Source: Trypanosoma brucei (taxonomy: Eukaryota). From it: DNA of 64,000 bases. Shown here one piece after another: positions 1-64,000 of the stretch. Each line of letters begins with the position of its first letter. The stretch's first letter is position 1. The stretch is from the NCBI GenBank assembly GCA_000002445.1, contig CP000067.1, positions 416,001 through 480,000 on the forward strand, in the 5' to 3' direction. The position numbers were made by a program, and so were the translations under genes. The notes beneath the pieces were generated by a model, which was not told where the DNA came from, made no database searches, and saw nothing but the letters and a program-made list of their open reading frames with translations.

Positions 1-436
1 ATCTCGCCCCACACTTTTGTTAATCTTTACTCATCCCCTATCATGCCATGCGGCGTTCCCTTCCTCCACCTTCTCCCTTCGGCCGCATCACGGCCGAAGG
101 TATCGTAGCTGCTAGACGTTTGTTTCGATGGTTGCTCCTCAGTACCGCATGATGATGTCCGTCAGAGTTACTCCTCCCCCTTCACCGGAAGGTTTACCGA
201 ATCAAATACGACGCGTTGAAGGTATGCGTGATACTGGAAGAAAATAAAAAAGACGCTCCCACCCCCCATTTCCGGCGAATCGGAAATTGCAGCAACAGCA
301 GCGAGAGTTGACATTTAGAGCCTTTTTTTTTTCCTCACTCCCCTCCAAGACAAATCATGTGCACGTCAGAACATTCGCATGATTATGTCTTGCTGGTGTC
401 GAACCCCATGTATCCCACGACCAGGTACCTGAAACC

Positions 437-2647
437 TCACGATTTGTTTTTCTTTCCGAGCCGAGCTTTCTTGCGGTTTGCACTCCCAGTTCCATATTGC
501 TGACGCAGCGAGATGGCACCTTCCTTCAGCTCAAGCGGTTTCTGGGTGGGTACATCGATTTCTTCCACTTCATCCTTCACCTCAAGCCCTTCATGGAGAC
601 ATGGGCCAGCCATTCCTTCTCCTCTTTCGCTGCTGTTTTCCCTTTCGACGGTTGGTTCCTCTGCATCAACATGCACCCGTTTTTCCTCTTCCTCACCCTC
701 ACCCTTTACCTTCATCTCTTCCACTTCCCGCGCCCGCTTAACCGCAGACATCCGTGTCACCACATCATGACCAGGAAGTGCAATAGGGTAGTAAGGTTTC
801 CTGCGGAGGATGGCAGCAACATTCCGCATCGTTTCAAACCATGCAGATGGCTCCGTGCGCACCACAACATGCGCGTCTTCTACAGTAAATGCCGGGTCCG
901 CACGCTGCTCAATTGAAGGGAGTGTGCCGGTCATGGAGCGATGAACACCCATGTATCGCAAAGCAACCCCAACATTTGGTAAGGGTTTGGGTTTTACATC
1001 ACCATTTGCTCCATCTTTTAGGCTATCAGCACTTCCGATAGCATCTTTCACTATCTGGAGCAGCTTCATAACATTTGTGCGCACAGCAACACTTACTGGA
1101 CTACAACACTTAAGCACCTCGTTTGCCGATGTGGGCAGCTTTGTCGCGATAGACAACACGCACGAAATATGCATAACAGCTGAGGGAGAGTCGTCCGCTT
1201 CCCGCGCCGCCATGTCCCGCCAGTTAAATATCTCGCGTGCCACCTGCAGCTGAGATGAAGAAAGACCACCCAAGCTCCTTCCAAGTGCCTGCTTGTATGT
1301 AACATCAGGGTCGAGATGTGGCTTCTCGTAGCGCTCCAGCGATAGAAGGCGGCTCTCTTGAAATACGTGAAGCAGCATGTTTCCAACAGAAGCTCGAGCC
1401 TCGCAATTGAGTAACAACTGCTTCAAGCGATCGTAGACATAGAGCAAGAAGTGTGTATCTTGCTGGGCATAGGAAACCATCTCTGCTGGAATGGGCCGAA
1501 CACGCCAGTCCGCAGTCTGGTACTTTTTGTTGAGTTTCACCTGGCAGAAGTGATCCACCGCGAACGCCAAACTGTGTGGCATGTGCAGATTCTGCAATGC
1601 TATACTTGTGTCAAAGAGGTTCACGATGTACAACCCGAAATCCTTCTGCAGCCACCGAACATCTTCTCGCGCACCATGGAAAACCTTCACAATGTTTGGT
1701 TGCAAGAAAACGGGGGCCATCAGGTACATGTTTGCGCGCACCTTAAGACAGTCAACGATGAAGTCCTGGGTGCGAGTGCTGATCTGCATGAGGCATGTAA
1801 AACCTTGATACGAGTAGAAATCATGGTGCTCCAAGTCGACAGCAATTTCCGTCTCATTCAGCAGCACTGCCACAAGTGCTTCAAGGTCCTCCACCGTATC
1901 GACAAACGTCAGAGGACACGTGACTAGTGAAAGGTAAGGAGTTTCAGTTTTGAGCAGCAGTTGCTCTGAGGGAACAGACACAGCCTTAATCCGTTCCGCA
2001 AAGGGATGAACACCCGGTTCCCCGACGTGACGTACGCCCTTTTCGTCGTAGTAGACTGGACGGAAAGGTGTGGGACTGTTGTCTACCGGATGTTCAAATG
2101 TGAGTTGCGGCCTCAAGACACTTACACCGGCTGCGTTAAAGACAGAATAAGAGGAAGACGGGACCACACCCTGCAATTCTGATCCAAACTTCACGGATAG
2201 TTGATCCTTAGCACTTAAACGTCGCCCCTTTAACTCATCCAACAAACCATCAACATTCTCCAGTAACGAATCCGCAGCTTCCATCACAGCAGCTCGCTGA
2301 GGGTCTGTTAGTTTCCCTCCTGTACTTGAGAGGGTGACACGCCGCTTAGCCGGCAGCAACTGACAGAATTTATCCATCAGGGAAACGACAGCCTCACTGT
2401 GGCGAGTGATTTGATGCCTGAACGCAGGAAAAGCCATATGGTAATCATAGTCTTCCTCCGCGAGATCCGCTGTTAACTTTGTGTATTCCTTCACGAGCGT
2501 AAAGGCTCCGTTCACAAGGTCCTTTGTTTGTGGAAGAGAGCCAGACATATACCCGACTCCTTTTGATAATGTTAGTGGAAGAAATATTTCGGCACGCGCG
2601 TGCCCGCGTGTTTGGAAAAGATGTATGGAAACAAGCATCAAAAGCAT
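437..2647 (-). CDS. RRP6: Exosome 3'-5' exoribonuclease RRP6 (RNase D family, DEDDy exonuclease + HRDC)
   Basis: 736-aa ORF. The central region has the DEDDy 3'-5' exonuclease signature ("VDLEHHDFYSYQGFTCLMQISTRTQDFIVD", "YAQQDTHFLLYVYDRL"). An HRDC-like segment follows ("LQVAREIFNWRDMAAREADDSP"), then an acidic/lysine-rich tail. The N-terminus resembles PMC2NT. The true start may be the internal Met at 2548 ("MSGSLPQTKDL..."). Confidence 0.8.
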   Translation of the reverse strand: MLLMLVSIHLFQTRGHARAEIFLPLTLSKGVGYMSGSLPQTKDLVNGAFTLVKEYTKLTADLAEEDYDYHMAFPAFRHQITRHSEAVVSLMDKFCQLLPAKRRVTLSSTGGKLTDPQRAAVMEAADSLLENVDGLLDELKGRRLSAKDQLSVKFGSELQGVVPSSSYSVFNAAGVSVLRPQLTFEHPVDNSPTPFRPVYYDEKGVRHVGEPGVHPFAERIKAVSVPSEQLLLKTETPYLSLVTCPLTFVDTVEDLEALVAVLLNETEIAVDLEHHDFYSYQGFTCLMQISTRTQDFIVDCLKVRANMYLMAPVFLQPNIVKVFHGAREDVRWLQKDFGLYIVNLFDTSIALQNLHMPHSLAFAVDHFCQVKLNKKYQTADWRVRPIPAEMVSYAQQDTHFLLYVYDRLKQLLLNCEARASVGNMLLHVFQESRLLSLERYEKPHLDPDVTYKQALGRSLGGLSSSQLQVAREIFNWRDMAAREADDSPSAVMHISCVLSIATKLPTSANEVLKCCSPVSVAVRTNVMKLLQIVKDAIGSADSLKDGANGDVKPKPLPNVGVALRYMGVHRSMTGTLPSIEQRADPAFTVEDAHVVVRTEPSAWFETMRNVAAILRRKPYYPIALPGHDVVTRMSAVKRAREVEEMKVKGEGEEEEKRVHVDAEEPTVERENSSERGEGMAGPCLHEGLEVKDEVEEIDVPTQKPLELKEGAISLRQQYGTGSANRKKARLGKKNKS

Positions 2648-3187
2648 GAAAGGAAAAGGTCAGACACACATAACGGTGTCATTGCAGAGTCGTAAGAACG
2701 AGATTGACGCCTCAGATGGTTAGAGTAGATCACCAAAAAGGAAAAAAAAACAAAGAGAGAAAGTAAAGTGAAATGTTCCATCTATTTTTCGTTAGAGACC
2801 CACCGCCGTTCATTAAAGCCATAAACTGGTGAGCGACGAAGATAAAACCACCGGCAAGGACCGCTTTTTGGCGTGACATAAGATACCAGAAATCTAGAAG
2901 GGAGAAATCAAATTACATTTTAATGAAAGGATGAAAACCGAATAGTTCCCGCTCACTAACAAAAATAAACAAGACAACAGACGTGAGCCAACTCACTCAA
3001 ATGTCCCACACGATTATTGGTAGTAGTGTTACATACCCAAATGCCTACCACTGGACTTAATCATACACGCGGCAATGTTTAGCAAACCAGCCCTCCTGAA
3101 AGTCGTGTATAGAGAGAGAGAGGAGCAGGAAAATGAAGGAAGCTAAAGGAGGGGAAGAAAAGAGCAAGGAACCGTCACATCGTCCTC

Positions 3188-4210
3188 TTAAATAGTTTCT
3201 TCCGACCTTGACCTCCCCTCATATTTCCCAGAAGATGTCAGAAGAGGGGTATTCCTTCCCCACACGCTAAACCCGGCGACGTGCAGGAGAGGCCCCACCC
3301 TGCCACTATCCCTCTCCCGACTCGCACAACCGTAAATCACGCCACCGACGAGGCCGAGAGTTATTCCCACGTAACCCGTTTTCGTTGGAAACTGGTTAAA
3401 CACAACCATCCCGGCAACTGACATGGGTACCTTGTTTACCACCCCAACAACACTGAAGGTGGTGGGTGTTGTTTGCTCCATACACCAAAAGGTGGCGAAT
3501 GTTAGTAGAGGCCCTGTTCCCGCCACGGTAAGAGCTAAAAGAGGTGGAAGGGAGATGCTGCGAATGGTGTGAATCATGCTCCCCATGGAAGGGAGCGCAA
3601 TCACAAACGCAACAAGCATTGAAAGTAAGTTATTGTAAAACACAGGCCCATAACGGCCGATTGTTTTGCTCACATCTCCCAGCAGCCGCTTCATGTACAA
3701 CGTGTACCCCACAGTCGCCATTATGTTGAGAGTCGTCCAAATCATTCCCCATGTTGTCACCCATTGGTCTCCCATTGCGCAAAGATAACTTCCGGCTGAC
3801 ATAAAGAAAAAAGCCAAGTACATTACGGGCGTCACACGCGTGCCGTACAGCTGTGAGTCACCAATGGCGGTGAGCACGACTGCAATGTTCTTCATGATTG
3901 TGTGCATCGCCACCGACATGGTTTCAAGACTTTTAATAGATGACCACAACATTGCAACGAAGAAGAGTGTAAGGGGGAGCCACTTCCTTGCCACTCTCGA
4001 GCAGAAGTTCGGATAATAAACCCATCCCATCATTTTCCCCATAACTGCAAAGAGCAGAGCGGTGCCACTCTCCACGAAAATAATACCCATAGGGTAGTTT
4101 AGAGCGTAGTTAGCAACAAGTAACTTGTTAGTAATAGTCATGACAGTACTAAAAATGCTGTAAACTACAATTGATGCCATGACCTCAACGGCCCCGTCAC
4201 GCGCCGTCAT
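3188..4210 (-). CDS. Nucleotide-sugar transporter (SLC35/TPT family, GDP-mannose transporter-like)
   Basis: About 10 predicted TM helices and the NST-like motif "SIFSTVMTITNKLLV". The ORF-track N-terminus (4513..4211) is a translated polypyrimidine tract, so I start at Met102 ("MTARDGAVEV", ATG at 4210). Confidence 0.6.
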   Translation of the reverse strand: MTARDGAVEVMASIVVYSIFSTVMTITNKLLVANYALNYPMGIIFVESGTALLFAVMGKMMGWVYYPNFCSRVARKWLPLTLFFVAMLWSSIKSLETMSVAMHTIMKNIAVVLTAIGDSQLYGTRVTPVMYLAFFFMSAGSYLCAMGDQWVTTWGMIWTTLNIMATVGYTLYMKRLLGDVSKTIGRYGPVFYNNLLSMLVAFVIALPSMGSMIHTIRSISLPPLLALTVAGTGPLLTFATFWCMEQTTPTTFSVVGVVNKVPMSVAGMVVFNQFPTKTGYVGITLGLVGGVIYGCASRERDSGRVGPLLHVAGFSVWGRNTPLLTSSGKYEGRSRSEETI

Positions 4211-5894
4211 ATGACCGGATATGAAATAATGTTTTGTTTCCTTCGCTTTCCTCGTATTAAGAAAAACAACAGCTGCGACAAATGGCCGAAGCCCCAGCGG
4301 CTGTTGCGCTGGTGCGTTGGCGTGTCTCTTCAAAGGGAAGGCAAGTCCTTTCTGTGAGCTGAAACAAAGGAAACCCGCATCATTTTGGAGTACGCACGTA
4401 AAGGAACCAGTGGAAAAAGGAAGCAAAGATAAATTATTAAAAAAAAAAGGAAAACAAATAATAATTAAGGGAAAAGCGGCAAAATCAGAGACAGAAAAGG
4501 TAAAAAGGGTCAAAAGGCATCAGATGATAAACACAATAAAGCACCAAGGGAAGGTAATAGCAACTGCGTCAAGGACAATGTATGATGGAGGGATTTACGA
4601 CCTCTGTCAACTGCGCGTAATATTAAGCACCGCTCTCATTTTTTGAATTGACCACGTAGAGACGTAATAAACATTTAAAAGAGCAAAACAACAAAAGTTT
4701 TTTTTTTAAAAAGAAGGGGGTGCGAACAGTTAAGATAAAGGGAACCAGCACAAGCAACAACAATAAAGTAAGTCCATAACTTGGCGCCGTTACCCATGCA
4801 ACAAAATTAGAGAAAAGAAAAAAGAGACGTAACACATAAATCTTGTTGCACCAAAGACACGGAAGAATGAAAGGAGGTGGAAACAGGGTGACGTGTTGAC
4901 AGAAAACAATGTGAAGCAGGAAAAGAAAAATTAAAAAGGATTTTAACAAATCAGTTCTATATTTTCTGACAACATTATACGTAAACCTGCCGTTCGGAGC
5001 GGAGGTCCTGTTCCGCAAAACAAACAAAAAAAAGCCGCTATGAGGGAAATTGAAGACAAAAAAAACGACGTGAACAACAGGGAAGATAATCACCTAAACG
5101 AAAGGAAAAAAAACATGCATATATACATACATATATATATATATATAGGCGCACACGCGCACATATATTAATATGTGTGTAATAGTGAGTGCCCCTACGG
5201 TTGGTAAACACCCATCCCCCAAAGACAGAGAAAACACAATGAAAAACATCCATACAAGCGACATATTTAGAAAAGAAAAACGTATAAATGAATATATGTA
5301 AGCATATAAGTATATATATATATATATATATTGGTAACAATGCAGTGGACACTCTTCCTTTCTTCCACACCTCAAAAAGAAAAAAAGAAAACCAAAAAAA
5401 AAAAAAGCCCGTTAACACGTTGAGTCTCTCCCAACCTCTCCTTTCACTCCTCCTCTTGTTTCTCGTTCTCCTTTACAGAAAAACCAAACACATAGTCATT
5501 CCCTACTCTCTCATCTTTTGCTCAAACTGACGCCCTCGCATGCAGCCTTCATGTTCCTTTAAATTGCTTCTTTCGTATCATACGCAATAAATGTCAATGA
5601 AAATTGTGCCTCAATCGTTGTTCTTTTTTTTTCATTTGTTTCTCCCTTTTTGAATGGATTCAATACAGATGCACGAATACAGCACACATACACACACACA
5701 CACACATACGGAGGTTACTGCCTTCTCCCACTCCTTTTTCCTTCTCCCTCCTTAGTGTTTTTTTTTAAAATTATTTTCCCTCTCCTTCACAATAACTGTT
5801 GTGTGAGGAACAATTGCCTGTCGCACAGGGGAAACATCATCACCACCACCACACCTTCCAACAATAGCAATAGAAATAACAAAAGAAGAGCCCT

Positions 5895-7580
5895 TCACCG
5901 TGATGTGATTGCTGCAATAAGTCTTGATACTCGAAACAAACGATAGTGAAGGAACCCGTCTATAACAAACATACCGAAAAGAAGAATGGAAAGCACACCA
6001 AATGGAACAAATCCCATTACAATAGTTCTGTTTAGCTTTCGAGTACATGGGGCCCCCTTCCATTCACCTTTACAAACTCCCCAGAGACATGTTGGGGAAT
6101 CTCTATCCACATCACAGTTTTCATTATATCCCCTACACTCATTGCTTTTGTAATACGCACACAACGCAATTGGATCCTCTGCTCTTTCCCTAATGTAACT
6201 TTGAATGCGCGGAAATGATATTGCCTCCGCTACCGCCAAAAGTGCGAGAGAACAAAAACCGATGGCAATACCAACCGCTGCAGCTCGCAACATGGCGTGA
6301 GGGGAAAACCTTACCGGCATTCGCATTCTGATGGCATGAAAAGCTGTAACAGCACTCGCAAACAAACAATGGAAACAACCAATCAATATGGGCGAAATGT
6401 AACGAAACATATAACCATTTACAATTCCATTGCGGCCACCTATAAATGTATTCGCGGCCACTGTCAGTAACATAAGCGTCATCAGAGATTGTACAACGGC
6501 TAGCCAAAAGGTTTGCATGGGAAGACGTGTCAGAAACAGAATACCAGTTCCGCTAAACAGCCCCGGGGGCGCCCGAAATAACTGAAGCTGTATTCCTACT
6601 CTCGCATCTGTGGGCCGCGAGCTACACTTCGCTATGTTTTTATCAATATTTGCCAGAGCCGCAAGTTCCTCCTTCGCCACCGACACTAAAACATTATCAT
6701 CAATGCCCTTGTAGTTGCACTTACTTTCAACAAAGGACCGTAGAGTTAAACTCTGTTCCTTATTCTCTCTACTGGCCGACACCAGAAACCGACGCACGTA
6801 CATGCGCAGACACTGCATGTCAAAGAATTTCTTGGAGGAATGACGAAAAATAGACATAAAACTGCTCCTCTGATCATTCCCAACCACAACATCGTGAATT
6901 GCAGAACGCGCAAACGTAACGTAAGGAATTGGACCGATAGATCCTGCACCACAAATGAGCTTTTGACGTTCCGACTGCGTCTCCGCATCTCCTTTACCCC
7001 GCCGAGAGTTAACATAAAACAGCGAGAGAAACATCGACCTTCGGTTGTTTTCATCTGCAGGTGCGCCACTCGCAACACCGCTCTCGTCCACTTCTTCAGT
7101 CGATCCATTGTTCTCACCCCAGATATTCTCTCGCGTCACTATATCCTTTTCATCTTCCTTACTGCTACCCTCCTGCGCTTTCACTTCCCTCCTTGCGTTC
7201 CTCTTGGTTTTTTCTTGTTCCAACCGCTCTCGGCGCTTTAGAAAATCATCACTAGTGAAGCGGTTCACATTTAGCAGTGTTATCGTATTTTTGTTTACCA
7301 TGCTTACATATCCCTCATAATGTAAAAACAATGTTTCATCATTCACTACTGACTCACCGAGAAAGGAAATGCACCTCCCGATAAGTTTAAAATCCTGCCA
7401 ATGTAGCTTTGGAAGATTTCTACACGGCTCGTCAAGCATAATTACAGCCTCAGTAGGAGTACTTGAGGTTTGGCATTCCTCTGCAGCATCCGGCGCTGAA
7501 GTTTCAACATTTCCCTCAAGTGGCGGCACCGGCTCCACCTCGTTACCAGCGCCGTCACGTCGTTGGGGATTCTCCGGCAT
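5895..7580 (-). CDS. Hypothetical multi-pass membrane protein (hydrophilic N-terminal ~330 aa, C-terminal 4-TM region with a Cys-rich loop)
   Basis: 561-aa ORF with good codon complexity on the same strand as the neighbours. The C-terminal half has 4 hydrophobic helices. Between them is a Cys-rich loop ("CAYYKSNECRGYNENCDVDRDSPTCLWGVCKGEWKGAPC"). No family recognised. Confidence 0.5.
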   Translation of the reverse strand: MPENPQRRDGAGNEVEPVPPLEGNVETSAPDAAEECQTSSTPTEAVIMLDEPCRNLPKLHWQDFKLIGRCISFLGESVVNDETLFLHYEGYVSMVNKNTITLLNVNRFTSDDFLKRRERLEQEKTKRNARREVKAQEGSSKEDEKDIVTRENIWGENNGSTEEVDESGVASGAPADENNRRSMFLSLFYVNSRRGKGDAETQSERQKLICGAGSIGPIPYVTFARSAIHDVVVGNDQRSSFMSIFRHSSKKFFDMQCLRMYVRRFLVSASRENKEQSLTLRSFVESKCNYKGIDDNVLVSVAKEELAALANIDKNIAKCSSRPTDARVGIQLQLFRAPPGLFSGTGILFLTRLPMQTFWLAVVQSLMTLMLLTVAANTFIGGRNGIVNGYMFRYISPILIGCFHCLFASAVTAFHAIRMRMPVRFSPHAMLRAAAVGIAIGFCSLALLAVAEAISFPRIQSYIRERAEDPIALCAYYKSNECRGYNENCDVDRDSPTCLWGVCKGEWKGAPCTRKLNRTIVMGFVPFGVLSILLFGMFVIDGFLHYRLFRVSRLIAAITSR

Positions 7581-7866
7581 TCACAAACTAATAACTTAAA
7601 ACTCCTTTTTTTTTTTAAAAAAAGAAAAAAACAGAAAAAAATTCTCCTTTTTGTCTTCTCTTCACTCCTCAATGTTCCACACTCCAAACAGTTTCAACTA
7701 CTGTGTAATCAAGTTGCTGACGTAGCTATCACCTTCCTGCTACTGCTTTCTTTTCTTTTCTTTTCTTTTTTACCTTGTTCTTTCTTTCTTTCTTGTTTTT
7801 GTATGCTCTTTTGTTTTCTTGAGTCCACCTCACCGTGGCCTCTCTTCAAATAATAGGTTATTGTGC

Positions 7867-7867
<1 letters not shown>

Positions 7868-7906
<39 letters not shown>
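7868..7906. repeat. (TA)n microsatellite (~19 units)
   Basis: Uninterrupted atatat... run. Confidence 0.95.
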
Positions 7907-7909
<3 letters not shown>

Positions 7910-9110
7910 ATATATACGCTGTTGAATGCCAAACACAACCTCCTTCTCTTTTTTTCTTTTTCTTTTTTTGCTCCCCTTCCAATTCTTAACTTCCAGCTGG
8001 CACTTCTCTTTTTTTTTTTTAACTTATATTTCCTTTACCCTCTTCTCCTTCGCCACGTGTTCTTCCAGCCACAGTTTAGTTGCACGAGGCCACGTGTCTC
8101 TGCCCTAAGAAGAAAGAAGGAAAAGAAAGAAAAAAGTGACGTGTGATGTTGTCACGTTTGTTTTTATTTCAGCTTTCTTCTCTCTTTTTTTTTTTTTGCG
8201 CTTTTCTCCCACCTACTTTTGTTGCCTTTGAATACAATTTAGCACTTTTACATACGACTAAATGACAGTATTTGTCAAGGAAGAAAAAAAGAGGAGAAAG
8301 GAAGAGGAGAGGAGAGTAATTAGTGAAGTAGTTACATGCAACATCTAGACAAATTTATACATTTCCGATTATTTATTTTATTTTATTTTATTTTATTTTT
8401 TGCATCCTTCCACCCCGTCATCCATCCATTCCGCATGTTTCCTTTTTTTTTTTCCTCCCTCTCTTTCTCTTTGTTTAGAGGACGAGTCTCATCGCAAGAG
8501 TGCAATACACTCGAGAAGTGGGAAACACAAACACAAACACAAAAAAGAAAAAAAGAAAACAGAAAGAAGGGAAGTAATGGAAAGAAAGAATATCGACCAC
8601 AGTTTCGTTTGGTGAACTGCGTGCATACATGTGGTGCGACAAAAGGCACATGCACACACACACATGCACACACATAAAAAAAAAAAAGAAAAAAAAACGG
8701 AACCGTAGACACAAGGAGGAGGAGGATAATAATAATAATAACAATAAAAGTCATAAAACTTTATTATCCGTCTCCATACGCTCCCCTCCTTTTTTTCTTT
8801 TCTTCCTCATTCCCACTTTCCGTTTTATCTGATTGCACTTTAAATAATATTAAGTTTGTCTGTTGTTTCTTCACCTTCAGACATCTCCAGCTATCATACA
8901 GAAACATACACAGAAACAAACACAACCTCTTCACTATTCTTTCACACAAATGACGGTACGCTGTTGGTCAGTCCGATCAAGTTAATAAAGAGAGAAAAAT
9001 AAGTTTCATCAGCATCAACAACACCGCCATCAACACAAAAAACAAAAAACAAAAACATCAACAACAAAAACAACATCAACACACAACGAACGAGGACAGG
9101 TTAGGCCACT

Positions 9111-9123
9111 GGGGGGGGGGGGG
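9111..9123. repeat. G13-14 homopolymer
   Basis: "actgggggggggggggcgg". Similar G/C runs of 11 nt or more occur at 23761-23774 (C14), 28834-28852 (G6AG11), 36966-36976 (G11), 40247-40257 (G11), 48899-48909 (C11), 50906-50916 (C11) and 61400-61412 (C13). Confidence 0.85.
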
Positions 9124-9932
9124 CGGAGGACTTGCGAAAAGTAGTAGAAGGGAAGGTGGGAAAAGCTGAAAAGAAGAAAGAAAAAGAAAACACAACGCGA
9201 CCGGCGCGCAGCAACGTGATCTAAAGTGTGTGTGCATGTGGCAAACAAACTATCGGCATCAGTAACCAAAACAGAAAGTGGGTGAGGCGTGAGAGAAAAA
9301 AGACGAAACGGCAATAAGTGATCCCGAAGTGAGGTAAGTGGGCTCAAGTGCACACGACGATATGATGCCACGCTTAATGAGAAAAACACCCCGAAGGAGA
9401 ACAACAGCGACAACAACAACAATAGAAAAGGATGAAAAACAAAACCCGTATTTACATCCCTCCTACTCCCCACAAAAGCCGTACGAATCACCACATCGCG
9501 ATACATGGAAATGATGATACCTCTTATTCCCTTACCATTTATGCACCGAACCCACTTTCTGTTTGTTGTTTGTTGTTCCATCTCCACTCCTTCTTTTCCT
9601 TATTCCAACGGCTTCCACCGTTCCTGCCACGGCGGCAGTTTAATTACTGCGCCTCGTATTCCCTTCCATTGATTCGGCATCAAATATAGCAGCGGAACCT
9701 CCCCACAGCACTCCTCATTTCCCCTACGCATGCATGCATGTGTATGCGTATGTTTATGTCTGCGCACGTCTGTGTGTGTGTCTGTGCATCTTCCATAGCT
9801 TCTTTTTTTCCATGTAGTTTTGGCAATCCCAACAAGCAAGCGAATTCAAAAGCGACGCCCAATTAAACGGGCACACCACTCGCTGCCACACAACTGCATC
9901 CGGCCTCCTGCTTATTCTTTTCCCTCTCCCAT

Positions 9933-11120
9933 TTAGTCATCACCGACCAAAATGCTCTGAACCTTTTCGAATACAACAAACATGGAAGCACTAGCTGGCA
10001 CTGCCTTCAGATAGTTCGCTGATATGCCTGAGAATAGGGATCCTACACCTTTCGTTCTAACCATCTTCACGAAACAGTCAGTCATGCCTTTATATTTCAC
10101 TGCACGTCCGTTGGTGCCCTGCGTTTGCAGTCGGGTCCGCACGACGTTGAGTGGATATGATACCGTTTGTGCAAACATGGAGGCGAACATACTAACGGCA
10201 GCCGTTTCAATGGAGGAAAGAGATGAATCGTGACGGCTCATACCGTAATTATTCATCCTGTACATTATCATCTGCTGCTGTGCAGTAGAATAGATACCGA
10301 CTTCTAATCCGCGGTAGATGAAGATTCCCACCATATTGGGGGTGAGACCACGATAGAAGCCAGAAATTCCACTATTTTTGTACGTGTCATATATCACCTG
10401 CCGCATGCCGCCCGGGTACTCCGACCTCCTCGAAACGGCCATGCGTGTTTTGATTACTTCAAGAGGATACAGCGTAAGCTGCGCACCAAACCCTGCCCAG
10501 GCGCCAATGAGGAAGTTTAGAAGTATGCGCGGAATGCTGGTGAGCGTAAACCAGCGGTTAAGTGGGGCCGGTAACACAGATACCGTAGACAAATCATATG
10601 CAATAGGCTCCGAGCCCGTTGCCTTCATTGCGGCCTCCCACTCCGTTACGCGGGCCGTTTCTTCATCTAAACTGTCCTCGTAAAGCGACAGGAAGTACCG
10701 ACGGAGTGTAAAAACTAAGGCAAACTCCGGACCCGCCTTGAGGCAGTTTACCCCGTTCCCGCGCCAGAAAGCGGACCACCCGCCATCATTCCGAATTAAG
10801 TGAAAGACGTCAATTAGTTGTGCCGGTCTAAGAAGCGACTTTTTTCCAGTGCCACTCACAAGATGACCCTCCTGAACAATAATCTTGATGCGGTCCAAGG
10901 GGGCTGTCAGTGTGCGACTACATGCGCCCGCCACACCACCTGCAACAAAAGTAGCTGCTGTTGTGTACGAGTCTCGCTTCACGTGCATGTGCTGTTCCTT
11001 TGCCTTTTCGTGGCCTACAGTCATAGCTTCCGATCCCGTGATATTTTGAGCACTTGCACCACTACTGCAGTCTGCTACTTCAACCCCCATATGCACGTTT
11101 TCGGTGACGCTTGCGCGCAA
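9933..11120 (-). CDS. Mitochondrial carrier family (SLC25) protein
   Basis: Three carrier signature repeats: "PLDRIKIIVQ", "PLEVIKTRM" and "PLNVVRTRLQ". Six TM segments and an ~60-aa N-terminal extension. Confidence 0.8.
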   Translation of the reverse strand: MRASVTENVHMGVEVADCSSGASAQNITGSEAMTVGHEKAKEQHMHVKRDSYTTAATFVAGGVAGACSRTLTAPLDRIKIIVQEGHLVSGTGKKSLLRPAQLIDVFHLIRNDGGWSAFWRGNGVNCLKAGPEFALVFTLRRYFLSLYEDSLDEETARVTEWEAAMKATGSEPIAYDLSTVSVLPAPLNRWFTLTSIPRILLNFLIGAWAGFGAQLTLYPLEVIKTRMAVSRRSEYPGGMRQVIYDTYKNSGISGFYRGLTPNMVGIFIYRGLEVGIYSTAQQQMIMYRMNNYGMSRHDSSLSSIETAAVSMFASMFAQTVSYPLNVVRTRLQTQGTNGRAVKYKGMTDCFVKMVRTKGVGSLFSGISANYLKAVPASASMFVVFEKVQSILVGDD

Positions 11121-11488
11121 CAGTTTCTTTTATCTCTCACTTCTGTCGTTAGGGAAAGCTTCTGTGTGGAGCAAAGACGTTGACACGTAGGCAACCTCCC
11201 GCTGCTTTTTGTTCCTAGATATGAAATGGCGCCCTCTCTTCGCCTCAACCACCGATAATATATATATATATATATATATAGGTATATGTATTTTTCTTTC
11301 TGCTCCCCTTCCTCTTCTTGCAGTCTATACGGTGATTTTACTCTTTCTCGCTATTCCGGTCGTGTCAACGGCTTCCCTCACCACCAGATGTGTATCTTGC
11401 ACCTGCGGTAACTAATGTGTGAAAGTGGCCCAAAGATAACCCTGGTCCAAGCTTGATGGGAACTAATGAATATATGTATAATGCACGC

Positions 11489-11557
11489 TTATATATATAT
11501 ATATATATATATATATGTCTGTGTCTGTGTCTGTGTGTGTGTGTGTGTGTGTGTGTC
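11489..11557. repeat. Compound microsatellite (TA)n-(GTCT)n-(GT)n
   Basis: atatat... followed by gtctgtgtctgtgtctgtgtgtgt... Confidence 0.95.
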
Positions 11558-12388
11558 AGTGCGTTGACAATTAAGTACCTTACGATTTGGGGTATGTATT
11601 TTTATGCACCTACGCTTATGCGACCTCCACAGGGGTGTAATATGCGGCGCGTGATTACCACTGCCACCACTTCCTCCTCCTCGTCGGTATGTACGTGGGA
11701 GTGATTCTTGTGTGTGGGCGGGCACCCACGCAAAGCCGTCAAGACAAGCTTCTATATATACATATATTTATACGAGTTTAAAAAAGAACCGAAAAATATC
11801 GCGGAAGAAGTGTTATCACCGTGCCAAAACGAATGGACATGGGGGAAGAGATGAAGCAAGTATTGAGATATTGCAGCGCTGAAGCAGAATAACCAATAGA
11901 AACGGAAGGAACAACGCAAACAACCCCCAAAAGACAACAAACAAGACAAGCCTGTACGACGTCTTGTGTCTCGCGAGCAGCCCATTAACTGCTAAGGAAT
12001 AATAATAATAATAATAATAATAAAACAGCCCTCACCCCAAGTAGTTGCTTAAAGACCACTGTGGTAAACTTCCACTCATCCTAAAACTTTACAATGTCAA
12101 CGAAAGGAAACAAACAACTGAAATAGTACACGTTAAATGTCTAAAAAAACAATAACCAAAGACGATAAAAGTTCCCTATTAGTTACCCCTTACTCTACCT
12201 TCACCTGTTTTAGGTTAAACTGCTTCCCCTTCCTTACACATCTTTGACTTCCCCCTTCTCTCGGCTTCATCACACACTTAAGCACACACACACAAAAAAA
12301 AAAAAGAAAGAAACACAACAGTAACTCTCTCCCTGCGTCATTTATTATAAGTGGGTCGAATGAAGGAAAGAGGGAAGGGAGAATTACA

Positions 12389-12850
12389 CTATTCCCATAT
12401 AAACCACCCAACAACGGGGTATCTGGACTCGAACTTCTTTACCCAACCTTCCAACTGCTGCAGCTCCTCCTCAGTGCTACCCGGGCGCCAGTCTTTGTTG
12501 ATTTCATCGCCTGTTAAATCACTTTTTGCGAGGCAGCGGCTAATTTCACGCCCCGCATAAATGTGATACGGCTGCCCCGGACCATAAAACTGTGGGGCGA
12601 CTTCGTATACCACACCCTTAACGCTCACATAAACATCACTCTTGCGTACACCATCATACTCCTGAAGCTCATCGGCGGTGAAACTACGCTGCACTATGGG
12701 CTTTACTGGCCTTATTCCCTGACCCCGATGGCAGTGTATCTTGTGCAATTTATATAATCGCTGAATAATGGCGCGGGAAATAACACTAACCGCCGCTGCG
12801 ACTGCGAGAACCTTCCCAACCTTAACTAGTTTACCAACTGCCTTATCCAT
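12389..12850 (-). CDS. Cytochrome b5-like heme/steroid-binding domain protein (MAPR/PGRMC-like), N-terminal TM anchor
   Basis: Motifs "FTADELQEYDG", "VYVSVKGVVYEVA" and "YGPGQPYHIYAGREISRCLA" are typical of MAPR cyt-b5 domains. A TM anchor "KVLAVAAAVSVISRAII" follows the predicted Met (ATG at 12850). The longer ORF-track start (13054) lacks support. Confidence 0.7.
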   Translation of the reverse strand: MDKAVGKLVKVGKVLAVAAAVSVISRAIIQRLYKLHKIHCHRGQGIRPVKPIVQRSFTADELQEYDGVRKSDVYVSVKGVVYEVAPQFYGPGQPYHIYAGREISRCLAKSDLTGDEINKDWRPGSTEEELQQLEGWVKKFESRYPVVGWFIWE

Positions 12851-13324
12851 TCCTTTTTTGGAACTCAGTGGCGTTGTTGAGAGTGTCGTTCTAACGAGTC
12901 CCCAAAAGAGTTGATGTGGATGACAGGAAAGGAAGTCGAGGTTTCTTTTTTGTAGAAAAAAAATAGAAATGATTGCACGTGAGTTGATGCCGATATTGAC
13001 AGACACATACCGACGCAGAAAATTGCATCTTTTCCACCACAGCGATACGTGCACACATACGCATTAGCATGTCTGTGAATGGGGAAGTACGAAAGAGTTG
13101 CGGCAATGAATGCCTACTTTCCCTCTCTCCTCTAAACATTTCTGTACATTGCACCACATCATATAAACCACCTCCCTCCACCTCCTTCTTTGTTTAATTT
13201 AGAAAACAAAAAAAAACACTCTCTCCTTCCCCAATATTCCCAAGTCATCACACATTTGAAGCGACGACACCATTCCTTTGGTTGACCGCGTCTCTAAGGA
13301 GGTCGCTGAGGGGGACACGCGCAG

Positions 13325-13365
<41 letters not shown>

Positions 13366-13366
13366 A
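13325..13366. repeat. (CA)n microsatellite
   Basis: cacacaca... run; a second short (CA)n at 13469-13485. Confidence 0.9.
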
Positions 13367-13632
13367 AAACTTTTCCCCATCCTTCTTCATTTGTCGCATC
13401 CTCTTTTTCTTTTTCTTTCTCTCCCTCTCCTCCTGGATAGTTTTCATCTTCCACAGTTCCCTGCTTTCCACACACACACACACAGCATGGGAATCCGGTG
13501 AATGGGTGAATGGATTCTGGAAAAAAAAAAGAAGAAAAGAGCGTAGAGGACGTCACCACTTGCAGGTGGATCGGGTAAAGACACAAGGGCATCTGTCCAC
13601 GGCTCCAGCCAACCACACAAAATATATACAAC

Positions 13633-15042
13633 TCAGTAAACTGGTTGCCAGTTCGGGTTTTCTACCTCTTCCACAGTGAAGGGGATTGTTCCCGTTTCGT
13701 TGTTCAAAAACCTCGCATGTGCACCTTTCTGAACCCGAATTTTGGACAAAAAGGTGTTCTGATACACACGGATACCTTCTCCTTTGACACAATCTAACGC
13801 GTAATACTCACATTCATCCACCTTGTTGCCCGCCAACTCTACACCATTCACACTGTCCAGAACTATACCCGCGGCGTAGATTCCATAAAATTTACAGTTC
13901 TTTATGCTCATGGCCGGTTGTCCAGCACAAGACCCCGGAAAGGTGCCACGCATTATAACACCCGTCCCAAGTGCAGAGAATTCACAGTCCTTCACAGTAA
14001 TCTTGCAGGCATCGGTGTGCAGGCCCACACACGTAGGCCTGGATTCACATGCGTTGGCGACCGGAAGGGTGCAACCATCACGCGAACTCGAAGCTCCTTT
14101 GAAATAACATTCCGTGAGAATGATATTAGACATTGGCCAACCATAAACGGAGCCTTTTTGTGGTTGGTCGAAGGTGCACCTTTCGCACTCCACCTTGCAA
14201 TATTGTGCCACGAGGAGTTGTGTAGTATCTTTGCTACGTGAGGTGAAGCAGCAATTCCGAAATTTTACGTGAGCATGGGCAACTATTACCTGCCCGTTGA
14301 ACGTCATATTCGCGAACTGCACGTTGGGCCACCGCTCAGGATGCGCAAACTGCATTCGATATTCTTCTTCTTCCCGCGCCGCCGCGACTGCCGCATTGAC
14401 CTTTTCCTCATATATGCGTGCTTCCTCTGCCAGTCGCTTCTGCTCCTCCTCCTTGCGCTTGCTATTCTTTCGTGCATCGGACTTTTTCTTTTTTGGTACC
14501 ACTGGCGGCTCGGGCAGGTCGGGAGTTATGACGATCCGCGGGACAATACCTTCAATATGTACCGTCCCTTGAATGACGACCTCAGCGGCGGCCTCACTGG
14601 ACCCCACCTTCTGAACTGCCGCAGCAGATGGCAGCGTATCATCAGGGACGACGGAATCACCCTCTTCTTCTTTCTTTTCCCTTGTGCTCAGGGGGTCGAA
14701 AGATTCCTCACCTTCCACTGGAATGGCCTTCGGTTTCGGTTCCACAGCAGAGCGCGGGATGCTTTCAACACGCAAGTTATCAGCAACCTCAACGGCGTAG
14801 TGGGTGTTGACATCTCCAAGTGTAGCAGGTGGAATTAGAACGACCGTCCTGGGTAGCACTGACACCTCTCCATTGCTTTTCGTGTGTGCTTCCACCACTG
14901 AATGCGATATATCACTCAGGGAGTCTATCTCCTTGTTGACGAACCACTCGCCTATGTAATAATTGCAGGTACCGCTCGGTAGCGTCTGGGGGTCCGGCAG
15001 AACCTCTTTCCTCTTTCTAGAGCCCGCTCGCTTGGGAGGCAT
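13633..15042 (-). CDS. Hypothetical protein with C-terminal right-handed parallel beta-helix (pectin-lyase-like) repeats
   Basis: The start is "MPPKRAGSRKRKE" (ATG at 15042); the upstream ORF-track extension is a polypyrimidine tract. A K/E-rich central segment follows. The C-terminal ~250 aa has repeated Cys/Gly/hydrophobic beta-helix-like units ("NCCFTSRS", "KVECERCTF", "ITVKDCEFSALGTGVIMRG", "IKNCKFYGIYAAGIVLDSVNGVELAGNKVDEC"). Confidence 0.55.
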   Translation of the reverse strand: MPPKRAGSRKRKEVLPDPQTLPSGTCNYYIGEWFVNKEIDSLSDISHSVVEAHTKSNGEVSVLPRTVVLIPPATLGDVNTHYAVEVADNLRVESIPRSAVEPKPKAIPVEGEESFDPLSTREKKEEEGDSVVPDDTLPSAAAVQKVGSSEAAAEVVIQGTVHIEGIVPRIVITPDLPEPPVVPKKKKSDARKNSKRKEEEQKRLAEEARIYEEKVNAAVAAAREEEEYRMQFAHPERWPNVQFANMTFNGQVIVAHAHVKFRNCCFTSRSKDTTQLLVAQYCKVECERCTFDQPQKGSVYGWPMSNIILTECYFKGASSSRDGCTLPVANACESRPTCVGLHTDACKITVKDCEFSALGTGVIMRGTFPGSCAGQPAMSIKNCKFYGIYAAGIVLDSVNGVELAGNKVDECEYYALDCVKGEGIRVYQNTFLSKIRVQKGAHARFLNNETGTIPFTVEEVENPNWQPVY

Positions 15043-15769
15043 TAGACAAAAAAAAAAAAGAACTTCCGTAGCCCCTTTTTTGTTTGTTTGTTTGTCACCG
15101 GACCGCACGAAAAAAAAAAAAGTGGAAAGGAAGATGAACAATATCGGCGAAAGGCAAAATGAACGAGGGACAAATAACCAGCCCCAAATTAAGGTGGTAA
15201 GGCGAGAAAGACGGGTCGATAGCGCCGCTATAGGAGCGAGGCGCAGGTCGTCCACACAGATTCAATCATCCAAACACAGAAAGACAAAGTGTAAAAAGAA
15301 GTTTAAGCACCTGCAAAGAAAATTTAAAGCACGCTGAAGCAAAATGGAGAGGCGCGGGCGACCAAACCACACAAATACAGAGACTCCCACCCAGGTATAA
15401 TCGGCGGAAGAAAATAAAAGGGGTTAAAGGGAACTGGACGAAAATAGTGGACCTACTTCACTTTCCTTTTCTGGAAAACTGACGACAACTCTCACCGCTC
15501 CACACCTCACCGTTCCAACAAAGGGGAACAGTTTGTTATGTAATGCATCATGGGTGTTTATCAGTATGTACACACATAATCCCCATTAGTACAACCTTCC
15601 AACTGGCTTACATATACGTTAGTTTATAAATATAGGTGTAGGTGTGCATTTCCCCCTCCCTAACGCTACTACGTTAGTTTAGGCTGACACCCTTCTTTTC
15701 ATTCGCCATAGCTCTTCATTACCCCCTCCTTCTTTCTTCAACGCGCCTACAGGACAATTGGCCGATCAA

Positions 15770-16711
15770 TTAATGCTTTGGCACGTGTCCCCCACACACC
15801 CAAAGAGGTGGCCGGCGCTTTTCACCACTGATGAGGGGAAGTTGCGTTGCGAAACAACATGTTAGCTCCTTTCCAACAAACTTTGTGTGATCTGTAACTC
15901 GTGTGTCTATGACCTCCTGGGCGCACTTTACGGTCAACCAAGAGCATTGACAGCAATATGCAGCGGAATCGGGGCATGTTTTCAAAACAGTATTTTGCTC
16001 TCCTCTACGCATTTGCCCAACGGGAAGTGAACTAGCCAGACGACTCCAATCGGGATAAAAATTCCTAACTGTTAGGTACAAATCCATTTTACCCTCTTCG
16101 TCGTCCCACTCCGCATCTTGGAGGCGAATAACAGTGTAGTTGCACTTACGGCAAAGAATAAATGGACAGCCGCCCTTTCGACCGTCCTCATCTGCCGTCT
16201 TGTCTGTGCAGCCATTTCCAGCGTCCGCTTTAAGTGCGTGAAAGGCACCCTTGCGAAGCAGCAGTTGCTCATTTGAGGAACATTTGTCATATTTCCCCTC
16301 TCCTGTCAGAAGCAGCTGCGCAACAGAGGGGTGACGGAGCTCCCCTGAGCCGACATTTGTTACAAAGCATTTGCTGTTACATGCCATGCTCATGTTGCCT
16401 GGGGTGGGAGGAAAAGGAACGGTATGGCGACCTCCCATGACAGTTTCCTCCACACTCTCGTCGCTGTCGTCAAAATCTTCTCCTCTTCCGTCCCCAACGT
16501 TTGCTGTTGTTGAGGCTGCTGCTTCTAAGCTAACCGAAGTTCCCCGGTTTCTTGTTGTTGTTTCGGCCTCGCTGTTCGCTTCGTCGGTGTCATCCCAGTT
16601 TGATTGAGAGGCAGGGGGTTCGCATGCAGCTCCACCCTTCCCCTCAGGTGGTGCACGCCCACCCTCCTTCTTAGGGAACAGTTCTTCAATTAAATCATCC
16701 ACGTCCGACAT
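15770..16711 (-). CDS. CFAP418/C8orf37-like ciliary protein (C-terminal RMP domain)
   Basis: The C-terminus "CPFILCRKCNYTVIRL...YCCQCSWLTV...WVCGGH" resembles, as far as I recall, the conserved C-terminal domain of C8orf37/CFAP418 ("CQCSW...WVCGKH"). The N-terminus is acidic and low-complexity. Start at "MSDVDDL" (ATG at 16711). Confidence 0.5.
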   Translation of the reverse strand: MSDVDDLIEELFPKKEGGRAPPEGKGGAACEPPASQSNWDDTDEANSEAETTTRNRGTSVSLEAAASTTANVGDGRGEDFDDSDESVEETVMGGRHTVPFPPTPGNMSMACNSKCFVTNVGSGELRHPSVAQLLLTGEGKYDKCSSNEQLLLRKGAFHALKADAGNGCTDKTADEDGRKGGCPFILCRKCNYTVIRLQDAEWDDEEGKMDLYLTVRNFYPDWSRLASSLPVGQMRRGEQNTVLKTCPDSAAYCCQCSWLTVKCAQEVIDTRVTDHTKFVGKELTCCFATQLPLISGEKRRPPLWVCGGHVPKH

Positions 16712-18136
16712 GAAGAAGGCGTGCGCTGTTGGGGATTGGCGACAAGGCAAATGGATGTGCGTACCCTTTAGAAATCAATAGTTAAATATATAGCTCTATA
16801 TATTTCTATATATTTAAGTATATGTCAGATGTGTAGATGTACAACGTTTGCTTGTGGGATAGGATGAACAAATAATTTCCCTTCCCGCCAACGCGTGATC
16901 GGCAAATTATTTTCTCCTCTGCACTTTCCTGCTGGTGAGACTGCTCGACTGAATGAAAGCCTCGCTACCCTTATATATACAGGTTTCTCCTCCCGGTGTT
17001 GCTAGAGTCACTCTTCCTTTACTTTACTTAAATCTATTTCCACTCCCGCTAAGAAAGAAGGGGTCGCGAATAGAAAAAGGCTGAAAATGATTGCTCTTCC
17101 TTTTCCCTATCAAGGACAGATGTACACATACTACACACCACATGTTATGCAAACACAGACATATGTATATGCTTGTACCCCCTTTTGTGATGGAAACGTG
17201 ATCGTTTTCCCCGTTTGTGGCTCACCTTACAATTCACCCGTGGGACCGACAGTCACCACCACCACCCCTCCCTCTGATTTAATACTTCATTCCCTCTCCC
17301 ATTCCCCACCTCATCTCCACCTCTACATACTGTGTTAGACAAGACCGGGATGAAACGCACCACCCATCCTAAAAGCCTAATGGAAGCAAATGACGACCCA
17401 AAGAAACAAGAAAAGGAAGAAAAAAAACAAAAAACAAAGGAACGGAAGAGGAAGAGGAAAGAACGGTACAACCTCTCTTCCTCTCCATCCCAAGTATTAT
17501 ACTGAGGGCAGCGCCACTAACAACCACTTCAACTAGCGTAAAATTAACGTGGGTCTGCAAGAGTGTAAACACCACATGACAACGGGAGAGTACGCACGTG
17601 GAAAGACCAGTGATAGAATGCCTGTCACCCCCTCTTCTCCCTCCCTCCCTCCCTGAGGCACACACACACACACATGCACGCTCTGTGAGCTGAATTGAAG
17701 CTCGTTGCACCACCTTTTCCCTTCACACGTCAATTCCTCAATAACTGTTGTTTGCCAGCGCAATCCGTGCGGTGTTGCGCATTGATTCGACAAAATAAAA
17801 GGGAAAGCGAGTATATGAAAGGGAGTGGAAAGGGAGAAGGTAAAATTATAAGCACGAATGAAAAATGGAAAAGAAATCGATAAGCAAAGCGGCGGTGCGA
17901 AATGAAGGCCACTCGAGTCTAGCGGTTCGGGAACAAAAGAAAGTGGAAAGATCAAACAAAGGGAGATAACCTAAGTGTGCAGTAGCGATATTCACCTAAA
18001 TATGCAACCTTCAACGTGCATCCCATGCGATGGGCGGCATGCTTTCGCCGCTCCCCCCCTCCTCTTGCCTGGTTATACCCTTAGCCTCTTCAAACCCTGT
18101 CAATGTGGCACACCCATATGGACAAGCCATGCGCTT

Positions 18137-20215
18137 TCACATGCAATGGCATGTACAGGTAGACCCCTCTTTTCTTCTTCGTTTTCCTACTGATCCTTCC
18201 GCTCTGACCAACTTGTTGTCATTCTGCACAGTCGGCGAGCGGGAAGGAATGCTCTTTGTTTCTAACGTTGCCCCCTGTTTAGCCTCCCGTTGAAAAGGAG
18301 GCGGTGGCTCAGGTGATGCGGAATGCCCCCGTGTATTTTGTATGCCCCCTATCGCCACATGGGCCACAGCCTGGTCGGGGGGCCCTCGACGTCTATTCCG
18401 TGGTGAACTTTCCACTTCACATGGTGAGAAGGTGGAACCTACATCCAAATCTTCGGAAACTTCTAATGTCGCATGCCTTTCCTTACACCTGTCCCTGTTG
18501 GCAGCACCTCCCCTTCTCTTCTTTTTTCGCCGACGGTTATTGCCGCCATTCTTTGCAAGGGGTGCCGGAGGTAGAGGTGGAGGAGGAGGAGGAGGAGGAT
18601 TCGTAGGTGACACTGACAGGGCCGTTGCATCATTCATACCACCGTCACACCTGGTTATGTCAAGTGAGACATGAATGTCGCTCATTCTAATGTTACTCCG
18701 CAACTCCTCCTGTCTTGTCGATCCAGGTATATATTTATCCTCATTTTCACCAATGTGCGGCGAGGGGGGCATGAGGCGGCCTGCAGATGTGGGTCGCTTA
18801 ACAGCAGCGTTTGCGGCGTTTGGTGGGGGCATGAACCGACGTGAAGGCGGTGGCGGTGGCAATAATCTGCCCTTTGGAGACGATTCTTTGCTCGTAAATT
18901 TCTCTATGAAACACCCACTATCCACATCATTGACACAGCTTGTGGTCTCACTATTGAGCGACCCTGTTGAACTGAGGGGGACGTCATCGGGTGGTGTATC
19001 CTCTTCTTCTGGTTCCCAGTCGAGGCGTTGGTTTCGAGGGTAGCCACCACGTTCCATAGCCCGCTCCATTAGGGAGAATAACATATCATACTTTGGTTCG
19101 TCCTCGTATTTGAGCGTCTGAAGGTGTTCCAGGAATGGCCCGAACTCCTGTGGTAGGTTTTTGATCAGTTCCGGTCCAATAACTTGTTCTTTGCATTGTC
19201 CAATATCCTCCTTTTCCTTGTGCTTACGCCACGGAAGAGTTCCCGTGATGAATTCGATGAGCATAAACAATAAACTCCATATGTCGTCGACGCGGCCTAG
19301 TTCCTGCTGTCGGTGCGACGCCAGGGAGGCATACCTACTTGTCCCACGGAATCCAGCGTTGGCTCGCGGTGGTCTCACCTCGCCAGTAGGGCGGCGGAAG
19401 CGGCGCGCTAACCCAAAGTCGACAATATAACACTGCCGAGGGTCGGAAGAGCCACCTAAACCGATAACAAAGTTAGAGGGCTTGACGTCCCGATGGACGA
19501 TACCCAACTCGTGTACACCCTGTATGCACTTCAAACACGATATTCCAAGATGGAGTGTGGTGTGGATACTGAACATGCATTGCGGAGTGCTACGGCGGAG
19601 ATCCGCAAGATTTGGCCCTAACCGCTGCATAACTATGAAGTTCATTCCCGCAGAGTTTCCGCTGCCTAGGTAGCGCGCGACATAGGGACAGGGTTGCATC
19701 TTCTTCAGTGCTGCTGCCTCCACTCGCAAAACATTTTTGTTTTCCTGTTCCACTTTGATGCAAACTTCCTCGCCTGAAGTCGTAGGGAGGTCTGTGAGTC
19801 CATGGGAGGATGCCCCATGCGCCAGATCCAGATCCTCGCTACGAGCACTGCTCCTGTCAACTTCTACGGCAGTAAACGTTTCGCCAAATGAACCCGCGCC
19901 AATCCTGCCAGTAACGACCCATTTCTTTAGTCGCATCCCTATTGTGACCCTCGTCTTGGCAGCTTTAGGAGCCGGTTTACGCGGTGGGCTATGTGCACTG
20001 ACTTTTGCAGATTTATTGCTGCCGCCATCTTTTCCCGCATCATCACCGTTCTTACCCGAGCAACGCGCGCTGTTCCCCCTTTCGTCACCAGCCATGCTAC
20101 TCGGAGGCACCGAATTCGTCATCAGACGATTGAGAGACCGGTTTCCCTGTGCGTTCATCAATCCAGCCGCTACGTATCGTTTATTGTCAACTAAACCGAG
20201 TAGCGTTCTGTTCAT
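18137..20215 (-). CDS. Tau-tubulin kinase (TTBK)-like CK1-group Ser/Thr protein kinase with Pro-rich C-terminal tail
   Basis: Gly-loop "GRIGAGSFGETF", "HRDVKPSNFVIG" and "DFGLARRF...GEVRPPR..AGFRGTSRYAS". "GRVDDIWSLLFMLIEFITGTLPWRK" matches the TTBK pattern ("LADLRRS", "VRPPR", "LPWRK"). The tail carries "PPPPPPPPLPPAP". The start is moved to "MNRTLLG" (ATG at 20215) because the ORF-track N-terminus translates a polypyrimidine tract. Confidence 0.8.
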   Translation of the reverse strand: MNRTLLGLVDNKRYVAAGLMNAQGNRSLNRLMTNSVPPSSMAGDERGNSARCSGKNGDDAGKDGGSNKSAKVSAHSPPRKPAPKAAKTRVTIGMRLKKWVVTGRIGAGSFGETFTAVEVDRSSARSEDLDLAHGASSHGLTDLPTTSGEEVCIKVEQENKNVLRVEAAALKKMQPCPYVARYLGSGNSAGMNFIVMQRLGPNLADLRRSTPQCMFSIHTTLHLGISCLKCIQGVHELGIVHRDVKPSNFVIGLGGSSDPRQCYIVDFGLARRFRRPTGEVRPPRANAGFRGTSRYASLASHRQQELGRVDDIWSLLFMLIEFITGTLPWRKHKEKEDIGQCKEQVIGPELIKNLPQEFGPFLEHLQTLKYEDEPKYDMLFSLMERAMERGGYPRNQRLDWEPEEEDTPPDDVPLSSTGSLNSETTSCVNDVDSGCFIEKFTSKESSPKGRLLPPPPPSRRFMPPPNAANAAVKRPTSAGRLMPPSPHIGENEDKYIPGSTRQEELRSNIRMSDIHVSLDITRCDGGMNDATALSVSPTNPPPPPPPPLPPAPLAKNGGNNRRRKKKRRGGAANRDRCKERHATLEVSEDLDVGSTFSPCEVESSPRNRRRGPPDQAVAHVAIGGIQNTRGHSASPEPPPPFQREAKQGATLETKSIPSRSPTVQNDNKLVRAEGSVGKRRRKEGSTCTCHCM

Positions 20216-20986
20216 GGCCTTATCAGGGCCTTCGGTGCCGAAAAACTTCAAGAATATGTATACGTGTAGGTTCAAAGTGGTGTTTGATTTGGTTATTCGT
20301 ATTAGTTGGGTGGGGTTGAGAAAAAAGAAAAGAATAAAATAAAAGAGACGGTAGAGGTGCAGAACAAAAAAAAAACGCAAATACCTCACGAAAGGTGGAA
20401 AGTGAACAACGAGTAATACGTCTCAGTGTGAGACCGATTGTGGGGAGAAGAGGATGTGCTTACATGGAAACAAATGTGTATGTATACCTGTATTATGCAC
20501 TCGGACACACGCCAACAAATGTGATGACGGATCCCGCCTGAGGCATCACTTTGCACTTACTAACGTTCCAGTAAACTGCGCGAGTGTATGTAGTGTCACG
20601 ATGAGGGGGATAGCAATATGCACATACACCCACATCCGAATGTACCTCGTGCTTTACCAAAACGTTTCACACTTTAGACAGTGTGTGCACCTCTCTCTCT
20701 TGTTGCCACATTAGACACAAAAGAGTGGAGGAGGGGGGAAGGGATATTCAAAAAGAACAGCAGCACAAGCATAACGGCACTACTGCCATGCATGGTAAAA
20801 ATGAGGGAAAACCACCTTTTTTAGCGGCCTTCTGCTGCTGTCACACTCAATGTGGCAAAAAAAAAAAATAATATATACCTTCAAATTTCCATTCAAAATG
20901 CTACTCTTTATTCCTTTCTATCCCCACCCCCTTCTATCCTCTATTTACCGGTGGACTCCAGGTCGGCACCTTCAGATCTCTCCCTT

Positions 20987-21730
20987 TCATCGCGGACGGG
21001 GCTTGGCGAGGCTGTTGGAAAGACTCTTCGGCTTATGCGAGAATGCGCTGCGCTGCGTTTCACTACGTGCTGCTGACACAGCCTCTGCACGCTTGAGCAG
21101 CCGGGTATCACGCGGGACTATAGGCACAGGAGACTCTCCCACAATACAGTCTGCGTAATCCTGAACAAACTCGCGCAGGCCACCGGTCATCACCGCTAGG
21201 TTGTCAATACCCTTTTCAAAAACGTTTTGTCCAATACCCTGGGCAATCGTCATCTCTTCTTCCAAGTCGTACAACACGATTAGCTTGTTTTCCTTATTCT
21301 TAAAGTTGAACATCTCGGGAAGAAGAGGATTAATGGCGTGTACCATTCGCCGCTTCGGATAGTGCAGTGCCCCTTTGATATGACAAGCCGCGTACTCTTC
21401 CTCCGAACGGACGTCTAGAATGAGATATTCCTTCGGCAGTTGTGTGTCGGGAGCCCGGTACTCATCCATCGGGTGGGCAAAACCGCCGTCTTTAATTTCC
21501 CCCGACTGGGATTGCTGCTTTTGAACAAAGTCCCCTATCAGTCGTGTCCGAATCCGCATGAAAGGTTCGCCTGATACCCGATACAAGGCGGCGCCTGTGT
21601 TCTTCATGAAGCGTGCCAGCTCAGCCGTCATACCGGTCTCCACAACGGGCTTCACGTGCTCATATTTTGGGTTCGCAGGGGTCTTCCTAAGAAGCAAATC
21701 CGGGTCACCAATGACGTCTCGCATAGCCAT
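20987..21730 (-). CDS. Rhodanese-like domain protein
   Basis: Rhodanese signature "YLILDVRSEEEYAACHIKGALHYP" and "LIVLYD". 247 aa. Confidence 0.65.
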   Translation of the reverse strand: MAMRDVIGDPDLLLRKTPANPKYEHVKPVVETGMTAELARFMKNTGAALYRVSGEPFMRIRTRLIGDFVQKQQSQSGEIKDGGFAHPMDEYRAPDTQLPKEYLILDVRSEEEYAACHIKGALHYPKRRMVHAINPLLPEMFNFKNKENKLIVLYDLEEEMTIAQGIGQNVFEKGIDNLAVMTGGLREFVQDYADCIVGESPVPIVPRDTRLLKRAEAVSAARSETQRSAFSHKPKSLSNSLAKPRPR

Positions 21731-22497
21731 CTAAGCTGATATAAACAGCGTCGATAGAAATGAAAGAAAACTTTGCAAAACGATAGTGAAATTGGCAGCA
21801 AAATTTGTTAATCAACCACAACAACAGTGAAGGATACCAATTGTGGCATTCCGTTTGCCCCTGGGTGACCGAGTGTAGGTACGGAAGAAAACAACTAACG
21901 TGAATTTTACGCGGAAGATGCGGGGTTTACCACAATCTACATGCACAGCAAAGGGCACTTCCGACTTTTTCTCCGGTCTCCCCTCCTCCACACAACTCGT
22001 TCACCCACGACATTTACCCTGTCACACGAAAAACCTGTCTACAAATTCCAGCTATGCAGGGCACTTCAACATTTGGTTTTGCTAACATAAGTCCCATGAA
22101 CGGCTATATCCGCCTCGTTTTCTCCGCGTGGCCACTACATCGCTTACTTTTTTGCTACACCGTGTGAGCTCGGAGTTGCAACTTCGCCTCTTGCCGTTAC
22201 TCAATTATTGTCAACCTCAACACCGCAAGAGAAAGAGAATGCACACAAGTGAGGAAGAGAGAACAGTGACATGTCATGTGTATAGATGAAGGGGCCAGCA
22301 CAGTTCCGGTAGACAAAGTGTGAAAAAACTTGAACCTGCAGTTCAAGCACAATCAAAAGGTGTACACTTACATGACTAGACGGAACCCAGCAAACCAAGA
22401 GGCAACGACTTTCGAGTTTTCCTCCACTCACTTGTCACCGAAAGTCAGGCAGGGGTGGAAAAAAAAACTAAAAGTCGATGAACCCCTTTGTTGCTAT

Positions 22498-23547
22498 CTA
22501 TTCATCTACATCCTCCGGTCTAAAGAAGAAATTTGAATACAGCGGGCCTTCTTCGTGAAGGTCGCAGCAGTGAACGGCGTTGTGGGCCCTGTCCACCCCA
22601 AAACGGGCACGAATGGACGTCGGCCGCAGCTCCTTTGCGATGACGGGGTCAAAGGGCCCACACACCTCACGTGCCACGGAGACAACATCAACTCCTTCAT
22701 CCAAAGACACAAACTGCAAGACCCAAACAGTGCCCATCAGCGACCGCATCGTGTCTGGAAAGTCGGGTAGAACACCTTTGTAAGGCTTCAGCAGCTCGTT
22801 TGCTTGTTGAGAAGTCATGTTTGTGAGCGAAATGCCGCTGATTTCGAGACCAGCATCAATTAACTGCTGAACAATGACCCCACCAGCCAGTTTTTGTAAA
22901 GCGTGCGGCTTGATTATCACTACGGTGGAGTTGGGGTCACCGAGAATAGCAACTGGTTGCTCCTTCGCCTTTTCCACAATCTGCTCCCACCTACCGACTT
23001 CCTCCACACTCTCAGCTGCGCGGGCGCCCGGCATGCGGGCCATGAAATCGATGCCACGTTGAAGGGCGTTGGTATTGGCGCACTTAACGACAACGATGCG
23101 ACCCTCCACCAAATCCGGTGGTACACCATATGCTGCCGCTGTTTCCACTGGTAGCCACGCCATCTGCATCTCTAATGCAACAAAACCGCATTCCTCCGTG
23201 AGCACCGCCAGGCAACGCCCCAACTGAGGCAGTAGTTGTTCCCCGAACATCACAGCAGTGACTTCTCCCCTTTCGCCGCACAGTTCACGCGTCACCTCGT
23301 CAGCATAGGCGGTTAATTTGATGACACCACCAAGCAGCGAAAGGGAGGAACCAACTTTAAAGTCATCTCTATTCAAATGAGGGAAGTGGGCACGTTTGAG
23401 GTGAAGTCGGTTCTTCGTCACCTCTCTTATCTCTACGGTACGGTCCTCGAAGTAAAACTGAAGTACATAATGATTCATGCGATGCGCTATGTGATCATAC
23501 TGCTCGCAATAAAAGGAAAGACGTGGATCCTGCAGTGAACGCGCCAT
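22498..23547 (-). CDS. Nucleoside diphosphate kinase 7-like (DM10 domain + NDK domains), axonemal type
   Basis: N-terminal DM10 ("YVLQFYFEDRTVEIREV...HLKRAHFP"), then NDK folds ("VVIIKPHALQKLAGGVIVQQLIDAGLEISG", "NAVHCCDLHEEG"). Confidence 0.75.
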   Translation of the reverse strand: MARSLQDPRLSFYCEQYDHIAHRMNHYVLQFYFEDRTVEIREVTKNRLHLKRAHFPHLNRDDFKVGSSLSLLGGVIKLTAYADEVTRELCGERGEVTAVMFGEQLLPQLGRCLAVLTEECGFVALEMQMAWLPVETAAAYGVPPDLVEGRIVVVKCANTNALQRGIDFMARMPGARAAESVEEVGRWEQIVEKAKEQPVAILGDPNSTVVIIKPHALQKLAGGVIVQQLIDAGLEISGISLTNMTSQQANELLKPYKGVLPDFPDTMRSLMGTVWVLQFVSLDEGVDVVSVAREVCGPFDPVIAKELRPTSIRARFGVDRAHNAVHCCDLHEEGPLYSNFFFRPEDVDE

Positions 23548-24216
23548 TGCTATATGAACACAAAATCAATCAAAGGTTTATCTTGGTTTGCCTTTAGCCA
23601 CCTTTCGGATTCAATTCCTACTTCTCTTATTTTTTCACCTTGAAAGTGCGCAGTTGCAATAGACAATCAAAAAGAAAACAGGGGTGAACACCGCAGGCAA
23701 CTGCTTGGAAGACTGATACACAAACCTGTAGCTGCCAACAGCCGAAGAGAGTATGCGTTTCCCCCCCCCCCCCCATTTTCCCCCTTCCTTCACGGACATT
23801 TGCACTTTTTCGCCGAACAAAAGATATTTTCTTCACTGCCGAAAGAATCACGCCCCATCAACCATACAAATAACAATATATTACACCATAAAAACGAAGA
23901 GATGTAAGGGAAAAGAAGCCAAAGATTGCTTAATCCTTGACGTGAAAGGTAGTGCAAGAGGCTGTGACATAAACAACACGTGGTGATTCTCCAGCATCCA
24001 AGTGGATGACAACCACTCTCGTTGCTAGCAGGCCCGCAAATACCACCCAACGTGTGACAAAACACGCATTTCTACATGCCCCTTCACCCCATAATCTAAA
24101 GGGTTCAATCTACAGAAATCCAACAAAACTATGAATACTGAAAGAATCTGACGGTAGTGCCGGTCAAATATTTACTCATCCCGCACTTCGCCCTTGTCTT
24201 TTGGGCGCGGTTGCAG

Positions 24217-24696
24217 CTACTTGGTGACCTTCTTGAGCATTTTCCGAAGTCGCTCCATTTCAATAATCTCTCTGCGGTGTTCAGCTTCCTTTTTCTCGAC
24301 CTGTCTAAACACCTCCTGAAGCTCGTTGTGGCGCTCCCGCTGCTTCTCCTTCTCGAGTTTGTCCTCACGCATGTATTCACTAACTGCTGCACTTATTTTG
24401 CTGGATATAATCCTCTTTTCCCCTTGCACGCGCTCCGTTGCCTCGCGCAGCTGCTCGAACCGCATTTCCTCCACCTCTGTCTCCCGGCGGCACTTGTCTA
24501 CGGCCGCGCGGGTTTCAACCTCGCGCTGGCGGAACATCTCCAACCGAGAGATCAGCAACTCTACAAAACGTGCAGGTAACGCCGCTATTTCAGCCTCTGT
24601 GAAGGGAATACCGCTGTCCATCAGTTGCCTTCTAAGCTGAACAGAGGCCAAATCAATGCACTCGCTGTGGCGGGCTCGGAGGCACTCGGTGTCCAT
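24217..24696 (-). CDS. Hypothetical coiled-coil protein
   Basis: 159-aa ORF, charged heptad-like (E/R/K-rich), same strand and spacing as the neighbours. No family recognised. Confidence 0.4.
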   Translation of the reverse strand: MDTECLRARHSECIDLASVQLRRQLMDSGIPFTEAEIAALPARFVELLISRLEMFRQREVETRAAVDKCRRETEVEEMRFEQLREATERVQGEKRIISSKISAAVSEYMREDKLEKEKQRERHNELQEVFRQVEKKEAEHRREIIEMERLRKMLKKVTK

Positions 24697-25719
24697 TGTA
24701 TATCTTTCCCCCCTACGCGGTTGTAAAGGCTTTTCCCGCTTCCTACTTTACTTGAATAATGATCGAACGCCCAAGAGCTGAACTGTGGTGACAGCGCTCG
24801 CCACGAAATATCAGCGACGACCAGACGGGGAAAAACGAGAATAGTGCAAAAGCATTCATTATTTAGTTTGAAGGGATCGGGATCATCACACTTGACGAAA
24901 AGAACAAAGAACACTTGGGAGGGGGTTCGAGAAATGTCGTTGCGCTACTCTAAGCTATCCTCTTATTATGGCATTGGGGTGATGGTTTCCGGGAGCACTG
25001 TCAAAAGCACACACACATCTATTCCTTCCCTCCAAAGACCTCAGATGATGTGATCCAACGCACTACAGACACAATCCCCAGGATGGTTTCACGGTGCACA
25101 AAGTTAATCGAAGGACCCAAGCGCACGGACCAATGCATCACTTCTGGGTAGGTTCGCGAACGACAGAAAAAAGTGGTTCTGCCGCTCGACCAATAGCATT
25201 TCATCCTGTTATCGATGAGGTCTGAACTAACCTGCCTTTGGTTACGGTGAACTAAACTAAAAAAAAAAAAACAGCAACGCGGCATACCAATCCTTGATAT
25301 TGGGCACTTCTAACCCAAAGACTCTAAACAACAACAACAGCAACCAGCACCAGATCAAACAAACTTTTTGCTGCCTCTTTACCCTCGCGCGGCACCCAAG
25401 CGTTGCATCCGGCTGTCGCTTACCTACCGGAATGAGACCTCAACGAAGGAAAAAAAAACGAAGGACAAAAAACCGATGAGAAGAAGACACTTGATAGACC
25501 TACGGAGACGCACACGGGAAAACACAGATAAGTTTTGATGATAACACCACGTTAGTACCACCTGCGGCGATGTGCTTGCCATCAGGGCACCGCCTTTTGA
25601 TTTACATCATATCTAGACAGTCTAAATAATACATACCATCCTCTGATATATGTGCAAAGTAGTCACAGTGGCTCTTTACACCCGTGCCGACATGAGGGTT
25701 GCACAAAATCCACCGTTGA

Positions 25720-26988
25720 TTAGGAGAAGTCCCATCGTTTCTTTAACATTGTCTCAAAGTCGTTGTCTAATTCGAACATAGCACTTAGGGGAGTATGCCA
25801 CTCGACAATTTCCTCGAAGGTGAAACGTCGGTACAGCGCCTGCCGAACATCCCAGGCGGTAAGAAACGCATCCTGCTCCTCACCATCCTCCGCACTGAAC
25901 CGTTTGTGCAACTCGATGACATCAGCGGTCCCGCACGTGTCCTTCGGGAATAGTTCCCAAAGTCGCTCAAGCATCATCAATCGGGCTGGTGGGAGGGGTG
26001 GAAGCAAGAGATTCATGTAGAGAAGATAATCCACTGACCCATCGCCTGCGGTGTCCAGAACGGTGAGGGCACTCTCAGGATCCTTTAAGTATAGCCGGTG
26101 TCCGCGCAAAACTTCTAGGAAGGTTTCACGCGAAAGAAAGAAGTTTCGCTGCACGTCCTGCCGGCGTAGCGCAATAGACAGTTGACGGACCGCCAACGGG
26201 GATTGGATCACAACCGGTCGATGACTGCTGAGGATTATATCATCCACCACTGCGACGGTAGTTCTCACATCGGTAACGGCACCCTTCTCTGCTGCAGTCT
26301 GGTAGGAACTGAAGGTCATGTTGCAGGGGTTTTGTTCTCTGTGAGTTCTCATGGTCTCTTCATCCAGTGGGGTTCGGACGCTAGCGGGCCACACACCGCG
26401 CATCAACGTTAGAAACTCAAGGTCATTGGCGCACAACGCAGCGACCCCGGAACAGTACTGTTCGAATTCTTGCCGCGTGATGGCACCATCTGGATTTGTT
26501 GTTGTGCTGAAGGCAGCTTCAAACTCTGAGCGGACTCCCTGCTCCGACCGAATGTTCTGAACGACATCGGGGTGTCCGGCGGCGTTATATGAGCTGAGAA
26601 CCTCATCAATGTACACGGACCCGTCCTTACTTTGAGTAAAGGTGTACCATACACGTGTAATCCACGTCAGTTTCAGTGGTGTGAGGTTACGTCGAAGGGC
26701 CGCAATAAAGTCAGTCGGATCGAGAACACCATCACCACTTCTATCCAGCACATGAACAATTGCTTCAATGTCTTCGCTGTCCAACGATACGCCGCTTTCC
26801 TCAAGCGCCTCAACAAATTTTGCCTTTTCCATTGATTGACCCCCGCTATCCACTGCTATGCCGCAACCGCGGCTCAACTTCCGTATACCATTCGCTCCAG
26901 ACGCCCCATTACACAGCAGACGGCGGGTTCTCTGCACTATGGACTTAAAGCGAGTGTGTTTGGCTCTTGAGGCATACAACAACGGCAT
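25720..26988 (-). CDS. Calcyphosin-like EF-hand calcium-binding protein (duplicated calcyphosin-type module)
   Basis: EF loops "DRSGDGVLDPTDF" and "DTAGDGSVDYLLY". "HPDVVQNIRSEQ...EFEQYCSGVAA...EFLTLMRGVW" matches the calcyphosin C-terminal pattern. Confidence 0.65.
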   Translation of the reverse strand: MPLLYASRAKHTRFKSIVQRTRRLLCNGASGANGIRKLSRGCGIAVDSGGQSMEKAKFVEALEESGVSLDSEDIEAIVHVLDRSGDGVLDPTDFIAALRRNLTPLKLTWITRVWYTFTQSKDGSVYIDEVLSSYNAAGHPDVVQNIRSEQGVRSEFEAAFSTTTNPDGAITRQEFEQYCSGVAALCANDLEFLTLMRGVWPASVRTPLDEETMRTHREQNPCNMTFSSYQTAAEKGAVTDVRTTVAVVDDIILSSHRPVVIQSPLAVRQLSIALRRQDVQRNFFLSRETFLEVLRGHRLYLKDPESALTVLDTAGDGSVDYLLYMNLLLPPLPPARLMMLERLWELFPKDTCGTADVIELHKRFSAEDGEEQDAFLTAWDVRQALYRRFTFEEIVEWHTPLSAMFELDNDFETMLKKRWDFS

Positions 26989-27537
26989 TTGAGGCTCTCC
27001 ACTTCTCTAACTTTGGCTTATTTATCCCCCGTTGGCCCGTATCCTTTTTGCTTTAAAAAAATATGTTGAAGAGAATCCAACCAGCACCCAATATGTGAAC
27101 CACTACTGCCTCACCTTCACCCTAACCCTAACCTTTTTTAGTTTTTTTGTCCCTTACACTCGTGACGGTAATGTTCCCTCCTTCCCTGCCGCTGCAAGCG
27201 GTGGCGTCCAGATGTTTAATCAGCGTTCCAGGCACCTAGATTGAGAAGTGAGAAAAAAAATAAGAAGCATAAAATGTATCGGCATGAAATGATTTGGCGT
27301 ACTTTTAAATCATACGCACTCCACATAGCGAATTGTTATGGAGGTGGGGAGTGGAGTGGGGCAAATGCAGCAAGTAAAAGGAGTCATCTTTCGTAGTAAC
27401 TAAGATAAAGATACACAGTGAAGACATGTATAACAACTAGTGAAGGGAGGATCTTCACGATATACATGACTACAGTTCGCGGCGCCGCCTGCCAAACACC
27501 ACCGCGCGAAGGCATGAAAAGAATTAGTTCACATAAA

Positions 27538-28353
27538 TCACCGCGATCCACTCGCCGACATTTCGCGGGAAGTGACAGTCGCATTCAGTTCAGGTTCTTT
27601 AGGAGCACGCAGCGGGATCGTGGGGTCGAGCGGCCACCACTCGTCGATGTTGCTCATCTTGAAGGTATGTGGTACTTTGAAGCCTCCTACATGTGGTAGT
27701 GCAGAGATCTTAGATGGCGCGCGTTTGCTCCGTTTCTTCTCCCTAATTAATTCATTCAACATCTGCACGCGCCTAGGAGGGTTCACATACTCATTTCCAT
27801 GAACAGTTGGAAAACTTACAGGTGTCCCAGCAAACTTTGACGCGATCCCTCTAAATGTGTGCCTAGGAATCGTGCCTGTAAGTGTTGAGGGAACCCACTC
27901 CCACTGCGGAACTTTTTGCTCCACTGACTCTTGTTGGAAAACACGTTCGAGAAAACTTCTGTTTGAAAGCGGCGTGCAGCTCCGCGCGGCGGTCGAAGCG
28001 TGAGAAGCGACTTTTGTTGTTTCAGGATGCCACTTGGCTACCACCGTGCTCCGTGGTTTTTCCACGATGCTGTCCAAGAAACCGGCCTCACACATCATCT
28101 GCTCATCAGTTTTGTAATACTCCAATGTGTGCATCAAAGGACGCTGAGGAAAGGGATGGGCCTCATCAGCTACTGATGCATTCCAACGCGGTCGCAGAGG
28201 TGGAAGAGGCGCACGCCGGAATCGCTCCACCTCACGGCGACGGAGGCGGTGCTTATCATTCTTCGGCAACGGTTCATACACCACTTCATTCCGAGTGTAG
28301 GATGCACCGCCAAGGACAGTAGAGGCTTGCCCTGACCCGCGGAACATATTCAC
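27538..28353 (-). CDS. Hypothetical protein (271 aa, basic/Pro-rich, no recognised domain)
   Basis: ORF of normal complexity on the transcribed strand, correctly spaced between its neighbours. No motifs recognised. Confidence 0.4.
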   Translation of the reverse strand: MNMFRGSGQASTVLGGASYTRNEVVYEPLPKNDKHRLRRREVERFRRAPLPPLRPRWNASVADEAHPFPQRPLMHTLEYYKTDEQMMCEAGFLDSIVEKPRSTVVAKWHPETTKVASHASTAARSCTPLSNRSFLERVFQQESVEQKVPQWEWVPSTLTGTIPRHTFRGIASKFAGTPVSFPTVHGNEYVNPPRRVQMLNELIREKKRSKRAPSKISALPHVGGFKVPHTFKMSNIDEWWPLDPTIPLRAPKEPELNATVTSREMSASGSR

Positions 28354-29152
28354 TCAATATTGCTCTTTTTCCCCTTTTATTTACAGTGCCTATGAATTAA
28401 AAAAAAGAAAGTGGGAACGCCGCTCCAACAAAACTAACAATACCATGTATCACAACGCAGTTTGGGATGAATAAGACCGCTACTGCGCCCCCACAAGACA
28501 ACTCACGCAGTTCGATTCATGACATTCACTTCACCCAAATGGTATTGCACCGCGCATTTGGGTAATGTTCGGCTTTCAAGGGAAAGTGAGGGGTATATAT
28601 ATATAAATATATTCAGAAAAGGAAAAATACGAAGACCGACGCCAACAGGACAACATTCAGAAAGACTATAAATGCTGACAGTGGAGCAAAAAGGAGACCG
28701 CACCTCTCAGCCGCCTTCTTTTCTACCGATCTTCCTTCAGGCGAACATAACGCGCATTATCTGGTACCGTAAATGTAGAAGTGCGTGACAACAAAAGACA
28801 ACATCAACGAAAAAATCGCCAGCCTGTTCAACCGGGGGGAGGGGGGGGGGAGATGAGCAAATAACACAAGTATAACCACAATCCCTCTTTCATAATTTCC
28901 TCAGTCGTGATTCCGATTTCCTGCACGCATATGCACAAGGCACAAACCTTCATCACCCCGCTACGCCGCACTGCTCCCTTTCCTTTCCCTCGGTTCATCC
29001 CTGCACAAAATCATATTACCGCTACTGTGCCGCTGCAGATTGCATCAGAGCTCACAATATAATATCGAGTATCACATTCGGAACATACGAACGCGACTCC
29101 CATCCCTTCCCGTCACTATCAAACACACACCAAACCAATGCACTTAATGCAA

Positions 29153-29626
29153 TCACTCACGAGAGAAAATGTTACGTCCCGCATTCCGTAGTGTAAAGAG
29201 TGACTTGATAGCAGTTTCTCGCACACGCGCTCCCACAACACGCTCCACACACTTTCCATCCAAAAAGATAAGCACCGTGGGAAAAGTGAGGACACCATAC
29301 TCATTCACCATTTTCTTCGCTCGCGGCCCCGGCACCAGTGCGAGCTTCACCTCATTTGGATTCCCCAAATTCACAGCATTGATGGAAGAGATGAAACTAC
29401 GCGTTAAGGGATCCTCCGCTATGGACGTCTCCGCACCATCGCCTACCCGCCTGTGGAGGCTGCCTGTGTGAAGTATCGCAACTACACAACGTGTTTTGTG
29501 ATGATCGAGGAAATCTGTGAAAACCTTTTCATTTGGCAACTCCGCTATTTCATATCCGCTAGCGGGAGGTCGCGATATTTTTGCAATCTTCGTGATGAAC
29601 AGAAATGGCCGTGTCAACCGCAACAT
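29153..29626 (-). CDS. Thioredoxin-fold protein without CxxC (possible mitochondrial; L51/S25/CI-B8-like?)
   Basis: "VLTFPTVLIFLDGKCVERVVGA" is a thioredoxin-fold beta-alpha pattern. There is no redox CxxC. The N-terminus is basic and amphipathic. Confidence 0.45.
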   Translation of the reverse strand: MLRLTRPFLFITKIAKISRPPASGYEIAELPNEKVFTDFLDHHKTRCVVAILHTGSLHRRVGDGAETSIAEDPLTRSFISSINAVNLGNPNEVKLALVPGPRAKKMVNEYGVLTFPTVLIFLDGKCVERVVGARVRETAIKSLFTLRNAGRNIFSRE

Positions 29627-30115
29627 TTTCCCAGCGCCCCCCTCTTCTCCACAGGATGGATAAAAGGGCTGGCAGACGAGCTACAAATGAAGTAGTAGGT
29701 AGTGGAGAAGGGTAAGAATGTGCAAGAAAGGGTGTGTCTCTTTTTTTTTTTTAAGGGGGAGGGAAAACTCGCCAAAAGAAGAAGTTAACCCTCAGAAGGT
29801 AGCCCACAAGTAGCCGATGGCGCTGCAACTTCGCGGTTATGCGCTTAGAGTGAGGACCGAAATGTTCATAGTGATGGTGAGGATGCAGTGCTGAAAGGAG
29901 CACATACGTGTCTGTGGAGACACGTACCGCGCGCACAAATGAGTACGGGTAATGCCCAAAATGGAAGATGCAAAAATACTCCTTGGACTCCGTGCCCACA
30001 ACGAAGGTACTTCCATCCCTTCAGTATGGTTTCACCGGATTCCAAACCCATCTCACGCATCCCCCCCCCTACGTAATGCTCGCACCGTTTAGCTTCACTT
30101 GATCCTTCCTTTTCT

Positions 30116-30352
30116 TTAGGTCTTCCATCCGGCATTCTTCTCGTACTCGGCGCGAAGCCGCTTTTCCTCCTCAGGGGACGGCTGCGGGTACATAATCATT
30201 ACCCATCCTACCACCAGCGGTACCAACACAAGCTGAATTTTCAACATCTTAATTAGCTCTCCCTTGGCCTTGTCCTTTAAGCTCTTGTTCTCCATCCCGG
30301 GTTTATGGCCCTCAAACCCGCCCGTCAGCATCCGTCTGGAAACCCGAAACAT
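30116..30352 (-). CDS. Small single-pass membrane protein (78 aa), possibly a respiratory-complex accessory subunit-like protein
   Basis: One TM helix ("LVLVPLVVGWVMIMY") followed by a charged tail ("EEEKRLRAEYEKNAGWK"). Purine-rich plus-strand tract lies upstream. The ORF is short, so confidence is limited. Confidence 0.35.
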   Translation of the reverse strand: MFRVSRRMLTGGFEGHKPGMENKSLKDKAKGELIKMLKIQLVLVPLVVGWVMIMYPQPSPEEEKRLRAEYEKNAGWKT

Positions 30353-31057
30353 TTTCGCTCAGGCGCAGCTCGGACGCGCACAGTCAAACCTTCCTTTATT
30401 TAAGGGGTATTGAGTACACGTGCGAAGGTATACACGAAAAAGGTAGAGATATCTCTGCCTCTCAACGCAGACTTTACCTTTTTTTCTTTCGGTGGGCTTA
30501 TGAGCTCTCCTTCTTCTGTTCGCCTCCCTTACTGAAGATAAATTAAAGGTAAAAACAGAAAAAAAAACAGAAGAAAATGAAGGAACTAAGGGGTACCCCA
30601 CACACCACTCGGAAGGAATACCAACCACTACGAAACGCGACCGTAGAAAGGAGTTATACCAATGCGAGGAAACCTCTCAGAAGCTGTCTCAATAACTGAC
30701 CGGCAATGCATCAGGCACGCAAATAAGCATCTGTTAAGAGAATACAGAAAGGTAGCAATAATACTGTGCCAAAAGGGAAGAAGGAGAGGAAAATAAAGAG
30801 GGGAGGGGGAGAAAAAGTGGGAATCAAGTGCAGACACCGGTCGAAGTGGGACCCCTGTTGGATCATTTCTCCATAAAATATTAAAACACGCACACGCCAT
30901 ACAGAAGCAGAGCTTTCCACAACTGTATTAAAATAAACAAATATGGACATGAATACACACATATGGATATATGATGTTCTCTATGCACCAGTTTGTCGAC
31001 CCTAACATGCCGCTCCCGCTACCACACGGCGTCACACCGCTCATCGTTTCTCCCAGC

Positions 31058-32206
31058 TTACAATACAATTGGTCTGAAGACCCGGAATATGCACGAGGTC
31101 CTCTCGAGGTGCTGATCGCTCCCTTGCACATCTTGGTTGAACAAAAGGCGGCGAAGCGTCCTGAATGTCAACATGTTTACCACATTGGCCCGCATATTGC
31201 GAAGCGGCTCGCGGTCAACACGTAGCAGGGAACGCATAATACAAGCCATGCACGCAAGGCATAGTTCAAAGTATATGAAAAAACAAACCACAAGGCGCAC
31301 AAACAGCAGAAGAGGTCGACCCGCCCAATGGTGAAAGATCCCGATTCGTTTCATATCTTTGAAGGTACCACTCACATCTGGTTTTAGCAGCGGTTCGCCC
31401 ACCTCCTTTGAGACGTGCCCACAAGCCATTAGTCCTTTAAGCATGTCATTATATCCCAATGTAAAGAGATCGCGGTGAGTTGCCTCAGCTGGAGGGCAAA
31501 GTCCCCACCACACAGGGACAAAAACGGTAGGGTGTATGGTTGCTGAACTGTAGTAAAAGGGTGACACGGTGATGGTGCTGGGCTCGCCCATGCGGGGCGT
31601 TACTGTTGTGAGGGCGCCGTCACACACCCACTCGCCGGTACTCCTCAGTTTGAACGGCATGCCCACTAGTGGCGCCAAGCAGCAAGATGCGAGCATGCTT
31701 TCCACGATCTCATCGTAGTTTTTAAAGGTAGTTATCACCTTCCCTTTTATATAGGGGAGTTTAGTGACATAAATCTCTAGCGACCCATCGTTCAACTTTC
31801 CATTTAGCTCGGGATTATTTTCCAGATCCCTCATGTGTTTTCCAAACATATCCAACGAATCCTTCAGATAATTGATCATACAAAAAAGGTATATCCATGA
31901 AGACCTGTAGTGCTCGCCGTACATGATGACCCGCTCTCGGACCTTTTCAAAGCAATGCATCTTTGACACGAGCATCGTTGCCGCTAGCGATCCGGCACTG
32001 CATCCACAGAACCTAACACGTTTCCCCTCTGCAGCCAGCTTCTCCAGCAACCCGCTGTCGACAATTGCCTGAGCTCCGCCAAAATGATACATCTGAAGCC
32101 ATCCACCGGCAGAGAAACTTAACGTCAGGTCAACTGACGGACTTTCCACAAGTTCGTCTTCGGTTTTGCGGTACCTCAGAAGCTGAGTCAGCTTATGCAT
32201 CACCAA
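31058..32206 (-). CDS. Patatin-like phospholipase domain protein
   Basis: GxSxG lipase nucleophile "GCSAGSLAA", a Gly-rich oxyanion region ("FSAGGW..HFGGAQA") and a downstream Asp-containing region ("CDGAL"). Confidence 0.6.
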   Translation of the reverse strand: MVMHKLTQLLRYRKTEDELVESPSVDLTLSFSAGGWLQMYHFGGAQAIVDSGLLEKLAAEGKRVRFCGCSAGSLAATMLVSKMHCFEKVRERVIMYGEHYRSSWIYLFCMINYLKDSLDMFGKHMRDLENNPELNGKLNDGSLEIYVTKLPYIKGKVITTFKNYDEIVESMLASCCLAPLVGMPFKLRSTGEWVCDGALTTVTPRMGEPSTITVSPFYYSSATIHPTVFVPVWWGLCPPAEATHRDLFTLGYNDMLKGLMACGHVSKEVGEPLLKPDVSGTFKDMKRIGIFHHWAGRPLLLFVRLVVCFFIYFELCLACMACIMRSLLRVDREPLRNMRANVVNMLTFRTLRRLLFNQDVQGSDQHLERTSCIFRVFRPIVL

Positions 32207-32464
32207 AGACTTAAGATATATGAGAAAAAATTATTGAAAGCGAAATCAAATATTGCAATGACAAGCGAAAGGAAGAGGCTTAAAACGGGAAACAGTACAC
32301 AACGTCGCTACAACCTGTACAGAGGAAAATAACTATCCGACAAATTTTCAGAAGAAAAATAAAATAAAAATTAAAACATTATGTGGAACAAATTATCAGC
32401 ACACAGTGACCATACGAAGGCACACTCGCTGTAAAATCGGGCGAAAAACCAACAGGTGAGCTGC

Positions 32465-33754
32465 TTACTTCTTCGATTTCCTCGGGGCTGCGGTTGTGGT
32501 GGCGCCACCTTTCGCCTTGCGCTCCGCGGCACGGGCAGCACGTTCCTTTCGGAGGCGCTCCTCGCGGCGGATGCGATCCTTCTTGAGTGGACCATACCAC
32601 TGGCTCTTTTCCTTCTTCGTCTGGAATCGACCATGACCGATTTTACTGCTTGTGTCGATAAACTTCAGCGTAATCTTCTCCGTGAGTTTGCGCGATGTTT
32701 GCGGGGCCATGGGGCGACGGAGTGTGATGACACGGCGACGAGGACCGGCAACAGAACCCTTCAGCATCACGTAGTCGTTGCGGACAGTACCGTAGCCAAC
32801 AAAACCACCCATCGGAGTGATGGTCTTAGCGGTAAGATCATAAGCAGTTGTGGCTTGGTTGGGTTCCATGGAAACTGCACGACCGAGCTGGTAAATCTTC
32901 TTGTTGAGGTGTGTACGGTGGTGGTAACCATGCTGACCAGCACGAGCAACGGTGTACATGACACGAGACGGATGCCATGCGCCAATGCACGCAACCTTAC
33001 GTAGACCACGGTGAGTTTTACGTGGTAGGCACGCAACACCCCAACGTTTCACGACACCAGTGAAACCATGGCCCTTAGTCACAGCGCACACGTCACATGC
33101 CTCCGACTGTTGGAACACAGAGTCGATGCGAACTTCCTTCTCAAGTAGCGATTTGGCGAGTTCAATCTTCTGCGCAATGGTGCCGCCGTTAATTTGGATC
33201 TCGCTTACGTGAGCCTTCTTCACACCAACGCGGTTGTTGCGCAGCTTGCGGAGTTGCGTGTGTGCCACCACACGGATGATGTCAGCCTTCTTTTCGAATG
33301 CCTTCAACGTCCGTGCTTCAGCGAGACGTCCCTCTGTTGTGCGAGCGAACTGCTTGCGCTTCGTGAAGGCGAGCTGTGCGGACTGTTTCCAGTTCTTGTA
33401 GAAGCGCCGGCGGAATTCCACGCTGGTGTGGTGTGCCCACACGGTGCCAATCGTCTTGTGGCCCACAGGTGTCTGCCGATAGCCAACAATTCCGACAACA
33501 ACCATCGGCGGTGCCTCAAGAATTGTCACTGGTTCCACAACCTCTTTCTTGTTCACCTTTGACCCCGGACGGTCGACATCACGCACAATATGCGTCATAC
33601 CAGCCTTGTACACCATGAAACTGGTGAGATGAGGTTTCTGTGAGGGATCATCCTTGGGGAAAGAACGTGCTCGGCCACGAATCTGACGGCTGCGTTTGCG
33701 GGGAAGGAACCCAAGATGGCCGTGACGGGGGTGCTCGAACTTGCAGTGAGACAT
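32465..33754 (-). CDS. RPL3: 60S ribosomal protein L3 (tandem copy 1)
   Basis: Starts with canonical L3 "[21 protein letters not shown]", ATG at 33754; the 480-aa ORF-track version extends upstream into UTR-derived sequence. 429 aa, K/R-rich C-terminal tail. Confidence 0.9.
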
Positions 33755-34118
33755 GTTGGTGTGCTCGCTTGTTCCTAGTGCAATTCGCGCAATTATATGT
33801 GACAACAAAGTAAAAGTGATAATTACAGATAAAGAAAAGAGAGAAAGAAAAGGGGAAAAGGTAACCGTGCGGTTAATGAGCCTAAATAAATTAAGCAATG
33901 TCAGCATTAAAGATTTGGCGACCTACTACAAGGAAGTAGCCAACACACTACAACCTGTACAGAGGAAAATAACTACCCGACAAATTTTCAGAAGAAAAAT
34001 AAAATAAAAATTAAAAAACAAAAATTAAAACATTATGTGGAACAAATTATCAGCACACAGTGACCATACGAAGGCACACTCGCTGTAAAATCGGGCGAAA
34101 AACCAACAGGTGAGCTGC

Positions 34119-35408
34119 TTACTTCTTCGATTTCCTCGGGGCTGCGGTTGTGGTGGCGCCACCTTTCGCCTTGCGCTCCGCGGCACGGGCAGCACGTTCC
34201 TTTCGGAGGCGCTCCTCGCGGCGGATGCGATCCTTCTTGAGTGGACCATACCACTGGCTCTTTTCCTTCTTCGTCTGGAATCGACCATGACCGATTTTAC
34301 TGCTTGTGTCGATAAACTTCAGCGTAATCTTCTCCGTGAGTTTGCGCGATGTTTGCGGGGCCATGGGGCGACGGAGTGTGATGACACGGCGACGAGGACC
34401 GGCAACAGAACCCTTCAGCATCACGTAGTCGTTGCGGACAGTACCGTAGCCAACAAAACCACCCATCGGAGTGATGGTCTTAGCGGTAAGATCATAAGCA
34501 GTTGTGGCTTGGTTGGGTTCCATGGAAACTGCACGACCGAGCTGGTAAATCTTCTTGTTGAGGTGTGTACGGTGGTGGTAACCATGCTGACCAGCACGAG
34601 CAACGGTGTACATGACACGAGACGGATGCCATGCGCCAATGCACGCAACCTTACGTAGACCACGGTGAGTTTTACGTGGTAGGCACGCAACACCCCAACG
34701 TTTCACGACACCAGTGAAACCATGGCCCTTAGTCACAGCGCACACGTCACATGCCTCCGACTGTTGGAACACAGAGTCGATGCGAACTTCCTTCTCAAGT
34801 AGCGATTTGGCGAGTTCAATCTTCTGCGCAATGGTGCCGCCGTTAATTTGGATCTCGCTTACGTGAGCCTTCTTCACACCAACGCGGTTGTTGCGCAGCT
34901 TGCGGAGTTGCGTGTGTGCCACCACACGGATGATGTCAGCCTTCTTTTCGAATGCCTTCAACGTCCGTGCTTCAGCGAGACGTCCCTCTGTTGTGCGAGC
35001 GAACTGCTTGCGCTTCGTGAAGGCGAGCTGTGCGGACTGTTTCCAGTTCTTGTAGAAGCGCCGGCGGAATTCCACGCTGGTGTGGTGTGCCCACACGGTG
35101 CCAATCGTCTTGTGGCCCACAGGTGTCTGCCGATAGCCAACAATTCCGACAACAACCATCGGCGGTGCCTCAAGAATTGTCACTGGTTCCACAACCTCTT
35201 TCTTGTTCACCTTTGACCCCGGACGGTCGACATCACGCACAATATGCGTCATACCAGCCTTGTACACCATGAAACTGGTGAGATGAGGTTTCTGTGAGGG
35301 ATCATCCTTGGGGAAAGAACGTGCTCGGCCACGAATCTGACGGCTGCGTTTGCGGGGAAGGAACCCAAGATGGCCGTGACGGGGGTGCTCGAACTTGCAG
35401 TGAGACAT
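34119..35408 (-). CDS. RPL3: 60S ribosomal protein L3 (tandem copy 2, protein identical to copy 1)
   Basis: Identical 429-aa product. Period to copy 1 is 1654 bp. ATG at 35408. Confidence 0.9.
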
Positions 35409-36479
35409 GTTGGTGTGCTCGCTTGTTCCTAATGCAATTCGCGCAATTATATGTGACAACAAAGTAAAAGTGATAATTACAGATAAAGAAAAGAGAGAAA
35501 GAAAAGGGGGAAAAGTAAGCGTGCGGTTAATAAGAATAAAGGGAGTAAGCGGCGGTGAGCGCTAGTCAGCACCGGCGCCTTGTGTTGTTGGGTATTCATT
35601 TGCTGTTTTGAAAGAAATGTGAGTAAGCGGTTGTAGTGTATCTTACTCATCTAACCGATGCTTAGATCTGTTTGCTGTGTTGTCTGTCCCTTCGGCACTT
35701 CAAATTCTTGGATGCATGTGTTTCGAGACGGGAGGCTCATTATGTATTTCATATACTCCCAGCAAGCCACTTAATGGATTGGCCTTTGTCAAGTACAGCA
35801 GTATCTCATTGTAAGTGGTGTTGGCATCGCATTACCAGGTGTGGTGAACACTTGGTAGACATATCCAACTCCTGCTTACAGGAGTTCCACGCCCCCAAGC
35901 CCACCAAATATTAGTAGCAAAACAGACCATCATCGTCTTAAACGTTGGGCGCTTTCAACCCGCATTTTCTAATATGCGGGTTCGTTGTAACTAGCGATCA
36001 CTCACCATGCCTTCATACCCTTACTACCTTTTAACTGCATTCGACCAAACGGCAATTGCAGTTGAGAGCACAGTTGTCGAGAAGTGAAAGAGTAACACAC
36101 GTTGTGGACCGAAAAACAGTTACAACTTTACCGATAAGGGTATGATGCCACCTGCAAGACCGGGATCGTGGAAAATGCACCCATCACAGGCAACGTCGCT
36201 AACGCCGCTGTCGCGCTTTTCTTCACGCGCACTCGCGGACGGATATTATCAGAGAGATGTATTGGGGATTTCATCATGGCAGACGGAGGCGCCACCTAAA
36301 AAAAAAAAATTCGCAACGATCGGTTACACCTCGTCCTTGCATAATGAGTAACAACTCACATCTCATTTTTGTCGTAATCAGCAACCACGTGCCCAGAGGC
36401 TGCATGTTCCCATCACGCCGCCAACTTCCACCACTGCTCTTTTCGGCACGCGCACTGCTCAACCACATACTGGCGCTGT

Positions 36480-36824
36480 TTATTTCTTCAACATCTTTTC
36501 CGCACCACCAATGGGGAAATCCACCTTCTTCGCTATCGCCGACTTGGTCATGAATGGTCCTTTTATTTTCGTTTCCTTGAACAAGCAGTGCCGCTGCAGC
36601 ACTGGATCCCAGAGCACCTTTTGCACTTTTCGCCCTGTAGCATCTAGTCGCTCTGTCTCCGTCTTGAGGTATCCCTCCATGTGCCCGGTGTTTGCCTCAC
36701 TGCGCAGTGCTACCATATTGTTTTTTATCTTCCTGGGGATAACCTTGGGGATGAAACCCACCATACGCTTCTTGAGACGCGTCTTGTACTGGCCACGCAA
36801 CAACAAGGCGGTGGAGGAGAGCAT
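36480..36824 (-). CDS. Hypothetical small basic protein (possible ribosomal or mitoribosomal protein)
   Basis: 114-aa Lys/Arg-rich ORF ("RLKKRMVGFIPKVIPRKIKNN"). Purine-rich tract upstream on the plus strand. No confident family. Confidence 0.35.
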   Translation of the reverse strand: MLSSTALLLRGQYKTRLKKRMVGFIPKVIPRKIKNNMVALRSEANTGHMEGYLKTETERLDATGRKVQKVLWDPVLQRHCLFKETKIKGPFMTKSAIAKKVDFPIGGAEKMLKK

Positions 36825-37192
36825 TCTTCCTCTCCTTTTGCTAGTTGCTTCCGGTTCTCCCCTTGTCGCTGCCGTGGTTGGCCGTGTTTTGTATCCCCTA
36901 TTTCCACTCTGAGATATACACGTGTCAACATGAGCATGTGTGTAAATACATATATATGTGTGTGTGGGGGGGGGGGAGAGTGGAATTAAAGTCAGCGATT
37001 GAGACGAGCGGGAGGCGTAACACTGAAAAATTACCCTTCTGTGACCATTTGTCCACGTGAAGTTGTCAAAGTTGTGTACCGCTTAAACGGAATTCGGTTT
37101 TACACGCAACAATTAAAATGGTTATGACTGGCGAAAGCATAGAGAGGGAAAAGTATACAAGACAACACCATAGAGTGACTGTACTCTGGCCA

Positions 37193-39160
37193 CTACTGCT
37201 GAAGCTGACTGTGGAGTGCAAGTGGGTATTTTTTCAGCGTGAGCTCCACAACGCCCTCAGAAAGGAAGATCACTTCGTTTCGCTTTCCTTTACCGGCTTC
37301 CGCCCCTCGGTCGTCCACAGCGAATACGGGTTCCTTGAATACCAGTTTCACCTTCCCCGTCTTGCCGAACGCGGAGTCAATGATGCCTTCCCTTAAGCCC
37401 CCCGGCCCGTTCTCATTAACGCAGCATCCATCATCCCCGCTCGTTGGCCGAAAGTAAACCGTAAGCCCAATGAATTTCTGTACCTCAGCATGAAGTGCAT
37501 CCTTAACTTTCGTATCCCTCTCCTTCTTATTGGTGCTCATACCACCACCGCTCCTAGCCTCATGCATCTCCGAAGTAACGACGCCACTGGCAATACACGA
37601 CCTGTCACTCACCACGCGTTCCACTACTAACGACCGGGACTTGTATCGAACGATGGGCATCGACCGCCACATCACGGCATCGTCTTTATCATCATGCAGA
37701 AGCGCACGGACGCGCCCCGCGAGTGCTATCCGGCACATGTTTTCTCGTTCCACGTCAAGTCGGGCCGCTATTAGTGGGGTCCCAATAGCTGCCAAGATGG
37801 GTTTCTCAAGCAGTACGATGGCGAAATATGTCAACGGCCCACGCTTGACAGCGATGGGTCGGCCGGGCCACCGATGCTTGTCTTCGGAAGGGCATTCAAA
37901 CGTGATGAACGCCTCCTCACCCAACTCCTCCACGTACTGACTTTCTTGCATTAGGTCGAAAGGGGGCTCCTCCGCTAATTCCTCCCCAGCTTGCGAGTCG
38001 CTGGGGAGGCAAACAGTCGGGCGACTGAAAAACCGCATGGTTCCCATCACCGTAGAGTGACCAATGTTTATATGAAACTTGGTGTGCACGTTGCACGGCA
38101 GCTGATGGAACCGAACACGACTAACCTCCGCAACCATCACAGAGGCACTTTCAAACACTGGCACAGGATGAACCGCCTGGTCTGCGCGGCTCCGCTGCCG
38201 CTGTTGCTGCTGCAGCGCACTACAAAGCAAACCGCGCTCCATTCCTTCAGCATCAAACTGTACAACAGAGAGTCCAACGCGGTCACCACGGCGGGCCATC
38301 TGCACGGGCTTGCGGAACACTTGCAACCCCTTCACTTTCTTTACCACATGAGACTCAGGAATGACAACGCTGTCCCCTACGCTTACCTGTCCGCGGAGAA
38401 TGGTGCCGGTGAACACGGTACCTTGGCCTTTCAATGCAAAGCAGTGGTCAACCATCATCACAAAGTCCTCCGGCCTCAACGGAGCTTCCTTATTTCTTTT
38501 GATCGTATCCGCGTCGACAAGGCTCAGGACGGCCGGTAACACCTTCTCCACGTTGATTGGACTCATCATACAGCCCTCACACGTTGTACCACCCGACTCT
38601 TCGCGACGCGGTGCGGCAGCGACCTCAACCATCGCCACAGATGGCCATCTGGTTCGTTCGAATGTCTTTTGCAGGCGCTTCCGCAGTTTATCGATTGCTG
38701 CCCGCTTCTCTTCGCTCGTAGACCCCTGGATAGCGTCAACTTTGTTGATCACAAGGACGAGTGGTTTGCACAGGACCTCGCCAATCACTATGCACTCCGC
38801 TGTCTGCGTCTGTATACCCTTGCAAGCATCAATGACAAGAATCATCATGTCTATAATTTGCGCCCCTCCCAATACAGTACGAATGAGCGATGCGTGTCCG
38901 GGGCAATCAACAAAAGTACATTGGACCTGTTGAATACCAGCGTTAAACAAATCCGGCGCAATGCCCTCCGTAGGAACGCAAGTGGCGCTAAAGCCAAGGT
39001 CGAGTGTTATGCCTCGGCGCTGACTCTCAGGACTCTTGTCAAATGCTGCTGTTGAAGCAGTTGATGAAAGCGCGCGTGCAAGCGATGTCTTTCCACTGTC
39101 TACATGACCTAGAATTCCGATGTTAATGTTTACAGAGGCAACATCATTAACTTCTGTCAT
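37193..39160 (-). CDS. EEFSEC: Selenocysteine-specific elongation factor (eEFSec/SelB)
   Basis: "NINIGILGHVDSGKTSLARALSSTASTAAFDKSPESQRRGITLDLGF" matches the eEFSec N-terminus. G-domain motifs present: GHVDSGKT, DCPGH and NKVD. Long C-terminal extension typical of eEFSec. Confidence 0.85.
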   Translation of the reverse strand: MTEVNDVASVNINIGILGHVDSGKTSLARALSSTASTAAFDKSPESQRRGITLDLGFSATCVPTEGIAPDLFNAGIQQVQCTFVDCPGHASLIRTVLGGAQIIDMMILVIDACKGIQTQTAECIVIGEVLCKPLVLVINKVDAIQGSTSEEKRAAIDKLRKRLQKTFERTRWPSVAMVEVAAAPRREESGGTTCEGCMMSPINVEKVLPAVLSLVDADTIKRNKEAPLRPEDFVMMVDHCFALKGQGTVFTGTILRGQVSVGDSVVIPESHVVKKVKGLQVFRKPVQMARRGDRVGLSVVQFDAEGMERGLLCSALQQQQRQRSRADQAVHPVPVFESASVMVAEVSRVRFHQLPCNVHTKFHINIGHSTVMGTMRFFSRPTVCLPSDSQAGEELAEEPPFDLMQESQYVEELGEEAFITFECPSEDKHRWPGRPIAVKRGPLTYFAIVLLEKPILAAIGTPLIAARLDVERENMCRIALAGRVRALLHDDKDDAVMWRSMPIVRYKSRSLVVERVVSDRSCIASGVVTSEMHEARSGGGMSTNKKERDTKVKDALHAEVQKFIGLTVYFRPTSGDDGCCVNENGPGGLREGIIDSAFGKTGKVKLVFKEPVFAVDDRGAEAGKGKRNEVIFLSEGVVELTLKKYPLALHSQLQQ

Positions 39161-39635
39161 TCCTGTTGGTCAACGCTCACAAGGTTGCTGTGCATGCAGC
39201 GGAGCTCCTTTCAACAGGGGTGGGGAAGTAACCTTCACCCGCTGTTAGTTGCGCTTCAAAAATAGACTAGTGGGGAGGGAAAAGGAACCCAATATGAAGC
39301 GTAGGGGAAGGGAAAGTTGATGAAAGGAGTTGTTCATATGAAGTGCACACCAGTAGCATCAAGCGATGTCCATATTAGACATACAAAAAAAAAGGGAACC
39401 AAAAACAACAACAACAACAGTAGCTCTATTTCCTGCTGCGAGAATTCCGTATCGTTTTAAATAGACTCGTTAACGTGTGCTACAGCATCATTTCCATCCG
39501 ACACTCACCTGACAGGGGTATCATGACGATGAGAAAAATTAGCCACTCATGGCGGGGAAAGTGGGGAACCAAAGTAAAACACAACAACGATGAGGACAAA
39601 GAGGAAAAAAAAACACAACTTATCACTCAGCATCC

Positions 39636-39944
39636 TCATCCGCCATGCAGTGTGGAGATGAATTCAACGGTATCACCATCATTTAGCACATAGTCCATCC
39701 CACCAACAACTTCTGCATCGCATGAATTCACCAGCACAAGAATGCCCGGACGGAGCGTTTGACCCGTCTGATCCACGAGAAGATCCGGTCTTTCCTTGAC
39801 GTAGTTTGTCTTGAGTAACTGCACCAACCCATTGAGGTTCGTCCCCGTGGGAACAACGCCATCCAACTGAAGACTTGTTTGCTTAGCAAAAAGTAACTCA
39901 CATCCTCCTGCGAACTGCACTGTTATGTGGTTGTGGTTCGACAT
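39636..39944 (-). CDS. URM1: Ubiquitin-related modifier 1
   Basis: Beta-grasp protein of 102 aa ending "FISTLHGG" (URM1 C-terminal Gly-Gly). "VQFAGGCELLF...RPGILVLVN..D.E..GG.DY.L.DGD.V.FISTLHGG" matches URM1 throughout. Confidence 0.85.
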   Translation of the reverse strand: MSNHNHITVQFAGGCELLFAKQTSLQLDGVVPTGTNLNGLVQLLKTNYVKERPDLLVDQTGQTLRPGILVLVNSCDAEVVGGMDYVLNDGDTVEFISTLHGG

Positions 39945-40411
39945 TATAATGCGTTTAAGCCACAGAAACGATTATAAAGATAGACAAAAAAGGTAATGTT
40001 ACACCCCGAGGGAAAACTGCGAATAAAACCAAGTAACGGTCACCCTTTTTGCTATTACTAATATATTTACGTTACCGTAACGGTTCGAGAGAAGGAAAAC
40101 AAATGTGGAAAAACAATGTTTGGAGGTGAAGGTGAGGGGTAGCATAACAAATTTACACGTGATAAAAGGGGCGGCGAACCAAAACGAGGAAAATCGAAGA
40201 TTCACCGGTAAAAGAAATGACGTCACGTCAATCAGCCGTCGCGTGTGGGGGGGGGGGAGCGGGGGGAGGGTTCCATTTTGGGGGCCGTTTACTCGATTCG
40301 CAGGGAACCTTCGACAATTCCCTCACTATTTTTTTTAAATCCAACCGCGCCCAGGCGAGTTTGTTTAAAATTCGACTCCACTTCTCTCCATGCCAATACA
40401 CCAGACACCAA

Positions 40412-40445
<34 letters not shown>

Positions 40446-43436
40446 GTACAAAAACAAACACATACATTTGTGTTGCTGCGAGGAATCAGGTGCTGCATGT
40501 AAATGTAAAAGTAACTGTAACCTTAAAAACCTAGGAAATAGGGCAACAGGGGAAGAGAGAATATGAATATGAACATGAAGTATAAACATGCGGAAAACAA
40601 ACAAACAAACAAAGCAGTGCGGTTCCGGTCGAAATAAAAGGATTCGGTAGAGAGAGAGAGTGCCGGCGGATGCGGAAACAAAAAGTGCAGTAACAACGAG
40701 CCTAGCCTGTAACCATCTTTTTTTCACACAAACACAAACACGAACACACACAAAACCAATAATTCTCTCAGTTTCATCCTCCAACACTGAAAACTTATTC
40801 CGCTCAGATGTGAAATGGCGCACAAGCAAACGGGCGCCCAGAAGGCCACATATGTTCGTAAGCTTATATATAAAAATAAATAAATATAGGCAAACGTATT
40901 TTGTTCTAAGTTCACTTTTCCTCCTCTTCAACATGAATTGCAACTTCACAGAGGCCGTGTAATGATGAAAAAAGAAAAGTGTGAACAGACCCTTCCGTTA
41001 CGATTCAGAGAGGGAGGGAGGGAGGTAAAGGAGAGAGGGGGTTAAGTGCTGATATATGAGGTGGTGCTGCGCCTTTCAGGGTTCCAGTAATTACTCTCTC
41101 ATCTCCCACCTCTGACTTCTCATTTTGTTTTTGTTTTTATTTATTTATTTATTTTTTGTTTTGCTTTGCTTTTATCCTTCCTTTCTTTTTCCTTTTATCT
41201 TCTTTGAGTTATTTTCTCCTCCCTTTTATATATATATATATATATATTTCCCCCCTCCTAGCAGTTCTCCTCCTAATCGGCTTAATGGATTTCTCCCTCC
41301 CCCTCCTCCCAACACACGAGAAATAAAGCATGACCATGGAGAGGAAACAAACCAAAGAGTGGCACGGATCGCAACGTAATAAATAAGCAAAAATAAGGTG
41401 GAAAAAAAAAGGCAAACAAACTTTATCTATGGCTAAAATAAAAAGAAGAATAGTAACAAAAAAAAAAATTAAAATTAAAAAAAAAACTTATAGCGCAACC
41501 ACAGGCGTAGTAGGCATGAAAAAATTGCATACCGTGCCGCCCCATTTTGTCTTTTCCTTCCCTTTTGACCACACCTTTCCTCATGGCAGCAAAATCCTTC
41601 ACTCCTCCCCCCTTTTCTTCATCCTACTCTTCCTTCTTTTTTTTCCTCCTTCTTCTCATGAATCCACACCTTATTATTTATTTATTTCTTTTTTTTTTTG
41701 CTTTTTCTTTTCCTGTTTTATTTCTTCTGAGCCATATGAGTTAAAAAAGCAGCGACGATAACACCACAATATCGATGTGCATTGGAAAAAAAGGGAGAGA
41801 GAGGAAAAAAGAAAAAAAAAGCAAACTCATCACGGCAAACGAGAAATATCCTCATTCAAGTGGCATTGGGGTCTTCGTGTTTATTTTTTCTTTTTCTTTT
41901 TTTTTCGTACGTGTCCATTAAGTGGCCCGCTTTGCAGTGGCCGTCCCCACATCTCTCTCTTTTTTTTTTCTTTAAAAAGAAAAAAAATCTATTTAGCTGT
42001 GCATCACTGTGGCCCATGTTATATATATATATATATATAACACATACACTTATACACCTGCGGCTATGCATCAAATAAAGGCGGGGTATGGGGAAAATAC
42101 CACCAGAGCCGTCAAATATATTTCACGCATAAATGTATAGGTGAATGTATTCATATATACGTTTAACTCCTCCCTCTTACGTTAGCACAAACAGGAAAGT
42201 GCAAGAAAAAAAAAAGGAAGAAAGGAAAAAAAAAGAGATGGAGCAGGCGGGGTTTTCGTTTCCTGTTTAATTTTTGTATTTTTTTTTGTTTTCCTTTCCT
42301 TTGCTCGTTTCTTCAGAGTCAAATCATGCAGAAATAAATAATGCAGACACGCAAACACGCACAAGCACCGATGATAATGTACATAAACGTACGAAAACGA
42401 ATTACATCAAGGAGGGGAAAACCAACCGAGACACAAAAGGGGGGGGGCACATAAAAAGCAGGAAAAAAAAACAGGGAGAGATTCAAAAGGAAAGAAAACA
42501 CTCGACGGTGAGTGGTGCCGAGGAGGCGTATATACGACCAAAAAAACGAAATAAAAACAAAAACAAAATCAAATTTAAAGAGACCTGAAGACACATCGCA
42601 CTGAATTGCGCGCGAGATGCGAGATGCGGTCTGCATGTTTTTCTTTTCACACCATATTTTTTTTTTCTAACTGTTCCGACGCATTGTGCCGATGAACTCA
42701 AATCAATATAAATAAATAAATAAATAAATATATATATATATATATGTATGAGTACGTGCGCACAAACACGGCAGAGCAGTTATCACATACATGCTGATTA
42801 ACTCAGCATTGAATAAGTGGAAACCAAACCAAACCAAACCAACCTTCCCTATAAAAAAAACAACAACAACAACAACAACACAATAACAAACAACAGCAAT
42901 GCGACCTCCCGCCAAACACATGTGATCTTTTTTTTTTCTTCGTTCCATATTGTTGCGCGGGGAAGTGATCCCGGACACTCCACTTGTTAGTGGGTGCGAA
43001 ACACAAAACAAAACAAAAGAAACAGCTACAGAATCAGTACATGTGACCGGAGGTGGCAGGAAAACGATGAGCTGCTCAGCAACAAGGACAAAAAACAAAA
43101 AGAGGTTAGAAGTTTAAATTTAATTAAAAAAAAAAAGAACAACAACAACAACACGAATAGGAAACAAAACAGTTTCCTTTTTTTATTTTTTGGCCTCCTC
43201 CTCCCCAATAAAACCAAATCTCTTACCGCACACACCTCCTCCAACGTACCCGCGCCTCCCCACAATATTTTCAGTCACTGCATTTCCCCCCCTCTCCCCC
43301 CAAAAAAGGGAGGGAGAAAAAACTATGAAAACCCATTCCCTTTCTTTCGCACCACCACCACCACGGCGATCATCTGAGTAATAATAATAATAGTAATAAT
43401 AATAATAATAGTAATAATAATAATAACCCCCGTGGC

Positions 43437-45758
43437 TCAAGAGAATGAAGTACGATTGGCCCCCAGTAGACCCCTCCGCCCTGCAGCAGTTGCAACGCTG
43501 GTGCCGCTTCCAGCGACTACGATGCCGGTGTTGGGATTACAAAAGGAGCGTAGAGGACCTGATCCACTTCCTCCTGACACTATCATTGCCCGCCTCACCA
43601 TTCCGCATACAAATGAGCGAGGCGGCATCGATGGGTGAGTGTGTGACAACAACTGAACCGCCTGATCATATGGAAGAAAACTCGGAACCCCCTTAACCGT
43701 TAGAGGCGGAAATACCCGACCATCTTTAATGGTGATCGCTTCAGGAAGCTCTTCTGCCTTCATCGCATCCATCACAGTAACGAGTGGGTCACCGGTGGAG
43801 TCACGCGCGAGTGCTACCTGACCACCATTCATGAACGCTAACTTGAAGTAACGCTCCGCTATTTCTATTTGTAACTGCCGTTGCAGAGCCATCAGTAAAC
43901 CTCTTGGGTTATGGTACGCAGTTGCAGTTAGACGGCTCATCGGGTTCCATCCCTTCAAGTCAAGTAGTGCCACAAGAAGTGCCTTTCCAACATCTCCAAA
44001 CATTGCAGTGGTATACCGAGGACATGTCCCATTTTGCTGCACTTCAGCCTCCTCAACTGGTGAATTCATGAGAGCTGCGACACCGTTAAGAGCGTTTCCC
44101 ACGACATGAGAAGCCTCAATCGTGTAGCTATGAATCATACCGGTTCTTTGATATAACGTCACTCGGCTAGAATTGTCGCGACCCTCACCCGTCTTTCCCG
44201 TAGCAAACATGTTCGCCTCAGAGAAGTTGCATGACTGAAATTCAAAGTAAGGTGTATTCAAGGACACAAGCTTTGTGTACAAGAGGCATTGCAACAGCTC
44301 CGGTGCATCCATCGAGTTCCCATAGAAGAACATCCCGCGCTTGTTGGAGTGGGCGTGCATATCAATGAACAAGGCGAGTTTCCCCTTTGTTTCGCTGAGG
44401 GAATCCAACAAACCTCTAATATGATACGGTGCCGGGTGACGACGCTTAGATGGTGTTCTATATGCGCGGTTAAGGTTCACACCCTCTGTGTCGACGCGTG
44501 TGTGACCACGTGCTACACCATCGGGATTAATCATTGGCACAATATAAAACACAAAGTGTGAACGCAGCGCTTCTGCACGCGGGTCACCTTTGTTAAGAAG
44601 GAACTCAATGCAGCCGTGCATCATGTGGCTCGACGGGCATTCCCCCGGATGCACACGCGCCGTGAGAACAACAGCGAGCTTTCCAGAAAACAAGTGAGGG
44701 CGGGACGTCTCACCCCGTACAGAAGAATACGGTGCCTCACCGTTGCTAAATAGAGGAACACGTTTCTCAGAAACACCAAGATAGTCCGTGATGGTAAGCA
44801 AATCAACGTTCAATCCATCTAATGACTTACACAATATCTCATGAGAGAAGTATACGTCTGTAGTATAGGGCGTAGCCTTGCCGCTTCCAGACAGTTCACT
44901 AACATCCGTGGTATCCATAATTCCAGAGGCCAGCTGCTTCCAAACTTTAATGTTTTGTTGCAGAGTTGTATAGGAATACGGATGATTACTGGCCACGTAG
45001 ATAGCTGGGCATTGCGGATGACCTAGCGGATATGGTGACTTGAGAGGTGTCTCAGCATCAATGCGGACATCGAATGTTAAGTTCATTGCGACATATTGAT
45101 CCTTCTTTTTCTTTTTTGTTCCTGTTTGCCCACCAGCAACCGTTAGATCGTTAATTTCTGGCATACCACCTTCTGAGCAACCCTTCGCCTCGGCATCCTC
45201 ATCGCCACCGTACGCCTCCGGTTCCCCGTCACCTCCCTTCTTTGCCCAAGGTTTTAACACAAATCCCGGGTAGCCGGGCGTTGGTGGCATCACTTCTAAT
45301 GGCGTAACGATAGCACGACCGGGAAGGCGGCAGTACTGCGGTTTCCCTGGGCAGACGGAGACGACGGGCATCCAACCGTATGTAAACATTTTGCAGTGCA
45401 TCATACCCACAAAGGTAAAAGCAAGTACGCAACCTTTGGTTCCACCACGAATGGCAAAGTGAAACCACTGACGGTTGTTGGTTTGCTGAGGGGAATTACC
45501 ACAGTCGGGAGCAGTGTACATCAGGTAACGAAAAGGTCCCGTGCGTTCAACCTGAATCAAATTCCCGCTGTCAAATTTTGAGGAGAACGAAAGACCATCT
45601 TCCGGGAACTCAAACTCCCGCTGGTTGTTTGGTGGTGGTGAGGGCGCCCAATTGGCTGGATCCTCTTCCCTGGCGTCTCCCAACGCCGTGCCACGGGCCG
45701 CCCCCGCAAGCGATTCACTGTTAATAAGACTTTTCTGCACCTTTGCTTCTACCATCAT
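43437..45758 (-). CDS. Cytosolic carboxypeptidase (M14 family, Nna1/CCP-like; candidate tubulin deglutamylase)
   Basis: N-terminal CCP-type beta-sandwich domain ("FSSKFDSGNL...WFHFAI"). M14 zinc-carboxypeptidase motifs: "TARVHPGECPSSHMMHG" (HxxE) and "FIDMHAHSNKRGMFFYGN" (second His ligand). 773 aa. Confidence 0.8.
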   Translation of the reverse strand: MMVEAKVQKSLINSESLAGAARGTALGDAREEDPANWAPSPPPNNQREFEFPEDGLSFSSKFDSGNLIQVERTGPFRYLMYTAPDCGNSPQQTNNRQWFHFAIRGGTKGCVLAFTFVGMMHCKMFTYGWMPVVSVCPGKPQYCRLPGRAIVTPLEVMPPTPGYPGFVLKPWAKKGGDGEPEAYGGDEDAEAKGCSEGGMPEINDLTVAGGQTGTKKKKKDQYVAMNLTFDVRIDAETPLKSPYPLGHPQCPAIYVASNHPYSYTTLQQNIKVWKQLASGIMDTTDVSELSGSGKATPYTTDVYFSHEILCKSLDGLNVDLLTITDYLGVSEKRVPLFSNGEAPYSSVRGETSRPHLFSGKLAVVLTARVHPGECPSSHMMHGCIEFLLNKGDPRAEALRSHFVFYIVPMINPDGVARGHTRVDTEGVNLNRAYRTPSKRRHPAPYHIRGLLDSLSETKGKLALFIDMHAHSNKRGMFFYGNSMDAPELLQCLLYTKLVSLNTPYFEFQSCNFSEANMFATGKTGEGRDNSSRVTLYQRTGMIHSYTIEASHVVGNALNGVAALMNSPVEEAEVQQNGTCPRYTTAMFGDVGKALLVALLDLKGWNPMSRLTATAYHNPRGLLMALQRQLQIEIAERYFKLAFMNGGQVALARDSTGDPLVTVMDAMKAEELPEAITIKDGRVFPPLTVKGVPSFLPYDQAVQLLSHTHPSMPPRSFVCGMVRRAMIVSGGSGSGPLRSFCNPNTGIVVAGSGTSVATAAGRRGLLGANRTSFS

Positions 45759-46614
45759 ATTACTATATTCGTACAGACCAGTTTGTTTGCACCGTTTAAA
45801 GTTCTCTCTGTTCTCCTTCTTTTGTTTTACCTCTACTCACACTTAAGTACTTTTGTTGTTATAACTTCTACTTTCTGTTACTTAACCCCTCGCCTCCTCC
45901 AATGAACGGGTCGACGTGATTAATTATGGCTGCGGCTCACAGAGCCCCTCCAAGTTACGTATGTTTGTGCCTCCCTTTTATCTGTTTACCTACCTACCTC
46001 GACGTGTGGAACAAGTTGTGTGGATGGAGTTGGTCCAAACAGGGGAGTGAAAAAAAAAAAAAGAGCTCTACGCGCAGAGAAAAGAGAATGATGAAGTTTT
46101 AGAAGCGAAATACCAAAAAGCACGTGTGGGAAAGTTGTCCCACGCTACCAGTTTGGGAGCAACGTTACACATACGTTCTTCCTACCACTTGTTGAACGAA
46201 ACTTAAGGTAGTAATAAATCCTTTTACGTTTGCATCCCCCTCTCCCTTACCGCTGTTGTCCCTCTTTGCTTCCAGCTGAGGTGAGGAGGGACCGAAGGCG
46301 AGCTTCACAACTTCACCACCCATACTTAACGCACCACTGAGTACCAAAGAATAGGCAAAGCCAAAAGAAAGTGAAGAAAAGTGGTCCACGGACTAAAAAA
46401 AAAAAGGTTAATCGACACCACTCACCTCATTCATTTTTCCATAACAATGTTGCCACTTCCCTGACGTCTTCCCTCCTCTTGCGTCCTGGTCGCGGGTATC
46501 ACATAAACCTCAGTTGTTTTTTTTTTTTAAATTAACCCAGCGTCGTGCAGAGAAGGGAAGCATGAGGATTGGGAAGAAAGGACAGCGAATGGAAACAAAC
46601 ACCAATAGACATAC

Positions 46615-48351
46615 TTACTTACGCCAACCCCAACTCCACTTCCAACGCGACCCCTCATCGGCGGCCTCCGCCCCGTCTCCTTTTGTTTCGGCGGCCGCGG
46701 GGGCCTCGCTTGTTGGGTAGTCGACATACGTGGAAGCAATATCCACAAAAACAGGTTTACACGGCACTGCCTGATAATCTGGTGGAAACTTAATGACATT
46801 GTGCGCTACTGCCACCTCATCACCCGCATCTACAAGGTAGGGCACAAAGGCCTGTCGCTTCTTGTTTTCCTCTCCAATCCCCGCCACGGAAGACAACAAA
46901 GTTGATGAGGCGAGACGAAGTGCGGATTTCTCCACGAGGAGGCGCAAGTTCTCTACAGTTGGTGTCGATGGTATCCCGTCAAGAACTGACAGAGCGGCCT
47001 TGTAGCAATTTTGAGCCCGCTCGCTCTCCTTCGTAATGCGCCAGCTCTCCCCTAAATACAGGAGTTTGCCCGCACGGCATAAGGCAGAGTTTTCTTCCAC
47101 GTCAGATCGACCATCGACACCGGGTAGCATTTCCATATCTCCAATCGTTTCCAACGCCGCATCGTAGAGGCGAACAATCTCCATGGGAGAGGCGTATTGC
47201 GATGGCTGGATTTCCTTTCGGCTCTTCCCACCAGCAATACCACCAGTGCCAACTCCGGAAATTACGCTAACAGTGCGGGCGCTGCGATCAACGTTATTGC
47301 CACTAAGGCATTTCTCCGTTGCATGAAAACGGCGCGCGTGCACCTCCACCATGAAAAGAGTACGCTGCAACGTTTCGTATGAGACTTGGAATATCAAGTA
47401 ATGCACCAAAAGTTGTAGCTCCGTCTTTTGTTTCTCATCCGAAAGCGTTCTCAAGTCCTTGCGGGCATGAGCTAAGGCGTCATTAAGAGATCCAATGCGC
47501 CGGTCCATAAGGTCGAGTGCTCGGTTCTGAAGCCCGACGGGAATGAGAGAACTGGCCTCAGTCGCCTTCGCCTTTGCTGCCTCCACATTGACCGCCCGTG
47601 CACCCCGCAACGCATCCCTCACTTTAATCGAGGCAACATTTAGCTGCCGGTTATTCCATTCGATGGTAGTGGCGCCAATGCTTTCGGGAGTGTCCTCGAG
47701 GCTAAGGTTTGGTTTGTACGACGAGGGATCCTCACCCAGTCGAAGCATGCAGAACACCACGCGATCGTCCAACTCCGTTACCTTCGAAAAGATAAGCGAT
47801 AGCTGCTCAGGGTTGCTACACTTCCGCAGTTCGTAGTACAGCTCACGGGAATCACGGAAGTGGTCCCTCGCCTCTGCCATTAGCCCATGTGCTGCAGCCG
47901 CACGTCCCTTAACTTCCAGTACGTAAGCCGAAACCTCTTTCTGAAGTCTCTCATTTGCAACAACCTGCGCAATGGCCTGCAGCTTCGTAGCCCACTTTAC
48001 CGACTTGTTCAGCCGCTTCCTATATTGACATTTCGGTGGAATACCGCCAGGAGGCTTTGCCTCGGTCCCTTCAGCACTGCTGGCGGTGCGATGTTTCTCC
48101 TGCATATCTTCCGCAGCCGCCCAACATCTCTCTGCACAGAGAATCAGCAGTTGCAAGTGCTCGGGCTTCGTCGCGTTATGAGGCGTAACTTCCTTCTGTT
48201 GGAATTTCTTTGTATTCTGCAGCATTCCAAGCTGACTACGAAGTGTTGAGAGCCGATTCGTGGTGTAGCACCGGTAACGTGCATAGTCCTCGGCACGCAG
48301 CCCATGTTGGAGTTGAATCTCCTTTAGGAACAACAGTAGATCAAAGTCCAT
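46615..48351 (-). CDS. SRP68: Signal recognition particle 68 kDa subunit
   Basis: N-terminus "FDLLLFLKEIQLQHGLRAEDYARYRCYTTNRL" parallels human SRP68 "[31 protein letters not shown]". "LLILCAERCWAAAEDMQEK" parallels "LLLVLMDAERAWSYAMQLKQE". The C-terminus "VIKFPPDYQAVPCKPVFVDIA" parallels "LVHFPPGFQPIPCKPLFFDLA". Start at "MDFDLL" (ATG at 48351); the upstream MQPTHIHTHT translates a (CA)n tract. Confidence 0.8.
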   Translation of the reverse strand: MDFDLLLFLKEIQLQHGLRAEDYARYRCYTTNRLSTLRSQLGMLQNTKKFQQKEVTPHNATKPEHLQLLILCAERCWAAAEDMQEKHRTASSAEGTEAKPPGGIPPKCQYRKRLNKSVKWATKLQAIAQVVANERLQKEVSAYVLEVKGRAAAAHGLMAEARDHFRDSRELYYELRKCSNPEQLSLIFSKVTELDDRVVFCMLRLGEDPSSYKPNLSLEDTPESIGATTIEWNNRQLNVASIKVRDALRGARAVNVEAAKAKATEASSLIPVGLQNRALDLMDRRIGSLNDALAHARKDLRTLSDEKQKTELQLLVHYLIFQVSYETLQRTLFMVEVHARRFHATEKCLSGNNVDRSARTVSVISGVGTGGIAGGKSRKEIQPSQYASPMEIVRLYDAALETIGDMEMLPGVDGRSDVEENSALCRAGKLLYLGESWRITKESERAQNCYKAALSVLDGIPSTPTVENLRLLVEKSALRLASSTLLSSVAGIGEENKKRQAFVPYLVDAGDEVAVAHNVIKFPPDYQAVPCKPVFVDIASTYVDYPTSEAPAAAETKGDGAEAADEGSRWKWSWGWRK

Positions 48352-49051
48352 TGTGTGTGTGTGTATGTGTGTGGGTTGCAATCTCCTATATCGGGTTTAA
48401 TATGCTTTTCTTACTTCCCTTTGTTGTACTTTTACCTTTCTTATCTTACCTTACTCCAACCTTCTTGTCCTGGTGCGGGTGGACTCCACAACCCACGACG
48501 TAAACGCGGGAAAATACAAGGCAAGAGAAACAACATAAAACGGGGCAAAGGATTTATTAATGAGTAAAGGATGACAGTCGTCCTCACTGCATAACGAACA
48601 GAACAAAAAAAAAAATGTGATTCAACACTGACCCGGTCAACGGGACGGGGAATCACATTTCTTCTTTTTTTCTTTTTGTACGTTTTTTGTGTGATTTTTT
48701 TTTATTTGTGAAATTATTTTCCGAAACAAAAAATAAAATTGAAAAGTAATTAAGAGAAGTCTTACTCCATCATACTACCCCGTACAGGTATGGGGACCAG
48801 TGCAAGCGGCAACAAAGAGGAAAGAAGCCAAAAGAGAGAGAGAGAGAAAGTAGGGAGAGAAAAAAAGGGAAGGAACGTTCAGTGATTGGTATTCCTCCTC
48901 CCCCCCCCCAAACACACACACACACACGCATATTCCTTACCTATTTCACTTACCCATTTCTTCTTCTTCTCATTATTATTGTTTTACCTTTCCCCTTCCT
49001 CTTTATCCCTCTCTGGCCATTCCATGTATGTATGCCCAACAGCGCCTTCTT

Positions 49052-49555
49052 TTACTTTGCCTTTGTCTCAGCGCCCATCTTGCGGAGGGCAATCTTGAAG
49101 GCAATGGTGTCTGCCACCTTGCGACCGAGTTTAGTAACACGATGTCCAGCTCCCTTGCATTTCTCAAGCAATTCCAACTTGGTAAGGCTCTTGCAACACC
49201 AGTGAAGGAGACCTTTTGAAGCGCGAGTTGTAATCTCAGGACGGCTTCCGCGGTTTTTCTTGCTGGAGAAGCGCTTACTGAGGCCACCATATCCCACACC
49301 AGGGCGCAGGTACACCGCACGGAGCACAGCGGCGCAACGGATGTAATACCAGTCGGGATTCTGCGGGGCGCGCTCGCGGCCGTGTGAAGTCTTGACAATT
49401 TCTGCACAGTTTGGTACCATCATTTTACCCTCCTGCTTGAAATGTTGGCTGCAGATCTTCACCCAGCGCCATGGGTGAACATCACGCAGAGTCGCGCCCT
49501 TCTTCTTTCCGATGCGGCGGATCTTGGAATTAGCCTTTGTGCGAGCGACAGCCAT
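49052..49555 (-). CDS. RPS19: 40S ribosomal protein S19e (with N-terminal basic extension)
   Basis: "LRDVHPWRWVKICSQHF...APQNPDWYYIRCAAVLRAVYLRPGVGYGGLSKRFSSKKNRGSRPEITTRASKGLLHWCCKSLTKLELLEK" aligns to eukaryotic S19e ("[25 protein letters not shown]..."). Confidence 0.8.
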   Translation of the reverse strand: MAVARTKANSKIRRIGKKKGATLRDVHPWRWVKICSQHFKQEGKMMVPNCAEIVKTSHGRERAPQNPDWYYIRCAAVLRAVYLRPGVGYGGLSKRFSSKKNRGSRPEITTRASKGLLHWCCKSLTKLELLEKCKGAGHRVTKLGRKVADTIAFKIALRKMGAETKAK

Positions 49556-51175
49556 TTTTTTGCTTGTTAAACTCGGGTTTGACGGTGTAAAGATGCGCGA
49601 GCTGCGAGACGAGAACTTCTCTCTTTTATTTTTATTTTGTTATTGTTTTTTTTTTGCGGAATTGGAAAAAAAACAAACAAACAAACAAACAAATGGGGTG
49701 GGGAAAGTAGCAAAATTATTAGCAAGATATATATATATATATATGTGCACACATTTACTTACAAGTATGATACGCATACCGCAAGAGGAGGAATAACATG
49801 TTATATATAGGGATTAGAAACTCGAATACGACGAGGGCTATATATATATATATATTTCTTTTTTCTTTTATTTTGACGGCAGATATTTAAACCAAACAAA
49901 GACAAAATGGATAGAAATATATCATCATAACGCTGTTACTTTTTCTCTTTTTTTTTTTTGGTGGCGGAGAAGAGGGGGAGAGGAAAAGGAGGGGGAAGGA
50001 TTAGGCATGGTAACACCACCACCAATAAAAATAACACTAACAACAAACGAGAGAAGGGAACACGGCAGTGAAATTGGTATAAACTTTAAACAAACACAAT
50101 TGCACATATACACACGGAGGAAGAGGGAAAAGAAGAAGAAAAGGAAAAGTGCCAGAGCGGACGAAGCATATATATATATGCATATATATTTAAAAAAAAA
50201 CAGACATGCGCCACCCATCATAATCCAACGAACACTCAACACTAAAACAGTGTTCCATCCGACATTACTTAACTAATAAATTCAGGAAATGTGTTTATGT
50301 GTTTGTGTGTGTGTGAGGCGGAATTATCTGAACTAATGCCACAACTTGACTGCATTCCCTGAAGACGGAAAGAAATTCAACCACCAGATGGAAATAATAA
50401 CGAGATTATTATTATTTTTATTTTTTGTTAATTTTCTTCTTCAAAAAAAAAAAAATTAGATGAAGTAACAAGAAATTAACCATAACAATGAGTTAACATC
50501 ACTACCTCTCACTGATATCATCATCATGGTAATAAACATAATTCTTTTATCTTTTCTTTATATATGTATATATATATATGTATTTTTTTTGAATTAAGTT
50601 TTTTTTAAAAAAAAAAAGAAACAAGGAGAGAAGGAAGGAAAGAGATGGAGAAGAGTGAAATGATATGCATATATATGTATATATATATATATATTTTTTT
50701 TTTTGAATTGCATATTTGCGTACACGGGAAGCAATGGATGGGAAAGTAACGTGGAAAATAACTTTTCATATATCTATGTATGCAACATTTATTTATTTAT
50801 TTACTTATTCTTTTTTTTTCCCCCCCTCTTGCATTTTAATTAAGGCAGCGGTGTTATTACTATCGATAACAATAATAACAGAGAAAGACTGAGTTGAAAA
50901 CGGCCCTCCCCCCCCCCCACCACCTCACAACAAAAACAAAAAAAAAACAGCACCAAAAGTAAACAACGACGCAACCCGGAGAAAATGTGCTCAATGCTTT
51001 CAAATATATAAATAAATAAATAAATATATATATATATATATTACCCCGCCCCTCTCCCTCATGCGCTAAAGTTGTAAAATGCAAAAAGCATGAGAAGAAG
51101 AACAAAAGGAACGAGAATGAAAAGGAGGAAGAAAAAAAAAAAACAGCAACAACAACAAAACAACAAAGCAGAAGC

Positions 51176-51199
51176 AATAGCAATAGCAATAGCAATCGA
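51176..51199. repeat. (GCAATA)n hexanucleotide repeat
   Basis: gcaatagcaatagcaatagcaata. Confidence 0.85.
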
Positions 51200-52187
51200 G
51201 TTGGATCTCGGGGAAAATATTTTTTGAAATGGAAAAGACAACGACAACAACAAAAACATTACCGAGTTATTTATTCGTAATCAATGAAGAAAAGGTAAAA
51301 CATGGTTGTTGTTATTGTTGTTGTTGTTTTTTTTAAAAAAATTGAGGGGCGGAATCAGCAAAAAAGGAGGTAAGAGGAATAAACGTTGGCCGGATGAAAC
51401 ATGATTTCGTGTGATGGTTGAAGAGGCACCTCCCAAGCCACCAGCAATAACAATAACAATGAAAAGAAAAAGGAAAAAAAAAGAAGACATAACTACTTGA
51501 AAAAAAAAAAAAGAAAAATTCAAAACTTGAAAAAAGCATTTGGTCATACTACTAAAGCAAAAGATTTTCATTGGCCTCTGCTGCAGAAAAACCTTTTTAA
51601 AAAAAAAGAGTTAAATACCCTCCCCTCCTTTTTTTTTTCTCCCCACCCCACCCCACCCCACCTGCTCCAAACTCCTTTTATTCTCCCTATTCTTCATTGG
51701 TTTTCTCTTCTGCGTGGCTTACTGGTTTTTAGTCTTTTCTCCGTCTTCGGCGCGCCGTATTCCCATCATGAAAAAAAAAAAATTAAAAAAAATTTTCTAT
51801 ACTTGTATTTATATGCTTACTTATATGTATCGATGTATTCGCATACAGTCAACATCAATGTGTTGATGCTTGTTTTCCCTCCCTTCTTTTTTTTTTTGTA
51901 CGCCTCTTGCCACATACTATATTCTTTTTGTCATGCCTCACCTTTCTTTTCTTTTCCTTTCCCCCTATTATTATTATTATTATAATTATTATTTTTTCCC
52001 CTCTTTTATTTAATTTTTTTTTTTTGAAACCTTCGTTTTCCCTTTCCCCATGACTTCTTCTTATTCCCATCCCTTCTCTTCTCTTCTCTTCTCTTCTCTT
52101 TCCTTTTGTTCCCATTCTCCTCACAGCATCCAATCAACTCATCTCAAGTGTCTAACAATTGTTCCCTCAACGCCCGACTCATATCTT

Positions 52188-53498
52188 TCAACTGTCACCT
52201 GAAAAGTAATGTGCGAAGGCAAAAGGACTCAAACACGCAACGAGATTGTCACTTCCCCCCCTCACGACCGTATCGTAAACGTTAAATTCCAATTCCACAC
52301 GATCTTTCCCCGCTTGCACCTGCCCTCGTAGAAGTGCCACCGCCCCCTTATTACCATGCATTCCACAATAGTTTGGGGCTGAGAAAAGAGTTAATACGAG
52401 ACCACCGTGACACCACATATAACCCTCACGGGCGCATTGATGACCGCGCAGGATGAATTGCATTCCAGGTTTCATCTCTCCTATTAGTTGCCTCTTCGAG
52501 GGAGGAAATCCATAACTGTAGTTGCGGTCAAGGAAAGACCTCGTGACGTCTGGCCCGAATATGAAACCGCAGCCCCGATTATTCATTTGACATCCACTAA
52601 CTTGGTCTTCCGGATCGGACCACAATAAACCATCTATCACGAGGCGAGCCTTCGCTCCAGGGCCCTCCAACATGTCATCGCCCCCCCTCGATGTTGGAGT
52701 ATAAAATGTGTCCTCAAAATCATCCACCATGCCGTACTCATTACGGCGGAGTGATCTCAATAGTGGAACTGACAAGGTGTGAGGGCTGAGACCACCATGA
52801 GTGCAGAAGAACATACCTGAAGGACAGGCCACAACAGCAGCTAATGGCAACCAACAAAACACAGTGTTGTATTGAAGCCATGTGCTACTCGTTATATCCA
52901 CGCTAGCTGGCCCGCGATCTCCCGTCCCCTCTAATTTAGACTTGCATTCCTGAAAGAAACCATAGAGGCGGGATGTCTGCGCCTCCTCGTGGTTGCCACG
53001 CAATAAGAAGATGTGCTCGGGGTATTCCACCTTTAGTGCAAATAATAAAGTGATGACCTCCAGGCTTTGAGGCCCGCGGTCCACATAATCGCCGAGAAAT
53101 AGAAACTTGTATATCTCTGTGGAAGGTGATCCGCGACCGTCCGTTGCCTTAGTGTTGTTGAGGTTTAACTGAATAGAGAGTACATTACTGAGCATATCTG
53201 CAAATTGACCATGAATATCACCGACAATAACCAAGTTGTCTTGTCGTGGTATGGCAATCTCTAGCACCGTGTTCTCACTTTCAAGCACTTCCTTCGTGTC
53301 TTGGCATAAAATACCGGCCTGCGCAGCGCCACGGGGAAGTGCATCAACGATGGAAACACTTTGCAGTAGGTCCGAAATCAGCTGTGTGTACTTTCCTACA
53401 GCAGGTGGCGTGGTGCTTGGTGGATAAAAGTACACCAGTTCCTCCAAATTCCCTTCCTCTTCTTGCATATGTTGTAGAGTACTTATCGTTTGAATCAC
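52188..53498 (-). CDS. PPP-family Ser/Thr protein phosphatase (kinetoplastid-type with inserts)
   Basis: Metallophosphatase motifs "GDIHGQ", "FLGDYVDRGPQSLEVITLLFALKVEYPEHIFLLRGNHE" and "HGGLSP". A C-terminal "SDP...GCGF.FG" region is present. Confidence 0.8.
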   Translation of the reverse strand: MIQTISTLQHMQEEEGNLEELVYFYPPSTTPPAVGKYTQLISDLLQSVSIVDALPRGAAQAGILCQDTKEVLESENTVLEIAIPRQDNLVIVGDIHGQFADMLSNVLSIQLNLNNTKATDGRGSPSTEIYKFLFLGDYVDRGPQSLEVITLLFALKVEYPEHIFLLRGNHEEAQTSRLYGFFQECKSKLEGTGDRGPASVDITSSTWLQYNTVFCWLPLAAVVACPSGMFFCTHGGLSPHTLSVPLLRSLRRNEYGMVDDFEDTFYTPTSRGGDDMLEGPGAKARLVIDGLLWSDPEDQVSGCQMNNRGCGFIFGPDVTRSFLDRNYSYGFPPSKRQLIGEMKPGMQFILRGHQCAREGYMWCHGGLVLTLFSAPNYCGMHGNKGAVALLRGQVQAGKDRVELEFNVYDTVVRGGSDNLVACLSPFAFAHYFSGDS

Positions 53499-53539
53499 TC
53501 ACCCACTGTGCCCAATATGTGTCAATACGCGTGGCTAAG

Positions 53540-53543
<4 letters not shown>

Positions 53544-53570
<27 letters not shown>
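53544..53570. repeat. (TA)n microsatellite
   Basis: tatatata run immediately upstream (on the coding strand) of the PPP phosphatase gene. Confidence 0.9.
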
Positions 53571-55895
53571 ATGTGTAGATGTAAGATACAGGTGGTACTG
53601 CGTCGGAGTGGAGGATGCTTTATTAATGAATAACCAACGACGTTCAGTTACCGACTTTTGCTCCCTGCTTTACTGTCGCTTCTTATTTTAATTAATTTAT
53701 TTTTTCCCTTTGCTCTAAACTCCTCCTTTGCTCTCCTTTTCAACTTTCCACCCCTTCCCTACGGGCACGGGGCGTGACAAAAGCTGAAGGGTTACGGACA
53801 AGTTTCCCCCTCTTGACCAGAGGTGATGCGTTCTAAACTGAGCAAATAACAGGAAGTTTGGGGGGAGGGAAGGGCACAAAAAAGAAAAAAAAATAATAAT
53901 AATTAAAAAGAAAAGAAAAGGGAAAGAAAAAGGAAAGAAGAAAATGCTGAGAAGAGATGCAAACAAATGGCAATGATGATGAAATAAATCAAAATGAAAA
54001 AGGAGAGAAACACGAACAAGTGGGTTTCAACAGAAAGAGAGAGAGAGAGAAAGAAAGAGAAAGAGGGGAACAACTCGTTTGAACAAATGTGTAATTGTAA
54101 GAGGGGAAAAAATATATTGATATGACGTTGATTGCGGCAGTCGCTGAAAAAGGAACTCACAAATTCCTCAGAGGTGAGATTTGGGGGCGCAGCATTACAC
54201 AACAACAAGTAACGACTAAATGGTATGAAAAACGTCTTATGTCTTTTGATTTATTTATTTATTTATTTTTCTTTCTTTTTTCTTTTTCTTTTGACAAAAA
54301 GGGGAAGAGTTCCTTTATTCTCTTTCCCATCGCTTCCTTTTCTTTTGTTCCTTCTCCACACGCTCACTCCAACGTAACCCTCGTCCCTTCATCATCTTTT
54401 TTTTTTCCAACAACTGAAGGGAGAAGTGCACAAGTTGAAAAAAAAAGAAGAAAGAGTGCACGGCGCCTCCCAACACAATGCCCCACACTGTGCCATTGTC
54501 AGAAGAATAACAACATTAATAAAAACAATAATAATGGTGATGGTAACAACAACGGTAACAAAAATAAAAACTGTTATAATTATAAATATAATAAATATAA
54601 TAATAAAACAAAAAAAGAAGTGTTGTGAAAGGGATTATGACATGCAACAACTCATTACCCAACCATCACCAAAGAAAAACAAAACAAAAACACACACGAA
54701 CATGACAAAAAGCACAACATTTCTCCGTAAATACAAACAGTCCATTCCTAAAAATGTTATGACTTTTAATCATTACTTATCGTCCCCTTTTCCCCCTTTT
54801 TCGCTTTTCCCATTTTTTTTTAAAAATTACTTCATTCCACTTCGCCAAACCCGCTGAGCATAACAAAACTACGATTGGTCATACTCGTCCCCGCTCACCA
54901 AAAAAAAAAAAAACAACAACAACAACACAAAAACACACACACGAAGCAGGCGCACAAACAACGATGATACAAATAAAAAGAAAAACGAAAAAAAAAAGAA
55001 AGAAGAAAAAAAACACACACACACACGTAAAGAGAGGAAGGGATTATTACAAACTCAAAAAAAAAAAGGAAAAAAGACACATCATCCTTTCTTTTTCTTT
55101 TTCGTTTTCTTTTTGTTTTTCTTTTTTTCTTTTCTTCCTTTCCCTCTTTTCTTTTTCTGTGTCTCGTCCTGCTCATAACAGCTGTAACGGAACAATAATA
55201 ATAAGAATAACAATAACATTAATAATAATAATAAAGAAGTGCTTGCGACACTACACACAAGCACACAAAGATGAATATATATATATAAAAGAAAGACAGC
55301 AACGATGACACGGTAAAAAAAAAAGGAAAAGAAAAGAAAAAAAAAGGAAAAAGGGATTTAAAGGAAAGGGAAAGGAAAAAAATGATGATAAGGAAGGGAG
55401 AAGAAAAACCAAAAGGATGGTAGAAGCCATAAAAATCGTTGTTGTTGTTGTTGTTGTTATTTTTAACCACATCAGTAAAGGGGTAAAACATTAACAACAG
55501 TAACAGTAATAATAGCAACGGAAAAAGATGAAAACGGAGGGGGAAAAAAAAGTAGGAAGATGTGGGAATCTTCAAACCTTCTCCTTTTTTTACCTTTTAT
55601 TTCTCTTTTTCTCTTTCTCCTCCTCACCTTTTTCTTTTTTTTTTTAAAATCACTTCCGCTCAATTTCATTATTATTATTATTATTATTATTTTGTTGGTG
55701 CTGTTTTTTTTTTCTTTTTAAAAACTTCCTTCCTCCCTTCCTTTTTTCCTTTTTTTTTCTCGCTTATTCATTCGTCCTCTCATTCTCCCTCTCTCTTTTT
55801 TTTCTCTCTCTTTCCCCCCCCTTCACATCTTAACCATAAATCACTCACTCATTCACACGTTCACAACCAAACAATTCCTTTCAATATCTCCGCCT

Positions 55896-56080
55896 CACTT
55901 CACTTCACTTCACTTCACTTCACTCTCTTTTCTTTTCTTTTCTTTTTTTTCTTTTTCTTTTTTGCATGTTAAATATTGCCGCAAAACATTTTACAATACG
56001 ACATGAACTCACAAATATATACACATACAAAAAAAAAGAAAAGAAAAGAAAAGAAAAGAGAGTGAAGTGAAGTGAAGTGG
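55896..56080. repeat. Near-perfect inverted repeat with (CACTT)n-(CTTTT)n arms of ~50 bp and a ~78 bp spacer
   Basis: Left arm 55896-55950: "cacttcacttcacttcacttcacttcactctcttttcttttcttttctttttttt". Right arm 56029-56080: "aaaaaaaaagaaaagaaaagaaaagaaaagagagtgaagtgaagtgaagtgg". The right arm is the reverse complement of the left, apart from pentamer unit count. Confidence 0.85.
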
Positions 56081-57083
56081 GAGCGCGCGTAATTTTTTTT
56101 TTTAAAAACAACAAAAAAAGAAGGAATGAATGAAATAAGTGATGCACAAATGAGTGGAGATATGCTTGCGTCTGCGTCTGCACGAGGAGAGAGAAAAAAG
56201 TGCCACAAAAAGAAAAAAAGAAAGAGAAGAAAACTATGCTCGACCCTGATACGAAATGGAAAATAAATAAATAAATATTGAAGAGACACGAAGATACATA
56301 TACATGACGGCATAAATACATGAATACATACATAAATATAAATATACACAGACGCAATACAACATAGCAAATGCCTCAAAACGGAGATGCAAGAGACAAG
56401 AGTAAAACAAGCAAAAGAAAAAAAAAGAAAAAAGAAAAAAGAAAAAAAAGGAAGCACCGCCTCAGATTTTGTTATTTTAGGTTCGATTTCCTTTTCTCTT
56501 CTTGTCTTTCTTAAATTATTTCTTTTGGACTCTTGTCAGTTTCGCATGGCATTTGTGATCGGCACGTTGCGGAGGCGTTTTCATACGGATGTACAACAAA
56601 AACTCCCCTCCCCTCCCCTCCGCACACGCATCCAAATGTATATGTGTACATAAATTTTTATGTACAAATATATTTTACCAGTCTGTTCTTCTTTTCTTTT
56701 CTTTCTCCTTTTCTTTTTCTTTTTCTTTTCTTTTTCTTTTCCCTTTCTCTTCTTGTCGTGCAGTAACGGGAATAAATAATACAAGAAAGGAAGGATGATG
56801 CCTCGACAGATGATCAACAATAGCAAAAAAATAACAGAAAGCGGAGACGGGGAATAAAACAAAACAATCAAACGTTAATCCTTCACCTATTCTTCCATCA
56901 AATCCCACGTCCCCTACTTCCGTTTTTTTTTCATTTTTTTTTTCTGCTCTGCCTGATGCATTTTCCCCCATCTGTTTCCATTATTTTTTTTTTCCTTAGA
57001 AAAAAGAACCGCTGTGGCGGTAGTGACGCTACTACGAAAACGAAAAAGAAAAAAAAAGGCAGGTAAAACATCTGTACAAAAAC

Positions 57084-58004
57084 CTAGTCATCCCTTCGAC
57101 TACCAATAGGATCTAAAACTTGTAGCCCATTGGCTTGTATGGAGGAACGCCCAGACTCGCATCGCCTACCATTCCCTTGACTACTAGACCTCTCACAACT
57201 TGTTGAAGTGGTTTGTTTGCTCAATGGCGTCATCGCCCGCTTTATTGTTGTCTTCGAGGGTGTCGCAATACTTCGTCCATCATTGCTGCAACTTTTTCCA
57301 GTACCGCCGAGACTGAGTTTCTTTTCTTTCCTTCCACATGAAAGTGGTGTATTTGTCCTCAACACAAGTGTCGCCTCCGTATCCCGAATGGCAATTGTGC
57401 TACTGCTAAGCTTTGGAGCTGGTGAGTTGCCAGGTTGCTCATGACCGGTTCTACTAAGAGGTGCTGTGCTGCGACCACTTGATTTCTGTCCCTCTGCGCC
57501 TAAAGGGGGAAGGGCACAATTATGGCTAATATCTTTCCCTCCTCGTGGGGGTGGTGTGATGTTTTGGGGAAGTGGTAACAACGACGGAACGACGACACGC
57601 GGTGAGCTCATTGCATTGGGACCGTAACGTACCCACGTGTTCGATAACCCGCTGTCGGATGAATACCCAACACCACACTCGTCACATGTGGACGCCGCTG
57701 AATCCTTTCCTCGAAGTTTTGCGCTGAGATCACGCAGGGGGCTGACATTTTTCATCCGTACCTCCGAGCGCGGACTGCTGGTACAACTCCCTCCAGCATT
57801 TACCATTGCGAGAATTGCACTGGAGCCTGCTGGAGTTGTTGCGCCGTGTTCACTGCGATTATGTGGGGATGAGAGCGTTGTTTGAAGATGAGGCACCAAA
57901 TCACTGTCAAGACGCACACCTCGCAAAAGCAACTCATCCTCCCATGTGATGCTGGAAACACGCGTCTTACCAGCCATGCCATCAGGACTATGCTGTCGCA
58001 GCAT
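57084..58004 (-). CDS. Hypothetical Ser/Pro-rich low-complexity protein
   Basis: 306-aa ORF on the transcribed strand, S/T/P-rich. It does not look like repeat translation. No domains recognised. Confidence 0.35.
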   Translation of the reverse strand: MLRQHSPDGMAGKTRVSSITWEDELLLRGVRLDSDLVPHLQTTLSSPHNRSEHGATTPAGSSAILAMVNAGGSCTSSPRSEVRMKNVSPLRDLSAKLRGKDSAASTCDECGVGYSSDSGLSNTWVRYGPNAMSSPRVVVPSLLPLPQNITPPPRGGKDISHNCALPPLGAEGQKSSGRSTAPLSRTGHEQPGNSPAPKLSSSTIAIRDTEATLVLRTNTPLSCGRKEKKLSLGGTGKSCSNDGRSIATPSKTTIKRAMTPLSKQTTSTSCERSSSQGNGRRCESGRSSIQANGLQVLDPIGSRRDD

Positions 58005-58121
58005 GGCAAGTCACTACCTTCTACACGAACTGCTAATCAACCTCTTTGTTTTCTATATGCTTGTCCCGCTCATAGATGCAATGTCAAACAAAGCAAAGAA
58101 AGATAAGGAAATGATGTGCAC

Positions 58122-58122
<1 letters not shown>

Positions 58123-58172
<50 letters not shown>
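58123..58172. repeat. Compound (TA)n-(TG)n microsatellite
   Basis: tatatata...tgtgtgtg. Confidence 0.9.
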
Positions 58173-58725
58173 AGGGAGGAGGGAGCGAAACGATACAAAA
58201 CGAATTGGCAGTGGCAAGTGGCAAGTGACCGAAGAACTGTAATGGGAAGTTACGCGAATTTTGTTTTATAGACAAAACAAAAAAGAAACAGCGGATGCCA
58301 ATTGCGCACATGCAAAAGGCGTATCGAATAGAGTAAGCCCCACATAACAATAACAAAAAGAAGGGAAGAGGGCCACAGGAACAGAAAGAACAAAATGCGG
58401 CTCACCGCCAGGTGTGTAGGCAGCCGGTTCCTTCTCTACCCTCTCTCTTTTATTCGATCCCTTCCCTTCTTTTCTCTCCTTTTATTTGTGCTTCCCTTAT
58501 TCCCATTTAAACTTCAAGACTTGCATCTCTGCTCAAGAAACGTCGTGTACGAAGTGGACAAGAGTAAACACATCACTTTACATGGGAAAATGTAATGGTA
58601 ACATACACAGTAGGAGTCACGGAAGACGGCGGTACATAAACTTCCCCGAAGCAGGCCGCTCTCCCCCACAAGGAAGATATTATGTGCGCGTCAAGTGAAA
58701 AAGACAATACGCAATCATCATTGAG

Positions 58726-59400
58726 CTAATAATCCTCCTCTTCCTCTTCATTCTCTTCCGCTTCTTCTTCCCTCGCACGTCTCCTCGCCTCGCGCCGCCT
58801 CTCACGCTCTAATCGCCGCTTCTCCATTCGTTTCGCCTCGTCGTATTCCTTCATAATAGTGTTGCGGCGAATAACAGCATTCTGCAATACTGCCTCCCAT
58901 TTCGCCGTGGAACTCCCTTCCGCAATCAGACGTGGCGCATTTAAATCATCCGAATCCTTTACAATCTTTCCCTGTACAAAAAACAACATGCAGGGGGTGC
59001 TGCGAACTTCTAAAAACAATAACAGCTCTACGAGCATCTCATATGCCTGTCTGTGCAACTCTTGCTTCTGCACCTTACTGGGTGGGCGCTTCGTAGCAAT
59101 ATACACCGGATCCTTTTCAATAAGTTGCTGAATATTTGTTCGCTCCTCAGGGACAAGAGCGACATTAAAATACCGCACGCGCCGGGTTTGGTGACGGTCC
59201 CGCAGCACAAAACGTTCCTTCACGAGTGGTAACAGTTTGGCGCTGTGTGGACATAAGAAAGTCGTAACTACCAGCGCACAGAGAGCCTCGGGTTCCCCCA
59301 CCACATGTGTCTCAAAATCCTCTTTGCTCAGCAGCGTGACGAACCGCTTGGTTAATTCGTCAACGGAGGAGGCCTCACTATCACGGTCAAGGTCAGACAT
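58726..59400 (-). CDS. Hypothetical protein with thioredoxin-like/phosducin-like core and acidic Arg/Glu C-terminal tail
   Basis: 224 aa. "CALVVTTFLCPHSAKLLPLV" followed by an alpha/beta region, with a C-terminal "RRLERERRREARRRAREEEAEENEEEEEDY". Confidence 0.4.
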   Translation of the reverse strand: MSDLDRDSEASSVDELTKRFVTLLSKEDFETHVVGEPEALCALVVTTFLCPHSAKLLPLVKERFVLRDRHQTRRVRYFNVALVPEERTNIQQLIEKDPVYIATKRPPSKVQKQELHRQAYEMLVELLLFLEVRSTPCMLFFVQGKIVKDSDDLNAPRLIAEGSSTAKWEAVLQNAVIRRNTIMKEYDEAKRMEKRRLERERRREARRRAREEEAEENEEEEEDY

Positions 59401-60191
59401 GGCGCGTAAATGATGAATCTATGCCTTTCACACGCCTTCTTCAAATATATATATATACGTGTGTGCGTGAGAGAGAGAGAGCATTTCATTATATATATAT
59501 ATATATATATAAGAAGGTATACGAAATACTTTACAGAGGAAATGATGATATGGTCAACCGTCAATCTGTCCAACTTTTGTTTTCCTCCTTTAAAACGAAT
59601 TGGATTTTGCAGCTTCAGTATAATAAGTTTACTGATATGAAACACTGACCCTTTCCATGAGGTTCCCTTCAGTCATTGTTCTCTCTTCCACGTCCCGTGA
59701 ATGTGGAAGAGAGAACAATGACTGAAACACAACACTGGGAAGTTCTCACACATACTCCGCTATGAAAGGAAACAACAACAAAAAAGGCTAAACGGAAACT
59801 TTTGCCTGACTGCATCAGATAAAAACAGCCAGACCATCCATCCAGCATTCATCCTTTAAACAGAATACAATGTAGTCACCTTCCCTCACCACTATATGTA
59901 TATATCTTTTATATTTCTTTTACCTCTTTTGTTATACGCTGCTTACATCTTTTAATCGAATATTCACTTGGGTGTGAGGGCCTAAATTGCTAGCGAAAAA
60001 GGGAAATGTACTTCACAGTTTGAAGAAAAGCACTTGTAACCCACACAGACAATTTCTTTATTCAATCCCCCACCTTTCCTCAAGATATCATCAACATGTA
60101 GTGTGCTGGAAAGTGACGAGTGTGTTGAGTGCTTGCTTTCAGATGTTCAGACAGAGAACCAAAGAGAGACAGCGATAAGTGCGGAAACCAA

Positions 60192-61331
60192 CTAAAAACG
60201 GGGTCGCCGCCTTCGCATGGTGTATTTTGTGTCTTCTGATGTTTTAAGGCCAAACTTGCGCCGCTCCGCCTTCTTAAGAAGAACCCACTCCTTCGTTCCA
60301 GTTACGGGACGATTGTCCTTTCGGCGACGTGCACCCGCCTGCCGCCCTCCATGACTACGCGACCGCTTGTGTGCCACTCGACCCCCCACGCGGGCCCCAA
60401 ATCGTTGTCCCTCATCATTTTCCTCCTCACCTTCTTCTTCTCCATCCTCTTCCTCACATTCCTCCTCCTCTTCCACCTCTTCACCTCCTTCATTGCAGAC
60501 AGAGAGTGGACGTGGAGGCATAAAACCACCCGCTACTTGGCCGGCTTGCACGACAAGGTAATGTTTCTTCGCTTTTGTGCTATGAGGAAAGTCTACCACG
60601 ACACCACCAGAGAAACCACATAGCATGGCGGCTCTCGTGATCATATGCAGTTGTTCAACGTTAGCAGGGTAAAACTGAATTGCAGCCTTCGCCCCACGGC
60701 GGAGGGCATTGTAGAGGCATTGGAAAAGAGCACGCAACCGTCTTTGTGGAACTTGGCCGCGGCGGTCACTTTGACAAAGCCACTGCACGGCAGAAATTGA
60801 GACGGCACCATCAAATGCACCCGGGCGGAAGGGAAGTCCCTCACCCATATCTCCTCGCATGACCTCAACTATCGATGGTCCCGGTGGAAGAACAGCTTCA
60901 GCCTCATTTCCATCGCCGTCAGTGCTGTCATGGTCATCATTCTCATTCTCATTCTCATTTTCATCATGAATTGGACCCCAACGCACATCTCGCAAGTCCA
61001 CACCTTCTATTGGTCCCTCATCCTCCTTTTCATCATCTTCCCGCATTAATTCCTCTGAAGCCTTTGCCATTCCGAGCATATCCGTACTAATATCAATCCC
61101 AATCCATGTATGGCCACACTCTCGCAAAACTTCACCACTTAATCCACTACCGCACCCAACGTCGAGGAGCAGCGCCGGACACCCACTTGGAAGTGCGAGG
61201 AGCTCCAGCGCCCGCCGTGTCATGGCTCGTTGAACCATTTGTACGCGGCCGCTACGAGTGTAGCGCTGAGCCCCATCAGCATTGTAAAGAATATCGGGTG
61301 GTGCCTCAAATTCGGGACGTGTTGGCGGCAT
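60192..61331 (-). CDS. BUD23: 18S rRNA (guanine-N7)-methyltransferase Bud23/WBSCR22-like, with acidic insertions
   Basis: N-terminus "PPTRPEFEAPPDILYNADGAQRYTRSGRVQMVQRAMTRRALELL" and SAM motif I "LLDVGCGSGLSG" match Bud23. Later "AVSISAVQWLC" and a basic C-terminal tail. Asp/Glu-rich inserts are present. Confidence 0.75.
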   Translation of the reverse strand: MPPTRPEFEAPPDILYNADGAQRYTRSGRVQMVQRAMTRRALELLALPSGCPALLLDVGCGSGLSGEVLRECGHTWIGIDISTDMLGMAKASEELMREDDEKEDEGPIEGVDLRDVRWGPIHDENENENENDDHDSTDGDGNEAEAVLPPGPSIVEVMRGDMGEGLPFRPGAFDGAVSISAVQWLCQSDRRGQVPQRRLRALFQCLYNALRRGAKAAIQFYPANVEQLHMITRAAMLCGFSGGVVVDFPHSTKAKKHYLVVQAGQVAGGFMPPRPLSVCNEGGEEVEEEEECEEEDGEEEGEEENDEGQRFGARVGGRVAHKRSRSHGGRQAGARRRKDNRPVTGTKEWVLLKKAERRKFGLKTSEDTKYTMRRRRPRF

Positions 61332-62570
61332 TCTTCTTTTCGAATCGTGTTCCTATTTTATTGTGACCGTTTCCTCAACAAATAATTTAGCTTCACCCGC
61401 CCCCCCCCCCCCTCTTTCCCGTCCTTATTTAACCACTATCTATCTCCCACTTGATGAAGCTACTCCTTGAAGTTGTGTGTGTGTGTTTTAAAAACACAAA
61501 AAAAAACAACAGCAGTTCCCCTGTGAGCAGAAACCAAAACTGTAAAATATGGCGGGACTAAAGGACCTTCCCACCCACCCCCCCTTTTCCTCTGAGCTGA
61601 ATTATTACCCAGCACATCATTAAAATGAAATGAAAAATAAAAAAAAATAAAACAAGAGGCACCGAAAAAAGAGTGGAAAAAAAAGAAGAAAAGAAAAGAG
61701 AATGATAAACAACATCAAGTGATGAAAGTACACATGAGTATTCCTTTTTGTTTTACTGTTTTACTTTTATTTCATGCTCCGTCGTCTCCCTTTTTGTTTG
61801 TAAGCGAAAAAGAAAAAAAGAACACATTTCGAGGTCGCGCCTCACGGGATCGTCGAAACACGAGAGGAAAGAAGGAAAACAAAAACCGTGTAAATCAAAA
61901 GGGAAAAGCAAAAAAAAAAAGAAATGAGTAAACAAACCCCAAACACACACGTAAATAAAGAAACTGTAGAGAGGGAAAGAAAAAAAAAAGGATCTGGGGA
62001 ACGAATCGAAATAAAGGTACAACAACTAATAAAAAAGATGAAATGGGAAAAGAAGTGGAACAACGAAGAACCGAATAAGAAAAGAGAAACTGGAACAAAA
62101 AAGAGAGTGTTGCGTACTGGAATCGGTAAACGGCGGTAAAACATAAAACAAAACGCGTAAAAGTAATAACGAAAGCACAGCAGAAGCAACAACATCAAAA
62201 CAACAAGAAGCAAAACTAATATCAGTTCCTCCTTTTCTTTTTAAATCTTTTCCTCGCACACTCCCCCCCCTTCCCTCACTGCTACTATTTTTGTTATTGT
62301 TGTAATAATCTTCTCACCCCAACTTTCCTTTTTTTTTCTCTCTCTCTCTCTTCTTCTTTTCCTTTGAAGTTTCTTTTTTTTTTTTATTTTGTCTATTTTC
62401 TCTCTTTTGTTTTGACTTTCCCTTTTTTTCTTTTTTCATACGTATGTGCCTTTGCGTCATGAGAGAAATGTCCTTCATGACGGCTGCTTTTCCACCTCCT
62501 TATATTTCATTTTCTTTTTTTTTACTTTTAAAAGTCCAGCACCATCACCAACACAATAATTAGCAACACA

Positions 62571-62740
62571 ACTAATAATAATAATAATTATTATTATTAT
62601 TAATATAATCAACAACAACAATATCATCAACATCATCATCATCATCATCACTGCTGCTACCGGCGTGTAACACATCCCTTTCTTTTCTTTTCTCCTTTTT
62701 GTTTTTTCTTTTTCTTTTTTCTATTCATATATCCATATAT

Positions 62741-62787
<47 letters not shown>
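62571..62787. repeat. Microsatellite cluster: (AAT)n/(ATT)n, (CAT)n, (TA)n
   Basis: aataataat..attattatt at 62571-62612; catcatcat at 62626-62650; (TA)~21 at 62745-62786. Confidence 0.9.
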
Positions 62788-62789
<2 letters not shown>

Positions 62790-64000
62790 TTATTATTATT
62801 TTGAAAATTTCTTTTTTCTTCTTTCCCCCTCTTTTTTTTATTCACAATCTTCCTTTTCTTCCTATCACTATCCCTAAACTTGACACATTTCCTTTCAAGT
62901 ATAAAACCCTATTTTTCCTTTTTTGTTTTTAAGAAAAAAAAAATTTCCCCTCCTTTTCCCTTTACACACCCTTTGCATATCCCACAAAAAGAAAATAAAA
63001 GATAAAAGATAAATAATAATTAAAACAAAACAACACAACAGCAGCAAAGAAGGAAGGAATAAAAAAAAAAAAAGAGAAAAAAGAGAGTTGTTTTCACTTC
63101 TTTTTTTCTTTCTTTTTTTCTTTCTTTTTTTCTTTCTTTTTTTTTTAATTATTTTTTCTTTTTTTTCCTTTGCTTTGCTTTGTCACCATCACAAAAAAAA
63201 AAAGCAAAACAACAGTTACCATCGCTATCATCATAACCGCGGCCAACTTGCTGCCACGTGGTGGAGAATATTAACAACAGGCTCTAAATGATAATAATGA
63301 AGCGTGTGTAACCGTAAGGGTAAAGGAAGCAGGTAAAAATTAAAAAAAAAACAAACAAACAAACAAACACAACTTCCGTTGATGTTCTTTCATTTGTTCA
63401 TCATTTTGCTAATGTTTCACTTCTAATTCATTTCTCCGGCTGCCATTTTCAGTAGTCTTTTTATTTTAAGTCCTCATAAGCTTCGCCCTTTTCTTTTTTC
63501 TTTTCTTTTTTTTCTTGCCTTTTTTGTTGGTTTGGTTCTAATATCCCTCTGCAACAACATACAGTTATTATTGTTATTATTATTGTTGTTGTTGTTGTTG
63601 TTTTCCCCCATCTCTCTCTCTCCTGAAATAAGTGAGTTTCTCACCAACGCAAGACAAAAAAAAAAAAGAAAAAAAAAGTGAAAAATGAAAATGAAGGAAA
63701 CAACAACTTTTCCTCCATGATGTAAAAGGAAAAGAGCCGTAAACAAAGGTTTAGGAAATTGTAAAAATAAATACAAACAAAAAAAATTTACCGATGGTTT
63801 ACACCAATTTCCTCATAAAAACTTAAAAAACAAAACAATAAAAGAAAAGAAAAGAAAAGAAAAAAAGAAAACACGTCTGGAGGAATCTTCATGCATCTCC
63901 CTTCAGCCAATGTTACACAACCTCTTTCTCTTCTTCATTTTATCACTTCTGTAAAAAAAAAAAAAACAACAATCGATTACGTCTTTTTTTCTTTTTTTCT

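Follow-up and report, generated by a model that had tools for sequence, protein, structure and literature searches.

A compound microsatellite inverted repeat with a strongly predicted hairpin between two genes of Trypanosoma brucei

Low-complexity sequence and polypyrimidine tracts abound in the intergenic regions of trypanosomatids (Clayton, 2019; PMC6597758), and an inverted repeat that stands out among them raises the question of whether it is a selected element or a by-product of an event at the DNA level. We address this question for a compound microsatellite inverted repeat of ∼185 bases that, on direct reading, occupies positions 55896–56079 of a 64-kb stretch of T. brucei chromosome 4 (the whole stretch analyzed, hereafter the window) and lies in untranslated DNA between two genes. 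Window positions are converted to chromosome 4 coordinates of T. b. brucei TREU927 (v4) by adding 416000, a map anchored on the splice and polyadenylation positions given by Kolev et al. (2010) and verified by an AG at exactly the expected offset for each of the 26 predominant splice sites published for the window. The features that matter for the argument are the following, in window coordinates and in the order of transcription:

57084–58004, minus strand: upstream gene, presumably Tb927.4.1880, hypothetical, 306 aa (open reading frame; exact protein in T. equiperdum and TREU927)
55888–55895 opposite 56080–56087, not strand-specific: imperfect outer stem extension, CTCCGCCT at the former position and GGAGCGCG at the latter (fold and alignment)
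56029–56079, minus strand: right arm, i.e., the 5′ arm of the transcribed strand, a ∼50-nt polypyrimidine-rich tract (sequence, inverted-repeat pair, and tandem repeats)
56060, not strand-specific: right-arm junction base, G on the plus and C on the minus strand, with 55925 as its mirror partner (17-mer comparison)
55964–56028, minus strand: unique AT-rich spacer of 65 nt, the hairpin loop (single copy in the window; identical in four of four Trypanozoon assemblies)
56008–56009, minus strand: first AG past the polypyrimidine arm, a potential trans-splice acceptor, ∼19 nt after the T9 run (sequence)
55896–55963, minus strand: left arm, i.e., the 3′ arm of the transcribed strand, polypurine-rich in RNA (sequence and repeat calls)
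55925, not strand-specific: left-arm junction base, C on the plus strand, with 56060 as its mirror partner (sequence comparison)
52188–53468, minus strand: downstream gene Tb927.4.1870, kinetoplastid-specific PPP (kPPP), 426 aa (Pfam Metallophos; 100% identity to the TREU927 protein)

The identifier of the phosphatase gene, Tb927.4.1870, is given with its assignment as a kinetoplastid-specific PPP in the supplement of Brenchley et al. (2007); its 306-aa neighbor is therefore presumably Tb927.4.1880, for which a splice site at chr4 474068 and a 5′ UTR of 64 nt have been reported (Kolev et al., 2010). The untranslated stretch between the two genes is 3.6 kb long, with the hairpin starting 1004 nt past the Tb927.4.1880 stop codon and ending ∼2.4 kb before the Tb927.4.1870 ATG. 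The open reading frames and the Pfam Metallophos match bear out the placement given in an initial annotation of this DNA, according to which the repeat separates a PPP phosphatase gene from its upstream neighbor, here on the minus strand. The same annotation called the region free of ORFs, and it indeed holds no credible gene, but on the minus strand the repeat is overlapped by two mechanically called ORFs of low complexity, 145 and 162 aa long. All gene-size ORFs of the window are on the minus strand, i.e., the locus sits inside a single minus-strand polycistron, and because the whole window is one such polycistron, we infer that the element is transcribed. A strand-switch region was considered because the plus strand turns from pyrimidine-rich to purine-rich at the locus, but this was discarded, since not one gene of the window lies on the plus strand. 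No literature was found on the neighboring gene IDs or UniProt IDs.

Both arms are built alike, as (CACTT)n-CACTC-TC-(TTTTC)n-Tn. On the plus strand, the left arm reads (CACTT)5 CACTC TC (TTTTC)3 T8 C T5 C T6 and the right arm A9 G (AAAAG)4 AGAGTG (AAGTG)3, the latter having the reverse complement (CACTT)3 CACTC TC (TTTTC)4 T9. The left arm has five perfect CACTT units versus three in the right arm, and three TTTTC units versus four. Aligned without gaps, the arms pair best over 51 nt, with 96% complementarity and an interval of 72 nt, so the long inverted repeat claimed at the outset is genuine. The initial description of the arms holds, including their difference in unit number, and needs adjusting only for the spacer: toward the center, the left arm ends in an interrupted T-rich run. 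Since this run reaches 55963, the truly unique part of the spacer is 65 nt (55964–56028), and the ∼78 bp first assigned to it (55951–56028) is correct only as a count from 55951. Tandem Repeats Finder reports TCACT × 6.0 (100% matches), TCTTT × 7.2, AAAAG × 6.2, and AGTGA × 3.8 at the locus, i.e., short units in head-to-tail copies, as in a microsatellite. The arms also share a landmark that is not itself repetitive, namely the junction between the two repeat types, where the 17-mer CACTTCACTCTCTTTTC is common to both arms, as is an 18-mer over the same junction.

How far does this arrangement depart from what low-complexity DNA yields by chance? The 14-mer CACTTCACTTCACT is confined to the two arms of the repeat, where it occurs in opposite orientation, and shuffled sequences are expected to give 0.03 matches per 64 kb. 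The window holds 17 perfect pentanucleotide arrays, 8 of which belong to the common AAAAG class, whereas the AAGTG/CACTT class consists solely of the two arrays in the arms; (CACTT)n is absent from the rest of the 64 kb. A census of inverted pairs of at least 24 nt in the window returned 183, nearly all of them polypurine against polypyrimidine at 70–82%, and with the present locus set aside, complementarity does not exceed 82% in the 25 longest of the 183. Taken together, the 14-mer shuffles, the inverted-pair census, and the pentanucleotide-array count rule out a chance origin, and, with the junction 17-mer, they uphold the view that this is not a chance microsatellite: the arms are a non-random inverted repeat of shared structure. 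The same order of repeats in both arms, the same junction 17-mer, and the absence of (CACTT)n elsewhere in the 64 kb argue that the arms have a common origin.

Folding of both strands, proposed as a check in the initial annotation, predicts a strong hairpin on either RNA. The minus-strand RNA, in which a stem-loop of the precursor had been suggested, folds at −90.6 kcal/mol (z-score −12.5) and the plus-strand RNA at −79.2 kcal/mol (z-score −11.6); for the plus-strand DNA, the values are −53.9 kcal/mol and −11.2. The whole window was also scanned in sliding segments of 220 nt. Raw minimum free energy was dropped as a measure of outliers because GC-rich coding segments reach equally low values, and a GC-corrected residual and the helix length were used instead. 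By these measures, no other segment of the window deviates as far as the locus does (residual z −6.3) or contains as long an uninterrupted helix (63 bp), which makes the locus the strongest hairpin signal in the 64 kb, as had been surmised from the sequence.

We compared the locus in four Trypanozoon assemblies: the TREU927 window, T. equiperdum OVI, T. b. gambiense DAL972, and GCA_003543875.1 (T. brucei group). The inverted repeat is present in all four of these independent assemblies, which rules out the assembly artefact against which the annotation had cautioned, and synteny around it is intact in each. The CACTT and TTTTC counts vary in each arm among the four assemblies, as unit numbers do in microsatellites, and are uncorrelated between the arms. 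This variation is ordinary slippage; length variation is also seen at other arrays of the same spacer region. Across the assemblies, the length of the locus ranges from ∼146 to 185 bp, the predicted stem from ∼35 to 63 bp, and the folding energy from −60.6 to −90.6 kcal/mol, with the hairpin kept in four of four. Two haplotype groups differ at ∼3% of aligned positions over the spacer region, and at that divergence, the zero changes in the 65-nt spacer between the arms are not significant. Conserved arms around a divergent spacer had been put forward as a sign of selection; between strains, the comparison does not speak for selection, the arms varying in unit count around an invariant spacer.

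There is one position at which the two arms have changed together. The junction reads CACTTCACT[C]TCTTTTC in both arms of the window and of T. equiperdum OVI (a C:G pair) and CACTTCACT[T]TCTTTTC in both arms of GCA_003543875.1 (a T:A pair); DAL972 has the T version in the 3′ arm and the T version plus one extra T in the 5′ arm. The mirrored difference, C:G versus T:A, was found this once, and it separates the two haplotype groups. The arms do, then, evolve in concert, though as there are only two haplotype groups the change counts as a single event, for which parallel slippage is a possible cause. The mirrored change could reflect hairpin-templated correction or gene conversion, selection for pairing, or parallel slippage in which each array lost its one imperfect unit, CACTC. 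Elsewhere in the stem, a 5-nt GGCGG that extends it outward is present in the window and OVI only and is deleted in DAL972 and GCA_003543875.1; where a difference is uncompensated, it is mostly an A-to-G change in the purine arm.

Outside Trypanozoon, the loci of T. congolense and T. vivax were reached through the kPPP and S19e proteins. In T. vivax, the gene order is conserved (methyltransferase, 220 aa, 310 aa, PPP, S19e, SRP68), and the syntenic intergenic spacer contains no inverted repeat of at least 20 nt. The T. congolense intergenic spacer contains only a 25-nt, 84% polypyrimidine/polypurine pair of low complexity, which was rejected as a homologue since the tract fits the tract adjacent to kPPP in T. 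brucei at least as well. Nucleotide and translated alignments between the species recover coding DNA only, with all matches in the intergenic spacer being of low complexity, and cross-species alignment revealed no conserved small ORF or RNA there. No orthologous stem with covariation, as a conserved structured RNA would have, was found in T. vivax or T. congolense. By this evidence, the element appears to be specific to the T. brucei group.

We put at about an even chance that the locus goes back to a recent inverted duplication, within the T. brucei group, of a compound microsatellite, with arms that have been kept alike and an RNA hairpin that is a passive consequence. A polypyrimidine microsatellite, (CACTT)n-(TTTTC)n-Tn, would have been duplicated in inverted orientation within the Tb927.4.1880/Tb927.4.1870 intergenic stretch, yielding a quasi-palindrome in which each arm would then gain and lose units independently by slippage. 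The likeness of the arms may be kept by hairpin-templated correction (template switching or gene conversion) or may reflect the parallel loss of a single imperfect unit, which slippage by itself could have dropped from both arms, given that both are compound microsatellites. The precursor RNA, or a long Tb927.4.1880 3′ UTR, would fold into a hairpin of 35–63 bp that locks the 50-nt polypyrimidine tract against its polypurine complement, the likeliest incidental effect being that the tract could direct neither trans-splicing nor polyadenylation. We infer how the element originated, what keeps its arms alike, and that it has no selected function, and we consider it most likely that the hairpin arose in passing from the DNA event and was not selected. 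The locus resembles quasi-palindromes and gene-conversion palindromes in having two inverted arms of common origin, a haplotype difference at mirrored positions in both arms, and nearly perfect arms next to sequence that is ∼3% diverged; unlike them, its arms are compound microsatellites, its concerted change amounts to one event, and the mechanism is a putative one. As counterpoints to the neutral reading, it should be noted that selection for base pairing would also give a mirrored C:G to T:A difference, and that the buried tract is the most sequestered of the 85 intergenic polypyrimidine tracts in the window. Since the A-to-G changes in the purine arm create G-U wobbles in the minus-strand RNA, which is the better folder of the two (−90.6 versus −79.2 kcal/mol), the wobble pattern and the better minus-strand fold hint weakly at constraint at the RNA level.

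A role as an RNA-processing or stability element, as raised in the initial annotation, is possible, and the polypyrimidine arm is where it would be sought. In trypanosomatids, longer tracts process better and the first AG is preferred as the splice site, polyadenylation of the upstream gene has been measured ∼100 nt upstream of the active tract, and why some tracts are favored for splicing and others go unused is an open question (Clayton, 2019; PMC6597758). On the minus strand, the 5′ arm runs from 56079 down to 56029 as a U/C-rich tract of ∼50 nt and is followed by an AG at 56009–56008, the first one, 19 nt downstream, i.e., it has the tract-then-AG arrangement of a trans-splice acceptor. 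A selected cis-acting RNA hairpin might hide this cryptic processing signal from splicing factors, a reading that we regard as unlikely though worth stating in full. The 3′ arm, transcribed ∼120 nt later, would pair with the tract of the 5′ arm, for which we see a fairly small chance, and the outcome, to be given no greater credence, would be that neither trans-splicing nor the coupled polyadenylation takes place at the tract and that Tb927.4.1880 keeps a long 3′ UTR extending toward the tracts adjacent to kPPP. The 3′ arm could even be seen as an “anti-tract,” a polypurine copy situated a short way downstream, whereby folding of the nascent RNA would hide the tract from the trans-splicing machinery, which strikes us as quite unlikely. 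Partition-function folds give the tract of the 5′ arm an unpaired probability of 0.00, which ranks lowest among the 85 intergenic polypyrimidine tracts in the window, and unlike the tracts beside mapped splice sites it is predicted to be fully base-paired; those adjoining the kPPP gene are predicted to be open, with unpaired probabilities of 0.75–0.88. Also in favor of masking are the mirrored change at the junction and the retention of the hairpin in all four assemblies. It is in accordance with masking, too, that, unlike known trans-splicing and polyadenylation signals, the tract has no published spliced-leader assignment: Tables S12 and S7 of Kolev et al. (2010) assign no splice site in this intergenic spacer to a gene or novel transcript, whereas an active tract should yield an orphan RNA of ∼1.9 kb. 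This apparent non-use of the site rests, however, on per-gene and novel-transcript tables. In those tables (S12 and S13), there is no splice-site row for Tb927.4.1870 and, as a further point against masking, no poly(A) row for Tb927.4.1880 either, and the supplements of Nilsson et al. (2010) are without these genes. The lack of a recorded processing site in the spacer, according to the published per-gene and novel-transcript tables, fits masking as well as neutrality. Against a selected mask, used tracts in the window are not significantly more accessible than unused ones (medians 0.48 versus 0.355 for 15 used and 70 unused tracts; one-sided Mann-Whitney p = 0.13), so that a general rule by which used tracts are open and unused ones paired was set aside; the hairpin is missing from the T. 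vivax and T. congolense spacers despite the same gene order; and nothing in the range of stem lengths, ∼35 to 63 bp, points to constraint on how long the arms are.

The other alternatives make the hairpin a source of small RNAs, a DNA structure, or a mobile element. RNAi is active in T. brucei, and siRNAs are produced from every inverted repeat known there (Tschudi et al., 2012; PMC3447711). A stem of 35–63 bp could accommodate one or two siRNA duplexes, and an endogenous hairpin RNA cut by DCL1/DCL2 might give siRNAs that destabilize the Tb927.4.1880 transcript in cis or act in trans; we judge this improbable. The seven siRNA-producing inverted repeats (IR1–IR7) span 422–10,011 bp and lie on chromosomes 2, 7, 8, 10, and 11 (Tschudi et al., 2012; PMC3447711). 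The present locus is like them in belonging to the same organism, in its near-identical inverted arms, in its presumed read-through transcription, and in that a foldback dsRNA is conceivable, and is unlike them in lying on chromosome 4, outside the published lists, and in having low-complexity arms of 45–68 nt, far short of the hundreds or thousands of bp in the siRNA repeats. In the same study, the list of “miscellaneous” siRNA loci contains no chromosome 4 locus, a negative that is weak insofar as low-complexity reads may have been unmappable, and no miRNAs were detected in that small-RNA study of T. brucei (Tschudi et al., 2012; PMC3447711). The covariance models most similar to the locus are miRNA-precursor hairpins, but no Rfam family reaches its gathering score anywhere in the window, and the sub-threshold matches, which occur equally on both strands, are to plant miRNA precursors (MIR1023 at 60.8 bits against a gathering score of 90, MIR530 at 45 against 85). 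The locus shares with these two families a long, nearly perfect stem and a similar overall length, and the matches reflect a generic long stem. Moreover, siRNAs of (GAAAA)n/(UUUUC)n sequence would match many genomic polypyrimidine tracts, which would seem to be harmful. With Rfam matches below threshold only and no novel transcript at chr4 456,500–489,583 in the complete Table S7 of Kolev et al. (2010), the earlier suggestion of a small structured-RNA locus is not supported. At the DNA level, a hairpin- or cruciform-, R-loop-, or triplex-prone site might stall replication or promote recombination, as the fold predicted for DNA (−53.9 kcal/mol, z −11.2), the almost pure purine and pyrimidine tracts of the arms, and the variation in length from ∼146 to 185 bp between assemblies could suggest. 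We give this reading very little credence. Given how palindromes generally behave, a cruciform would be unlikely to extrude from duplex DNA across a spacer of 65 nt; the locus varies in length as microsatellites ordinarily do, and as other arrays of the spacer region do too; it lies within a polycistron rather than in a strand-switch region; and synteny is intact in all assemblies. That the element is a miniature inverted-repeat (MITE) or foldback transposable element would account for two terminal inverted repeats of ∼50 nt around a short unique core, ∼185 bp in total, and is scarcely credible: the flanks, ...ATATCTCCGCCT and GGAGCGCGCG..., contain no direct repeat that could be a target-site duplication (CTCCGCCT on the left versus GGAGCGCG on the right), and no further copy of the spacer or of the junction turned up in the 64 kb or the compared loci, both of which argue against a MITE. 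The spacer has no exact match in a metagenome collection, the “terminal repeats” are microsatellites, and DNA transposons are not known from T. brucei.

If the hairpin does mask its tract, or if its 3′ arm acts as an anti-tract, RNA structure would decide the choice between tracts and hence the length of the 3′ UTR of the upstream gene, and masking would provide a directly testable case for the choice of trans-splicing and polyadenylation sites, which is treated as unexplained (Clayton, 2019; PMC6597758). If, as the inverted-duplication reading has it, the hairpin is instead neutral, its value is small: the locus would be a clean natural case of the inverted duplication of a microsatellite with arms that change together, and a caution that strong hairpin signals in the intergenic DNA of trypanosomes can arise without function.

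In addition to the main hairpin, the (CACTT)n/(TTTTC)n inverted repeat between Tb927.4.1880 and Tb927.4.1870, the following features bear on the window and on L001, the T. equiperdum OVI locus that carries the main hairpin.

59668-59726, second perfect hairpin (arms 59668-59691 and 59703-59726)
62987-63181, inverted pair of a polypurine and a polypyrimidine arm (84 nt, 70% identity, 27-nt spacer)
8107-8141, minus strand, polypyrimidine tract, intergenic between two genes
53469-57083 (chr4 469469-473083), 3.6-kb spacer between Tb927.4.1880 and Tb927.4.1870
L001 about 8320-8340, run of N in T. equiperdum OVI contig CZPT02000334.1
32465-33907 and 34119-35462, tandem pair of paralogues

The arms of the second hairpin (TTCAGTCATTGTTCTCTCTTCCAC; 24 nt, 100% complementarity) are not of low complexity and enclose an 11-nt loop, and the whole element lies ∼470 nt beyond the methyltransferase stop codon (gene at 60192-61331) and ∼270 nt ahead of the ATG of the 224-aa gene. 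Folded in a 261-nt context, it has an energy of -96.6 kcal/mol (z = -6.1). After correction for GC content it ranks second among the outliers of the window, and its T. equiperdum OVI copy is identical. The inverted pair upstream of the methyltransferase gene is long yet low in identity, as is typical of the usual background of weak pairs in the intergenic spacers of the window. The polypyrimidine tract, with a predicted unpaired probability of 0.02-0.03, is the second most sequestered in the window, and no mapped splice site lies within 120 nt downstream of it on the minus strand.

Tables S12 and S13 of Kolev et al. (2010) contain sites for the genes on either side of Tb927.4.1870 and Tb927.4.1880 and have no entry for the Tb927.4.1870 splice site or the Tb927.4.1880 poly(A) site, so that the ends of RNAs across the 3.6-kb spacer are undocumented there. 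In the OVI contig, the run of N falls within low-complexity sequence ∼330 nt downstream of the main hairpin, and the contig terminates shortly past it; the short-read-based assembly is broken within the intergenic spacer that holds the main hairpin, with the hairpin itself intact.

The tandem paralogues, presumably Tb927.4.1790 and Tb927.4.1800 according to the splice-site table, have mapped splice sites at 33774 and 35428. The 25 nt preceding these two sites differ at a single base, so the tandem duplication took in the processing signal.
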